Shown: piece by piece, positions 1-56,414 of the stretch | How the letters are laid out: each line of letters begins with the position of its first letter | Position numbering within the stretch: the first letter of the stretch is position 1 | Source of the DNA: a virus | Taxonomy: Duplodnaviria; Caudoviricetes | IMG/VR virus record: IMGVR_UViG_3300005253_000563 | Span: 1 to 56,414 of that record | Length of the DNA: 56,414 bases | Reading direction: 5' to 3' (one strand) | Position numbers and translations under genes: made by a program | The notes under the pieces: model-generated | The model's database searches: none | Told to the model about the DNA's origin: nothing | The model's input: the letters and a program-made list of their open reading frames with translations, nothing else

Positions 1-169
1 CCGCTAGCGCGTCCTCACGCGGGCTGGTGCGATCCTGAGCAGGAGCAGTAGGAGGCGGGGGGCCACCACGACGGGCAATCCCTGGCCGATCCATCAAACC
101 AGAACGAATCTTATTGAGTTGTTGCCGTCTCGCCGCTGCATTAGCTAATGTTGAACCTGTGTCCGGCAT
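1..169 (-). CDS. Partial gene (runs off the left edge), probable virion protein
   Basis: ATG at 169 overlaps the upstream stop (TAATG); frame open to the window edge (MPDTGSTLANAAARRQQ...). Confidence 0.6.
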   Translation of the reverse strand, partial: MPDTGSTLANAAARRQQLNKIRSGLMDRPGIARRGGPPPPTAPAQDRTSPREDALA

Positions 170-1242
170 TAAACTCTCCTCGCCTGAGCTACGGGGGCAC
201 CAGTAGCAGTCTGCTGACGTCTTGCCCTCTCACCCTTCTTAGACTGAACGAAAGTAGCCAACATTCCCGTATCCCCACCAAACCGCTCTCCTAGAAAATC
301 AGTTGGAGAGAACTTGAAGATAGGTGTGACCTTAGAACGACGGAAAAGTTCCTCTTGCTCTACAAAAATAGACCTTCCTGTTTCGGTACGGGTGATATCC
401 TCTTCGGTTGTACCTGTTTCAGTACGAGTAGTGTCTTCAGTCGCAGAGGTAGTCTGGTCTTGAGTAGTAGCGATACTTTCCCGCTGACGTTGTACGTCAC
501 CGTCAATTACGCTCTTAACATTCTCGTTTGTTACTTCCCTACCTGTCTGTCGTAGAACCTCCTCAGCCTGCGTGCGTGTCATACGTGTTATTGTTTGTTT
601 CGCCTTAGAAACAGTTTTCTTCCCAAACGTAGTATCAGTACGCCTTCCTGCCCGCGTACCTAAGAACTGCTCACCACCACCCAAGCCAGCGATATCGAAG
701 AGGTCTTCTCCCCGAGCGGCTCGTTGAGCTAGATTGCCCATATACTCATTCAGTAACCCGCTCATAAGACCCGAACCAGGGTCAAGTAGGATGTTAAGAT
801 CGGCGGGGCTCATCCCCGCAGCAAGCATATCCTGCCCAAATCCCGCAAAGGCGTTAGAGAAGTCATCAAGGAATTCTTCAGGTGTAGGTACGTCAATGTA
901 TACACGATTTCTCTGAAAGATGAATTCGTCACTACGTATAGTTTCCGTGCCCCGTATACGCTCTGTGGTACTGATCCTCTCAGTGCCGGTACGAGTCTGT
1001 CTAGTGTCACCGCTCCTCGAAACGTCTCCTGTACGTGAGACTTCCTCAGCACGCCCAGCAGCCTCTGCGGTCTCCCTTTCAAAGTAGGCATCGATTAGAT
1101 CATCTATACCCCCTCCTCCACCACGACTGATATCAATAGGGTCAGTGAACATATCTGGCAAGAACCCGCTATCGCCATCCCCCTGCCCCTGCCTATCAGG
1201 AACGAAGATTAGTTGACCTTCAGGTGATAATTTCCAGCCCAT
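169..1242 (-). CDS. Hypothetical Thr/Arg/Gly-rich protein, possible internal virion protein
   Basis: 357 aa ORF, TAATG-coupled at both ends, downstream of portal. Confidence 0.6.
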   Translation of the reverse strand: MGWKLSPEGQLIFVPDRQGQGDGDSGFLPDMFTDPIDISRGGGGGIDDLIDAYFERETAEAAGRAEEVSRTGDVSRSGDTRQTRTGTERISTTERIRGTETIRSDEFIFQRNRVYIDVPTPEEFLDDFSNAFAGFGQDMLAAGMSPADLNILLDPGSGLMSGLLNEYMGNLAQRAARGEDLFDIAGLGGGEQFLGTRAGRRTDTTFGKKTVSKAKQTITRMTRTQAEEVLRQTGREVTNENVKSVIDGDVQRQRESIATTQDQTTSATEDTTRTETGTTEEDITRTETGRSIFVEQEELFRRSKVTPIFKFSPTDFLGERFGGDTGMLATFVQSKKGERARRQQTATGAPVAQARRV

Positions 1243-1433
1243 TAGTACAGCCTCAAGTTTCTCATGCGTTGCCTACTCTCTTGCCGTCCTTTACGCTGCT
1301 CTTTAAGTTGAGCATGGACAGACCGTGGGGGGGAGGGTGGTGTCTGCTCCTCAAGCTCCTGAGGAGTGAAATTTCTCTTAGAGCCAAAAACACGTTCGAT
1401 AAGACGGTCAGCTAATTTACTAGGTTTTGTCAT
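1242..1433 (-). CDS. Small basic hypothetical protein
   Basis: 63 aa, TAATG overlaps with both neighbours. Confidence 0.7.
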   Translation of the reverse strand: MTKPSKLADRLIERVFGSKRNFTPQELEEQTPPSPPRSVHAQLKEQRKGRQESRQRMRNLRLY

Positions 1434-3430
1434 TAGACGCCTGCCCTCATACCGGTGGTTCCTGCGGCAGCCATACCCTCGGGGAGGTTATTCTCGGACC
1501 CATCCCTTTGAGTATTGAGACTCAAGGGTCCGACCTCTGGGCTAGGGAGACCAGGTTCCTGCCCTCCTGTATTGCCTGTAATTTGACGCATCTTCTGTTC
1601 TTCCACAAAAGAGGCAACAAACTCCTGATCTCGAATACGGGCAGCCATCTCCATCTCCCCATGTCTCTCTAAGGATTGAGCCATCTGTTCGAGGATAATG
1701 AGAGGGTCTCTGAAGGCTAGGTCTTCCCAGATACGATCCATCTCAGCCGTAGGGTCGTCTACTTGAAGAATCTCCTCTAGGACAGTCATTAGCGACATCA
1801 TCGGGTTGCGTGGGTCAAGAGCCATTCTTGCGGCGGTCATCCGAGCAGTCAGGTCATCCGGCAGAGAAGGCTTTATTACAGGCACAGGCCGGTAATGCCG
1901 CCCTTGATCTAGCTCAGTACGAGGATCAAATTCGAGGGTGAACCAGGATTTCTTGGGCGTAGACGCGTGCAAATCGAAAGCACCAATTATTGGCGCAGCC
2001 TTCTGAAGCTGAGCGAGGACAGATGTCCCCGCCGCTATTCCGAAGTACTTCATACCCCCTAAGAAAGGATCAATCGAACCTAAGGCCGCGTTAGCGACCT
2101 GTTGAGCAAGAACCCCACTAGCGAAATTAGGAGACACGGCTTGAAGAACATTAGCGAGAACCCCCTTCTGTCGCTCCTCCTGAAGGAGTTCCACCAGCCT
2201 ATAGGCGTCTACCGATATTGGGCGCACCCCCAACGTATCTACTGTTTCCTGGGGGGCAAGGACTATGTTACTTCCAATACCACGTTCGTATTTAGGAGGT
2301 TCTGCATTTGATGTTTTGAATACCAGTGTCTCATACGTATTGACAGACAAGTGTTGAAAGATAGTAGCTACAACCTCATTGTACTGTGGTACTTGCTCTT
2401 CAACAGCACTAAGAATAGACCGTCCAATCTCAGCCACTCCAGACGCAGGGCCTTGCCAATTAAGTGCGAGCAGCGCTTGAGGATCAGCACTCTCCTGTAG
2501 TCTGTCGTCTAGGCGGGAAAGTAATGGCTGTTTATACTGATACGAGGCACCATTCACAGCCACACCAACAATGGGGAGTTCATCGTAAGTATACCCATGG
2601 AAATACGGGGGGACGAGCCAACGCCCATCACTTCCTACAGCACTACCAACGGCAGGAATAGAAATACCACTAGCCGACACAGACATACCTACAACCCCTA
2701 ATACCGCCGTGATGCCTTTACGGGGGTTACCCTGACCATCATCCCGGTCATTGCTCCAGAACTCTAGTTTCATTGCCGGAGCACTAGGGTCATAGTCACT
2801 TGTTACGGCAAGGTCAGCATAGACTCCTGGGTAGGTAGCAATCAAATCACCTAAGGTAGTAGGCTTCTCAATAATAATATGATTCAACCCATGCGCATCA
2901 ATATAAGGGTAAACCATACGTGAGTCGAAAATTTCAGGTATTAAAGGCGAGCGACGGTACCTGAGGGCTTCCGTTGTGATATGGAACTTTCCCCAGATCA
3001 TACCCCTCAGGAGTCCTTGGAAACAGACAGTCTCCCAGAAGGGACGTTGTAGACGTTGGACGAAGAGTTCATCCATGTCGTAGACCAGACCCTCCAAAGT
3101 ACGTTCAATCCTCCCCGCCCTACGACGCATCTCCTGGTTCTCGTCTTCAGCCCCTTTAAGGGGTATACGCCAGGTAGTTGGATTACGAGTCATAATAGAC
3201 AGAGCGGCGTCCACAGCAGTACGTGGCTCATTGGATATGAACCTTCGTGACACCCCCAGAGGCTTGCTCTGTTGGAGAATATCTTGGAGTTCGTACATTG
3301 ACGCCCAATAATTTTGTCTTAAATTAAGAGGCTTCCAATATGTAGTCAATTGCCTGTATCTAGTTAGCAACTTATTCTTTAAATCATCTAACTGCTGAGG
3401 TTGGATTAGATCGTGTTCAGGAACAGCCAT
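1433..3430 (-). CDS. Portal (head-tail connector) protein
   Basis: 665 aa, helical N-terminus, near TerL, P/G/Q-rich low-complexity C-tail as in podovirus-type portals; inferred from size, context and composition. Confidence 0.75.
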   Translation of the reverse strand: MAVPEHDLIQPQQLDDLKNKLLTRYRQLTTYWKPLNLRQNYWASMYELQDILQQSKPLGVSRRFISNEPRTAVDAALSIMTRNPTTWRIPLKGAEDENQEMRRRAGRIERTLEGLVYDMDELFVQRLQRPFWETVCFQGLLRGMIWGKFHITTEALRYRRSPLIPEIFDSRMVYPYIDAHGLNHIIIEKPTTLGDLIATYPGVYADLAVTSDYDPSAPAMKLEFWSNDRDDGQGNPRKGITAVLGVVGMSVSASGISIPAVGSAVGSDGRWLVPPYFHGYTYDELPIVGVAVNGASYQYKQPLLSRLDDRLQESADPQALLALNWQGPASGVAEIGRSILSAVEEQVPQYNEVVATIFQHLSVNTYETLVFKTSNAEPPKYERGIGSNIVLAPQETVDTLGVRPISVDAYRLVELLQEERQKGVLANVLQAVSPNFASGVLAQQVANAALGSIDPFLGGMKYFGIAAGTSVLAQLQKAAPIIGAFDLHASTPKKSWFTLEFDPRTELDQGRHYRPVPVIKPSLPDDLTARMTAARMALDPRNPMMSLMTVLEEILQVDDPTAEMDRIWEDLAFRDPLIILEQMAQSLERHGEMEMAARIRDQEFVASFVEEQKMRQITGNTGGQEPGLPSPEVGPLSLNTQRDGSENNLPEGMAAAGTTGMRAGV

Positions 3431-3431
3431 T

Positions 3432-4091
3432 TTAGAAATCTATTCCCCGTTTCTTACTCTTAACTCTCCGGCCTAATTTTCTCATTAGACTACGAGCTTT
3501 CCTTCGTTGGGACCGGTTACCTGTTGTAGCAACCGCACTAAGGTGCGGTGTTTGAAATCCCTGAGTGGTTTTAGGTGCTTGACCCCCTTTAAGCATGGAA
3601 ATATCTCTAGTGCGACGGGGCACTGGAGTCAATTCGGTACGAGGAGTTACACCTGTCTTCTTTAGAGGGTTCCCCTTTTCAATAATCTTATGCTCTTGCT
3701 CAAAAGTAAGGTTTTTAGGGGCCAATACTTGGTGTTGAACTTCATGCCGCGCTAATTCCGTTCCACGAGCCCCAACCAACTCACTCAGTCCCCCAAGACC
3801 TCCGCTTGTAACAATTCCTGTTCGAGTAGTTTTGAATCCTTCTGACCCTCTAATCGCAAAAGCTACGAAGTTAGGGGATGTCCTAAAATGCTTAGCCAAA
3901 GAGGTATCAAGGCGTACAGGCTGTGGTCGAGTAGCGAAGCCCGACTTTTTCACTATCTTCTGCTCAGTGGGAGATAGCGCAGCAATAGCAGCTTCTTGCT
4001 TTTTAGCGAAAGCCCGTAGCCTCTGCTCAGGATTTCCTATCATCCGCCGTCGTGCCCTACTCGAAATTACGTGGTCAGGTTTATGGGGCAT
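3432..4091 (-). CDS. Basic protein with HExxH (ARHEVQH) motif
   Basis: 219 aa, Arg/Lys-rich termini, zincin-like motif, tightly coupled between TerL and portal. Confidence 0.6.
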   Translation of the reverse strand: MPHKPDHVISSRARRRMIGNPEQRLRAFAKKQEAAIAALSPTEQKIVKKSGFATRPQPVRLDTSLAKHFRTSPNFVAFAIRGSEGFKTTRTGIVTSGGLGGLSELVGARGTELARHEVQHQVLAPKNLTFEQEHKIIEKGNPLKKTGVTPRTELTPVPRRTRDISMLKGGQAPKTTQGFQTPHLSAVATTGNRSQRRKARSLMRKLGRRVKSKKRGIDF

Positions 4092-5894
4092 TTATCTCAT
4101 CCAGGGCTCAGCGACCCTAGTCCCCTCCTTCTGACGGCTAAGCACCACCCCTGTTGGCCCTACAACTACTGTCTCTCCCGGCTCTATAGGCCTACTCTCT
4201 CCATACTCTTTCGGGGGAGCCATAGCTCTCGCACCTGTTAAAGGAGCAATATAACAAAGACCAGCATAGCACATTACGATATCATCCTTCTGACCTTTAC
4301 CTACCGCCTTGAGGCCATCCCTCTTCTGTGCTACTTTCATCAGAGTGAACGCGCCCATCTGACGCACACCCCAAGCGTCTCGGGTCTTAAATGTACTATC
4401 GAACACCGCCGCACGAAGAGCACCAAGAATGGCCTGTCGCATCTGGTTAGGATGACCCCAGGGGCTTTCTACGGGCTTATCAATCCTCATAGATTTACCT
4501 GGTTCAATGAAATACCAAAGGTTTTTATAGCCAATTTCTTGAATCTTAGCTACACATACCGACCCCAGCGCATCACGCTCGCCTCCCAACAAGGCGTTAT
4601 TGTAAAATCGCGCAATAGCCACTGCCATTGGGGCAACTTCTTGTGGTGCGGCTTTAACACACAACCGAGCCGCAAGTATCATACTGGCGCAATCCAGTAC
4701 ATTGATAGCCGAATAATCAGCAGCGGCATCCAACCCCCCACCAGCACAGTCCACCCACACAGCATAAGGACGGCCTAAATCGGGATGTTGCCAAATATGG
4801 AGACCATCCCCCCCAAAAGTTACTGAGCTACCTAACACCGATTGTACGATTTCCAAAGGCTCCTCAATACCATCCCGGAGTCTCTTCAAGTGATCAATAC
4901 CGTCCAGTGACGCGAAATAGTTACCTCCTTTAGATAGGAAGCAACCCTCTAGCGTCTCAACATACTCTTGTAGGAAGGGAGCATCAGTCCTATCCTGCTC
5001 CTTTTTCCTAACACGCCGCCACATTATCTGGCCCACGTCCAATCCCACTTCTACCATGAGTTTCTCCTCATCAGCAGTGGGGTGAAACTCACGAAGTATT
5101 TGTGCCCACACCTCAGAGGAATACGTGAGATCGCAAGCAGTCGTATCAGAGAGAGTGCCCGCACGATAGCGGGGTTCGATATGCCAGGGATAGAAGTGTG
5201 TAGACCAACTCGACATAGGATCGTACAGTTGAGAGCCCTGCACTAGACTATGAAACTCACCTTCAGCTCCATTGGGGGTGGATTCAATATCCAACCACCC
5301 TACAGGAGCACCAGGCACTGAGGGGAGAATACCCCCCAACAAGGCTTTTGCGCGCTCATTGGGCCAGTGGGCATATTCCGACAAATGAACTATACCGGCA
5401 GAGTACGCACGACCTGCCGTTAATTCATTTCCCGACCCCCAAAGGTAACGAGCACCTGTATCAGTAAAGACCAACTCTTCCTTACTGGAACGATGAGGAT
5501 GGGGAAAGCCTTTCTGCTCTAAGTCCCTCAGGTGATGTTCAATACGAGCGCGAAAAGTCGCAGTGGTTTGGTCATCTTGCGTCATTGTTAGACACGTCAT
5601 ACTGTGCGGCCCCACCATCCTACGGAGGTTCTTAGCTAATATGAAGGAGGATGCGCGAGTTTGACGGCCCTTGATAGTAATATCACGTCCAGTCTTGTTG
5701 TGAGACATCTGTATCTGCTGGGGGTACAGATGAAAGTCTACGACCATACCCCCCTTTTCAGAAGGAATAGTTAAGAGAGTCTCTATCCAATCAATTTCAT
5801 CCTGGGGTTCTTCGCCGAAGAATAACCGCTGGACGTTAGGGTCAGAGTAGTCTCCTTGCTCGAACCTCGTAAGGGCGGTTGTCTTGGGAGGCAT
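4092..5894 (-). CDS. terL: Terminase large subunit
   Basis: KGRQTRASS (Walker A-like), VHLSEYAHW (Walker B), IESTPNG coupling motif, FLQEY, nuclease VWVD...DYS...KDDIVM. Confidence 0.92.
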   Translation of the reverse strand: MPPKTTALTRFEQGDYSDPNVQRLFFGEEPQDEIDWIETLLTIPSEKGGMVVDFHLYPQQIQMSHNKTGRDITIKGRQTRASSFILAKNLRRMVGPHSMTCLTMTQDDQTTATFRARIEHHLRDLEQKGFPHPHRSSKEELVFTDTGARYLWGSGNELTAGRAYSAGIVHLSEYAHWPNERAKALLGGILPSVPGAPVGWLDIESTPNGAEGEFHSLVQGSQLYDPMSSWSTHFYPWHIEPRYRAGTLSDTTACDLTYSSEVWAQILREFHPTADEEKLMVEVGLDVGQIMWRRVRKKEQDRTDAPFLQEYVETLEGCFLSKGGNYFASLDGIDHLKRLRDGIEEPLEIVQSVLGSSVTFGGDGLHIWQHPDLGRPYAVWVDCAGGGLDAAADYSAINVLDCASMILAARLCVKAAPQEVAPMAVAIARFYNNALLGGERDALGSVCVAKIQEIGYKNLWYFIEPGKSMRIDKPVESPWGHPNQMRQAILGALRAAVFDSTFKTRDAWGVRQMGAFTLMKVAQKRDGLKAVGKGQKDDIVMCYAGLCYIAPLTGARAMAPPKEYGESRPIEPGETVVVGPTGVVLSRQKEGTRVAEPWMR

Positions 5895-5895
5895 T

Positions 5896-6402
5896 TTATC
5901 TTACCGCAGGAAGTTTTGACTTCCCCTTGTTCTTTGCTCCATAATGCAATAAGGCTCGCCGACGTTCTCGGGTATTCTGTTGAAACTTGCCCGCGTGTTG
6001 TGTCTGAACTCCTGACATTAAATCTTGTGAGCCTTGTCCGGCAGCTCTAATTGCAGGATGTTTAGCCTTCCCAGTAGGGAGAATGTGTGCCACTTCATGG
6101 CGGGCAATAGGCAAGAGTTTGGTTTGGGGTGCGACTAAATCGCCTTTCTTATCGGTAAAGAAGTATATTGTAGGTCTCGATGCCTCAGGATCGACACTAG
6201 CAAAAGCAGCAGCCACCTTTGTGCCTCGCCTCAGTCCTTGATCAATTACTGTAGATGTTTTTACAGAAATCTGCGAACGTATATGCTCAGGCAATTCGGA
6301 GAGAGCCTTTCTCACAACCGTAGTTGCTTGGCCTCGTGCTCGACGACGCGTTGAAAGGTGTCGCCTCACATGTTTACGACGAGAGCGATTACTTTGTGGC
6401 AT
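5896..6402 (-). CDS. Basic protein with HExxH (ARHEVAH) motif
   Basis: 168 aa, Arg-rich N-terminus, zincin-like motif. Confidence 0.6.
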   Translation of the reverse strand: MPQSNRSRRKHVRRHLSTRRRARGQATTVVRKALSELPEHIRSQISVKTSTVIDQGLRRGTKVAAAFASVDPEASRPTIYFFTDKKGDLVAPQTKLLPIARHEVAHILPTGKAKHPAIRAAGQGSQDLMSGVQTQHAGKFQQNTRERRRALLHYGAKNKGKSKLPAVR

Positions 6403-6515
6403 TATCTACCTCGCCACCAAGGGAGAAAGCGTCTTCCACCCCACCATAGGAGAACTACCACGCCCAAGAAGGTGTCTATGGAATTTACTAAAGTCCAAAG
6501 GTCGTTGACACCCAC
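6402..6515 (-). CDS. 37 aa single-TM microprotein (not in ORF track)
   Basis: GTG after GGAGGG RBS; MGVNDLWTLVNSIDTFLGVVVLLWWGGRRFLPWWRGR; stop overlaps next ATG (TAATG). Confidence 0.55.
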   Translation of the reverse strand: MGVNDLWTLVNSIDTFLGVVVLLWWGGRRFLPWWRGR

Positions 6516-6552
6516 AATTATCACCCTCCGTCACTGTGGTCACCTCTAACTC

Positions 6553-7116
6553 CTAGAAAAAGCCAATACGTGTCTGTAGGCTCTGTACTCTACCTAATTG
6601 AAGTTGTTCTTTGTCCTGTATCCTAGCCGTAGCTTCTGCGCTTGCACGGGTCGTTCCACGCCGACCTCTCGCCGCCTTTTTTACTTTCATCCTCTGTTCC
6701 GCACCAAATCTAGCACGAGTCATTCCTCGGGGAAAAATGCTCTCACGAAATTCCTCCTGCTTTGCACGAACATTAGCCCTACCAATCCTACGCCCACGCG
6801 CTGCCGTACCTGGGGCTCCTCTTGCGCTACGGCGTCTTATTCGCCCGGTAGCGCCTGGAGCCACCATTCCCGGTCCAGGTGCTACTCCTACGGGACCGGG
6901 TATCCCTGTCCCACCACTGCCAACAGGAGGTCGGCGGGGAGGTACTTTTCTACCAGTAGGTGCTCCCCGAGCACCAATAGCCGCAAAGATATCAGTCGGT
7001 GTCATCTGTCCCGACTGAAACCCTTTAGTTATCTTTGCCGTAAATGCGGCATCTGATGCCCCCGCCTTAAACCGCTTTCGGGCACTACGTATAAATGCAG
7101 AATCACCTATAGGCAT
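6553..7116 (-). CDS. Very basic Arg/Gly/Pro-rich protein
   Basis: 187 aa, TAATG-coupled. Confidence 0.65.
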   Translation of the reverse strand: MPIGDSAFIRSARKRFKAGASDAAFTAKITKGFQSGQMTPTDIFAAIGARGAPTGRKVPPRRPPVGSGGTGIPGPVGVAPGPGMVAPGATGRIRRRSARGAPGTAARGRRIGRANVRAKQEEFRESIFPRGMTRARFGAEQRMKVKKAARGRRGTTRASAEATARIQDKEQLQLGRVQSLQTRIGFF

Positions 7117-7265
7117 TACTTCCTCTTCTCCTTACATCTAGAAGCAACGAAACGTCGTTGTTTGTCACTATCAAAGTTTCCCTCATGAAGTATCTTACAT
7201 GCCTTATGGGACTTCAATTTACTTTTACTCCGAACAGTAGCACGCTTCTTGCGACTATCCGACAC
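7116..7265 (-). CDS. 49 aa Lys/Arg-rich microprotein (not in ORF track)
   Basis: MSDSRKKRATVRSKSKLKSHKACKILHEGNFDSDKQRRFVASRCKEKRK; TAATG overlap with next gene. Confidence 0.55.
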   Translation of the reverse strand: MSDSRKKRATVRSKSKLKSHKACKILHEGNFDSDKQRRFVASRCKEKRK

Positions 7266-7304
7266 GGACTTACTTGTTCCCAGAGTTTCAGGCACTAAGC
7301 CTTC

Positions 7305-7658
7305 TCAAGTCCCTGTGTCTGCTACGAACGGACGTGCTAGAAGGACATGCAACTCCTGTATCTGTCCCTTCAGAGCACCAATCTTCTGATCTAGTATTTG
7401 ATCCTGACGCTTGTACTCCTCTAGTTGCTCATACGGGGGCTTTGTAGGAGGAGCAGCCCTCTCAACCGAAGACGACATAGGGTACATCTTGGCGAATAGT
7501 TCGCTCTGCTCCTGACGAAGACTCTTCAGTTCCTGAATGAGCTTCGTCAGGAACTCAGGTGTCTGTGACACGTGGTCGGCAGGGACAGACTGGCTGGGAG
7601 CGTTGTTATCCTGAGCAGGAGTAACGATTGTGTTCTTGTGGTCTTGGCTACAAGGCAT
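7305..7658 (-). CDS. Coiled-coil hypothetical protein
   Basis: 117 aa, AGGAGG RBS, heptad pattern. Confidence 0.65.
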   Translation of the reverse strand: MPCSQDHKNTIVTPAQDNNAPSQSVPADHVSQTPEFLTKLIQELKSLRQEQSELFAKMYPMSSSVERAAPPTKPPYEQLEEYKRQDQILDQKIGALKGQIQELHVLLARPFVADTGT

Positions 7659-7668
7659 ACTACGCCTC

Positions 7669-8358
7669 CTAGACGATTATGCCGGTTTCGCCTTCAACCC
7701 ATATCCAAGTGGAAAAGTAATTGAAGGTTGCCTTACCAATAGTGAGTGTTATCTCAGACGGACCAATAACACACGCCATAGGGTCTTTAGCCCGCGCACT
7801 ATAAGCAAGACGTGTGAACATACCCTCTTCACTACTTCCTGCCTCCGGGGCCGCACCAAGAGTAGCATTTGCGCGCCAAATCTCCTGATACCTGTTACCT
7901 GCCGTTGCTGGCGACGTAATTGCCGTAACATCGCTCTGGACAGTAACACCCGAACCCGCAGCCAGGTCATTCTTCATATTGTAGACGGTCTGAGCCGTTC
8001 CGCCTGTAGGTGTGGTGTCCAACGAGTCGGCAAAGGCCAATATTGCTTCCATATCTTGGTCATCCACCAAATCATCAATATTGAGTTCCATATTGACTAG
8101 GAATACAGTGACTCCCTGAGGAACCTGCATATGAACATCAGGCTTGGTGGCATCATAAGCACCCGCAGATGCTACAACTGAAGTGCCCGTTCCAATATTA
8201 ACCATTTTGACGTTGCCCTGCAACAAGTGGTTAAGATACCAGTCTGCGGTAAACTGCACTCCATCAAAAGTCGCACGGGGCGGTGCGGTAGCTGCTCTAT
8301 ATCCTACACCCGTCTGGCTCCGCTCGACCAGGGGTTCCACATCTCGTGTGTTAGTCAT
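7669..8358 (-). CDS. Putative virion (decoration-type) protein, paralog B
   Basis: AAGGAG RBS; clear similarity to 8394..9071. Confidence 0.7.
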   Translation of the reverse strand: MTNTRDVEPLVERSQTGVGYRAATAPPRATFDGVQFTADWYLNHLLQGNVKMVNIGTGTSVVASAGAYDATKPDVHMQVPQGVTVFLVNMELNIDDLVDDQDMEAILAFADSLDTTPTGGTAQTVYNMKNDLAAGSGVTVQSDVTAITSPATAGNRYQEIWRANATLGAAPEAGSSEEGMFTRLAYSARAKDPMACVIGPSEITLTIGKATFNYFSTWIWVEGETGIIV

Positions 8359-8393
8359 TCGATTCGTTCTCCTTTTGATTTCCTAGTTCGAGC

Positions 8394-9071
8394 TTAGATA
8401 GCCTTATTCGCATTAAGTTCAATCCACACGAGTCTGCCAAAGAATGTGAATGCACCTTTTGCAACGTGAACTGATAATTCGGAGGCACCAACAATACAGG
8501 CCGTAGGGTCATCACGCCGAGCGTCAAAGGATACACGATCAGGCATCCGCCCTTCTTCATTTTGAGCCGCCACAGCCGTCGCACCGAATACGCCATGGGC
8601 TCGCCAGAGTTCCTGATACCTTCCGCTCATAGCAGTAATAGTAGCCGTGTACCCTACCGCCACATTACTACGTGCGGGCAGGTCATTCTTCATATTGTAG
8701 ACAGTTACGCCCGTAGCACTATCCGTAGTATCGAGAGAATTAGAGAAGGCCACTACCAGCTCTAGATCAGTGTCATCAATCGTCAAGTCGATGTTGAGTT
8801 CAAGGGATACAGGGATAACAACAGTTCCACTAGGAATCTGCATGTGTATATCGGGAGTGGTATTCACCCATGCCCCCGCAGAGGTAACAGGGTCGCTAGC
8901 AGAACCAATATTGCACATCTTGACATTACCCTGCAACAGGTGATTCATATACCAGTCAGTTGTGAACTGTGCTCCGTCTAGTGTGGCGCGAGGTAGCGCG
9001 GGCTCGTCGGTGTAGGTTACACCTGTTTGACTGCGCTCGATACGTGGCTCCACACGCGCAGTTTCATACAT
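8394..9071 (-). CDS. Putative virion (decoration-type) protein, paralog A
   Basis: Start moved to ATG 9071 (GAGGAGG RBS, aligns with paralog N-terminus). Confidence 0.7.
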   Translation of the reverse strand: MYETARVEPRIERSQTGVTYTDEPALPRATLDGAQFTTDWYMNHLLQGNVKMCNIGSASDPVTSAGAWVNTTPDIHMQIPSGTVVIPVSLELNIDLTIDDTDLELVVAFSNSLDTTDSATGVTVYNMKNDLPARSNVAVGYTATITAMSGRYQELWRAHGVFGATAVAAQNEEGRMPDRVSFDARRDDPTACIVGASELSVHVAKGAFTFFGRLVWIELNANKAI

Positions 9072-9129
9072 ATAGTAATTCCTCCTCTTGCAAGAGTAGA
9101 TTGGACAACATGCGTCGCCCACTACTTGT

Positions 9130-9159
9130 ATTGTATAGGGGAGAGGAAAGAAATGTCAA
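9130..9159 (-). promoter_or_regulatory. sigma70-type promoter
   Basis: TTGACA-N18-TACAAT upstream of the paralog pair/packaging operon. Confidence 0.7.
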
Positions 9160-9181
9160 GTAGTAATGTTTATGAATACCA

Positions 9182-9216
9182 CAACGCCCCCTCTCAACTC
9201 ACAGGAGGGGGCGTTG
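9182..9216 (-). terminator. Hairpin, probable intrinsic terminator
   Basis: CAACGCCCCCTC / GAGGGGGCGTTG 12-bp inverted repeat in intergenic DNA; U-tract weak. Confidence 0.5.
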
Positions 9217-9250
9217 CCGCGACTCCGGGTTCGACTACCGGCCTAAGATA

Positions 9251-9544
9251 CTAAACTTCAGGCGTAGTCCCCATTATCCCCATGTATCTTTGCATGGTAT
9301 GGGATTCACGCACTTTAGGATTAACTCTAGAAAATCCCTTGTCTACAACTTCAACTATTTCCTTCCAGGTTTCCTCAGTGAAGGTTACAGTTCCTGCAAT
9401 AGGGAAGTTTACACGTAATTCGCCATAATCTTTGACCCTGAACGATACTGCTGTTTCACAGTACGGAATGGGGGCATCCTCCACAGGATCGCTAGGTTGA
9501 ATGTCCTGTAACACTGCTCGTGCTTCTAAATCCATACGAATCAT
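9251..9544 (-). CDS. Hypothetical protein
   Basis: 97 aa ORF with purine-rich RBS. Confidence 0.6.
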   Translation of the reverse strand: MIRMDLEARAVLQDIQPSDPVEDAPIPYCETAVSFRVKDYGELRVNFPIAGTVTFTEETWKEIVEVVDKGFSRVNPKVRESHTMQRYMGIMGTTPEV

Positions 9545-9559
9545 CCTTCCCTATTTAGT

Positions 9560-9859
9560 CTATAACGAAGCTTTGCCCTGTACAGTAGGACGATCCTTAG
9601 GGGAAAGTAGTTCTATCCAACTATCAGGCACCAACCGGAACAATACACGTTTATCGTCCGTGTATTTACCCATAACAAGACGATCTGGCGCGTAACCTTG
9701 CTTTAAAGTCTTATAGACGACATCGCTCAGTTCCTTTTCAGTGCCTGCACGACGTACATGCTGCACCAAAACGCCAGGGTTGTCAGGAGGCCATGCCTGT
9801 GTCATGTGAGTGCCGACAGGCTCACGGAATATAGCTAGCCATTTTGTTCCAGGTCTCAA
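9560..9859 (-). CDS. Hypothetical protein
   Basis: 99 aa, TTG start after AGGGGG. Confidence 0.55.
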   Translation of the reverse strand: MRPGTKWLAIFREPVGTHMTQAWPPDNPGVLVQHVRRAGTEKELSDVVYKTLKQGYAPDRLVMGKYTDDKRVLFRLVPDSWIELLSPKDRPTVQGKASL

Positions 9860-9883
9860 GACTGTACCCCCTATTAGCTTTAG

Positions 9884-9963
9884 TGGAGCTGGGGGGTAAC
9901 GATCCCCCGTCCTGCTAGTGCCATCTATACGGTTCTGCTAACAGTCGAACCCTTCGCAGCCCC
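9884..9963 (-). ncRNA. ssrA: Minimal tmRNA (tRNA-like domain only)
   Basis: GGGGCTG-CGAAGGGTTCGAC-TGTTAG-[19 nt]-CTAGCA-GGAC-GGGGG-ATCGTTA-CCCCC-CAGCTCC-A: Ala acceptor stem with G3.U70, stemless D-loop ending TTCGAC, helix 2a, GGAC, T arm. Confidence 0.85.
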
Positions 9964-10263
9964 TAGATATCTTAACACATCATGAGCGTGGGCCACAAGG
10001 GCGACCAACCCGTCTATTACCTGTTGCTCTGGGACACCAAAGAACTTTGCTACTCGGGGGATACCTGCCTCCACCGAAAGATATATCTGCTCCATCACTG
10101 AGACAGAAGCCATACTCCCCTTGAGTCGAGATTTTATAACCGGAACCTTCTCCTTCTCAGGCTGCTCCTTAGGCACTGTCTCTGGCTGTGGCTCAGGTAG
10201 TGTCTTAGGATGAATCCTTGGCTTAGCAGTTTCGACCACGAGGGGCTTCCCTATCTTTCCCAA
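9925..10263 (-). CDS. Hypothetical protein with Pro/Glu-rich N-terminus
   Basis: TTG start after GGAGGAG; 3' end overlaps the mini-tmRNA. Confidence 0.55.
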   Translation of the reverse strand: MGKIGKPLVVETAKPRIHPKTLPEPQPETVPKEQPEKEKVPVIKSRLKGSMASVSVMEQIYLSVEAGIPRVAKFFGVPEQQVIDGLVALVAHAHDVLRYLGAAKGSTVSRTV

Positions 10264-10265
10264 GG

Positions 10266-10496
10266 TTACTCCTCCTCCACAACAAAAGCAAGAGGCACCC
10301 CATCACCCCCGTAATCTCCCGATGCGCCGAGATGAGAATGACAACAAACCGTTTTTTGTGCATGCTCTTCCAACAAAGCGGCGATCAGACGTAGGATAGC
10401 GTTTTTAGTCTGCCCCTTCTGAAGCGTCCAAGACTTGTCACCCTTAGCTTGGGCTTCCCATTCTTTCAATTCTTTGTCAGTCGGATACTTCAGCAT
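10266..10496 (-). CDS. Hypothetical protein
   Basis: 76 aa, in operon. Confidence 0.55.
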   Translation of the reverse strand: MLKYPTDKELKEWEAQAKGDKSWTLQKGQTKNAILRLIAALLEEHAQKTVCCHSHLGASGDYGGDGVPLAFVVEEE

Positions 10497-11229
10497 CTAG
10501 TGCATCCCCCCAAGCTTCATCTTTCTCATGCTGCTCATATCCCGCGCCAAACCACTCACGCATCATGATTTCGTCGATCTCAATGGGCTTCCTCCAGCCA
10601 TTAACCTCTAGGCAAACCGGACAGCCCTTCAAGTCTCTTCTATCTAGGATAGGTACTCCTAGGGAGGCGGATACTTCTTCAAGCACCTCCATGTATGGAA
10701 GAGCTTCCCCTGGCAACATAAACGGGTAAGCAACACCAAAACCATATCTTAAATTGCCTGCTGGAGTAGAGTAGGCCACATCAGCGTTTTGATCCTGTGC
10801 TTTTACTGTGTCAATAACAGGCACAAACACCTGTATATTAGCTTCTTTGGGTGCAAGGAAATAGTCAACAGAGTATTGAGTTGTACGACCACCATCCTGA
10901 TGTAGTATGGTGCGCTCTAGGCAGGTAACATGCGCCTGCGCATTGGTAGGAGCCTGAGGGGCATCCTCAAGCCGTCTGAAGAAATAGGCCCCGCAGGAAC
11001 AATCCCAATCTGGAGACGGCCCTTCATGGGCTTTCTTCCCGTAATTCTCCTCTAGACGCTTTTGTGCTGTTTCCGTCAACCACAGAGCATGGGAGATACC
11101 TTCACATTCTGCCGCCTTCTGCACTCTGTTATGCAAGTGCTGGCCCGCAGACCCTCTTAGAACAATTTCTTTTGTTCTACTACAACGAGAAAAATTCCAG
11201 ACTCTAAACCCGTGGATGTAACTAGACAC
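10477..11229 (-). CDS. Hypothetical protein with GFRVW...H..P...CSCG.Y metal-binding motif
   Basis: 250 aa, AGGAG RBS; motif pattern recalled from conserved hypothetical proteins. Confidence 0.65.
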   Translation of the reverse strand: MSSYIHGFRVWNFSRCSRTKEIVLRGSAGQHLHNRVQKAAECEGISHALWLTETAQKRLEENYGKKAHEGPSPDWDCSCGAYFFRRLEDAPQAPTNAQAHVTCLERTILHQDGGRTTQYSVDYFLAPKEANIQVFVPVIDTVKAQDQNADVAYSTPAGNLRYGFGVAYPFMLPGEALPYMEVLEEVSASLGVPILDRRDLKGCPVCLEVNGWRKPIEIDEIMMREWFGAGYEQHEKDEAWGDALDAEVSD

Positions 11230-11230
11230 T

Positions 11231-11431
11231 TTACTCTCCTACTGCCCGAAAAGTTTCTACAGGCAGAGCACATCTCCCTTCATCACACTTCAACTCCAGC
11301 CCTCCTAGATGATCATCAAATTGGGTATGTATCCAACCATCGCCATGTTCACAAGGAGTTGGAGGAGTCACACACGCAGGGCAATTAGGATTTCCCCGCT
11401 CGTGGAAGTCAAACCAATCTAGCTTCTTCAT
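11231..11431 (-). CDS. Small Cys/His-rich protein
   Basis: AGGAGG RBS, CPAC...CEH...H...C...C; directly after promoter. Confidence 0.7.
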   Translation of the reverse strand: MKKLDWFDFHERGNPNCPACVTPPTPCEHGDGWIHTQFDDHLGGLELKCDEGRCALPVETFRAVGE

Positions 11432-11448
11432 CTTGTCCTCCTACCCCC

Positions 11449-11477
11449 AGTATACGGAGTAGAAGAAAGGAAGTCAA
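11449..11477 (-). promoter_or_regulatory. sigma70-type promoter
   Basis: TTGACT-N17-TATACT; would drive the operon containing the mini-tmRNA. Confidence 0.75.
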
Positions 11478-11630
11478 GTAGCCCCTAGCGCCCGCTCCAG
11501 TTCCTTCAATCCAACCTTTATGGACTCGATACTTCCAGTAGGATTCGTCTGTAGTTGCAACCAAGACGGTAAAAGAAATACCGCCAACTCTTTCTTGGTG
11601 GCTTTCTTGGAGGGAACAATAGGCATTTAC

Positions 11631-11960
11631 TTAGTCACCGCTCCAGAGAATACCACGCACACGGGGGGTCTGTCCCGTCGTCACGTTGATAAACGAGATA
11701 TTAGTGCTAACTTCTAGGTCATGCTCATCATACGCGTCACCCTCTTCAAGAAAGAGGTCTGAAGTAGTCGCTGTGGCATCGAAGGCAATGGCGACTTCGC
11801 CTGGGCCTTCGTTGACGAGGGACACCGCACGCCCCTTCTTCAGTGCAGGTACCGAAACCAAATCCTCCGCAGTCGCCGTAACGGCCAGCGTCACGTCGAA
11901 TGGAGTAGAGGTATCAGCGGATGGGAAGTCCTTCTTGGCGACCTTTGGGTTGATAGGCAT
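11631..11960 (-). CDS. Small beta-rich protein, possible virion component
   Basis: 109 aa, AAGGAG RBS. Confidence 0.6.
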   Translation of the reverse strand: MPINPKVAKKDFPSADTSTPFDVTLAVTATAEDLVSVPALKKGRAVSLVNEGPGEVAIAFDATATTSDLFLEEGDAYDEHDLEVSTNISFINVTTGQTPRVRGILWSGD

Positions 11961-11992
11961 AATTCAAACTCCTTCTAACTATATCATAGCGT

Positions 11993-12164
11993 AAAACAAC
12001 AGCGGGAGGGGGTGTCAGCCTCCCTCCCACGTTAGCCTAGGGTTGCCTCTCGACCACTCCTAGGGTAGCGTGCGCGACCCGCTTACTCTCCACGTTCCCA
12101 CCAATCTATCGCACGGCAGTTCGTGGCTGTGATACCGTGCCCACTCCACTCAGCGGGCCGCGCC
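11993..12164 (-). ncRNA. Putative structured small RNA (~170 nt)
   Basis: Consensus promoter directly upstream, 12-bp closing stem and 8-bp inner stem with G.U pairs on this strand, CCTAGG stem, terminal hairpin plus TGTTGTTTT; no ORF. Confidence 0.7.
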
Positions 12165-12169
12165 TATGT

Positions 12170-12210
12170 ATTATAACCTCCTTGCCAAAGAGAAGTCAAG
12201 GGGGTATACT
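12170..12210. promoter_or_regulatory. Overlapping divergent sigma70 promoters
   Basis: Minus: TTGACT-N18-TATAAT (12199-12170); plus: TTGCCA-N17-TATACT (12182-12210); marks the strand switch of the genome. Confidence 0.8.
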
Positions 12211-12233
12211 AAGAGGAGAAGGAGAGGTGTGTC

Positions 12234-12425
12234 GTGCCCGCTACCCAAACATTCAAATGCTCGGTATGTGACCATATCTTCGAGACGCAGGAACCTGCTG
12301 GCAGTACTCCCCCTAGATATATCCTCTGTTCAAAATGTGGAGGTAGATCATATTGGCAACCACCCACAGGAACCAGTTTCATCATAAAGGATGGTGGAAC
12401 TGGTGCTCAGAAAGGAAGTAGATGA
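12234..12425 (+). CDS. FmdB-like zinc-ribbon protein
   Basis: MP...FKCSVCDHIFE...CSKCGG...SFIIKDGG. Confidence 0.75.
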   Translation: MPATQTFKCSVCDHIFETQEPAGSTPPRYILCSKCGGRSYWQPPTGTSFIIKDGGTGAQKGSR

Positions 12426-12727
12426 TTGACCTAATACTCACCATTGCGATAGCCATTATCACTGTTGCGTTGATTCCAACGGTTATCAACCAGTTTCGAG
12501 CAAAGGCATCCACAGTACCCCTAACCACTTCAATACCCTCTGTAATCGCTCTTGTACTGATTCTAGGCGCCTACATCAGCCAAGAGTGGTGGCTCTCAGC
12601 AGGAATCATTGTTTTCAACTGGTTACTCTGGGTAATTCTGATGTGTCAACGATGGGCGTATAGGCCTAAGCCATTACCCACTGACCTCTGGGATAACGAG
12701 GAGGACGCTGTATACGACGACCTCTAG
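12422..12727 (+). CDS. 3-TM membrane protein, PQ-loop/SemiSWEET-like
   Basis: Three hydrophobic segments; ALIPTV...RAKAS at the PQ-loop position. Confidence 0.5.
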   Translation: MIDLILTIAIAIITVALIPTVINQFRAKASTVPLTTSIPSVIALVLILGAYISQEWWLSAGIIVFNWLLWVILMCQRWAYRPKPLPTDLWDNEEDAVYDDL

Positions 12728-12728
12728 C

Positions 12729-12757
12729 TTGACAGCCACCGATTCTTTCCCTATACT
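12729..12757 (+). promoter_or_regulatory. sigma70-type promoter
   Basis: TTGACA-N17-TATACT. Confidence 0.75.
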
Positions 12758-12809
12758 ACATATAGGCCCGGAGCCAATGAGCCCGAGAGCTAATTGAAAG
12801 GAAAAAGAT

Positions 12810-13232
12810 ATGGTAACACCGATAAAAGAAATGAGACCAAAGCACCTTTTGTGCCGAATTGTCTCCATACGCCGTACTACAGATAACCGTCCAGAGCCCC
12901 AAGAACCTACCCCCCAAACATGGGAGGTTCGTGCAGTAACAGAGGGAGGAGTAGGAGACGGACCAACTTCCATTTTCTATACCGAAAGCGATCCACGTAA
13001 CCTTCCCCCTCTGGAGTCTCTCATTCATATTACTATCGATAATAAGCTCACCTGCGACACACTATCAGACACGGTTCCTGAGGTGACAGACTCCAAGAGG
13101 ATACCCCTACCAGACACTATAAGTTATCGGTTTCGGGAACAGGCAGACGCAGACTTTGGTGCCGGTACGGTGAAAAGCCAAGAAGAGTACCAACGCTTTG
13201 ACGCCAAATGGCAGGAAGAACACCAGGAATAA
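12810..13232 (+). CDS. Hypothetical protein
   Basis: 140 aa after promoter, AAGGA RBS. Confidence 0.6.
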   Translation: MVTPIKEMRPKHLLCRIVSIRRTTDNRPEPQEPTPQTWEVRAVTEGGVGDGPTSIFYTESDPRNLPPLESLIHITIDNKLTCDTLSDTVPEVTDSKRIPLPDTISYRFREQADADFGAGTVKSQEEYQRFDAKWQEEHQE

Positions 13233-13268
13233 CCAATAGAGGCCCTGGCTCCGGGCCAATTACAGGAG

Positions 13269-13868
13269 GTGAGACAGATGAAGCCAACCAGAGTAGAAGT
13301 ATACCCCAGTGAACAGAAGCCTGACACTATAATTAGTCCCTTGACTTTTGAAGTGGATAGAAGCAACGGCACAGTGAACATCGTAGGGTACCCCGTAGGG
13401 TACACTCGCCTGACGGAACAGGTCTGGGATGATCTAGTTCAGAAAGTCAACGAGGCGTTTGTAGAGGAGCCCAAGATAGAACTAGAGACAGACTCCCTTT
13501 TTAACACCTATCACGCCCCAGAGGAGATGGTAGACGCCCTAAAAGACTTGCCTGTCCAAGAGCTACGGACACAAGTAGAACCAGCCGATACCCGAGACAG
13601 GTGTTGGGAGTGTGGGCGGATCGAGGAAGATACGTGCAGCAACTGCGACCAGTATCCCAGTGAAGGACACGACAGTAACTGCATGGCACAGGCCCTCACA
13701 GAACTACCAACAGAAACTTATAAGACGCACTACTGTAAAGGGTGTCAGTCCTATCTTGAAGGTATTCACTTCCCCCACTGCCCGTTGTATAACCGCCAAC
13801 TATGTTCCAATTGCGGTCTCAACCCTATCGAGGGACACGACAGTAACTGCATGGCGGGGCCACCCTAA
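13269..13868 (+). CDS. Cys/His-rich protein with repeated CxxC...H...C modules
   Basis: CSNC...P.EGHDSNCMA twice, plus CKGC...H...C; AGGAGG RBS. Confidence 0.7.
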   Translation: MRQMKPTRVEVYPSEQKPDTIISPLTFEVDRSNGTVNIVGYPVGYTRLTEQVWDDLVQKVNEAFVEEPKIELETDSLFNTYHAPEEMVDALKDLPVQELRTQVEPADTRDRCWECGRIEEDTCSNCDQYPSEGHDSNCMAQALTELPTETYKTHYCKGCQSYLEGIHFPHCPLYNRQLCSNCGLNPIEGHDSNCMAGPP

Positions 13869-14187
13869 GTTAAGAAAACACCCTTCCGGCGAAATAAGAG
13901 TGGCGGCTCGTCAATCTTATTTCAGTTTGTAAAGATAGAGGTGGTTTTCTAGGAAATCACTAGAAAAAGGGCCTTCCAATACAACTTTTTTTTTCAAATT
14001 TACTCTCGGTAATCATGGGGTCTAACCACCACATCACACCACACCCAAAACAACGTCACCGTCCGCAAATACAACACACCACAATATAACATCCCGTAAC
14101 CGTACCAACACTAGCCAGCCTATACCAACTCTTGCATACATACATAGCAGCTTAAGCACGGGCCATCACCGCGACCCATGTGCAATC

Positions 14188-14273
14188 TGCATCAATCGAG
14201 GGGCAACAGTGCATCAGCTGGGCCAGTATACCATGGTTAGTATGCATCAACTGACTGATACCTTACTGCATCA
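14188..14273 (+). repeat. Four TGCATCA direct repeats
   Basis: At 14188, 14210, 14243, 14267 in non-coding DNA upstream of the first early promoter. Confidence 0.7.
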
Positions 14274-14329
14274 GGCCACACATCCTCCGCACTTCCCCAA
14301 GATCGATAGATATACCCACATTTAGCCCC

Positions 14330-14376
14330 TTGACGGCCCTTCAGACCTATGCTACGCTGCCGATACTGAGAGTGAA
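14330..14376 (+). promoter_or_regulatory. Early promoter: sigma70 box overlapped by conserved CCCTTCAGA-N15-CGATA box
   Basis: TTGACG-N17-TACGCT with TGn extension; box repeated at 15620 and 17856. Confidence 0.7.
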
Positions 14377-15201
14377 AGGGCCGTTAGGATGGCCCACGGA
14401 CCTTGTAAACAACCGAATAGCTACCAGACAGCAGGATAGGAGCAACACATGTGCAACTGTTACGTAAGCACTCTGACCGAAGAACAGCGATTACACCTCA
14501 GATCAGGCTCTCACGCCGACTCATGCCCGGTCTATCACGAGTCACTGGACCCAGTAGACCGCCTACATGACCTTGAGGCGAGATTTCACCTTGCAGGTAT
14601 TGGATACTGCCCGTACTGCCACTAGAAGGAGGAATTGAGAGAATGATCAACTGTAAAGGATGCAACGAGCGACATATCAAGGAAAACATGTACTACTATG
14701 GTGCACCCCCCAACCCAGGATGGTACTGCATACTATGCAGTTATGGAATTGCGCGCCGACTGAAACGACTCGCCGCCGAACATCTGGACACCTAGACACC
14801 CGCATCACACGCCCAACTGTAGCCTTACCCCCCTATAGGGGGGTAAGGTGGGAAGTGAGAGGGAATGATCATGTATCAATGCCATATTGAGGGGTGCGAG
14901 CGGGAAGCCTCAATCACTCAGGTAGTGGAGTCACCCAAGATCGTAAGCATATCGGTCCAGCTATGCAGTAAGTGCTACTTTGACTGGCAGCATGCTCCGT
15001 TGAAAATGCGTCAAAGGGTCGATTTCAGGCGGTACGAGGTAGGATGACACCATTTGGGGGTGTAAACGCTCAGAATCGCACGAGGTGACGTCTGGTGGGG
15101 CGCTGGGTGGGTAGCGATGCGAGCGGTGAGCGGGTAGTCAGACTCGCCAACTACCAACTAATACTGAATGTAACGTATCATACATAGAAAGGAGCCGGAC
15201 A

Positions 15202-15390
15202 ATGGCTAACTACCACAAGAAGGACGAAATGTCAGAGGCCAACGCCAAGCTAATTGCCCAAGCGCCGGACATGCATCACCTACTCACCACCATCCTCAAG
15301 CGGCTCGACCTAGAGGCCAAGGAACGCGATGTGTTTCCTTGTGCTGCCCTACGTAACGCCATCCGTCGGACTCTTGCTGCTACACAATAA
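15202..15390 (+). CDS. Small early protein (ANAKLIAQAP family)
   Basis: AAGGAG RBS; motif shared with 15853..16164. Confidence 0.7.
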   Translation: MANYHKKDEMSEANAKLIAQAPDMHHLLTTILKRLDLEAKERDVFPCAALRNAIRRTLAATQ

Positions 15391-15552
15391 GAAAAGCCGC
15401 AAGGGTCGTAGCATAAGTGCCCGTTTACCCTTGCGGCGATTGGGGTGGCCCGACTAATATGCCGGACATAATCACCCCTCCCCTAGCGGCTAGCAGGGCT
15501 TAGGGGGATGACCTACCGGACAACGACCCGCAACGGCTGCTTTGGTAGACCC
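15389..15552 (-). ncRNA. Putative small RNA or small-peptide mRNA antisense to the early region
   Basis: TTGACA-N17-TAGAGT promoter at 15587-15559, consecutive hairpins, 11-bp terminator stem plus TTTTCTT. Confidence 0.6.
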
Positions 15553-15619
15553 ACACTTACTCTACCAGACACATAATCTCATGTCAAGCAGCAATCTCGC
15601 CAGATTTGCCTAGGTATTA

Positions 15620-15659
15620 CCCTTCAGAGTGTGATAAGATGGTCGATACTGAGAGTGAA
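15620..15659 (+). promoter_or_regulatory. Second CCCTTCAGA-N15-CGATACTGAGAGTGAA box
   Basis: Identical half-sites and spacing to 14337-14376; followed by AGGAGG RBS. Confidence 0.7.
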
Positions 15660-15852
15660 CAGGAGGTACATAGAGAATGAAAGACATCACCTACGTTACA
15701 CTAGGAATCACGATTAAGAACGGCACAATCGCCATATGTACCAAATGCGGAGCGAAAGCGGCAGAGACACAACCTAACCTTGTTTGGTTGTGTCCCCCCT
15801 GCGGCAAGGATCCCGTATACTGTATCTGCAAGGATTAGCAAGGAGAGACACG

Positions 15853-16164
15853 ATGGCAGAGACAAAGCACACACCAGGACCGTGGCGAATAGAGGATCGC
15901 TACATACTCGGCGCGCGGTACGTTGGCAGGGTAGACGATTGGAGTGGATCGGTGAACGGCGCCTATGACAAGGAAAACGCCGCACTTAAGGCTGAGTCAG
16001 AGGCCAACGCCAAGCTCATCGCGCAGGCCCCAGCACTCTTGACCTCCCTGGCAGACATCTGTTGCGGTCACTGCTTCGACCAGATCGGCTTGCCGCCAAG
16101 TCACGACACGGACTGTAGGTTCTGCCGACCCGCACGAGACGCTATCGCGGCAGCCGCCACCTAG
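15853..16164 (+). CDS. Early protein (KHTPGPW...ANAKLIAQAP family)
   Basis: ATG at 15853 after AAGGAG; motif common in phage early proteins. Confidence 0.7.
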   Translation: MAETKHTPGPWRIEDRYILGARYVGRVDDWSGSVNGAYDKENAALKAESEANAKLIAQAPALLTSLADICCGHCFDQIGLPPSHDTDCRFCRPARDAIAAAAT

Positions 16165-16322
16165 CCCCTACCGCTAGCAAGGAGAGACAGCGATGAAGAC
16201 CTGCGACTACACCATAACCAACAAGTATGGAGTGTTCCATTGCATCAGGAAAGGCGATGCAAGGGGATTCCATGGCGGCTGTCACAAGTGGGAGCAACGT
16301 GCGTTAGTGAAGGGATAGGATC

Positions 16323-17276
16323 ATGAAAGGTATTCGATTCTACGAAGAGTACGACAGTCCACGGGATAAGCGGTACCGTCAAGGTGACGGCAACGTATTC
16401 GCCCTGTCCACCGATACGCCCGCATTCCTAGGCGGTCAAGGGGAATGGTGTACGGAAGGCTTGGGTGCCCTGTTCCATGAGCCTAACAGCGTCGTATGTA
16501 GTTTCGTTTATGCTGTGGAGCGATTGCGTACACACTGCCGCCACATCAGTGAGCAACGAGCGCGGGAGATTCACCCTGCGTTGTTTGAGCGGCTAGATAC
16601 GGAGGATTGAGGTTATGTATGAGATATACCTACATAAGCCAGGATGCTACGTTGACAATACACATGGCATCTACATGGTAGACCGAATCGTCGAGATCGC
16701 CGAATCATGGGGTATGTCTGAGCCTGAAGTATGCGGGGAAGACTCTGGATGCGCGCGTTGTGAAGGTGGGGACCATGAAGCAGGGGACGGCTCTTACACA
16801 GAATGGTCGTTTTGTATGTCCAGCCAAGAGGTCATTGACGAAGCTACAGAGTACATGAACGCTAACTTCGGTCTCGATGACTGCTACTGGGGCTTCTCTA
16901 GTCAAGGTGATTGGGGTCTATGGCCCTGTGACGAAGGATAGGAAGGATTGATACAGTGACAAGAGCGATTGATCGGGAAGAGTTCGCGCATCTCATGGGT
17001 AAGGAAGCCCCAAGGATGTCATTCCATGAGGTAAGGCATCTTATGATGCTAGCGAGGAAGCTCCAACGGTTAGCCGAGGAAGACTGTAACCGAGGTCTGA
17101 CAGACAAAGAACATACCTTATGGGATCGTGCCACGGCTCATATCACAGGAATGTGTGTACTTGCCGACTGTGCTGCGCTCATTGGTGGCGACCCTAGAGG
17201 GGCTATCGTCAAGATCGTGGTGCCTAGTGGCCGTACAAATGACTGGGGCCAAGAAGGCATCTGTGTACCCGCCTAG
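16323..17276 (+). other. Three small early hypothetical genes (16323-16610, 16615-16941, 16956-17276)
   Basis: Closely packed ORFs, each with RBS. Confidence 0.65.
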
Positions 17277-17363
17277 CAGCCCCCACGCTCTGCACTACCC
17301 GGCGGGGTAGGCGCAGGGCGCGAGTGCTGGTAGAGGACCAGTCAAGAGTAGATAGGAGATACA

Positions 17364-17733
17364 ATGTCACGAGTACGACCCATTGCTACCGCACAGGACA
17401 TCGTAGATGTAGTGCAAGACGGGATCGCCGCTATAGCGGACGGGAAATACAGACAGTTCGCAGTCGAAGAGCTTGAGTCTATCCTAGAGTTCTTTGGGGC
17501 AGACTATGAGGCAAGAGAGATTGAAGAGGATTAACACGATGATAACAAAGACAGCAACCGCAGACCTTGTGAAGGTCAACCCAATCGAGACTACTACAGA
17601 CATCTACGACGTGGTGGCTCACGCGATCCACAAGGTTGAGGAATTGGAAGACATCGCTGCAACGTTACGTAAGGACAGTACGTTAGTGCTTGCGGAGTTG
17701 GAGTCTGTACTCCAATTCCTAGACCCTCAGTAG
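17364..17733 (+). other. Tandem paralogous small genes (17364-17534 and 17539-17733)
   Basis: VRPIATAQDIVDVV...ELESILEF vs VNPIETTTDIYDVV...ELESVLQF; first is below the ORF-track cutoff. Confidence 0.6.
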
Positions 17734-17855
17734 CCTAACGACTCTGACACCTGGCCGGTTACGACTGGGCTAGGTGCTAGGGCCGATGGGAAGCCCACAA
17801 GGGAAGGGCCGAACAGGCCGGGATTAGTGTACTTGTTTGATACCGGCCCTTCCCC

Positions 17856-17884
17856 CCCTTCAGAATCTAAGCGACGTGTCGATA
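17856..17884 (+). promoter_or_regulatory. Third CCCTTCAGA-N15-CGATA box
   Basis: Same spacing, upstream of GAGGAGAGG RBS. Confidence 0.6.
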
Positions 17885-18156
17885 GTAGTGAGGAGAGGTA
17901 CGATTATGGATCGGCGTTCATGTGATACCTGCTTTAGATGGCGACAATTAGTAGCCACTAGGAGAAAATCGGTACGCTACGCATTACGATTAGTAGCCCA
18001 GCGCATCGAGATAGAAAAACGCCGGGAAGGATTGAATCCATGAACAACAGATGTCACGCATGCGGGCGGCAGACCGGCCGGACGAACCCGGCAGTACACA
18101 CAATCAAGCGTCTGGTGATAGCTTGCCAGACTTGTAGCAGCTAGGAGGATTGTAGG

Positions 18157-21051
18157 ATGGACGAACATGTACAGATTGGGGTCTACGAATTTCCAAGCGA
18201 GACCTCCAGATACTATTGCCCCGACCTAACCTGTGAGGCTACGGAATACGTCCACTACTGCTTCGCTGGGGTAGTAGAGAACGACGAAGAGCTTGGCGTC
18301 TTGGTGAACGTACAGGGTGAGCCTACGAATCGCTGGGAAGACGGAATAGTCGGCGTACCCGAAGAGGTGATAGGCTGGATTGAGATGGATGATTGCGCCC
18401 CCTACTGTCCCATACACCACGAGGAAACAGTATGGATTACCTTATGAAGCGTCTAGGCGAAGCACTAGGCTCCTGTGCCGTTCTAGGGGCCGCGTTCGGA
18501 ATAACGTTTGGACTGGGCGTACTGGTCCGACATGTGGCCTGAGAGGAACTAGATCATGACCAACACAAGATGCGATAGATGCAGTCAAGGCACGATGCCG
18601 TACGTTACGCGACAGGGCACAATAGCCATGGAAGGAGAGAAGAGGGAGAAAATATCCGTCTGTGTGTCCTGTGCTTCATTCCTACTGGACCACACAACCT
18701 GGCAGCTAGGAAAATAGTACCATTGACGACGATTGAGCAGCACAAGCGAATCTGAGGGAGGTGTAATATGAAACCCTTATGGCGTACAACAATTCACATC
18801 TGGACAGAAGATGATCCACAGAAGGCAGAACTAGAGACATTAGCATATGAGGCGACAGAGGGAAGCGCCTTCTGTAGCAAACAGGACTCTGAGTACATCC
18901 GCGATCCTATCGCTGCTGGGCTACAAACTGAGTTCTTTGACGGCCCAGACGACGAGGTGTAACATGCCAGAACACCAGAAACAACCAACGTGCCAGATTT
19001 GCGGCGGTCTGATCAAAGGCAAGCCCTACTACTGGGATGATAACTCTCTACTGCCTATGCATGCGAATATGACACGATGCCAAGGTAACGGCAACGTACT
19101 ATTTGTTGCCTTCATGAATCGGAACGTTGAGTACATTAACAGACGCGGGGAGCCCGTTCTGTTGGAGGTGTAACATGCCGATACTGAGAGACGTTACGGA
19201 TCAAGAGGTGCCCGCCGCATTCATAGAGGCGATCAGGCACCCAAGAAGCGGGCGCTGCCTCCTCTGCGGGTATCCCTTGGTAGGCGAGAGCTGCCTAGGT
19301 CGGTGCTTATCAGGAGATTGTGTCTGCTGCAAGACAGGGGGCAATAGTGTGCTCCCACACGAGGAACCTTCACAAGAAGGAAGACTAAACGATGATGCTT
19401 GAGTCCATCCGAATGGCGATACTCCTCAGGAGATGGCAAATCCATTGTCGTCAACAGGATCACCCAAACACAGCTACGTACCGCCTACACAACAACACGT
19501 GTATCATCGAGTGTACGCAAGAAGGACTCTACCTATGTGGATGGATGGCTGTGGCTCCTTCCTTCAGGCCTGCACCCGAATAGTAGAAAGGACTAGACGA
19601 TGAACACACGACACTGTTCGAACGATCCATGTGAGGCTGAGGCTGTAAAGGTAACGGTCACAGACGCACTCTTGTGTTGGACATGCGCTGAAGCATACCA
19701 GTGGGGACAGGCGTCGCCAGATAATCCCCTAAGAGAACTAGACAATGACAGTTGGAAGTCAGTCAAAAACAGTCCTTATCTCAAGGGCATGACGTTCTAG
19801 GTAATGAGAGACCTAGCATACGTGTACCGTGACCTGTGCGAGGCTCAGACTCAATTAGAGGAAGCCGTTTCTGACGCGGAGTTCCTAACGGCACAGGCAC
19901 GATTTGAGCAGGTCGAAGCTGAATGGTTAGAGCTTGGGAAGGCATTGGATTGGAAATGGGGAAAGACGAACAATGAGAGCAGAGATTGAACAGCAACGGA
20001 GGATACTACTCGCCCGCCTATGGACCGACGCCACGGGTATACCGGACACAGACAGGTCACCACTGACTCAATGCCTCTTTGATTTGTGCATAGAGTCTAG
20101 TGCGCCAGACTCCTCACCTCATGTGATGGCTCAAATGATAGACGTACTAGTTGAAGACTATCAAGAGTTTTCAAAACTGCTATGGGCAGAGGAGGGACAA
20201 GATGAGTGAGCACACAACCGTCCGAGCCGTCACCGCTGCGAAAGAGGCCTACTTTAAGGCCAGCCAGGACTGGGCTCACTCCTGGGGCATTCTGTCGCGA
20301 GCCCTCAGCAACGGGCATTCTGGCACTCACGAACGCAAGAATGCTGACGTTGCGGAACTGGCACGGAGGGCGGCGTTTACCTCCCTGGCAGCAGCGAACT
20401 GTGCTGCCAACACCGAACGCGACCGCCGTGCCGACTGCTACGAACCTCTGCTGGCCGCGCTGGAGGAGATCGCGGACGTATCACACAAAGCCGCCAACAG
20501 TGGCACAAAACAAGCAGGCAGTCGTGTCACCATTGGACAACTCAAGACCATATTACGAGAGATCAGAGGCATAGCACGAACCGCCAAGGGTCAAGAAGAT
20601 GGGTAAGATTTGGATTGATCCTTTCAAGCAGTACAAGTCCATAGGCAACGTACAGGTACGTCTTGGCAACACCGCAAAGAGTGAAGTATTGCACAATCAC
20701 GACGGAACTCCTAACATTAGGTATGCGGGCTACAGTGAGAAGCTACCAGATCATCACCTGTGGCGCTGTGACGGCCATAGCGAGCCCCCAAGGAACAAAG
20801 CAGTGTCTCTGGTACCCTTTGGCAGGCATCGCTTCTCAACAGAGTCTAAGGCAGGACGTGGGGGCTGCTCGATGCGTGAGTGTCTCGGTGACGCTGTACA
20901 GATGAACGAGGATGGAACACTGGCTTACTGTGAGACCTGCGCATCACGGAGCCTAGGCGTGGTACCCTGTCCTTGGACCATGGTAATGCCTTGCCGTGAA
21001 CCCTGCTCAGTGTGTGCTGGGCCTGAAGAGGAGGAAGATCATGTCTTATGA
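18157..21051 (+). other. Array of ~12 small early hypothetical genes, many acidic or Cys-rich
   Basis: Contiguous + strand ORFs with RBS and stop/start overlaps. Confidence 0.6.
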
Positions 21052-21245
21052 GGTACTGATGAACTTCTTTGCATACTGGATACACATGTGGGAGCTGGAG
21101 TGGATAGGCGGAGCCGAGTTGCTGCGTATCCTTGGTCTTTTGGGGTGATTGACATAGGCGTCCACGAGGTAACCATTGCTATCATGGCGCTTGGCTGTCA
21201 GGTTGTAGCAGTGGGAATTCTATTCTACCTAGGGAGGTACAGAAG

Positions 21246-21509
21246 ATGACTGAAGAAACTACCGTAGAAGCGATACCGGACTGCGTACTAGATGTCTTGG
21301 AAGAAGTGCGAGCTAGCGGCGAAACAAATATGTTAGCCTTTAATACCGTACTCTCCATCATCAGCCGAGACAAGATCAGTTTCGAGGTCAGGCAAGGCAG
21401 TGTTGCAGTACCTAGCAATAGCCATAGCCGTGCGTTCATGTGGCTAGCAGGCAATGAAGGCCGCTACATGGAAGCCCTGATCGCGATGGGGGAACGACGC
21501 AGCGAGTGA
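21246..21509 (+). CDS. DUF5049-like protein
   Basis: LEEVRASGETNM motif, recalled. Confidence 0.55.
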   Translation: MTEETTVEAIPDCVLDVLEEVRASGETNMLAFNTVLSIISRDKISFEVRQGSVAVPSNSHSRAFMWLAGNEGRYMEALIAMGERRSE

Positions 21510-21833
21510 TCATCGAAGAGCTGAGTGACGACGCGCTAGTCGAGCCTCCTGCCTTACCAGCAGACAAACTCACACTCAGAGAACACTACAAGAAAGTGCA
21601 GATTATTGTCGCTTGTAATAACTATGAGGACATGAAGTGGCGTTGTACTTGGTGCCTCACTCTTGACAGACATGTACCAGTAGCCTACAGCAGAGGAGGG
21701 GGACGATTCTGCTCAGAGGAGTGCAGGGACGGGTTCGCGGCACATCAAGCCACCCTATCGCACGAGGTAACAGGCAAAGAGATCATAGAGGACGAGGAGT
21801 AACACCCTACGCTCTGTTGCGTTAAGGTATGCA

Positions 21834-22241
21834 ATGGCTAAGAAGAAGACAGACGCCCAGCGGGTAGCTAAGATCAAGAAGGCTATCTACCCACTGCTGA
21901 AGTTCTTTGGGGTCAGTACGCAATACCGTGTAGTAGTCTCCTTCACAAACCGAATAGGAGAATATCACAGTGGTGCAGTGGCGCAGGTGGTTGCTAACTT
22001 TCCCTACCGAAACATCGCAATTGAATATCTACGCAGCTTCGTAGATGGGGCTGATGCAGAGAGTTTGGAAGAAGTCACGATCCACGAGTTGCTGCATGCC
22101 TTGGTCTTCACCCCTTATCGTGGTATGCTGGGGCTAGACAAGGTTCCCCTCCAAGTGAGCCACACCGAAGAGAGTATTGTGGATATGCTCACCGTCTGGC
22201 TCATGCGCCTACGCCCAAAGAAAGGGTTTATTCTTAGATAG
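21834..22241 (+). CDS. Zincin-like metallopeptidase
   Basis: IHELLH...EE motif. Confidence 0.65.
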   Translation: MAKKKTDAQRVAKIKKAIYPLLKFFGVSTQYRVVVSFTNRIGEYHSGAVAQVVANFPYRNIAIEYLRSFVDGADAESLEEVTIHELLHALVFTPYRGMLGLDKVPLQVSHTEESIVDMLTVWLMRLRPKKGFILR

Positions 22242-22253
22242 GAGAGAAACATC

Positions 22254-22640
22254 ATGACCAAGATTGTTTGGAAGGTTGTTCGGAGAATTGGGGGTAAGAG
22301 GTTCTCTGCTGTAATCAACCAGGAATGGGGAGGGGTGCGGTATAGTTCACCAGGGGAAATTACCTCGGCTCCAGAAAGCACTAAGTTACTGGCTTTTAAA
22401 ACTAAGGAAACAGCAGTCCGTTTCGGTACGAGTCTGGGTGATGGTTTCGGTTGCAAATATGAAGTATGGAAGGCGAAAGCTAAGAACGTGACGAATACGA
22501 GAACCCTTTCTACGTCTGGGGACGGATATCCTGGGTTTGTTGCGTTTTGGAAGGGTAAGAGGAATGGAGTTTGGCGGGGAGAAGCACCAGATGGCACAGT
22601 CTCCTGCTCTGAGCTGACCCTTATCAAAAAGGTGAACTAG
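22254..22640 (+). CDS. Hypothetical protein, paralog of 28682..29056
   Basis: Shared TKIVWKVVRR, TKLLAF, YEVW, FVAFW, TVSCSELTL. Confidence 0.75.
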   Translation: MTKIVWKVVRRIGGKRFSAVINQEWGGVRYSSPGEITSAPESTKLLAFKTKETAVRFGTSLGDGFGCKYEVWKAKAKNVTNTRTLSTSGDGYPGFVAFWKGKRNGVWRGEAPDGTVSCSELTLIKKVN

Positions 22641-22810
22641 TGTCCCCAATAGCATACAAACTCATCACCTACCTACAGGGACTAGACCACGGTAGAAACG
22701 TGGTCATGGAAGAACTGGTACTTACCCTCGGCACGTCCAAGACAGGGATTAGGGCTGCTCTGACAGAACTAGAAGCTGAGAAATACTTGACAGTAGATCA
22801 GGAGGTGTAA
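22640..22810 (+). CDS. 56 aa winged-HTH protein (not in ORF track)
   Basis: MSPIAYKLITYL...EELVLTLGTSKTGIRAALTELEAEKYL; coupled to both neighbours. Confidence 0.6.
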   Translation: MSPIAYKLITYLQGLDHGRNVVMEELVLTLGTSKTGIRAALTELEAEKYLTVDQEV

Positions 22811-22811
22811 T

Positions 22812-23255
22812 ATGGAATATATACACGACGATGAGGCGCAATTCGCAATAGACAACGCACCCCCTATCCCCGAAGGACAGAGGTGTGAGAGTGACAATCA
22901 CATGGAGATGTGCTTTGATTCCTACTTAGTCTACCACGCCTGTCAATGCGAGGAATGTGGTAAGGTCTTTAGTGCGGAGGAAGAGGACGATCTACTAGAG
23001 CAGGGGGACACCTGCCCTAACTGCGAAGGCGAGCATACTCTCAATGATGATGGCTTATTCTGGACCGAAGAAGAGCCTCTTGCTGAAGTACCTATTTTCC
23101 AGATAGACAAAGAGAAAGGTCAGGTCTGTGTGACCTTCTTCTGCGAATTCTGTGGCGCAGAAACCGAGGGACTAAGAGATTACATATCAGAAGAAGGTGG
23201 TTGGCCTACTCAAGACGGAGAGCTGATCAGACCAAACAGGTGTTCGGAGTTGTAG
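22812..23255 (+). CDS. Acidic zinc-ribbon protein
   Basis: CEEC, CPNC, CEFC; GGAGGT RBS. Confidence 0.7.
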   Translation: MEYIHDDEAQFAIDNAPPIPEGQRCESDNHMEMCFDSYLVYHACQCEECGKVFSAEEEDDLLEQGDTCPNCEGEHTLNDDGLFWTEEEPLAEVPIFQIDKEKGQVCVTFFCEFCGAETEGLRDYISEEGGWPTQDGELIRPNRCSEL

Positions 23256-23615
23256 TCATGACACGGAGTGTATGTGCGTCACTTCTATTATGCGACAGCA
23301 AGGTGACTCTGCTCTGTTATGGGTGTAACAAGACCTTCTGCAAGGAGCACTCATCCATACGCCTGTGGCTGTCCTATCGGGTAAGTGGGGGCTGGAACGA
23401 GCGCAAGCACCGTATCTGTGACGATTGTTGGATTGGAAAGTACCCAGGAGAACTACAATAGATGACAGACGAACGCCGCCTGGGACCATTCCGCTGGCGT
23501 GGCTCCCTGAATTGGAAGGACGTAACTGAGCGCATCATAGCGGGCGCAGTAGTGGGTGTGACTGCTGGTGTAACCATGTGGCTATTGGAACGTTTACCTG
23601 TATAAGGAGGAATCT

Positions 23616-23939
23616 ATGATCACAACACTAACCATCATAGGGATCGTCATCATTGCAACCGTAGCTTGGGGGGCATGTGGCAGACTTGCGTACCTCGGCA
23701 TATACACGGCCTGCCAGAAAGAGTTTCCGCTCATAGCGGAGGAGAATCAGAACAAGGGGGCCAAACAGGACTTTCTCCTCTCCCTCTTTGGCCCCTTCGC
23801 CCTTCTGGTAGGATTCGGGGTCTATTGCCACTACAAACATGGCTTTACGAGGCTCTCTATCGAAGAGGTACGGCGGTTCAAGAGAGAAAAGTATCCGCAG
23901 TGGACCGAGCTATTTGATGAAGATGAAGAGGAGGCTTAA
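23616..23939 (+). CDS. Membrane protein
   Basis: Two hydrophobic segments, AAGGAGG RBS. Confidence 0.7.
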   Translation: MITTLTIIGIVIIATVAWGACGRLAYLGIYTACQKEFPLIAEENQNKGAKQDFLLSLFGPFALLVGFGVYCHYKHGFTRLSIEEVRRFKREKYPQWTELFDEDEEEA

Positions 23940-23941
23940 TC

Positions 23942-25351
23942 CTGAACCATAACTCGATCACGTTCAACAACGTTGTCGCTCAGTTTGACGGCCCCAACAT
24001 CTTCCAAGCCAAGGAAGTGCTGCGCTATAGGCAGAAGGGGTACATCTTCACGCAGGCCCATAAGAGGGGCGGTTGGGACGGCTGGCGGTCAGTGATGACA
24101 GCAAAAGGCAACTTCTCTGCTGGGTTGATTCCTTGGTTGGTAGAACGATTGGCCAAGGAGGGCATCAGCGTGGAACTGAGGGACCAACGTCCTGAGCCTC
24201 TGCCTGTGGACAACAAGTTAGCTTTTTTACACAACAACGTGAAATTGCGCACATATCAGCACACGGCTATTGAGGCTGCGACTGCATATGGAGGAGGCAC
24301 TATCTGGTTGCCTACTGGGTCTGGAAAAACAGAGGTAATGATAGAAATCGCTAGGCGTATCGGTTGTCCTGGCTTGATACTCGTGCACAGGAAAGACCTT
24401 TTGCACCAGACGGTAGCCCGTTTTGCCGAGAATCTAGGCAATCAGGAGATCGTAGGAATCATTGGTGATGGTCACTGGAAGCCCAGCGTCCTCACTGTGG
24501 CCACCTTTCAGACTCTCTACAATAGACTCAAAGAGCGGGATACCCGTGTTCGGACTTGGTTACGCGAGAGAATAGGGCAAGTACATGTTGATGAGTGTCA
24601 GCACTTGCCCAGTAGAACATATGATAAAGTGATGTCTCAGCTCCGGTCTGCTCGTTGGAGATTCGGATACTCAGCCACACCAGACAAGGGAGGGGACTTG
24701 GAGACGTTCTTCCGTGTGACCGCCCATCTTGGCCCTACTGTGTGTCAGATAGCGGCTGAGGAGTTAGCGGATGAAGGGTATCTTGTGCCTGTTGATGTCT
24801 TCATAATACGAGTACCTCCCCCGCTTGACAAGTATAAGGACTGGCAGAAAGCCGTCAAATACGGTATTGTGGAGAACGCGGGGCGCAATCACATGATAGT
24901 AGAGTTAGCCAAACACCTAGACCAGACGGGGAGTGGTCCTGTCGTTATCTTAGTGGAGCGTATAGCCCATGGGGAGTCTCTCGCCAAGGCTCTCGGTACT
25001 CAATTCCTGGCCGGTGATGCTCCCACCAGCCAACGTCAGGCAGCATGGGCAGGTCTAAAGGACGGGAGCTTGAACGTAGTTGTGGTCTCGAAGATTGGGG
25101 AGGAGGGGTTGGACATACCGCCTCTTGCCTACCTGATCATAACTGGTGGCGGAAAAGCCCCACATCTCACGATCCAGAAGGTTGGACGTGGTATGAGAAC
25201 ATCAGAGGGAAAGGATAGGCTTTTCGTGTTTGATTTTCTAGATCAGGGTCGCTACTTGAGTGCACACGCCAAGCGACGCCTGAAAACTTATAAGGAACAG
25301 CCCGCGTATTCTTGCAGCACTGTAGATTTCATGGAGGTAGTACCACAATGA
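23942..25351 (+). CDS. SF2 DNA helicase (UvsW/XPB-like)
   Basis: LRTYQ, PTGSGKT, DECQH, SAT, EGLDIP, QKVGRGMR; frame open back to CTG 23942 after GAGGAGG (track start 24017). Confidence 0.9.
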   Translation: MNHNSITFNNVVAQFDGPNIFQAKEVLRYRQKGYIFTQAHKRGGWDGWRSVMTAKGNFSAGLIPWLVERLAKEGISVELRDQRPEPLPVDNKLAFLHNNVKLRTYQHTAIEAATAYGGGTIWLPTGSGKTEVMIEIARRIGCPGLILVHRKDLLHQTVARFAENLGNQEIVGIIGDGHWKPSVLTVATFQTLYNRLKERDTRVRTWLRERIGQVHVDECQHLPSRTYDKVMSQLRSARWRFGYSATPDKGGDLETFFRVTAHLGPTVCQIAAEELADEGYLVPVDVFIIRVPPPLDKYKDWQKAVKYGIVENAGRNHMIVELAKHLDQTGSGPVVILVERIAHGESLAKALGTQFLAGDAPTSQRQAAWAGLKDGSLNVVVVSKIGEEGLDIPPLAYLIITGGGKAPHLTIQKVGRGMRTSEGKDRLFVFDFLDQGRYLSAHAKRRLKTYKEQPAYSCSTVDFMEVVPQ

Positions 25352-25584
25352 ACATTCAAGAAGAAGTCTTCGATATGATATCAGCAGAACGAGAGCACCA
25401 AGATAATAAGTGGGGATCACAACGTGCCCTGTATCCTAACGAATGGTACCTCATCTTAGGTGAGGAGATAGGAGAGGTAGCAAACGCCATACTTGAGAGC
25501 AAGACAGACGCAGAGATTGAAGAAGAGCTTGTGCAGGTAGCGGCTGTTGCTGTCTGTTGGTTAGAGGCCCTAAGACATGACTGA
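25348..25584 (+). CDS. MazG-like nucleotide pyrophosphohydrolase
   Basis: ERE.QD.KWG, EEIGEVA, EELVQVAAVA. Confidence 0.8.
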   Translation: MNIQEEVFDMISAEREHQDNKWGSQRALYPNEWYLILGEEIGEVANAILESKTDAEIEEELVQVAAVAVCWLEALRHD

Positions 25585-25945
25585 CCTACTAACCACATCC
25601 CTTGTAGCCACCTTCGCTCTGGGCCTAGCCACTTGGCACCTTGCCCGTGTCATCAGTGACGGCGCGCTGTTTGAGCCCCTGCGTCAGCGGGTTAGGTTGA
25701 ACTGGTACGGATCAAGATTGAACGCCCTACATGTAAGCCTCAATAACTGTCGTCTCTGCCTCAACACACAGGTGGCTATCCTCCTAACGTGGGGGGCACT
25801 GGTAACAGGGCTCGTCGTTGAATGGTACGAGCCTAGCAGCTACCCGCTGGCTGTTTGGGCCTTCGCCTTCGTAGTGGGACCGTTCCTTACTGCTGGCTGG
25901 GCAGAGATAATCCGTAGAGTAGAATGTTGCGAGGTGAAAGGGTGA
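25577..25945 (+). CDS. DUF1360-like membrane protein
   Basis: ATW.LAR.I..GALFEPLR, CxxC, TM segments. Confidence 0.6.
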   Translation: MTDLLTTSLVATFALGLATWHLARVISDGALFEPLRQRVRLNWYGSRLNALHVSLNNCRLCLNTQVAILLTWGALVTGLVVEWYEPSSYPLAVWAFAFVVGPFLTAGWAEIIRRVECCEVKG

Positions 25946-26616
25946 AACACATCGATATCGTAAGCCAACACCTGAGCTTAGAGATAGGCTTCACTGGCGA
26001 CCTTCACCCCGCAGGGCTCACTGAGGCTATCATAGAGGCACTAGAGAAGGGGGGGGTGCTAGAAGCAGCGGGTATTGTCTACCTCAAAGCTGAGGCTCCT
26101 GGGCACAAGCTAGTAGCTATCAACCTCTGGGCACCCGATCCAGTTGAAGAGATAGAACCACCCACGATACCAGAGGAAGAAGAGAAAGGACTAACCCCTA
26201 ATGTGTGAACCAATTACGGCGGAGGACACAGCCCGAGAAGCCCGCCGCGCTGTCATGCACCTAAGAGCACAGCATGGCATGTGGAATCTGGATGAGGTGG
26301 TGGACTGGTTGTTCAACGCGCAGGAAGACAAAGCCCGCCTGGAGCAGGAGCTAACGCCTTGGAAGCAGGAGTTTCCTAACTGGGACACGCTAGAGGTTGC
26401 GAAGCGCATCCAAGACCTAGAGGCCGAGGTGCGAATGGCCTGCCAAGATCGCGATGACCGTGAGACCAAGCCGGGCGAGGCCAGGGAGGCGCTGCAACCT
26501 TTCATCGAGCACGCCGAGAAGCGCCCTATGGAGTCTCATTGGACTACCTGGGCTAGCTTCGATGATTTCGCCAAGGCCCGCGCCGCCTGTCGAAGCGAGC
26601 CTGAAAGCGAAAAAGG

Positions 26617-26844
26617 TGAGTAACCTACCTATAAGTTTATTCAGGTATACAACAATAAACTTATAGGTAGGTTACTCTTCATTAGTACTGCAATAACATA
26701 AGAGAATAATAGTAAATACAGATACAGAAAAGCCGAAAAGGGTGAGTAGCCTACCCAGGGTTTTCACCCACAAAAAGAAAAGGGTGAGTAGCCTACTGCC
26801 GGTGGTTCGTTTATACAACAATAAACTTATAGGTAGGTTACTCA
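26617..26844. repeat. Nested inverted and direct repeats, candidate replication origin
   Basis: 24-bp IR 26618-26641/26654-26677, 32-bp DR 26646-26677/26812-26843, 20-bp DR 26735-26754/26777-26796, AT-rich core. Confidence 0.85.
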
Positions 26845-26871
26845 GGGTTAAAGTGAGAAAGGAAAACACCC

Positions 26872-27704
26872 ATGTCTAAGACAATCACCATCCAAGAAGC
26901 AAGAGAAACTCTAGTTGCCGTCATTAGGCGCAGTCCTGATAGTGTAAACATCGACTATGAGCGATTTCTGAAAGCACAGAAGTCCCTCCAAGCAGGAAAC
27001 GGTGCTTACTTAGAATTTGAATCCTCTCTTTGGGGAGGTTCCGCCACTGTTATTCTGTACGAGAGTTTCTCTAAGCCCACCTTCTCCGTTGAAGTCAGTT
27101 GGTTTGCTATGCGCCATACAGTAGCAGCAACTCACGTAGCTATAGAGACCTATCAACAGGCTCTCAGATTAGCTGCGCTCTTAGAAGCCACCATTCAAGG
27201 CTTCCCTGAGATAGTAGAGGAGGAGTCATGAGCGCTATAACAGACGCGTGCCGACGGGTGAGGGAACTTAGTGAGCAGGACGCGATCTCTCGCAGCGATG
27301 TAGTCTATGCTGAGGGGGGTCGCGCCAAGGTTTATCATGCTCTCGCTGAAGGGAAGGACTGGTGTGCCGCTTGCACTGGCGAGAGGGCAAAGACAATGGC
27401 CCACATACGGCGTGCAGTGATCAAGCTCAAGTTGCGGCCTTGTCGGAAGTGTTACCCGTCCTTCGGCGGTGAGAGCCCACCTTCGCTCTTTGAGGCTAGG
27501 CGCTGGCTCGAAGATGCCGCCCCGGTGCTGCGTGACCTCGCCTGCAAGGCGCTGCTGATGCTGGAGGAACTAGGCTGGAACGGTGCGCCAGTGGCGGGCC
27601 AAGCCCGGTGCGACTTCTGCGGCAACGGGCAACGAGAAGGCCACGATCAGGACTGTGAACTAGGCCGCTTCCTCCGCCGTGCAGCCAAGGAACTAGGAGC
27701 ATGA
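26872..27704 (+). other. Two hypothetical genes (26872-27231; 27228-27704, Cys-rich)
   Basis: RBS and ATGA overlap. Confidence 0.6.
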
Positions 27705-27707
27705 CTC

Positions 27708-28139
27708 ATGGATACAACCATTGTCAAGAGATACTGCTCCAATGGGCACAAGTTTCAGGTTAAGCCCACCTTCATACCCTGCTGCCTTCAGGCATCTAAG
27801 CACATTAAGAGGAGAAGGCGCTACAGACAGCCCTCTAATGGCCGTTCAGCACAGAAACGGCGTCAGAGAGCACATGCCTTCCTTAAACTCCGTGACAGGG
27901 GCCTCTGTCGTTACTGTGGGGAGCCTGGGGTGGAGGTAGACCATGTAATGCCCCGCTGTAGTAATGGTTCAGAGAGTGCGTTTGGAAATATGGTTTGGTG
28001 TTGCAGGCGGTGTAATGGTGTGAAGGGAGCTAAGGAAGGGTTCAACATGAAGAATAGCAGGCTCTACTACGAAGGGCAGCTTATTGCTCCTAGTCATTTG
28101 TTTGGGGCAGAGTTGTTGCAGAGGTTGCAAACCGGCTAA
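27708..28139 (+). CDS. HNH endonuclease
   Basis: RDRGLCRYCG, VDHVMPR, N.VWCCRRCN..KG. Confidence 0.9.
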   Translation: MDTTIVKRYCSNGHKFQVKPTFIPCCLQASKHIKRRRRYRQPSNGRSAQKRRQRAHAFLKLRDRGLCRYCGEPGVEVDHVMPRCSNGSESAFGNMVWCCRRCNGVKGAKEGFNMKNSRLYYEGQLIAPSHLFGAELLQRLQTG

Positions 28140-28681
28140 CGGTACGGTAGAATTCAAGAGGAGGTATCTCATGAAATTATTTAATTGTGACGAGAAGAAG
28201 ACTAAGGGAGGCGTCTGTACTCGATGTCATGGTGTGTTCATAGTAGAAGGATTGGTTCCCTACCAGATCATAACACTAAGTTCGGCGCATCCTGAGGAGT
28301 CAGCGTTCATAGATATTCTATACTACTGTCGAACGTGTCGAGATATGCTGCCTGGCTCATACCGAATTCAATTTACATTAGGAGCACTACCTCCCGGGGC
28401 ATCCTTAGTTGAGTCGCGCTTCTTTGAGGAGAGGGTTGAGGTCCAATTTAACGAAGACGGTCGTCACCCTTATCGAGTAAACCAGTTTCAAGAAGTAGAC
28501 TATCAAGGAAATCCTCTATTCCCTGTCACACAGGAGCAGAAGGACTTTCTCACTAAGAAGGCAGCAGAGAAAAGTAAGTAGAGGAGGTGTAGTATGGCTG
28601 GTAATTTCATTCTAGCAGTAGCTATTTACATTTGCGGGCTTCGCATTCTTCGTAAGATTTCACTAGAGGAGGTGCATCACA

Positions 28682-29056
28682 ATGGCAAAGACTAAGATTG
28701 TCTGGAAAGTCGTTCGGAGACGGGGAGGTAAGAGAATTTCCGCTATCGTTTCTCGGGGACAGGGAGGTATTGAGTACAGTGAGCCTGGTACCCCTACTAT
28801 AGCCCCCATAGACACCAAACTGTTAGCCTTTGCTAGACGTAAAGACGCATTACAGTTCCGTGTTACAAGGCCTTACGAAGTATGGAGGGCAGAGGCCAAA
28901 GACACCAAATTTGTACAATACTTGTATAATCCATTTCGTCCTAGTAGGTTTGTTGCTTTTTGGCAGAATACACTTTCTCCTGTTCAGTTTCTAACGCCTG
29001 CCCCTTCCAGCACTGTCTCTTGTTCAGAGCTGACTCTACTTGAGAAGGTGGGATGA
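28682..29056 (+). CDS. Hypothetical protein, paralog of 22254..22640
   Basis: See paralog; GAGGAGG RBS. Confidence 0.75.
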   Translation: MAKTKIVWKVVRRRGGKRISAIVSRGQGGIEYSEPGTPTIAPIDTKLLAFARRKDALQFRVTRPYEVWRAEAKDTKFVQYLYNPFRPSRFVAFWQNTLSPVQFLTPAPSSTVSCSELTLLEKVG

Positions 29057-29406
29057 AGAGCATCACTATCTCTGATGGTGGTAATAGGTTCACCCTCCTC
29101 ATTCGGGAGGATGTTGACCTACCTCCCCTGCCGATACAAGAGCAGCCAGCTCACATACGCTTCCTGAACTGGTGGAAGGATGAGTGTAGGAAGCGGGGTA
29201 TTGAGTACGTTTACAGAGTGGCAGAGCCTCAAGGCCATAAGATCATTCAGTCCCTACTTAAGAAGCACTCCATAGAGGAGCTTCAGGAGTTGGCAAACCA
29301 CTTCTTTTTAGATCATGGCGACAAACTGCGGGAGTTTCCGCATCACTTCGCTATGTTTGCTGCCCTGATAACACGTATGAAACAGGAGTTGAAGAGAGAT
29401 GGATAA
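29053..29406 (+). CDS. Hypothetical protein
   Basis: 117 aa, ATGA overlap. Confidence 0.65.
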   Translation: MKSITISDGGNRFTLLIREDVDLPPLPIQEQPAHIRFLNWWKDECRKRGIEYVYRVAEPQGHKIIQSLLKKHSIEELQELANHFFLDHGDKLREFPHHFAMFAALITRMKQELKRDG

Positions 29407-29842
29407 GCCACGTAAGCAGTACGCAGTGTTAGCTGTGGAGGAATGGAGCGCTTTAACAGAAGATGGACGCCCCATCCAGATAAACTTTAAGCCGGGTATG
29501 CCAGTAGGATTCCTGCCTGTATTTGATGTTAGGGAGGATGCAGAGACTTGGGCTGAGAAATGTGGGGCGGTAGTTATCGAGACTCAGGGGATTAGGTGTG
29601 AAGCGTAAGCACGAAGGTTGCACACATGGGCCGGGGGGGTCGTGGACAAAAGACTCCACCCGTTATTGGTGTAAACGATGTGACACCTGTGATCGTTTTG
29701 GGCTCCGAGCAGAGTATTATGAGGTTTATTCTTATGAGGGCAGTTGGTGGTTTGAGTGTGTATGGTGTTGGGGAGAGACCGTTGCTAACTCTAATGGGGT
29801 ACGCCGGGGTTGGGGACATTCGAAATCTCAGTACCATCTGTA

Positions 29843-31138
29843 ATGACTAATCTCTTCTGGGCCATGGCCCTCGTCCTTGGTGACGCTACCTTCCTTGAGA
29901 AGTGGCGTCACGCTCTGAAGCCAGAGGCCTTACCTAAGGGACCAACACGATTCATGCTGGCAGCCGCACTGGAGCACTGGGACGCCCACCACCAGCTCAT
30001 GGACTACTCAGCCTATCTCTATTGGGTTGGCCAAGCTGTTGAGGATGAAGACTTGTATGAGAACTATACACAAATCTTTACAGACATCACTAGTGCCTAC
30101 GAACTCACTGACTCCAACCGTCCTATAGCATGGATAGCAGCAGAGTCGTGGGTGCAGAACTATCATGTAGGTATGGCCCTTGACCGTGCTCGTGCTCGCC
30201 TCGTTGCTGGTGACCGCAACAGTGCCTTCTCCGAGCTACTGGGCCTACGTGAGGTCACTGGAGAGCAGCGAGAGGAGCCTATAGAGATCAGCACTGGTGA
30301 TGGACTAGAGGAAATCATACGAAGGCGGCAGAAAGGCTTTAGGGACGCCCCTATCCCACTAGGAATTGACTTGTTCGATGAGGCACTGGAGGGAGGCGTA
30401 GAGGCGGGGGACTTAGCCGTCATTGCGGGGCCTACAAACTTAGGCAAGTCTCAATTTATGTGCTACTTGGCGGTGTCCGCATATAAAGCTAACAAAAGAG
30501 TTTTATATTTAACCTACGAACTAGGTAGGGAGATAATTGGGGAGCGTATTCTCACAGGTCTCTTGGAAATACCAAAGCAAGACCTTGACCCCGACACCGT
30601 AGTGGGCGATCTGATGAAGAAGCGAAAACAGTGGGGTGTCACTGATAAGGGGAGTATCATCATTGAGGATGGGCAACCTACCGTCGTTGCCCTACAACGA
30701 CGTATGGAAGAGGGGGATTTTGACCTGTTGCTGCTGGATAGTGCGGACGACATTACTCCCCGGCAGTCGTACCCTAGTTTGTATCTATCCCAAGCGGAAG
30801 TATACACAGACATTATGAGAGATATTTGTCATGCTATGCGCATACCTACTTGGAGTACAGCACAACTTAATCGGGAAGGGGTAGAACGTGCGCGTGTCAG
30901 TCTCAAGCATATAGGGGATTCATTCAAGAAAGCCCAAAGGGCTGTTCTTGTCGTTGCGATGTCTCAAACTGTGGAAGAGAAGGACTTTTACCTGGGTCCG
31001 CTTATGAAACTACATGCAATCAAAGAAACGAAGCATGGGGCACAGGGTGTATGGTGGCGCTACCTAACGAAGTTCGGAAGAGGGCCTAGAGGTTGGCCAG
31101 GATACGATTACTACCCTGAGAAAGGATCGCTTGAATGA
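29843..31138 (+). CDS. dnaB: Replicative DNA helicase, DnaB-like
   Basis: GPTNLGKS, YLTYEL, LLDSAD, STAQLNR; ATG 29843 in TAATG overlap. Confidence 0.9.
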   Translation: MTNLFWAMALVLGDATFLEKWRHALKPEALPKGPTRFMLAAALEHWDAHHQLMDYSAYLYWVGQAVEDEDLYENYTQIFTDITSAYELTDSNRPIAWIAAESWVQNYHVGMALDRARARLVAGDRNSAFSELLGLREVTGEQREEPIEISTGDGLEEIIRRRQKGFRDAPIPLGIDLFDEALEGGVEAGDLAVIAGPTNLGKSQFMCYLAVSAYKANKRVLYLTYELGREIIGERILTGLLEIPKQDLDPDTVVGDLMKKRKQWGVTDKGSIIIEDGQPTVVALQRRMEEGDFDLLLLDSADDITPRQSYPSLYLSQAEVYTDIMRDICHAMRIPTWSTAQLNREGVERARVSLKHIGDSFKKAQRAVLVVAMSQTVEEKDFYLGPLMKLHAIKETKHGAQGVWWRYLTKFGRGPRGWPGYDYYPEKGSLE

Positions 31139-31281
31139 CACACGATGGGGAACTTTATTGTATCTGGTGCAAAGAGTGTACTCTCTGCGATGATGACCAT
31201 TACTGTATGGAGTGTGAGTGCTGTTGGTCCATATGTATGTGTGACGACTCAAAGTATGAGGTAGACTCGGGCTGGAGATGA
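31135..31281 (+). CDS. 48 aa microprotein with 10 Cys (not in ORF track)
   Basis: ATGA overlaps with both helicase stop and primase start. Confidence 0.7.
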   Translation: MTHDGELYCIWCKECTLCDDDHYCMECECCWSICMCDDSKYEVDSGWR

Positions 31282-32249
31282 ACACACAACTTCTCATTGA
31301 GACCCTAGAAGGCCACAACCATAAGGTCAGGTTGGTAGAAGGAGACACAGAGCTGGTCATCGCCTGCCCCTTGTGCTTTTCCGAGAAGCAGAAGCTCTAC
31401 GTGGAAGCAGCTACAGGACTATGGACTTGTTTCCTGTGCGATGAGAAAGGTGGCTTAAACAGGCTGCTTAGAAAAGTGTGCGACCTCTCCTACCAAGAGG
31501 CTATCATACTGGAGCAGGAGATCAGAGGGGGAGATGAGAAGAAGCCTACTATGGTTGTCTCTCGTCCCCCTCCTCCCTCTTCCGTAGAGTTACCACCGGG
31601 GTTCCAGTTGGAATGCGATACGGGGGCTAACATAGCCAGCGATTACCTAGTGTCTCGGAAACTTAATGGGGGTTGGGTTGCTGATATGGGTATTGGCTAT
31701 TGTTTGGTAGGAAAGTATCATCATCGTGTGATTGTTCCAATCTGGACGCAAGGGTTCTTACGTACCTTTGTTGCTCGTACTTGGCTCCCCAACGAAAAAA
31801 AGAAGGTACTAATGCCGGAAGGTAGCCAGGCAGAGCGAGCTTTGTACGGATATGACTGGCTCATGGAGGAGAATCATGTCTCGCCTCCAGAGAATCTTAT
31901 TCTTGTTGAAGGTGTCTTTGATGCTATCAGGATGTGGCAACTTCAATATCCGGACACACTAGCTACTCTAGGCGCACACCTCACAGAGCTTCAGAGAGCC
32001 TTGGTGAAACAACTCAAGCCCAAGTCCGTTGTGCTTTTAAGAGACGGGGATACTGCTGGACGTAAGGCTGCCATTGAGAAGGAGGGTAGGGAGCTGGCCT
32101 ACGATATGCTGAATGTGTCTATCGCTTCCCTCCCTGCGGGGACAGACCCCTGTTCAGTAGAACCAAAGGATATTAGGCGGGCACTTGACGAGGCCCGTCC
32201 TATTACGGTAGACTATGGTATCGAGACTCAGAAAGAGGTGCATCAATGA
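31278..32249 (+). CDS. dnaG: DNA primase (Zn finger + TOPRIM)
   Basis: CPLC...CFLC, RVIVPI, VEGVFDA, DGD.AG. Confidence 0.9.
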   Translation: MNTQLLIETLEGHNHKVRLVEGDTELVIACPLCFSEKQKLYVEAATGLWTCFLCDEKGGLNRLLRKVCDLSYQEAIILEQEIRGGDEKKPTMVVSRPPPPSSVELPPGFQLECDTGANIASDYLVSRKLNGGWVADMGIGYCLVGKYHHRVIVPIWTQGFLRTFVARTWLPNEKKKVLMPEGSQAERALYGYDWLMEENHVSPPENLILVEGVFDAIRMWQLQYPDTLATLGAHLTELQRALVKQLKPKSVVLLRDGDTAGRKAAIEKEGRELAYDMLNVSIASLPAGTDPCSVEPKDIRRALDEARPITVDYGIETQKEVHQ

Positions 32250-33196
32250 GTAAGAGCGATATGAAGAAGTGGGCGTCAGAGGTTGACACTAGTCAAACTG
32301 ATGCTCTTATTGAAGAGCTTCAAAAGGACTACGCATCAGAGAAAAAGCCTTGGGATGAAATAGAGGGCACTAAGGATAAGTACGCCCCTAACTATCGACG
32401 TATCTGTCCAAAGCGTCCTGCGTGGGAGACTCCGTATCTTGTCAGGCCCTGCCATTACCTTGGTCCACACAATCAGATGGTACTCTGTTTGAAGGAAGCA
32501 GGTATCTGTGAGTGCCCTGCCTGCCAACTACGACTTGATCTTGAGAAGGGGGGCGACAAGAAGGGGGCGGCAATGCTCAGGCCGTCTGTACGTACCTTCC
32601 TAAATGTGGTTCATCTGAATGAGGAGGGTGGTCTGGCAGAGGAGAAGATTTACCTATTGGGACTCAACAAACTCCAATTCCTCGGTAAGCAAGGTACGGA
32701 GTACGACATGGATGAGGAGAGTGACCTCCCCTTGTACTACTTCTTCAAGCAGTACGGTGATCTATCTCATGTCGAGCATGGTCGCGATCTACGTATTCGG
32801 GCAAAACAAGAGGATTGGGATGGAAACAAATTCTTCACTATGAAGTTCAAGGTAAGTGAGCCCAGTCCCTTCCCTGGTAGTAGCGACCTTTTAGATGAAG
32901 AGCTGATAGATTTGATGTCTGTCGCTCCTGCCTTGGAGCCCAGCGAGATGATGGCTCTTATCGAAGGTCGGGCTAGCGGGGCTGTGTCCTTATCCGCTCC
33001 AGTAGAGACGCCTGCTCTTGCTGCACCAGCAGAGGAAGCACCAAGGAGCCGCTGGGGTGATGATGACGATGCTGGTGAGGCTACTTCATCTGTTGAACCT
33101 GTGACTGAAGAGGGGAAGGCAGAACCTAAGAGTCCGCCTCAGACTAACCCAAAGGCAGCTATGGAGCGGTTAAATAAGCACTTGGAGAAGAAGTAA
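32246..33196 (+). CDS. Single-stranded DNA-binding protein, T4 gp32-like
   Basis: H/C zinc motif with CPAC, GDL...GRDL.I, acidic C-terminal region, between primase and RecA. Confidence 0.7.
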   Translation: MSKSDMKKWASEVDTSQTDALIEELQKDYASEKKPWDEIEGTKDKYAPNYRRICPKRPAWETPYLVRPCHYLGPHNQMVLCLKEAGICECPACQLRLDLEKGGDKKGAAMLRPSVRTFLNVVHLNEEGGLAEEKIYLLGLNKLQFLGKQGTEYDMDEESDLPLYYFFKQYGDLSHVEHGRDLRIRAKQEDWDGNKFFTMKFKVSEPSPFPGSSDLLDEELIDLMSVAPALEPSEMMALIEGRASGAVSLSAPVETPALAAPAEEAPRSRWGDDDDAGEATSSVEPVTEEGKAEPKSPPQTNPKAAMERLNKHLEKK

Positions 33197-33197
33197 G

Positions 33198-33314
33198 ATG
33201 GTAGAATTGGTGCTAGGGTTACAAGGGTTATCGATCATATTAGGAGTGAGTGCTCTATTCATAGGGCTAGCCGTTGTAACATTGAACATATATCTACTTA
33301 CTCATTATGACTGA
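33198..33314 (+). CDS. 38 aa single-TM microprotein
   Basis: MVELVLGLQGLSIILGVSALFIGLAVVTLNIYLLTHYD fills the SSB-RecA gap. Confidence 0.55.
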   Translation: MVELVLGLQGLSIILGVSALFIGLAVVTLNIYLLTHYD

Positions 33315-34368
33315 CCCAAAGGAAGTCATTGAGCGCCTGCAAAAGAGCGACGGCGACCTAACGGTACAGTTAGGGCGTGAGGGGGACATTATTGCGGAGC
33401 CCACAGGGTATGTCAGCACTCGTTGCCCCGTTCTGGACTTTCTTATTGGGCGTCCTGGTGTTCCTCTTGGGGGTATTAGTCTCTGGATTGGTGCCTATGG
33501 TTCAGGAAAAAGTACTATTTGTTTGAACATCTTGGCTGAGATACAAACTAGAGGCGGACTAGCTGTAGTGTTTGATACTGAGGGCAGGTTTTCCTTCTCA
33601 AGAGCAGAGAAGTTTGGTATTGACCTAGATAAGCTTATCATTGCTCAACCTGATACCTTAGAGGAACTATTCAAGGGCTTGAAGAGAATGATTGAGGCCA
33701 TACGAGACGGTTCTTTTGATCAGGATGTGGTTATTGTAGTAGACGGTATTGCTGGGGCTCCCCTAGAGAAGGAAGCGAAGGGAGAGAAGACCGCCTTAGG
33801 CGCACAGTCCCTCCTCATCAGGAAAGAGTTGAGAGTTCTGACCATGCTGGTCAATCGGCAGCGTATTGGGCTGGTCATCACCACGCAGCCTAGGCAGAAG
33901 ATCAACCTTGGAGGGTTTACGCCATCAAGGACAAGTTGGATGGGGGAAGACCCTTTAGGTCACGCCGCCTTGACCACCATCCTACTAGAGAAGAAATCTA
34001 AGATCGGCGATGACCCTGCTAGTCCTATAGGGCATGTCCACCTTGCCACCCTGATTGACACCCGTATTGCTGGTTGCACTGACCCCGAGTGTAAAACCTG
34101 CTGCCGTAAGGACTTCAAGAGGACGTTTGATTTCTACAGTGCTACAGGGCCAGACTTCTATGGCTCTGCTCTGGACGTATTGATGGAGGCGGGAGAGATA
34201 ACCCACACAAGTGGTTGGTACCGCTTCCGTGACCCTGAGAAGAAGGAGAAGGGGTTCCGTCGTGACGACTTTGAGAAGGTGCTGATGGATAAGCCTGAGA
34301 TTCTAGAGGCTCTATCGGTTATACTACAGGGGGGCCATCCTCCTGTTGAGGAAGAGGAGAAAGAGTAA
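33307..34368 (+). CDS. recA: RecA/UvsX-like recombinase
   Basis: GAYGSGKST, FDTE, QPDTLEE, VVDGIA, Q.RQKI, GWY.F. Confidence 0.9.
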   Translation: MTDPKEVIERLQKSDGDLTVQLGREGDIIAEPTGYVSTRCPVLDFLIGRPGVPLGGISLWIGAYGSGKSTICLNILAEIQTRGGLAVVFDTEGRFSFSRAEKFGIDLDKLIIAQPDTLEELFKGLKRMIEAIRDGSFDQDVVIVVDGIAGAPLEKEAKGEKTALGAQSLLIRKELRVLTMLVNRQRIGLVITTQPRQKINLGGFTPSRTSWMGEDPLGHAALTTILLEKKSKIGDDPASPIGHVHLATLIDTRIAGCTDPECKTCCRKDFKRTFDFYSATGPDFYGSALDVLMEAGEITHTSGWYRFRDPEKKEKGFRRDDFEKVLMDKPEILEALSVILQGGHPPVEEEEKE

Positions 34369-34374
34369 TAAACA

Positions 34375-34925
34375 ATGAATAATGAATATAACACAGAGTT
34401 AATAAAGGGCAAGTATATGGATGCCAGTGCGGTTCCTATCCAACATATCTTTCAAGAGTATGCTTGGTGGGGAGATGCCGTGGCCACTCCACCCGGATGC
34501 GCTTATGAAATAAAACTCATTGCTGGGGGTACTGATATAGATAATCTCTCTTCAGCTGTACGAACGAAGATCAAGAAGCACTCACTGAGCGGCCACTTAC
34601 GTGTCGCACGACGCCGTGACCGCCTCTTCATTATAAATGCTGCCTCTGTGGAGTAGTAATAATGCCTGAATACATAAGTATCAACGAGATTCCTGAACAC
34701 GGGAACGAGTCGGGTAAAAAGTATGCTTGGATCGAAGAGGTCTTGGCTACCCCGCCTGGGTGTGCTTATGAGGTAATAAGTGAAAAAGGGCACAAGACCG
34801 TAGCGAGTTCGGTACGGTATTTTCTTAGGAAACGGCAACCACAGGGACCTTTACGTATGGTATGTCGTGGTTCGCGTGTCTTCGTCGTAAATGATTCGCC
34901 AGTTATGGGAGAGGATCAAGCTTGA
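34375..34925 (+). other. Tandem paralogous small genes (34375-34656, 34662-34925)
   Basis: Both carry YAW....ATPPGCAYE and LR...R..R.F..N. Confidence 0.75.
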
Positions 34926-35434
34926 TGAGGGCAGGTACCGCATTGGTATTTAGCACTGTTGCAGTTGAAACAGAGAACTTGAATGTTTTCTGTAGGGTAC
35001 CCCTTGGCCTTCAAGGTGCTATAGAGTGAGGTACCTAGGGTTTTCGAGCTACTGGGCTGTTCTCGCCCGTCAATGTGGTCGATTGTAAGAAATTGTATTG
35101 TATGTTCACCACAACAAGCACATTTGCCGCCGTAAGCGTTCATCGTTTCCTCCTTCAGGCGTTGTCGCCAAGTTTTATTATTTGTTTTGGCTTTACCCGA
35201 GCAATTATCGCACCTCGTTGTGGTGGTGGAGGGACAAAGACCACATTGAGTACAAGTTCCCTCTTGAAGACGTTTCTTTCGGCGTTGGGCTGTTTTTACC
35301 CCATCCCGAGCGTGACAGCTATTGCAGGTGGTTACCTTCATTCTTTCACGGGGATGGCCGCATTGCGAGCACAGTCCTTGATCAACTCGGGTTCTGTAAT
35401 ACTTTTGCATATACGGTTGTGTATTCTTAGGCAT
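34916..35434 (-). CDS. HNH endonuclease with tandem Cys repeats, antisense insertion
   Basis: YGGKCACCGE, LTIDHID, QVLCFNCN; two G.C.QCG...C..C repeats; ATG 35434 at predicted +1. Confidence 0.85.
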   Translation of the reverse strand: MPKNTQPYMQKYYRTRVDQGLCSQCGHPRERMKVTTCNSCHARDGVKTAQRRKKRLQEGTCTQCGLCPSTTTTRCDNCSGKAKTNNKTWRQRLKEETMNAYGGKCACCGEHTIQFLTIDHIDGREQPSSSKTLGTSLYSTLKAKGYPTENIQVLCFNCNSAKYQCGTCPHQA

Positions 35435-35440
35435 ATTCAC

Positions 35441-35469
35441 AGTATATCACTAAAAGGAGGTGTTGTCAA
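35441..35469 (-). promoter_or_regulatory. sigma70 promoter for the antisense HNH (leaderless)
   Basis: TTGACA-N17-TATACT, ATG after a 6-nt gap. Confidence 0.75.
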
Positions 35470-36441
35470 GTGCCTACTACCTACGCTCGCTTGAGCCGTA
35501 TCCACATAAAAAACTTTCAAAGCGTGGAGGATGCTACTCTAGAATTGGGCAATCTAACCTGCTTGGTGGGTGCGGGCGATTGTGGTAAGTCAGCCTTCCT
35601 CCGAGCAATACGTGCTGTCTGCCTCAACGATGCTGTAGATGAAGACATTCGTCACGGCACTAAGCAGACTGAGGTGACCTTAACCTTCGAGGATGGTACC
35701 GAGATTATATGGAGCAAAGCCCTCAAGAAGGGTGGCTGCTACCGTATGGGGGACACTGAGTACAATAAATGTAATGGCCAAGTTCCAGAAGCCATAGCTG
35801 AGTATCTAGGTATTGGTAGTATTGAGGTAGACTCAACTACTACCTTGACTCCCCAACTTAGCGATCAACATGACCTGCCTTTCATCATCATGGAAACGGG
35901 CTCCAAGAGGGCGCGTATCCTGGGGAAGGCCACCCGTCTAGACCTTGTAATCACTGCCCAGATGCAGTGTAAGAAGGAACTAGACCAGACTAGACGGGCA
36001 GCGACAGAAGCAGCCACCAGCCTTACTATAGTTGAGGAACAGCTTGAAGCTATCCCCGATTATAAAGACATAGAGAACGACCTGAATGGGGTAGAGGGGG
36101 ATATCAAGACCCTTCAGGAGAGCCTTGAGCGTGCTGATCAGGCTGAGAATTTGGTAGATAGGATTGAAGAGGCACACTCAAGAGCAACAGCCTTGGATGT
36201 GGCTCCTCTCTATGCTAAGCTGGATGTAGCGGCTGAGTCTCTTGATAGGGCTGAGTGTCTTCAATGTCTAGCTAAGAGAATCCCCGAGCTGACGAAGGAG
36301 ATGGAAGATAGGGGTAAGAGGGTGGGTGACCACAAGGAAGCCTTGGAGAGTTTTCAAGAACAGTTGACTGCGACGTGTATAGAGGCCGGAATTTGCGAGG
36401 CCTGCAATGGCCTCCTGTCCCATGAGGAGTGTACAGGATGA
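35470..36441 (+). CDS. SbcC/Rad50-like ATPase, N-terminal half
   Basis: IKNFQS, GAGDCGKS Walker A, Q-loop, coiled coil, terminal CEAC hook; no Walker B. Confidence 0.88.
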   Translation: MPTTYARLSRIHIKNFQSVEDATLELGNLTCLVGAGDCGKSAFLRAIRAVCLNDAVDEDIRHGTKQTEVTLTFEDGTEIIWSKALKKGGCYRMGDTEYNKCNGQVPEAIAEYLGIGSIEVDSTTTLTPQLSDQHDLPFIIMETGSKRARILGKATRLDLVITAQMQCKKELDQTRRAATEAATSLTIVEEQLEAIPDYKDIENDLNGVEGDIKTLQESLERADQAENLVDRIEEAHSRATALDVAPLYAKLDVAAESLDRAECLQCLAKRIPELTKEMEDRGKRVGDHKEALESFQEQLTATCIEAGICEACNGLLSHEECTG

Positions 36442-36616
36442 GACGTATTATCGTCGGGCGTACGACTAGCAAACATCTATTCATACGGCTCACCGCCGCA
36501 TCAGGCTATAGCATTATAAAGGGGGAGTTAGTCTTCTCGTTGATCCCTGGAGATGCTAAATACCTAAGGGATGAGCTCGATACTTGTCTCCGTCTAGCTA
36601 ACGAGGAGGCAACGCC

Positions 36617-37609
36617 ATCAAACTTCTAATCTTCGGTGACCTACACATCGCAGACAAGCCTCCTGGTGGTCGTGTGGATGACTACGCCCAAACCATGCTA
36701 GGTAAGCTGGAGCAGATTGGCAGACTCTGTGAGAAGTACAAGGTGAAGTCTATTATAGGGCTGGGGGATATCTTCCATTTGAAGCAGCCTAATAGAGTTA
36801 GTCATGCTCTTACGCAAGCCCTTATTGTGGCTTTTAATAACTTCCCCACTACTCCTCTCATTGTCCCTGGTAACCATGACCTTGGCCCCGATGGGTTAGA
36901 CAGTCTACCTCGGCAGCCATTAGGGACACTTGTTCGGGCTTCGGCGGTAAAGCTTTTGCTCTCTATCAAAGACAGCAGAACAGGGGTCTGGCTTATCCCC
37001 CGTCCCTACAACGCTGCTGCTGAAGGAGTACACGATGACCAGGCTGACCCATCCTACTATAGTCTTACCGAAGAAGAGGAGGCACTCATTGCGAAGAATC
37101 CAGTTCCCCTTATTGGATTGGCCCACGGTTCTATCGTTGGTCCGGGAGACAGCCGTCCTTATCCCTACGTTAACGTGGACAAGATTCCCGGCATCGACCA
37201 GTACGATGCTTTTATCGCTGGACATCTGCATGAATGCTTGGGAGTCACAGAGGTAGGCAAAACCATTTTTGCTAACCCAGGCTCCATAGGCAGAACACGC
37301 AGGGACATGGCTAGCTACGCCCGTACAGTGGAGGTGTTGATAGTGACAGTTGATTCGGATGGACTGAAGGTAGAAGAGGTACCTCTCCCTGGTGTGGCTC
37401 CTGCCCTTGAGGTGTTTGGAGCGAGAGAAGTGGAGGAGGGGCCTGAGCTACAGGATGATGAGATCAGTAAGTTTGTTGAGATGTTAGGTGAGGGGTTGCC
37501 TGCTGAGAAGATGTCTCTCGCTGAACTGATGGCTCAGGATGAATTTAAAGACATAGAAGCGCCTGTGAAGGCAAAGGTTCAAGAACTTTTGGGAGGAGCT
37601 GAGTCGTGA
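36617..37609 (+). CDS. SbcD/Mre11-like metallophosphoesterase nuclease
   Basis: GDLH (upstream of track start), GDIFH, GNHD, AHG, GHLH, NPGS; start placed at ATC 36617. Confidence 0.88.
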   Translation: MKLLIFGDLHIADKPPGGRVDDYAQTMLGKLEQIGRLCEKYKVKSIIGLGDIFHLKQPNRVSHALTQALIVAFNNFPTTPLIVPGNHDLGPDGLDSLPRQPLGTLVRASAVKLLLSIKDSRTGVWLIPRPYNAAAEGVHDDQADPSYYSLTEEEEALIAKNPVPLIGLAHGSIVGPGDSRPYPYVNVDKIPGIDQYDAFIAGHLHECLGVTEVGKTIFANPGSIGRTRRDMASYARTVEVLIVTVDSDGLKVEEVPLPGVAPALEVFGAREVEEGPELQDDEISKFVEMLGEGLPAEKMSLAELMAQDEFKDIEAPVKAKVQELLGGAES

Positions 37610-37817
37610 TTAAAATGTTATACGCCTATCGTTATTTCCCTGCGGGCTGCATTGAGGAACGCTTGAATGAAGCCTATCAACGTGGCTGGAAGCTTCATAC
37701 CTTTTGCGATGTTACCAATCTTGAGGGTGTAATAGCTTCGGTAGTGTTCCAATGGGCTGGTACTCCGAGCACTGTTTGGCAGTCGCCTTTTGCAGACGAT
37801 GAAGAAGAGGGAGAAGA

Positions 37818-38072
37818 ATGATACCAACTAACATCGCTCAACTGAGGAAGGACATGGACTCCTGTCGCTCTGACCTGGCTAAGATTGAGGGACAGCAGGA
37901 GGGTGCAGAGACAGAGATTGCTGCTCTGAATAAGGAAGCCAAAGAGCTTGGTATTGAGCCAGACGACCTCCGTGAGGCGGCTGAGCGTATTATTGATGAC
38001 GTGCAGGAGGCGCTTGGTGTGGTGAGGGGAGAGGTGACTAATGTTACAGGACGAATTGACAGCGGAGATTAA
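37818..38072 (+). CDS. Small coiled-coil protein
   Basis: 84 aa heptads immediately before the SbcC C-half. Confidence 0.7.
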   Translation: MIPTNIAQLRKDMDSCRSDLAKIEGQQEGAETEIAALNKEAKELGIEPDDLREAAERIIDDVQEALGVVRGEVTNVTGRIDSGD

Positions 38073-38709
38073 CAACCTCCTCAGGCAGACAGGGACCAGT
38101 CGCCAACGTTGTCATGCTATGCGAGGTCAATGGGAAATGTTATCGTCCCAGAGTCAGACCTTAGTAGAGAAGCAGGCAGTCGCTGAAGACGAGGAGACTC
38201 TGCTAGCAAAGGCACAGGAGGTGCTGTATAGGTTAGAAGAAAGTTGGAGAGGTCACTACCAGGCGGGTCTGGCTGGGCTGGGTAGCCGTGGTCTAAATGC
38301 TGTCTTCACTGACGACGAGTATGAGGTGCTCCTAGAGTCCACCACCAAGCGAGGTGCTACTAGTCTAGACATCGTTCTGTCTAAGAATGGGCAGAGGGTA
38401 CGTCTCAAGGGTGGCTCAGGTGGTTCAATCATTCAGGTATTGGCGTACATCCTACGGCACATCACAACGACCACCCACCGCCCTGCGTTGCGTTCGTTTG
38501 AGGCCCTAGACGAACCCTTCTCTCAGGTTGCGGAGGAGCAGAGACCGGCTCTATGTGCTATGGTGAAGGACATAACACAACGTCTAGGATTTCAATCTCT
38601 CATCTCGTCCCATGAGACTGAGCTACTGGACGCTGCTGACGTGGCCTATCGTGTTCGTTCCGGTGGGAAGTTGGAACTGTTGAAGTCTGTTGGGGAGGAT
38701 AGGTCATGA
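38041..38709 (+). CDS. SbcC/Rad50-like ATPase, C-terminal half
   Basis: Coiled coil, GSGG signature, LDEPF Walker B/D-loop, ISSH H-loop. Confidence 0.88.
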   Translation: MLQDELTAEINNLLRQTGTSRQRCHAMRGQWEMLSSQSQTLVEKQAVAEDEETLLAKAQEVLYRLEESWRGHYQAGLAGLGSRGLNAVFTDDEYEVLLESTTKRGATSLDIVLSKNGQRVRLKGGSGGSIIQVLAYILRHITTTTHRPALRSFEALDEPFSQVAEEQRPALCAMVKDITQRLGFQSLISSHETELLDAADVAYRVRSGGKLELLKSVGEDRS

Positions 38710-38832
38710 TACGCTTTAGTTATGATGCTCCCAGACAAGTAGACAGCTTCTTGTATTGGCTCTTCTTTACATGGGGTTTAGATTCTACTGGGTGGAGAGG
38801 ATTTCGTATTTTAGGATTGGTGATAGAATACC

Positions 38833-39195
38833 ATGAGTAGACGCTCCACAGTAAACCAGAGTAAGGACGCAGAACGGGAGGTTGCTCGCCAGCTAGGCGG
38901 TAGGCGTCTCCACTCAGGTGAGTGGAAGCGTAAGAGTGGTGATGTCGATGTAATAGGAACTTTCTTCCTTGCTCAGGTCAAGCACCGTTCGGGGGTGCCT
39001 AACTACATTATTGAGGGAATGAATCAGATTCAGGAGGCAGCCACAGAACGAGAAGAACTACGGCGTTTGGAGCCAGGTATTGTTGCCCACCCCGATGCAC
39101 TTCTAGTCCTACGAACAAAGCCAGGACAAGGGAAGCCGTCTAGGACTTTCGTGATTCAAGAGATTGAGGACTGGCTACGTGAACCGAGTCCGTGA
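38833..39195 (+). CDS. Holliday junction resolvase-like PD-(D/E)xK nuclease
   Basis: EREVA...GDVD...QVK. Confidence 0.7.
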   Translation: MSRRSTVNQSKDAEREVARQLGGRRLHSGEWKRKSGDVDVIGTFFLAQVKHRSGVPNYIIEGMNQIQEAATEREELRRLEPGIVAHPDALLVLRTKPGQGKPSRTFVIQEIEDWLREPSP

Positions 39196-41818
39196 GTGTG
39201 ACCGCTGTCCTGCGTTAGTTAAATGCCGCAAGAACATAGTGTCTGGGGCGGGTATTGACGACGCTGGAATAGCCTTTGTCGGTGAAGGGCCAGGCCAAGT
39301 AGAGAACGATAAGAACCGCCCGTTCGTGGGCAAGGCTGGACGAGTCTTGAAGACGATTGAGTGGGCTGCTGGTATCAACCAATTTAAAGCATATCACTGT
39401 AATGCTACGCGTTGTTGGGGCAAGCGTAACCCTAAGGCTGAGGAGATAGACGCCTGCCACGACTACCTCATTGAGGAGCTGAAGGAACTCAACCCGAAAG
39501 TAATCGTAGCTCTTGGGGGTGCGGCTCTCCGTAGCTTATACAAGCCAGGGACTACCGTAGGTTCGGTGATGGGGTTCACTCTATACAATGATGAACTTCC
39601 AGGTATACCGATAATTGGTACCTATCATCCTTCATACATAATGAGAGGACACTGGGGTGAAGTGGCTCTGGTACTCTCCCACTTCCGCAAGGCTAAGCGC
39701 ATTGCTGAGTCTGACGAGTGGAAGGAAGAGTTGGGCTCCTATCTTGGGATCACCACCCTTGAGGAGTTACGTGCTTTGAGGGACTACCTGCTGGGGCCAG
39801 AGGTTGATTTGTTGGCCTTAGACACGGAGACTTGCGGACTCTCATGGATGGATGATGAGCTTCTTTGTGTTTCCCTGTCAGGGGAGCGAGGTACGGGCTA
39901 CAGTGTGCCCATCCTCCATCGAGGTGAGCGGACGGTGACGACAGCGAAGGGAAAGAGCAAGAAGGAGTGGTGGCCTGTCCCCTACTGGAAATTGGATAAG
40001 GAGATGCCTGAAGTCCTCACCATTCTTGGTGAAATTCTTAGTTCAGATGTACCAAAAGCAGGGCAGAATATAGGATTTGATCTCCGAATGTTGGAGCGTC
40101 GCTCTGATGAGCAGGTCGTAACAGCTAAGACTGCATTCGGTTTCGAGGTCAATAATATGGTGCATGACACGAAAATGCTGAGTTCGTTAGTATCTGAGGT
40201 GAGCCCTGCTAACCTCACGGCCCTATGTGCCTACTGGACTGACCTGCCTTTTTACGAAGAGGAAGTCAAAGATTTTAAGTCAAAAATGTGGCACGTCCCT
40301 GATGAAACACTCTGGATATATGGCGCGGCGGATGTAGACGTTGTGCAGGAGCTTGTACCTGTCCTTCATCCTAAGGTACAAGAAGAGAATGCGGATTGGG
40401 TTTACGAGAATATCTCTATTCCCCTCATCCGCTGTGCTACGAAGATGGAAGAGCGAGGAGTCTACATCGACCGAGAATACTTCGACCGGCTCTGTCTCTA
40501 CTACAGAGACCGTCTAGTGGAGCAGAAAGCAGAACTAACAGAGGCGCTTGGTCGAGAGGTGGAGAAGCCCTCCTACTACAAAACAGTGCAGAAGGTTCTA
40601 TTTGAGGACTTAGGCCTGCCTTTAACGAGTAAGCCAGCCAAGGGAGCACTCAAGGACTGTGAGGCTTGTAAGAAGACTTGGAGCCCTTGCTCTCCGAAGC
40701 ACGCCTCTACTAGTGCTGCTGACTTAGAGGAGTTGAACGAACGCTCTCCTCATCCAGTACTGCCTCTCTTCATCGACATCCGTCATACTGAAAAATTCAG
40801 CAGCACCTACATGGACGGCGGTGAAGGTGGGGGGATGAAGGCTTACATCCGAGAGGATGGGCGTATCCATCCTAGCTGGAACGCAGCACGGGCAGCCTCA
40901 GGGCGCTTCACTTGCACCGACCCGAGCCTCATGACCATGCCTAAGGAGGTAGTCATTGATAGTGATAAGTACGACATCCACTCTAAAGACGCTATTCGTT
41001 CTATGCTCATTGCTCCTCCTGGCTATGGCCTGTTTAATGCGGACTGGAGTCAGGCGGAAGTTTTTGTCATGGCTTATGAGAGTGGAGACGAAACTCTTCT
41101 CAACCTTCTCTTAGAGGGGGTTGATGTGCATGCCTATGTAGCTCGTGAGCTTTGTAAGCTAGGGGCCTCCAGTAAGTTCCCTCGCGAGGCTGTAGACGAA
41201 ACTCTTTCTCTTGTGGACTGGCAGGAGGCACATCCCGATCTTAGAGGACGAGGTAAACCATTCGTTTTTGGTATGAACTACGGTCTGACTATAGAAGGCG
41301 CGGCGGAGAGGCTAAATTGTTCTAAGGAAGAAGCGGCTCCTCTCTTGACTCACTACACTGGCCATATCTTCCCTAAGATGGCCCCGTATCAGTTACGTAT
41401 TCGAGAAGACATGTTCGAGTACGGATCGACAAGCAACAAGTTTGGGCGTAGGGGACACTACCCCGAAGTGCCTATCCTTGCTGCGCTCAAATTCAAGGGA
41501 GACTTGGAGGGGGTCATTCGCCAAGGGTACAACCGACCTATCCAGAGTGGGGCTCACGACCTCCACAGCTTAGCCCACATCGCTACCGAAAGGGAATTGT
41601 CGAGCTTCGTTTTTCCCTGCCTCGAAATGCACGACAGCCTCATGGGCTACTACCCAGAGGGCAGGCAGGAGGAAGCGAAAAATGCTATACTTAACCTCTG
41701 GGGCGACGTGGCACGTAACACTGTCCTATCCTCAGGGGAGAAACTAGGCTGGAAAATCCCTGTTGATGTGCAAACGGGGCACAGTTTTGGGGAGCTAGAG
41801 GTGAAAGAAGATGGCTAA
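39179..41818 (+). CDS. polA: Family A DNA polymerase with N-terminal family-4 uracil-DNA glycosylase domain
   Basis: UDG: CxxC...C, GEGPG, PFVG.AG, YHPS; exo DTET, NIGFD, Y...D; pol DWSQAE, K...FG.NYG, MHDS; GTG 39179 after GAGGA. Confidence 0.93.
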   Translation: MNRVRECDRCPALVKCRKNIVSGAGIDDAGIAFVGEGPGQVENDKNRPFVGKAGRVLKTIEWAAGINQFKAYHCNATRCWGKRNPKAEEIDACHDYLIEELKELNPKVIVALGGAALRSLYKPGTTVGSVMGFTLYNDELPGIPIIGTYHPSYIMRGHWGEVALVLSHFRKAKRIAESDEWKEELGSYLGITTLEELRALRDYLLGPEVDLLALDTETCGLSWMDDELLCVSLSGERGTGYSVPILHRGERTVTTAKGKSKKEWWPVPYWKLDKEMPEVLTILGEILSSDVPKAGQNIGFDLRMLERRSDEQVVTAKTAFGFEVNNMVHDTKMLSSLVSEVSPANLTALCAYWTDLPFYEEEVKDFKSKMWHVPDETLWIYGAADVDVVQELVPVLHPKVQEENADWVYENISIPLIRCATKMEERGVYIDREYFDRLCLYYRDRLVEQKAELTEALGREVEKPSYYKTVQKVLFEDLGLPLTSKPAKGALKDCEACKKTWSPCSPKHASTSAADLEELNERSPHPVLPLFIDIRHTEKFSSTYMDGGEGGGMKAYIREDGRIHPSWNAARAASGRFTCTDPSLMTMPKEVVIDSDKYDIHSKDAIRSMLIAPPGYGLFNADWSQAEVFVMAYESGDETLLNLLLEGVDVHAYVARELCKLGASSKFPREAVDETLSLVDWQEAHPDLRGRGKPFVFGMNYGLTIEGAAERLNCSKEEAAPLLTHYTGHIFPKMAPYQLRIREDMFEYGSTSNKFGRRGHYPEVPILAALKFKGDLEGVIRQGYNRPIQSGAHDLHSLAHIATERELSSFVFPCLEMHDSLMGYYPEGRQEEAKNAILNLWGDVARNTVLSSGEKLGWKIPVDVQTGHSFGELEVKEDG

Positions 41819-42401
41819 TAAGGTTTATATGCCACCATCGAAGTCTGTCGAGTATCCGACCCCCGACGATCTATTTGATCAATTGAATGGGGAGTTCGGT
41901 CCCTTCACCCTTGACCCTTGTTGTCGTCCTGCCCACTACACGGCTAAGCGAGTGCTTGATGCTGGGGGTACAATTTATATTCCCCCCGATGTATCGGGTG
42001 AGTGGAAAGACGCCTATGAAGATGTTAAGGTAGACGGGTTAGCTCAAGACTGGCATGGACGTGTGTTTATGAACCCGCCTTATGGTCGCGAAATTGTGAA
42101 ATGGATAGAAAAAGCGGTTGAAGAGGTTTATGTTGAAGAACGAGTTGAAATTGTGGTAGCTCTATTGCCGGTGAGAACGGATACTGCTTGGTGGCAAGGT
42201 TATATCAATCGGGGTAACTCTATGGCTCCGCAACTAGGGCAGAAACTTCTAAATATACACCTTGCTAATCGTAACATCAAACTACCCTATGCGACGGCTT
42301 CTGGCGTCAGGTATCTGCCTGGCCGCCTAAAGTTTGGTGGGGAGAAGAATTCTGCGCAATTCGCAAGTGCTGTGGTGGTATGGAGCCGATATGATGACTA
42401 A
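41811..42401 (+). CDS. Phage N6-adenine DNA methyltransferase
   Basis: TP..LF, FTLDPC, DGL.QDW, FMNPPYG, RTDT.WW, GRLKF. Confidence 0.9.
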   Translation: MANKVYMPPSKSVEYPTPDDLFDQLNGEFGPFTLDPCCRPAHYTAKRVLDAGGTIYIPPDVSGEWKDAYEDVKVDGLAQDWHGRVFMNPPYGREIVKWIEKAVEEVYVEERVEIVVALLPVRTDTAWWQGYINRGNSMAPQLGQKLLNIHLANRNIKLPYATASGVRYLPGRLKFGGEKNSAQFASAVVVWSRYDD

Positions 42402-42969
42402 GGGCAGCCAGCTCGTGGCCCGTGGCGATGACGGGCTCATGGATGACCAGCGTAGATACATTCAGAAGTATGCTGAGACTGGTTCTGAAGCCCAAGCACA
42501 GGAGAACTTAGACTTCCCCCGTAGGAGGGTACGAAACTGGCATAATAACGACCAAGCCTTTCGTACCGCGTTTAATACGGTAGTGGAGGGTATTCACGAG
42601 GGGGTAGTTCAACGTCTCAAGGTAGTGGAGGAGAAACTACCTGACGCTATTGAGGAGTTGCTATCGGCCACGAAATCTGTTAGAGTGGAGTGTCCGAAGT
42701 GTAAGTTGAAGTTCTCTGTGGATATAGATAATACTGCAATACAAGCCAAAATGGTGGATATGCTGATGAAGTCGCAGGGGCATCTCAAGGAAGTGACTCG
42801 TCATGAGGTTGGGGTGGATGAGGAGGTGCTATCTAGCGCCCTAAGAATGGCTCTATCCATGGTGCAAAAGGGCGCACAGATTGGAGTGGATAGTGCGCAA
42901 GAACTTATTCGTAGAGGGAAAATTGAAGAGACTTCAGTTGAAGGGGAATATCGAATACTTGAGGAATAA
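42391..42969 (+). CDS. HTH protein, candidate terminase small subunit
   Basis: N-terminal HTH (YAETG...RRRVRNW...D.AF), helical middle, CPKC, C-terminal VEGEYRILE. Confidence 0.5.
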   Translation: MMTKGSQLVARGDDGLMDDQRRYIQKYAETGSEAQAQENLDFPRRRVRNWHNNDQAFRTAFNTVVEGIHEGVVQRLKVVEEKLPDAIEELLSATKSVRVECPKCKLKFSVDIDNTAIQAKMVDMLMKSQGHLKEVTRHEVGVDEEVLSSALRMALSMVQKGAQIGVDSAQELIRRGKIEETSVEGEYRILEE

Positions 42970-42983
42970 GGAGGAGAAAGATC

Positions 42984-43469
42984 ATGTGGCCGTGTAAGAA
43001 GAAGGAAGAATCTAATCAAATAGCGGACCGAGTTGTCCATGATGCTATGTCTCTTGGTATAGCTATTGACGATCCACCCATAGAACCCCCCGAGTACATC
43101 TGCGACAAATGCTACGGGACATTTCAAGAGAAGGGTATAACGATGGTACCCATAGTAGCCCTATGCTTTACCCCTGGTACAACGGCTAAATTCTCGGTAC
43201 TAGTCGAAGATGAGTATTATTGCACTGCCTGTGCTCCTGGGTCCGAGTTTATACTCAAGTTGGCAGACAAGGATGGTGACCTAGAGACGAGAGGCTTCAT
43301 CATCTCTGAAGGTTGGTTACAAGACAGAGACATCGAAACACGGAAGAATAGGTATGTTATGGACGAAGAACTGTACATGCGTATGCACTGTGATTTCTGT
43401 GGCCTTCCAGTAGAAGTCAAGGGAGACAATTGCGGGGATTGCACGAAGAGGGAGAAGAAAGACAAGTAG
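42984..43469 (+). CDS. Cys-rich hypothetical protein
   Basis: Four CxxC pairs, AAGGAGG RBS. Confidence 0.65.
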   Translation: MWPCKKKEESNQIADRVVHDAMSLGIAIDDPPIEPPEYICDKCYGTFQEKGITMVPIVALCFTPGTTAKFSVLVEDEYYCTACAPGSEFILKLADKDGDLETRGFIISEGWLQDRDIETRKNRYVMDEELYMRMHCDFCGLPVEVKGDNCGDCTKREKKDK

Positions 43470-43938
43470 ATGGCAACAGACGAAGAATTCCGAGAACTTG
43501 CCGAAGAGCAATACATAGCAGCGGACGGTATTACTTTTGATCCAAAATCAGCCGTATTGCATGAGGATGTAGGTAAGAGTGGTGACTGTTATGGGGCATA
43601 CGTTCAAGCATGGGTGTGGGTAGAAGTACCCTGGTCTAAGGAGGATTAACATGAGCTTTGGACCAATGCCACGATTGCCGTGCAACTGTGATGATTATTG
43701 CCAGAGGAGGATTAGATGGATAGAGTTACACTTCTACGTGCGGGGGATGTGGTCGAAATTAGGAATAGTATGCCTGCGGAAAATAGACCAAACATAGAGG
43801 GGTATCTAGATTCAGCTTGGCGGGCTGGTTTTAAGCATGCTTGTAGTGAAGCAGGGATTCCAGTTCCTGAATGGGCCGCATCGCATCCTAGAGAAAGAGA
43901 GCCCGAATGGAAGAAGGTTGCGAATATGGAGAAGTATC

Positions 43939-44175
43939 GTGGCTAAATTCGTACCAGTCGTGTCGCAAGCAATGACGGCGGTGAAGTATGATAGGGAGAA
44001 CTCCCTTCTGGTGGTTCAGTTTGGGGAGGATAGCTTCTATGAGTACGCTGAGGTAGGGCCAGAGACGGTGGTGGACTTCATGTTTGCCGATTCTCAGGGT
44101 TCTGCCTTCTCGGACTTGGTTAAGAAGGGGGGGTTTGACTTCAAGCCTATTCCAGCGAGTGAGGCACTTGTTTAA
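43939..44175 (+). CDS. KTSC domain protein
   Basis: V.S.....V.YD.....L.VQF....YEY..V.......A.S.G..F; GTG start 43939. Confidence 0.85.
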   Translation: MAKFVPVVSQAMTAVKYDRENSLLVVQFGEDSFYEYAEVGPETVVDFMFADSQGSAFSDLVKKGGFDFKPIPASEALV

Positions 44176-44186
44176 GAGAGGTACAA

Positions 44187-44471
44187 ATGACATGGGAGAC
44201 GGACAAAGAGTGGCCAACAGTAGGAGTACGGCTAAACTGGGCAAGAAAGAACTATAAAAAGAAAGACTTTGAATGGCTACTAAAGAAGTTCCTGGTGACG
44301 ACAACGAACCTGATAGCAATGAGCGACTTGATCGAGGAGCTGAGCGGGGAAGCCTTGCTGACGGAGAAGTTGAAGAAGGAATGGAAGGGGTTATTCCAGG
44401 CGTACCATCCAACAAGACCACAAGGGAGACCACAGAACGGAGGCTCGGGGGGGAGTATCCCTACAGAATAG
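44187..44471 (+). CDS. Hypothetical protein
   Basis: 94 aa, GAGG RBS. Confidence 0.6.
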   Translation: MTWETDKEWPTVGVRLNWARKNYKKKDFEWLLKKFLVTTTNLIAMSDLIEELSGEALLTEKLKKEWKGLFQAYHPTRPQGRPQNGGSGGSIPTE

Positions 44472-45658
44472 TAGAGGACTCTGACGATCTTATTGCTCTG
44501 GCTGAATGGCTTCAGGTCTTAGGAGGTCAGATCGATAAGATTCCTCTAGGTATTGCTGCTACTGACCAGGAGCTGGCCTTTGCGACCAAGGAGCAAGGAT
44601 GGCTTGTCCCTACTGGTAGTTGGCCTACTCACTCCCCTCTTCTCCATGGGGTTTTAAGTCAGGCCCTTCTAACAGAGCGAATATCCCCCCTACTAATTAC
44701 TCGTGATACAGGGGCTCTTGTGATGGGATTAAATCGGTGGTTAGGTGAAGCCTACGATCCGGGGAAACTACTGCCTAACGTCGTGGATGATATGACGGTA
44801 TTATCCTATGCTACAGGACACGACATTGCCCACGACCTGTCGCCCCTCAAGGATGCTCTAGATTGTGTTGTCGTGGGGCCGGGGATGATGATAGACACTC
44901 CTAATTTCTACCGTCAGGTAGGGATGCCTTTGGCTAGGTTTAATTCTAAGAGGTTCAGATTGGAAACACCTGGGATCGACTCGGAGACGGGGGATATTGT
45001 AGGGGAAAATCTGGCTCGCTGGACTCTCACCTATGATTGGTTGATCTTCAAGGTACTAGCCCACTACACCCAAGACCCTACACTCATCCGTTGGTTGCAG
45101 GATGGGGATAACCCACTAGAGAAGTTTGGAGAAGTGTTGGATGTGGGACAGAAGGAAGCTACAGCCTTTCTTCTATGGCTGATCTGTGGCCAAGAAGAAG
45201 GGATAGTGAGCAGGCTTTATCCTGACTGGTCCTCCCATCTACCTGATGCCCCTCAGCTCCTGACAGCTACACATATCGACAAACACATGTCGGCACTCAA
45301 ATTAGGTCTTATTCGTTTAGTAGACCAACACGCCACTGCCCGTAGGGTGAGGACGCTATACGGGCGCTACTCCCCTTGGGGCTGGGGCCTAGCGGCATCT
45401 GAGCGATTACATTTCGTTATTATGGGGTCGGTGGATGACCTGTTGGATGTAACTGTGGCCTCTCTTGCCGATCTAGGGAGTGAGGTTCATTGGTTAGAGC
45501 CAGAAGGTAGCACACGCTACAACCGTTGGCTCAGAGCGAAGGTGGTAGGTTATACGAAGGAGGAATCAATGGATTGGCAGCGCACATTGGAGGAGTTGGG
45601 GACACTCAATGGCCCCTTGAATATGGTACCGTTGAGGCCGATTGTGAGTGTTGAATAG
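44273..45658 (+). CDS. Degenerate family A polymerase-like protein (start uncertain)
   Basis: KVLAHYTQDPTLI..LQDGDNP and RVRTLYGR resemble PolA segments; catalytic motifs not recognisable. Confidence 0.65.
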   Translation: MATKEVPGDDNEPDSNERLDRGAERGSLADGEVEEGMEGVIPGVPSNKTTRETTERRLGGEYPYRIVEDSDDLIALAEWLQVLGGQIDKIPLGIAATDQELAFATKEQGWLVPTGSWPTHSPLLHGVLSQALLTERISPLLITRDTGALVMGLNRWLGEAYDPGKLLPNVVDDMTVLSYATGHDIAHDLSPLKDALDCVVVGPGMMIDTPNFYRQVGMPLARFNSKRFRLETPGIDSETGDIVGENLARWTLTYDWLIFKVLAHYTQDPTLIRWLQDGDNPLEKFGEVLDVGQKEATAFLLWLICGQEEGIVSRLYPDWSSHLPDAPQLLTATHIDKHMSALKLGLIRLVDQHATARRVRTLYGRYSPWGWGLAASERLHFVIMGSVDDLLDVTVASLADLGSEVHWLEPEGSTRYNRWLRAKVVGYTKEESMDWQRTLEELGTLNGPLNMVPLRPIVSVE

Positions 45659-46025
45659 TGGAGTGGCAAATAGGCCGCTGGTTCCTTTCGGTAGGCACGA
45701 AAAACTACGACAACGCCGTGACGCTCGGTGGCACTATGGGGCTTTTACATATCCACTTTGGCCACTTTCAGTTTCTTGTCATGTGGAACGGAGGAAAGCT
45801 CCGTTGGCCGCGTTTCTACGACTGGTGCATCTTTCGGCATGTGCTTGGCCCTGAAAACAAACGTTGGACCGATCATGCCATGGGCGTTCAGTTCTGGCCG
45901 GTCGCAGTTGGTATCTACTGGCATACGACCTGCTATGAGTGTGTAGCGGAGTATAGTCGAGACATGGACGCACACTATTCACGGCTACAGGCTAAGCCTA
46001 ATACTTCTAAAAAGGAAGTAGAGTG

Positions 46026-46148
46026 ATGCCACGTCTACGTATTTTCTTTGCTTGGTACGACTTTTGGGTAGGAGTTTATTGGGATCGTAAGACACACTCT
46101 TTATATCTCTGTCCCTTACCAATGTTGGTGTTATGCTTACAGTTTTGA
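46026..46148 (+). CDS. 40 aa aromatic-rich microprotein
   Basis: MPRLRIFFAWYDFWVGVYWDRKTHSLYICPLPMLVLCLQF; TGATG overlap. Confidence 0.6.
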   Translation: MPRLRIFFAWYDFWVGVYWDRKTHSLYLCPLPMLVLCLQF

Positions 46149-46167
46149 TAGTAAGGAGTTTGTAGCC

Positions 46168-46659
46168 ATCAGTTGCCATCCTTGTCACCCAGACGGTCCA
46201 CCAGCGCCAGGCGTCTCTGACGAACAAGTAGAGAAAAATTGGGCTACTTTCTTCAAAGAGAACGCCGTTGACCCAAGAGCGATCAAGAGGCATCATAAGT
46301 GGAAGCCCGGGCATGAGCCTGACTATGACGAGCCTGAAAGTGGCTGGCGAACTCTGAACATCAAGTGGGAAGGCGAGAAAGCGCCTCCTGACCAGCGCCA
46401 TCTCTTGAAAGGTGGGCCTGAGAGTGGCATTCCGTGTGAGCAATGTAACGAAATGACTCGAATTGTGGGCGAGATGGATCGCTGGAGTTACATGAACCAG
46501 CACGATCCGGCTCAAGGTATAGACGTAAGACCTGTCAACATTGATCAGATTAGTGAGGAGCGCAAGAAAGAATTGCGGGAGCAGAAGATTGTGATATTAG
46601 CCTGCCCCACTTGTAAAAAGAAGTATCAATGGTTAAGGGAAGCCCTTCCAAAGAATTAG
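46168..46659 (+). CDS. Zinc-ribbon hypothetical protein, probable ATC start
   Basis: Frame open from 46072; TAAGGAG RBS before ATC 46168; CHPC, CEQC, CPTC. Confidence 0.55.
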   Translation: MSCHPCHPDGPPAPGVSDEQVEKNWATFFKENAVDPRAIKRHHKWKPGHEPDYDEPESGWRTLNIKWEGEKAPPDQRHLLKGGPESGIPCEQCNEMTRIVGEMDRWSYMNQHDPAQGIDVRPVNIDQISEERKKELREQKIVILACPTCKKKYQWLREALPKN

Positions 46660-46660
46660 T

Positions 46661-47455
46661 ATGGATGAACTAACAGGAGGTAGTCTCTTCTCTGGTATAG
46701 GGGGTCTTGACCTTGGCCTAGAACGAGCAGGCATCAAGATTGTTTGGCAGTGCGAGATTAGTGACTTCTGTCGGCGTGTGCTGAAGAAGAACTGGCCTGA
46801 CGTTCCCTGCTATGAGGACATTAAGGAGATTGACCGTGACACTCCGAAAATCGACATTCTCTTCGGTGGGTTCCCCTGCCAACCAGTTTCGACAGCGGGT
46901 AGACGGAAAGCTGAGGAAGATTCGCGTTGGCTCTGGCCAGAATTTGCCCGCGTCATCGGTCTACTTCGACCGCGCTACGTCCTTGTGGAGAACGTCCCAG
47001 GACTCCTCACAAAGGGGATGGGATTCGTCCTCTCTGACCTTTCCTCGTTCGGGTACGATGCTGAATGGCATTGTATCCCCGCAGTCGCCTTTGGTGCGCC
47101 CCATCGACGTGAAAGGGTTATCTTGGTTGCCTACAATGACCGAGCATCCCGGCCCCAACAAGAACGCAAATGCCAAGTTATGGGGGCCAGCGAAGAGTTT
47201 GCAGGAGATGGCAAGGACGGGGTTATGGCCAACCCCAACAGCGAGAGATTACAAGGATACAGGCAAGAATACCAATTACGAGAAGTTGTCAAAGAAACGG
47301 CGATTAGTAGGGGTGGTTGGTGGGCAGTTGAACCCAATGTGGATCGAGTGGCTGATGGGGTTCCCTCTCGGGTGGACAGACTTAGAGGACTAGGTAATGC
47401 TGTAACGCCCCAGCAAGCAGAGTTTGTAGGAAGGTTAGTAGTTGCTCGTGGATAA
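46661..47455 (+). CDS. dcm: DNA cytosine-5 methyltransferase (large subunit)
   Basis: LFSGIGG, GGFPCQ, ENV, PHRRER, motif X LGNAV. Confidence 0.93.
   Translation: MDELTGGSLFSGIGGLDLGLERAGIKIVWQCEISDFCRRVLKKNWPDVPCYEDIKEIDRDTPKIDILFGGFPCQPVSTAGRRKAEEDSRWLWPEFARVIGLLRPRYVLVENVPGLLTKGMGFVLSDLSSFGYDAEWHCIPAVAFGAPHRRERVILVAYNDRASRPQQERKCQVMGASEEFAGDGKDGVMANPNSERLQGYRQEYQLREVVKETAISRGGWWAVEPNVDRVADGVPSRVDRLRGLGNAVTPQQAEFVGRLVVARG
47136..47393 (+). CDS. Overlapping-frame small subunit of the C5 methyltransferase (start uncertain)
   Basis: +1 frame: LWPTPTARDYK...LNPMWIEWLMGFPLGWT (motif IX-like). Confidence 0.7.
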   Translation: MTEHPGPNKNANAKLWGPAKSLQEMARTGLWPTPTARDYKDTGKNTNYEKLSKKRRLVGVVGGQLNPMWIEWLMGFPLGWTDLED

Positions 47456-48656
47456 ACTAAAGTCTCGCTTCGAGGAACTCTACCCCCCACACAGATGCGA
47501 TAAGTGCTCGCTTGAACATGCTGTTATCCCAACCATTATGGTAGAGATAAAGTTTGAGGATGATGTCGCACAGGTGCCCCTTATGCCCTGGGAGATCGTT
47601 GGTATTATGGGGGGAGCAGCACGTCCAGGACAAGACGAGCCTAATATGGATACGCCTGCCAACATACGCATACTATTCTGGGGGCCACCAGGAACCCAGG
47701 CTACCGCCCAACCTCGATTCTTATACATGAACTGATGGAAGGTAGGATGATAGACCCGAATAGTGTTGTAGTTCAGAATCTGCCTGAGGCAGAGGGCATT
47801 ATTGCTATCGGAACGGAACAGATAGAACTAACCTCAGCGAAATATGGAGTGTGGTTTCCTCGTACACGAATTATTCGTTCATATACACACTACCAACGAG
47901 CAGCGGTACGTCTAGCCCGTCGCTGGAGGATACCCGGTACAGTGCCAGGCATTCCGATAGCTGCATGGGCGACAATTGATCGCATATACGGGAGAATATA
48001 TGTGTTCGCTTGGTTTTGGCAGGTAAAAAGAAATTAGGTGGGTGCTATAATAAGAGTACGAGTGAAAGGCTCTCCTTACGCAGCAGTGAAAGAGGGAGCT
48101 GTAGGGGAGATAATTGAACGGAAGTTTGTTAACTCCCCCCATGAGGTACTGAAGGTACGTCTCAAGGGTGGGGCTATTTGGACGTTCTTCCCTGATGAGG
48201 TGACTGAGACTGGATTGGAGCGTATAGATGGCCGAAAAATGCGAGCATAAGACTCCTACATTCCGTTTGAAGATGCACACCCCTGCAACTTCGTGGCACC
48301 CTCACGAGGACAAGGTGATAGAGTCAAAGAAGGATACAGAGTGGGAAGCATGGGCTTGCATGGTGCGTGACTCCCTTGCAATTCTGGCCCACAATCAGCC
48401 CCAACTGATGGTTGGCTACTGGCTGGACGCATTGAACGCCTTACCTCCTGAATTGAGACGGACGCTTGCTATAGGTATTGCTCAAGGATTGGGCCTTCAG
48501 ATTAAGACAATAGAGGATGGTATCGAAGTAGGACTGGTACCCCGGTACCCGCCCCTAGTACCCGAGAAGAGTAAGTCAGGCCTCGTGACTCCTCAGGGTG
48601 GGGGTTCCAAACTAATACTTCCCAACGACCCGAGATTCGCAGAGAAGAGGAGCTAA
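47442..48656 (+). other. Four hypothetical genes (47442-47735, 47735-48037, 48038-48250, 48228-48656)
   Basis: Contiguous coupled ORFs. Confidence 0.6.
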
Positions 48657-48657
48657 C

Positions 48658-49866
48658 ATGCCCGGTAAATTTGTTATATGCACCATAGAGGGCTGCAATG
48701 AGGATGTAGCCAAAGGTCGGCTCAAATACTGCTCCGATTCTTGTCGCAAGAAGTTTGCTCGTCGCCGACACGAGGACGGGGTTAATATCAAAACAACAGA
48801 CGAGCGGGTTGAACGTGAGCGACAGAAGATGCGTGCTGAAGAGGACAAGAAGCTCCTCAAGAGCCTAGCTCGAAGTGAGGCTAAGCGTGAACTGTACGTC
48901 AGCGCCGTTCAGGAGGCGCTCAGCGCGTTTAAACCTAGTACCCCTCGTCCCTGGCTAATCAAACAGGATAGAACGACTGACGTGGACTGGGAGATTGATA
49001 TATCCGATTGGCATGTGGGCCAGAGTACACCACAGGAGACTACAGGGGGCATGTACGAGCAGACCACCGAAATCGTGCAGAAGCAAGTGGATAGCCTCCT
49101 ACATGCTATGTCTCTTATCTATCATGAAGCCAATGGTAAGCGGGTGAAGCGCCTCTGGGTTAACATCATGGGCGATCTGATTGAGAATGATAACATGCGT
49201 CCCTCTCAACTTAGAGAGATTGACCTTCCTGTAGTGAAGCAGACTATTGTAGCTTACGACCTTGTGAGTTATTTTTTACGTACTTGTTTGGAGATGCCTG
49301 GTCTTGAAGAATTGGTTGTGGATATTTCGGGGGGTAACCATGATCGCACCACACAGAAAGCAGGGAATGCAGGCCTAGGCGAATCAGATTATGTCGATTG
49401 TTTCTCCTTTATCATAGGGGAGTTTATCAAACGGGGGTTCGAGGATGATCCCCGAGTCAGTGTTACTAACTGGGAGACTTTCTTTGGTACCCGAGAGTTT
49501 GGGGGTATTCGCCATGTCTTTGAGCATGGGTCCAGCATTAGAGGTAGTGGAGGTTCCTACGGGGGCATCCCCTTCTACCCAATCATCAGGGCGGCACAGC
49601 AGTACGAGTCCATGTTGGGTGGGGTCGATATGGTACACTTTGGACACCTACACACTCCGTACCTACTACCCCTCGGTCAGGATGGTTGGGTGGTGGGGAA
49701 CGGGGCACTACCCGCTACGTCCACGTTCGTACAATCCCGCTACAAGAAGATACGCCGCCCACAACAGTGGCTTATCGAGTTTCACCACAGTGTAGGAGCC
49801 ACCAAATTTGAGCCGCTCTACGCAGACCTAGGTCTACCAAAGCCTGGGGATGTGTGGAAGAAGTAA
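48658..49866 (+). CDS. Calcineurin-like metallophosphoesterase with N-terminal Zn finger
   Basis: C....C...YCS..C; SDWH, GDLIE, GNHD, EHG, GHLH. Confidence 0.85.
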   Translation: MPGKFVICTIEGCNEDVAKGRLKYCSDSCRKKFARRRHEDGVNIKTTDERVERERQKMRAEEDKKLLKSLARSEAKRELYVSAVQEALSAFKPSTPRPWLIKQDRTTDVDWEIDISDWHVGQSTPQETTGGMYEQTTEIVQKQVDSLLHAMSLIYHEANGKRVKRLWVNIMGDLIENDNMRPSQLREIDLPVVKQTIVAYDLVSYFLRTCLEMPGLEELVVDISGGNHDRTTQKAGNAGLGESDYVDCFSFIIGEFIKRGFEDDPRVSVTNWETFFGTREFGGIRHVFEHGSSIRGSGGSYGGIPFYPIIRAAQQYESMLGGVDMVHFGHLHTPYLLPLGQDGWVVGNGALPATSTFVQSRYKKIRRPQQWLIEFHHSVGATKFEPLYADLGLPKPGDVWKK

Positions 49867-49869
49867 ATC

Positions 49870-49878
49870 TGGTATAAT
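49870..49878 (+). promoter_or_regulatory. Extended -10 promoter
   Basis: TGGTATAAT in the intergenic gap before GGAGGT RBS. Confidence 0.5.
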
Positions 49879-49896
49879 GTCCTTGGAGGTGCAAGA

Positions 49897-50394
49897 ATGA
49901 AAACCTTACCAGTGGTCTACTTAGCCGGTCCTATGGCTGGCTGTACCTATGATGAGGCTGATGGTTGGAGGCAATACGTAAGGAACCTTCTTCCTGAGTG
50001 TGATGTCCGATCACCAATGCGAGGAAAAAACTTCCTTCAGGACTTGAAGACCATCCCTACAGGTATTGGGGTTCAGTCGCATGAGCTGGCAGTCAATGCT
50101 GTAGATGCGGCCATATCTAGTCCCCACGCTATTGTCATACGAGATCATGCGGATGTAACTGAGGCTGATGCTGTTATTGTTAATCTCAGCAAGGCTACTA
50201 GTGTTAGTATTGGTACTTGCTTTGAGTTGGCCTGGTGTTGGGAACAACAGAAGCCCGCTGTTGTTGTAATGCCTAAGGATTCTCCACATGAGCATCCCTT
50301 CATTCGGGAGGCTGCTTATGCTGTCGTACCCTCGATAAATGATGCGGTTATGGTAGCCAGAACATATCTCAACTTGGAGGTATATGCAGAATGA
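49897..50394 (+). CDS. Nucleoside 2-deoxyribosyltransferase-like protein
   Basis: VYLAGPM, WR, RD...V..AD, SIGT.FE. Confidence 0.88.
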   Translation: MKTLPVVYLAGPMAGCTYDEADGWRQYVRNLLPECDVRSPMRGKNFLQDLKTIPTGIGVQSHELAVNAVDAAISSPHAIVIRDHADVTEADAVIVNLSKATSVSIGTCFELAWCWEQQKPAVVVMPKDSPHEHPFIREAAYAVVPSINDAVMVARTYLNLEVYAE

Positions 50395-50602
50395 AAGGAT
50401 GGGGACGTTACAATCGTACAACTCCGGCCTGCGACCACCTCATCAGCTTACGCGAGTTCTTAGTACGTAATCGTATGAGTGTATATTCAGAACACGGTGA
50501 AGAACCAGACGGATGGATCAATTGGATCAATATCCATTGTAAGCAGTGCCACCGTGTATATGAGGAAGTGTTACAAGCACCTTGGTATGGGGAGGTTTAC
50601 TG

Positions 50603-50893
50603 ATGCCATATATTACACCAGAAGACCGTGCTCTAATATCTCTTCGGTATGGTACCCAACGTTGTCACCCATGTACTGCGGGTGAATTGAATTTTGTTTT
50701 TACCGAACTGATTTTAGAGTACCTTGAAGTATGTGGGCTTTCGTATCAAACATGTAATGATATCATTGGTGCTCTCGAACAGGCCAAGGATGAATTCCGC
50801 AGACGTGTGGTGCACCGTTATGAAGACATAAAAATAGAAGAGAATGGGGACGTTTATGACCCCCAGTATACCGGGGAGGGACAAGTATGGTAA
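50603..50893 (+). CDS. Conserved phage protein
   Basis: MPYI, GELNF, GALE.AK.EF.RR.V..YED.KI.ENGDVY. Confidence 0.75.
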   Translation: MPYITPEDRALISLRYGTQRCHPCTAGELNFVFTELILEYLEVCGLSYQTCNDIIGALEQAKDEFRRRVVHRYEDIKIEENGDVYDPQYTGEGQVW

Positions 50894-51834
50894 TGCTCCA
50901 CGGAATTGACTGTTCTTACGACCCGCTTACCGACTCAGAAGCTGCTGCCCTAAAACAACACGATATCAAAATTTTTGGTGCTTGTCTCTGGACAGCCGCT
51001 GAAGCTCCCAGCGTTCGTATCTCTAACTTGCGAGTAGCAGAGAGAGCAGGGTTGCACACTTGGGGGTACCTCTCTCTAAATGGGATGGGAAATGGAGCCT
51101 ATCATGTCGACCAAGCTCTTAGGAACTTTCCCCGAGACCTCTGGGATCATTTCTTGTTTGTAGCTGTAGATGTAGAGCTTCCAGGTATTTACGAAACAGA
51201 TATCCTTGAGGCCTGTCACGCTGTAGGGTTGGCTGGCCAGAAGGCAGTCATCTACACCAACTATAATAGCTGGCAGAACTACGTGACGCCTAGCAACACT
51301 TCTGCCTTAGCACAATTAGACGTACCCCTACTCAACGCCTTCTGGGACGGAGACCCTGACGTAGACTTCTCTAAGTACCCCTTCGGTGGTTGGCGTCCCG
51401 ATCAGGTTATTGGGGAGCAATACACAGGCGGGCAGTACGTCCAAGGTCAGTACGCAGACAACGCGATGTTCTATGAAGATCGACTCAATATCAATAAGGA
51501 GGATGACACCATGGGAATGACGCCAAATGAGACAGCGGATTTCAGAACTATCCAACGGAAATTGAAAACTCAAGCTAATAAGATAGCTATGCTAGAGCGG
51601 CTCATGTCCTGCCAACTAGACTTCAGTCGCTCCCTTGCTGACCGTGTGAACGCTATTCGCTGTACTGTGGACGGACTGCTTACTATCTTGAAGCAGACTG
51701 GTCTTATTAGTAGCAACACTATTCTTGATGGCTATCAAACAGAAGTAAATAAGATGCAACTACGCTTCGAGATGAAGTTCAAGGCCCTTACGCACTTCAT
51801 GCGTAACGTCCGGAAGTCGGGGTATGGGGAGTAA
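50887..51834 (+). CDS. GH25-like muramidase (endolysin candidate)
   Basis: GIDCS, VDVE, IYT, GGW...QYT; C-terminal coiled coil. Confidence 0.7.
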   Translation: MVMLHGIDCSYDPLTDSEAAALKQHDIKIFGACLWTAAEAPSVRISNLRVAERAGLHTWGYLSLNGMGNGAYHVDQALRNFPRDLWDHFLFVAVDVELPGIYETDILEACHAVGLAGQKAVIYTNYNSWQNYVTPSNTSALAQLDVPLLNAFWDGDPDVDFSKYPFGGWRPDQVIGEQYTGGQYVQGQYADNAMFYEDRLNINKEDDTMGMTPNETADFRTIQRKLKTQANKIAMLERLMSCQLDFSRSLADRVNAIRCTVDGLLTILKQTGLISSNTILDGYQTEVNKMQLRFEMKFKALTHFMRNVRKSGYGE

Positions 51835-52382
51835 TGGCGCATTGCGCATACTGCGGTCCTAATAACCCCTGTCGAGGTCACACAGGAGAGCACGACCCCG
51901 AGAAGGCTCTCCACTACTCAGAGGGGAAGCCTGGTGTAGACCAAATACCTGTAGAGGTGCTACTTGAATGGGGTGAGGTCTTTAGCTATGGAGAGAAGAA
52001 GTATGATCGGGCCAACTGGCTGAAGGGTAATGATTGGCACCAGTTTCAGGGGAGCGCCTTACGTCACATCTACGCCTTCTGGAGGGGAGAAGACATTGAT
52101 CCCGAATCGGGCCTACCTCACCTTTCTCATGCTCTGTGGAACATCGGAGCACTCCGCTACTACCAGATACATGGAATAGGGAATGACGATAGGCCGATAC
52201 ATCATCTTGACCTTTCTGGCCTCTGTGATGACGATAGTCCTCAGTACATTTGTGTTGACTGCAATCACACTACTTGTAGGGCAATTCGGAATCTCCGTGA
52301 GGACATAGAAGTATTGGACGATTTGAAGGCCGTGATCTTAGCTAACATACAGGAGGGTAACAGTGAACAAGAAACCGAATAG
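51834..52382 (+). CDS. dATP/dGTP diphosphohydrolase (DUF5664-like)
   Basis: GK....IP, YG.KKY...NW.KG, RH..AF..GEDIDPESGLPHL.HA. Confidence 0.88.
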   Translation: MAHCAYCGPNNPCRGHTGEHDPEKALHYSEGKPGVDQIPVEVLLEWGEVFSYGEKKYDRANWLKGNDWHQFQGSALRHIYAFWRGEDIDPESGLPHLSHALWNIGALRYYQIHGIGNDDRPIHHLDLSGLCDDDSPQYICVDCNHTTCRAIRNLREDIEVLDDLKAVILANIQEGNSEQETE

Positions 52383-52845
52383 TGATCGATCCAGCCGAGC
52401 ACAGAAACGACGGGCCGAACGTGAAGAGACCAAAAGTCCTGCCCAGCCACAAGGAGGAATCCCAGCTAAGGAGGTATTTTCCCAGCTAGGGGAATTGCAG
52501 TTCCGCTACAATACTCTTGTTGAGGCGAATGCCCGCCTTGGGCAGGAGTTGGCTGGGAAGGAGGCCGCTATTGAGAACCTCAACGCTCTGATAGAGAAGT
52601 TGACTCCAAAGTCCGAACCACAGACGCCAGATACCCTGCCTGAGATGATGGAGAAGAGACAGGAACCTACCGATCTGGAGTTGATAGAAGAGCATCTAGC
52701 TAACCAGAGGCCCAGCGAAGAAGAGGTCACTCAGGCAATACAGGCAAAGCAAGAGTCAGAAGAAGAGGAAAGACCTCTGGCGGATATTATAGGTCAGCTT
52801 CCGCGTGATGCGTCAGATGAGAAGGCGAAACCATTAGAGGACTAG
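52363..52845 (+). CDS. Acidic coiled-coil protein
   Basis: 160 aa, AGGAGG RBS; last gene of the + arm. Confidence 0.65.
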   Translation: MNKKPNSDRSSRAQKRRAEREETKSPAQPQGGIPAKEVFSQLGELQFRYNTLVEANARLGQELAGKEAAIENLNALIEKLTPKSEPQTPDTLPEMMEKRQEPTDLELIEEHLANQRPSEEEVTQAIQAKQESEEEERPLADIIGQLPRDASDEKAKPLED

Positions 52846-53081
52846 ACTAAGAACTGTCGTACTATCTCAGCAATAGCCGCCAACAGGCCGATGAGCCCTA
52901 CGGGTATCACGGCCTGTTTTGCTTGTGAGAGCCTACCATGATGATTATCTGTGTGTACTTTTATGCTATCAAGGACACGCCCGAGCATGGCAGCATCGTC
53001 TCCATGTTTTTCTTCATGGCGTTCCTGCCACCGTTTAATAGCAGCGACATCCTTCTCAATGCGATCTAGTTTATCAGGCAT
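52842..53081 (-). CDS. Coiled coil plus C-terminal TM protein (holin/XhlA-like candidate)
   Basis: LDRIEKDV...single C-terminal TM; end of tail operon. Confidence 0.5.
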   Translation of the reverse strand: MPDKLDRIEKDVAAIKRWQERHEEKHGDDAAMLGRVLDSIKVHTDNHHGRLSQAKQAVIPVGLIGLLAAIAEIVRQFLV

Positions 53082-53084
53082 AGT

Positions 53085-53306
53085 CTATTCCTCTATCAGA
53101 CGGAGTTGTTCCCACACTTTGAGGGTCTCTGCTACAGTTAGTATGCCCATGATGCTGACCCCTAGCATATAGGCTACTGTCTCCCACTCATCTTTAGTCT
53201 TTCCTATACGCTCCAGGAAGTGAGAGCCTATAGAGGCACAAGACATAGCTGCTACGACGGAGAAGGGGGCTTTCCATGCATACATAACATGTTTATTATA
53301 ACACAT
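53085..53306 (-). CDS. Small 2-TM membrane protein (holin candidate)
   Basis: Two hydrophobic segments; start uncertain. Confidence 0.45.
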   Translation of the reverse strand: MCYNKHVMYAWKAPFSVVAAMSCASIGSHFLERIGKTKDEWETVAYMLGVSIMGILTVAETLKVWEQLRLIEE

Positions 53307-53307
53307 G

Positions 53308-56300
53308 TTATTGTGCTAGACCCAGAGCTTGTAGGTCGTCAATGACTGCGTTGATTACTTGTTTGACATCAGCCACGTCAGCTACCAGTTTATCAATAGC
53401 ATCGTGAACCTTGTCTGCGTTAGCCTCACTAGAATACCCCCAACCCCCATTAGTAGCTACAAGGTCTCCCACGGCTGTAGCGGTAGGATTAGCATGTGTC
53501 TTGTCTGCTGTTGCGTAGGTCTGCGTATAGGCACCAGGTTGAACAATGGCTGTTACGCCAAAAAAGCCGAGTTTTGCGTTTAGGTAGTCCACGTAGAAGA
53601 CATCAGGGTCTTGCAGAAGAATGTCCGGCCCCGCCGCCCCTGTGTTGGCATCCCAAAGGAACGTCGGCTGGCTAACGGTGGGGAGGACAGAGCGATTAGG
53701 GGCCGTGTTGCCGCAGGCATTGATAAGCCTAGCGTCAGCGTCCGTCAGCGTACCTTTACCGACAGCTAACCAGAGAACGTCCCCGTTAAATGGGTTACTA
53801 GCAGTGCCATCACTACCTATGTCAAAGGTACTGTCAGGAATTGTAGGAATGTCAGTATTACCCGTGGAGGAAAAAGCAGCCCCCTTGACAGAGAGCGCAA
53901 TGTCTGTAGCTGTCCACGTAGCGATTATGGTTATCTCATCTTCTGCGCTAAAAGTATCAAGCACCCCCAAAGTCCCACCCCCGGCTATGTGCCTTCCTAT
54001 AGTCCACCGTCCATTGGAAGCCCAATATACCCCTATCCAGTCCGAAGCGAAACTTCCCCATTCAAAAAGACGATTATTGGCAGGAGCATCAGACGGATTA
54101 GCCGACGACCTTGATGGACGGCATCGAACAGCAACCCACCCTTGAGTTTCACCCAATTCTGCATCTGGGGCTGGGGCCTGCACGCGGTCTATACCACGTG
54201 ACACCGTACCACCATCCGTCTCGACGTAGGGTGTAGCGTTGGCCGGAGCTTCCGACTGAAATCCGTCAGCCTGCCACGTAATGCCCTGAGCTGTGTTAGT
54301 CTTGATATAAAGGCGGAACGTCGTTGAACCGCCACCTGTAGTAGCCGTCACGGACAAACGTGTCCACTCAGTAGTTAGTGTATGAGTCGAGCCTACCTGG
54401 AAGCCAGATACGTTATCCCAGAGAGCTACGTGAATTGTACCTCCACCGGTACCTCGCACCCAAACGGAGACCGTATATTCAGTGCCCGCCGAGGCAGCGA
54501 AAGCATGGTACACCCCTTCGTTCGCCGTCGAACCATTGGCCACAACCTCTAGGGACGCTGAACCGAACTTGAATTGTGATGTAATGCGCGAGAGAGCAGC
54601 GTCCCCAGAAACCACGAAGCCGGTAGTGTTTGTCTCGATTCCGCCATTAGTTACGAGATTGGTCGTTGGTTCCCAAATACCGAAGGAGGAGTCGGGGAAC
54701 ACACGGCCGTCACCCTCCAGGGCCAGAGCACGGGTCTTGTCCGTAATCTCGTTGCCAGAAAGCGTCAGTTCAATCTGGTCGCCGATGCCCAACTCGGGAT
54801 GAAGCGTCTGCCCCCATATCAAGCCATCTCGAATAACGGCGCCTTCTAGCTCAACTCCTGCCACGGCCGTACGTTCGTTGATGATATCCACCGCGAGCAG
54901 GCCATCGAATGAAGAATTGCCTGTTATATGTAATGTTCCATTGACTTCAAGTTTAGAGTCAGGTGCTACTTCTCCTATGCCGACCTTCTGAAAAGCGTCG
55001 ATAAAGATAGCACTGATGTTGTTGGTCCTAATGTCTAGGGGGTCGTCTGTGATGGTCCCCATAATTCCACCAACAGAGGAGGCGAAAAGAAATGTCTCAA
55101 CGTCATTTGTGCTGTCTCTAACCGATAGATTACTTGGGCCAGCTCTTGTTACCAGTAGGTCAGTTGCCGATATATCAGACCCGTCTATTCCTGCTCCCAC
55201 ATGCAACAATTCTTGAGGGGTGGTGGTGCCGATACCGACATTTCCATCGACAATCAAGGTGTTGATGTTCAGATTCCCACTCTCATCCCACTCGTACACT
55301 ATCACGTCTGCGATCTGCACCTTGTCCTCAATAGGAGAGGTGATGCTTCCTCCCCTGGTGCGGGTGATGCGGATACGGTAGTTGCCACTATGAACGACCC
55401 ATGCAGGACTGACTACATCGTCTGCTTCCCAGGCCATCACTCCAGTGTTCTGCATCCCGTTTGTGCCGTCCGCAGGGGAGAACGGTTCCCACAGCCCGCC
55501 CGCCTTAGAGTATTCAAACGTTGGCTTGACATCCTTGCTTGCTACGGTAGCTAAGAGAAACTCGATCTCAAAGAACTGGCCCGCGTCGCCTATGGTGATG
55601 GTGTCATTATCCGCGACGAAGAACACGATGTTGTTGCCCGCTGTGGTAAACTCTGTCAGTCTATCGACGGCTTTTACCAGCGCCACATCCATGTTCATGA
55701 ACGTACCTGAGAACTGAAGCATGGGCCCCACCAAAATACCGGCCTCAACGGCATGGACATCGGCTGAGCCCTCTGTGGCCAACACCTCTAGCGCGACAAC
55801 ATTTCCGCCCCCAGCTGCCGATTCGTCAATGTTTACGAGGATAGCTTCCTCGTCATCACCCGCGCCTATCGCACCCGTAGTCAAGACGATATCTTGTGCG
55901 TGGACATTACCTTGTCCAGCAGCGTCAACAATCAGTTCTAGTGCGTGCTCACCCGGGGCGGCGGCGGTGTGGAAGATATCCACGGCGCCATCATGGCCGA
56001 TGGTCATTAACTCCGTGCCAGCAGCATCGAAGTGGATTATGTCTTCGTCGGCGGACTCCTCGACCTGGACTTGGGTGTCGCCGTCAGCATCTACAAGAAG
56101 GTCGTTACCCCTCCAAGAGGGAGTAGTTTCGCCATTATCAATTCCTAGTACATTACGCGAGCCCGCGCTTGGGGCCGAAATGACTAGTTCATCCCATAAG
56201 CGGCCACTAGTCCCGACAATAAGAGAGCCCGCGTCCGGAATGTCAGATGTAGTGTCGGTGTGGAAGGCGCCGTCTAGTATGGCGTGCCCAATGGCTGTGG

Positions 56301-56414
56301 CCGGGGATACCCATTTAAGCCCCGTGGCCTGAGCACTATCGGCGACGAGGAGTGTATCGTTAGCCCCTACCCCCAACTCGGCTGGCGTAGAGGCTCCTGA
56401 GGCCCCGTAAATAC
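53308..56414 (-). CDS. Tail fibre / receptor-binding protein (5' partial)
   Basis: Frame open to the window edge; GNVGIGTT.P repeats, CBM-like NLVTNGG...YTVSVWVRG, LamG-like region. Confidence 0.75.
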   Translation of the reverse strand, partial: IYGASGASTPAELGVGANDTLLVADSAQATGLKWVSPATAIGHAILDGAFHTDTTSDIPDAGSLIVGTSGRLWDELVISAPSAGSRNVLGIDNGETTPSWRGNDLLVDADGDTQVQVEESADEDIIHFDAAGTELMTIGHDGAVDIFHTAAAPGEHALELIVDAAGQGNVHAQDIVLTTGAIGAGDDEEAILVNIDESAAGGGNVVALEVLATEGSADVHAVEAGILVGPMLQFSGTFMNMDVALVKAVDRLTEFTTAGNNIVFFVADNDTITIGDAGQFFEIEFLLATVASKDVKPTFEYSKAGGLWEPFSPADGTNGMQNTGVMAWEADDVVSPAWVVHSGNYRIRITRTRGGSITSPIEDKVQIADVIVYEWDESGNLNINTLIVDGNVGIGTTTPQELLHVGAGIDGSDISATDLLVTRAGPSNLSVRDSTNDVETFLFASSVGGIMGTITDDPLDIRTNNISAIFIDAFQKVGIGEVAPDSKLEVNGTLHITGNSSFDGLLAVDIINERTAVAGVELEGAVIRDGLIWGQTLHPELGIGDQIELTLSGNEITDKTRALALEGDGRVFPDSSFGIWEPTTNLVTNGGIETNTTGFVVSGDAALSRITSQFKFGSASLEVVANGSTANEGVYHAFAASAGTEYTVSVWVRGTGGGTIHVALWDNVSGFQVGSTHTLTTEWTRLSVTATTGGGSTTFRLYIKTNTAQGITWQADGFQSEAPANATPYVETDGGTVSRGIDRVQAPAPDAELGETQGWVAVRCRPSRSSANPSDAPANNRLFEWGSFASDWIGVYWASNGRWTIGRHIAGGGTLGVLDTFSAEDEITIIATWTATDIALSVKGAAFSSTGNTDIPTIPDSTFDIGSDGTASNPFNGDVLWLAVGKGTLTDADARLINACGNTAPNRSVLPTVSQPTFLWDANTGAAGPDILLQDPDVFYVDYLNAKLGFFGVTAIVQPGAYTQTYATADKTHANPTATAVGDLVATNGGWGYSSEANADKVHDAIDKLVADVADVKQVINAVIDDLQALGLAQ

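What the first reader, a model, noticed from the sequence alone, without database searches (positions are those of the whole stretch)
11993..12164. Stand-alone structured sRNA with six GUGG motifs
Seen: TTGACT-N18-TATAAT places +1 at the base of a 12-bp stem (GCGCGGCCCGCU/AGCGGGUCGCGC). This encloses purine-rich unpaired strands and an 8-bp hairpin (GCACGGUA/UGCCGUGC), followed by a CCUAGG stem and a terminator. G.U pairs favour the minus strand. GUGG occurs six times, mostly in unpaired parts, and the inner loop holds CCACG, complementary to two AACGUGG copies. No ORF. I do not recognise the family. Inference: a protein-sponge RNA, a 6S-like decoy, or a pseudoknot switch controlling read-through into the late operon.
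Basis: partly seen in the sequence, partly recalled or inferred. Interest (0 to 1): 0.72.

Follow-up and report, generated by a model that had tools for sequence, protein, structure and literature searches.

The report
Orphan structured small RNA gene in phage
An uncultivated marine-sediment phage carries a small non-coding RNA gene with its own promoter and terminator and a conserved folded front half; the gene looks real and matches no described RNA family, but what it does is still a guess.

Summary
There is an 11-of-12 sigma-70 promoter, a start at the foot of a 12-bp GC clamp, a ~93-nt 5' domain, a CCUAGG hairpin and an intrinsic terminator.

One metagenome scan found two relatives, L004 and L005. 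Both keep the promoter, the 5' domain (100% and 97.8% identity) and the terminator. Their RNAs are 296 and 190 nt rather than 172, because whole hairpin modules come and go between domain and terminator. Six of 7 substitutions at predicted paired positions keep the pair as G.U on the minus strand. None is a double compensatory change.

The downstream gene is variable and has its own promoter, so this is an independent small-RNA unit, not an obligatory leader. Rfam 15 has no match.

GUGG occurs six times, against 1.85 expected, but folding predicts these motifs mostly paired. That weakens the sponge idea.

Best guess, at confidence 0.38: an early, stable, trans-acting RNA recognised through its folded 5' domain. 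A regulated read-through leader towards the terminase block remains a rival. No expression data exist.

The parts
12170..12199 (-). Promoter of the RNA: -35 TTGACT (12199-12194), 18-nt spacer, -10 TATAAT (12175-12170)
   Evidence: One search gives 11 of 12 consensus matches. Both hexamers are invariant in all 3 sequences, and the spacer has one substitution (T/C) plus a 1-nt deletion in L004.
12182..12210 (+). Rightward early promoter TTGCCA-17-TATACT. It overlaps the RNA promoter back to back, each -35 lying in the other's spacer, and it drives the 63-aa Zn-ribbon gene at 12234-12425.
   Evidence: Searches give 10 of 12 matches. It is conserved in L004 and L005. One search gives Zn_ribbon_8 at 7.8e-05, below the Pfam cut-off.
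12072..12163 (-). Conserved 5' domain, closed by the 12-bp clamp P1 (12152-12163 with 12072-12083). The transcript starts at about 12163-12165.
   Evidence: Identity is 100% to L004 and 97.8% to L005. Two C-to-U changes in L005 both keep P1 pairs as G.U. Contig breakpoints lie at 12070/12071 in three runs.
12111..12140 (-). Optional 8-bp hairpin P2 (GCACGGUA/UGCCGUGC) with a 14-nt loop. It competes with the MFE alternative CUGCCG/UGGUGG.
   Evidence: No sequence variation exists to decide between the folds (8 of 8 pairs never vary).
12090..12126 (-). CCACG (12122-12126) pairing with CGUGG (12090-12094).
   Evidence: One search shows it in the MFE. One search gives the duplex -5.9 kcal/mol. It is invariant in all 3 sequences.
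12036..12064 (-). CCUAGG hairpin capped by a GNRA tetraloop (GAGA at 12048-12051, GGAA in L004). The hairpin is absent from L005.
   Evidence: -13.6 kcal/mol.
11993..12034 (-). Intrinsic terminator: a hairpin with GUGG...CCGC at its base, followed by UGUUGUUUU.
   Evidence: Energies are -23.1, -25.3 and -21.3 kcal/mol in the window, L004 and L005. One U-A to U.G change is seen, and a G-C pair is lost on both sides in L005 against L004. Loose ends of other contigs show different stems between the same flanks (table 7).
11978..11986 (-). Extended -10 (TGATATAGT) of the next unit, just upstream of the SD and ATG of the 109-aa gene.
   Evidence: Read by eye. The equivalents are TGCTATAAT in L005 and L002. 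The promoter scan did not flag it because there is no -35.
11631..11960 (-). 109-aa gene of unknown function, given as context. It is a variable cassette and not a fixed partner of the RNA.
   Evidence: It is absent in L004 and 76.4% nt identical in L005. Homologues at 73-75% aa in L002 and L003 have no RNA upstream.

Best explanation
This is an independent small-RNA gene of the phage, read from the minus strand by host sigma-70 RNA polymerase.

Shown by the sequence:
- A near-consensus promoter is interlocked back to back with the rightward early promoter.
- The transcript begins at the foot of a 12-bp GC clamp that closes a conserved ~93-nt 5' domain.
- A dispensable middle section follows, with one hairpin here and one or three in relatives.
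- A GC-rich terminator hairpin ends the unit, and the next unit's own promoter follows it at once.

Inferred:
- The RNA is made early.
- It is long-lived because both ends are locked in stems.
- It acts in trans as a decoy or scaffold, with a host or phage factor recognising the folded 5' domain. It does not act through an exposed seed or through single-stranded GUGG repeats.
- The terminator also shields the leftward genes from this strong promoter.

The partner is unknown.
For: - The promoter has 11 of 12 consensus matches. It is one of the four best sites in the window, and three of those four lie at 9.1-12.8 kb in intergenic positions.
- Fold stability on the minus strand is z -3.65, with 0 of 200 shuffles as good. 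The relatives give z -4.81 and -3.36.
- In all 3 sequences the promoter block, the 5' domain and the terminator are kept, while both flanks are mosaic. The 109-aa gene is missing in L004, and the Zn-ribbon gene is replaced there.
- RNA length is 172, 190 or 296 nt through loss or gain of whole hairpins.
- Six of 7 substitutions at predicted paired positions keep pairing, all as G.U in the minus-strand sense: P1 2, extra hairpin X1 3, terminator 1. The tetraloop changes GAGA to GGAA and so stays GNRA.
- Downstream genes have their own promoters.
- Complementarity to the rest of the phage is no greater than chance: two 12-mers found, about one expected by my own arithmetic.
- The 5' end is sequestered, and most of the RNA is predicted paired (mean unpaired probability 0.35). 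This fits recognition by shape rather than seed pairing.
Against: - There are no expression data. No listed run holding the stretch is on record as RNA.
- Only 3 full sequences exist, and they are very close. The right flank is also 96-99% identical, so the conservation of the 5' domain does not exceed that of the neighbouring genes.
- There are 0 compensatory double changes. One outermost terminator pair is broken in L005.
- With a 50% chance that a transition keeps a pair, 6 of 7 has p about 0.06. This arithmetic is mine.
- The interior fold is ambiguous.
- No partner, target or homologous family was found.
- The RNA is absent from the two more distant records that share the 109-aa gene. In some contigs the sequence left of 12181 is replaced, so the gene is accessory.
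- The U tract is short and interrupted, so read-through, and with it a cis role, is not excluded.
Confidence: 0.38

Rival explanations
1. Cis-acting terminated leader. Transcripts from the strong promoter normally stop at the terminator. A phage factor that binds the nascent 5' domain or the polymerase, or the RNA itself, makes the polymerase termination-resistant so that it reads into the leftward block and on to the terminase. From memory, the parallels are lambda N/nut or Q/PR'-6S-tR', and put of HK022.
For: The arrangement is promoter, then a conserved RNA element at +1, then a terminator, at the head of a 12-kb co-directional block. That block contains the large terminase at 4092-5894 (best hit 5e-19 to an annotated TerL). 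No strong sigma-70 site lies in the 150-nt leader of the 168-aa/terminase genes. The U tract is modest, so termination could be tunable.
Against: The next genes carry their own promoters: extended -10 at 11978-11986, 11477-11449 with 10 of 12 matches, and 9159-9130 with 11 of 12. The gene after the terminator differs between relatives. The distance from 5' domain to terminator varies about 37-160 nt. No -10-like pause element is seen by eye in the first 25 nt. No antiterminator family appeared among the 40 window proteins scanned against Pfam, but that is not all ORFs and the record is 77% complete.
Confidence: 0.2
2. Base-pairing riboregulator. G-rich stretches of the RNA pair with C/U-rich sites in host mRNAs or host small RNAs, acting as a classical trans sRNA or an anti-sRNA sponge.
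For: It is a stand-alone unit with a terminator hairpin and U tail, which is the usual build of bacterial and prophage sRNAs (established knowledge). G content is 37%. GGAG occurs 5 times against 1.95 expected, p 0.022.
Against: The 5' end is locked in a 12-bp clamp and the G-rich stretches are predicted paired. No target beyond chance lies in the phage itself. The host is unknown, so host targets could not be searched.
Confidence: 0.15
3. Protein sponge with repeated single-stranded GUGG (or GGAG) motifs, built like CsrB/RsmZ.
For: GUGG occurs 6 times against 1.85 expected, and 7 and 6 times in L004 and L005. The number of hairpin modules varies between relatives, as it does in sponge RNAs. 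The extra hairpin X1 carries another UUGGUGG.
Against: Most GUGG nucleotides have unpaired probability below 0.2 in all three RNAs, so they act as stem strands. The largest extra module, X2 in L004, holds no GUGG (one search lists none between 128 and 229). The motif was chosen after looking, and two coding windows reach the same density.
Confidence: 0.08
4. No RNA function. The promoter exists to compete with or balance the interlocked early promoter, the terminator insulates the leftward genes, and the conserved block persists because it is a recombination linker between mosaic modules.
For: The two promoters are interlocked. Mosaic breakpoints sit at 12027, 12070/12071, 12163 and 12181. The conservation of the 5' domain is no higher than that of the right flank.
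Against: Six of 7 paired-position changes keep pairing. Deletions in two lineages remove whole hairpins but spare the 5' domain. The GNRA loop is kept through two substitutions. An insulator would not need a 93-nt domain.
Confidence: 0.12
5. Something else:
(a) a short protein from the GUG frame inside the RNA;
(b) a packaging RNA like pRNA of phi29, which multimerises through CCACG/CGUGG loop pairing;
(c) a DNA-level site such as an origin or operator.
For: (a) The frame has 29, 58 and 59 codons.
(b) There is a 5'/3' closing helix plus two complementary 5-nt sites, a dispensable 3' part, and a terminase in the same block.
(c) The element sits at the strand-switch region.
Against: (a) There is no SD, the start lies beside the clamp, and the C-termini are unrelated.
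(b) No pRNA match was found in Rfam. The phage has PolA and at least 56 kb, unlike phi29-type phages (phi29 features are recalled). The pairing can form within one molecule.
(c) G.U pairs and G.U-forming substitutions point to RNA. Iteron-like repeats at 26.6-26.8 kb are a better origin candidate.
Confidence: 0.07

Closest known systems
Lambda late leader (PR' promoter, 6S transcript, tR' terminator); recalled, not fetched
   Same: A strong sigma-70 promoter makes a short (~170-200 nt) terminated transcript at the head of a co-directional block that includes the terminase.
   Different: The flank upstream of the promoter is a divergent early unit, so no Q-type gene can sit directly upstream, and none appeared among the 40 proteins scanned. 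No -10-like pause element is seen. The downstream genes have their own promoters, and the first gene after the terminator is variable. The conserved element here is an elaborate RNA fold.
put RNAs of phage HK022 and nut sites of lambda (cis-acting antitermination RNAs); recalled
   Same: A structured RNA element lies right after an early promoter and upstream of a terminator.
   Different: put is about 70 nt with two stem-loops, whereas this is a 93-nt clamp-closed domain. No model was available to test membership. The terminator sits directly behind the element with nothing upstream to filter, and independent promoters lie downstream.
CsrB/RsmZ-type protein-sponge RNAs
   Same: It is a stand-alone RNA with a repeated short purine motif and a variable number of hairpin modules.
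   Different: Sponge motifs sit in hairpin loops, whereas here GUGG is predicted inside stems. No Rfam match was found. No cognate protein is known.
Bacterial 6S RNA
   Same: The size class is similar, the termini are paired, and there is a large internal non-helical region.
   Different: No match to any Rfam family at E<=10. The domain is half the length of 6S and holds a hairpin or pseudoknot rather than an open-promoter-like bubble.
phi29 pRNA (packaging RNA); features recalled
   Same: It has a 5'/3' closing helix, two short complementary sites that could pair between molecules, a dispensable 3' part and an early promoter.
   Different: No Rfam match was found. The phage type is unrelated (PolA, DnaB-like helicase, primase). 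Intramolecular pairing explains the complementarity equally well.
Prophage and phage trans-acting sRNAs (for example DicF, AgvB/AsxR; Pas sRNAs seen only as a listing)
   Same: It is an accessory, horizontally mobile sRNA gene with its own promoter and a Rho-independent terminator.
   Different: Those RNAs have accessible seed regions and known targets. This one has a clamped 5' end, and its host is unknown.

Membership tests
Stand-alone bacterial/phage sRNA gene | Own promoter | tested here: met
   One search gives 11 of 12 consensus matches. Both hexamers are invariant in 3 of 3 sequences, and the spacer varies at two positions.
Stand-alone bacterial/phage sRNA gene | Own intrinsic terminator, with the next gene transcribed independently | tested here: met
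   The hairpin scores -21 to -25 kcal/mol and is followed by a U-rich tail in 3 of 3 sequences. The next unit's promoter follows directly. The simple scan missed the terminator.
Stand-alone bacterial/phage sRNA gene | Discrete transcript of the predicted size | not testable with these tools
   No listed holder is on record as RNA, and only DNA contigs could be laid.
Stand-alone bacterial/phage sRNA gene | Structure conserved in relatives | tested here: inconclusive
   Six of 7 paired-position substitutions keep pairs and 0 are double compensatory, from only 3 close sequences.
Stand-alone bacterial/phage sRNA gene | No coding capacity | tested here: inconclusive
   A GUG frame of 29, 58 and 59 codons is present, without an SD and with unrelated C-termini.
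Any Rfam 15 family (6S, pRNA, riboswitches, ribozymes, CsrB/Rsm, Y RNA, CRISPR repeats and others) | Covariance-model match | tested here: not met
   There are 0 matches at gathering score over the window. At E<=10 the only rows are 2 in the window stretch and 4 in L004/L005: lncRNA models plus one plastid 3'UTR model, at 9.8-16.7 bits against cut-offs of 48-60.
Riboswitch / attenuator | Aptamer coupled to a mutually exclusive terminator/antiterminator | tested here: not met
   The closing stem is a 12-bp GC clamp that is unlikely to switch. The spacer to the terminator varies about 37-160 nt among relatives. No antiterminator pairing was found by inspection.
CsrB/RsmZ-type sponge | Repeated motif exposed in loops or single strands | tested here: not met
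   The motif is enriched, 6 against 1.85, but its unpaired probabilities are mostly 0.00-0.2.
Lambda-type Q late leader | Downstream late genes depend on this one promoter | tested here: not met
   Further promoter-like sites lie at 11983-11978, 11477-11449 and 9159-9130.
Lambda-type Q late leader | Q-type antiterminator gene and a sigma-dependent pause element | tested here: inconclusive
   None appeared among the 40 proteins scanned, and no -10-like element is seen by eye in +1..+25. Not all ORFs were scanned, and the record is 77% complete.
phi29 pRNA | phi29-type phage with a prohead-bound RNA ring | tested here: not met
   The genome is at least 56 kb with PolA, helicase and primase. There is no Rfam match. 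Prohead binding cannot be tested with these tools.
HK022 put | Two-stem-loop RNA that makes the polymerase termination-resistant in cis | not tested

The most novel reading that the evidence does not exclude
The conserved clamp-closed 5' domain is a new class of phage RNA that acts in cis on the polymerase that makes it, either alone as put does or with a phage protein as nut does. The ~170-nt RNA would then be the default terminated product. The switched state would send transcription through its own terminator and the later ones into the terminase and morphogenesis genes. This would be an RNA-based early-to-late switch in a phage lineage that shares no close relative with any cultured phage.
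Probability: 0.12. Interest if true: 0.7.

Novelty: new member of a known kind. Interest (0 to 1): 0.36.

Why it matters
Small RNAs of lytic and uncultivated phages are barely charted. A strongly promoted, structurally clamped RNA sitting in the early control region of a phage with almost no recognisable genes on that side is a reasonable candidate for a host-takeover or timing device.

The practical gain from this work is a clean definition of the unit: promoter, conserved 5' domain, dispensable middle and terminator. With that definition the unit can be synthesised and tested. The work also shows that the attractive 'GUGG sponge' and 'late-operon switch' readings are not what the sequence supports best.

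On present evidence it is an orphan. It has three near-identical copies, no expression data and no partner, so its importance is moderate.

Tried and rejected
- Searches for more homologues of the RNA failed. Five RNA or promoter patterns in viral contigs gave 0 hits each. A gapped pattern in genome contigs gave 0. blastn of 901 bases against the phage collection gave nothing.
- Model R1 found only itself in the window. The next best rows scored 15.7 bits or less at E>=0.14. It found nothing in records G001 and G002, and a DNA search of those records also found nothing.
- Protein-based fetches with the 101-aa protein and with PolA in viral contigs gave no relatives.
- Expression: no RNA holder is listed.
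- Parts without contig cover are not used as evidence.
- Target search inside the phage gave only chance-level 10-12-mers.
- UUGGUGGCGAG is shared between L004's extra hairpin and the leader of the 168-aa gene at 6403-6552. The alignment score of 22 lies inside the background, where the top windows score 24-31, so I rejected it.
- The small leftward proteins show no obvious membrane segments on reading, so a lambda-like 'lysis genes first' layout is not supported.
- phmmer of the 600-aa and 665-aa proteins against PDB sequences gave nothing useful. tblastn of the 665-aa protein gave no match. The Atlas search for the 357-aa protein gave no usable hit.
- Two literature searches (listings only, no paper read) turned up no description of such an RNA. 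They are not exhaustive.

Full report
**Setting.** The window is an IMG/VR virus record of 56,414 bases, estimated 77% complete.
- Genes from 12,234 to about 52,845 run rightward. They encode replication and nucleotide functions: an SF2 helicase, a DnaB-like helicase, a primase, a RecA/UvsX-like protein, PolA with an N-terminal UDG-superfamily domain, an exonuclease, Dam, a C5 methylase, a dATP/dGTP diphosphohydrolase domain and a deoxyribosyltransferase.
- Genes from 11,960 down to 169 run leftward and gave almost nothing in Pfam or PHROGs. Ten of 10 had no Pfam family, and 9 of 10 had no PHROG.
- The exception is the 600-aa protein at 4092-5894, which is a large terminase. The Atlas gives feature scores of 0.99 and TM 0.71-0.77 to clusters partly annotated as terminase. 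tblastn hits annotated TerL genes, the best at 5e-19 over 88% of the query.
- PolA is under 25% identical to any phage in the collection, so the lineage is remote and the host is unknown.
- The finding lies in the 273-nt gap between the two divergent blocks.

**Checking the observation.** On the minus strand the promoter TTGACT-18-TATAAT occupies 12199..12170, with 11 of 12 matches.
- Only four sites in the whole window reach 11 of 12. Three of them (12199-, 9159-, 12729+) are intergenic and correctly oriented between 9.1 and 12.8 kb.
- Six to eight bases after the -10 the sequence enters a 12-bp stem, GCGCGGCCCGCU/AGCGGGUCGCGC, which holds one G.U.
- The 172-nt RNA folds to -81 kcal/mol (z -3.65; 0 of 200 shuffles as good). 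The plus strand gives -68.2 (z -2.42).
- The CCUAGG hairpin and the terminator hairpin with its UGUUGUUUU tail are present.
- GUGG occurs six times against 1.85 expected, p about 0.003. The motif was picked after looking, and two plus-strand coding windows have the same density.
- Two points of the description do not hold up.
That fold scores -36 to -38 kcal/mol against -43.9, and the 5-bp CCACG:CGUGG pairing is worth about -5.9. The two interior folds are therefore about equal in energy and cannot be told apart.
  - In the partition function the GUGG motifs are mostly base-paired, with unpaired probabilities 0.00-0.2 for most positions in all three homologues.
- A GUG frame of 29 codons lies inside the RNA, but it has no ribosome-binding site.

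**Relatives.**
- The 109-aa gene just downstream has two homologues in viral contigs, at 73% and 75% aa identity. In both, a promoter sits directly in front of the gene and the RNA is absent.
- A 20-mer from the 5' domain found two metagenome contigs, L004 and L005. Both carry the same promoter block, the same 5' domain (100% and 97.8% identity) and a terminator.
- Between domain and terminator the three differ by whole modules. The window has only the CCUAGG hairpin and gives 172 nt. L005 has a different hairpin, X1, and no CCUAGG hairpin, giving about 190 nt. L004 has X1, a further ~75-nt domain and the CCUAGG hairpin, giving about 296 nt.
- Contigs of four DNA runs laid on the region break at the same module borders: 12027, 12070/12071, 12163 and 12181. 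Their loose ends show X1-type sequence after the 5' domain. They also show terminator hairpins with quite different stems between the same flanks, AACGUGG...CCACUGUUGU.
- Both flanks are mosaic as well. L004 lacks the 109-aa gene, and its terminator is followed at once by TTGACA-17-TACACT of the next gene. L004 also has a 253-aa Cys-rich ORF where the window has the Zn-ribbon gene.

**How strong is the case for a functional RNA?** It is moderate.
- For: 6 of 7 substitutions at predicted paired positions keep the pair, always as G.U in the minus-strand sense. Two are in P1, three in X1 and one in the terminator. One outermost terminator pair is broken in L005.
- For: the tetraloop changes from GAGA to GGAA and so stays GNRA. 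L005 lacks one G-C pair of the terminator on both sides compared with L004.
- For: independent deletions removed whole hairpins but spared the 5' domain and the terminator.
- Against: there is no double compensatory change.
- Against: the three sequences are close kin, the right flank being 96-99% identical. The near-invariance of the 5' domain therefore says little by itself.
- Against: there is no expression evidence at all.
- No Rfam 15 family matches, even at E<=10.

**Leader or stand-alone gene?**
- The unit after the terminator has its own promoter in every case. It is an extended -10, TGATATAGT, at 11978-11986 in the window, TGCTATAAT in L005 and in the distant L002, and a full TTGACA-17-TACACT in L004 (read by eye).
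- Further leftward promoters lie at 11477-11449 (10 of 12) and 9159-9130 (11 of 12). The latter sits just after another GC-rich hairpin.
- The gene following the RNA is not constant, and the distance from 5' domain to terminator varies several-fold.
- A 12-bp GC clamp is a poor switch helix, and I found no antiterminator pairing.
- I therefore read the element as an independent transcription unit.
- The leftward block does lead to the terminase. A regulated-read-through role, lambda-like or nut/put-like (both recalled), therefore stays open as the main rival, at about 0.2.

**Mechanism.**
- Shown: the promoter, the clamp at the 5' end, the conserved domain, the dispensable middle, the terminator, and the interlocking of this promoter with the rightward early promoter TTGCCA-17-TATACT at 12182-12210, where each -35 lies in the other's spacer.
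- Inferred: early transcription by the host polymerase; stability from structured ends; and action in trans through the folded 5' domain, as a decoy or scaffold for an unknown host or phage factor.
- I prefer recognition by shape over seed pairing for three reasons. Little of the RNA is predicted single-stranded. The 5' end is sequestered. No complementarity above chance exists elsewhere in the phage.
- I give this reading 0.38. The remaining probability is split as follows: base-pairing regulator 0.15; no RNA function (promoter competition, insulation, recombination linker) 0.12; single-strand GUGG sponge 0.08; small peptide, pRNA-like ring or DNA site 0.07 together.

**Novelty and value.** This is a new, unclassified member of a familiar kind, the accessory phage sRNA gene. 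Its distribution is narrow: three full copies plus contig fragments, all from marine-sediment data. It would become interesting if the 5' domain proved to act on the polymerase or on a defence or translation factor. Nothing here shows that. Comparisons with lambda 6S/tR', HK022 put, phi29 pRNA, CsrB and 6S RNA rest on recalled features. The exception is that the Rfam search, which covers the curated ones among them, found no match.

Noticed in passing
window 26609-26843: There are iteron-like direct repeats (3 copies of 20 nt and 2 identical copies of 32 nt) in an AT-rich gap between rightward genes. This is a better candidate for a replication origin than the sRNA region (GC 0.33 rows).
   Followed up: no
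window 39164-41818, 41811-42401, 46661-47455, 49897-50394, 51834-52382: Five genes together hint at modified DNA: PolA fused to a UDG-superfamily domain, Dam, a C5 cytosine methylase, a nucleoside 2-deoxyribosyltransferase and a dATP/dGTP diphosphohydrolase N-terminal domain (1.9e-28). The 315-aa gene just upstream (50887-51834) gave no family.
   Followed up: no
window 4092-5894 (-): This 600-aa protein has no Pfam hit but is a large terminase by Atlas features and structure and by tblastn to annotated TerL genes. The leftward block therefore contains the packaging genes.
   Followed up: partly
window 11631-11960 (-); L002, L003, L005: The 109-aa gene behaves as a mobile cassette with its own extended -10 promoter. 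It is absent in L004, 76% nt identical in L005, and 73-75% aa identical in two otherwise different virus records.
   Followed up: partly
window 12170-12210: The RNA promoter and the rightward early promoter are interlocked back to back, each -35 lying inside the other's spacer. One polymerase should therefore exclude the other.
   Followed up: no
window 9130-9215 (-): An 11-bp GC hairpin (AACGCCCCCUC...GAGGGGGCGUU) is followed by TTGACA-18-TACAAT. This is another terminator-plus-promoter boundary inside the leftward block.
   Followed up: no
window 12063-12149 (-); L004 165-341 (-); L005 724-903 (-): A GUG-started frame lies inside the RNA, with 29 codons here and 58 and 59 aa in the relatives. 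The first 24 residues are shared and the C-termini are unrelated. There is no Shine-Dalgarno sequence.
   Followed up: partly
window 35441-35469 (-) and 34916-35440 (-): An 11-of-12 promoter with a TG extension lies on the minus strand inside the rightward block, next to a 174-aa minus-strand ORF. A 60-nt diverged direct repeat lies at 34454 and 34717.
   Followed up: no
window 7669-8358 and 8394-9122 (-): The neighbouring 229-aa and 242-aa genes share a 32-nt stretch at 91% identity (7958 and 8674), which suggests paralogues.
   Followed up: no
L004 594-1355 (+): A 253-aa cysteine-rich protein with internal repeats stands where the window has the 63-aa Zn-ribbon gene, behind the same early promoter.
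   Followed up: no
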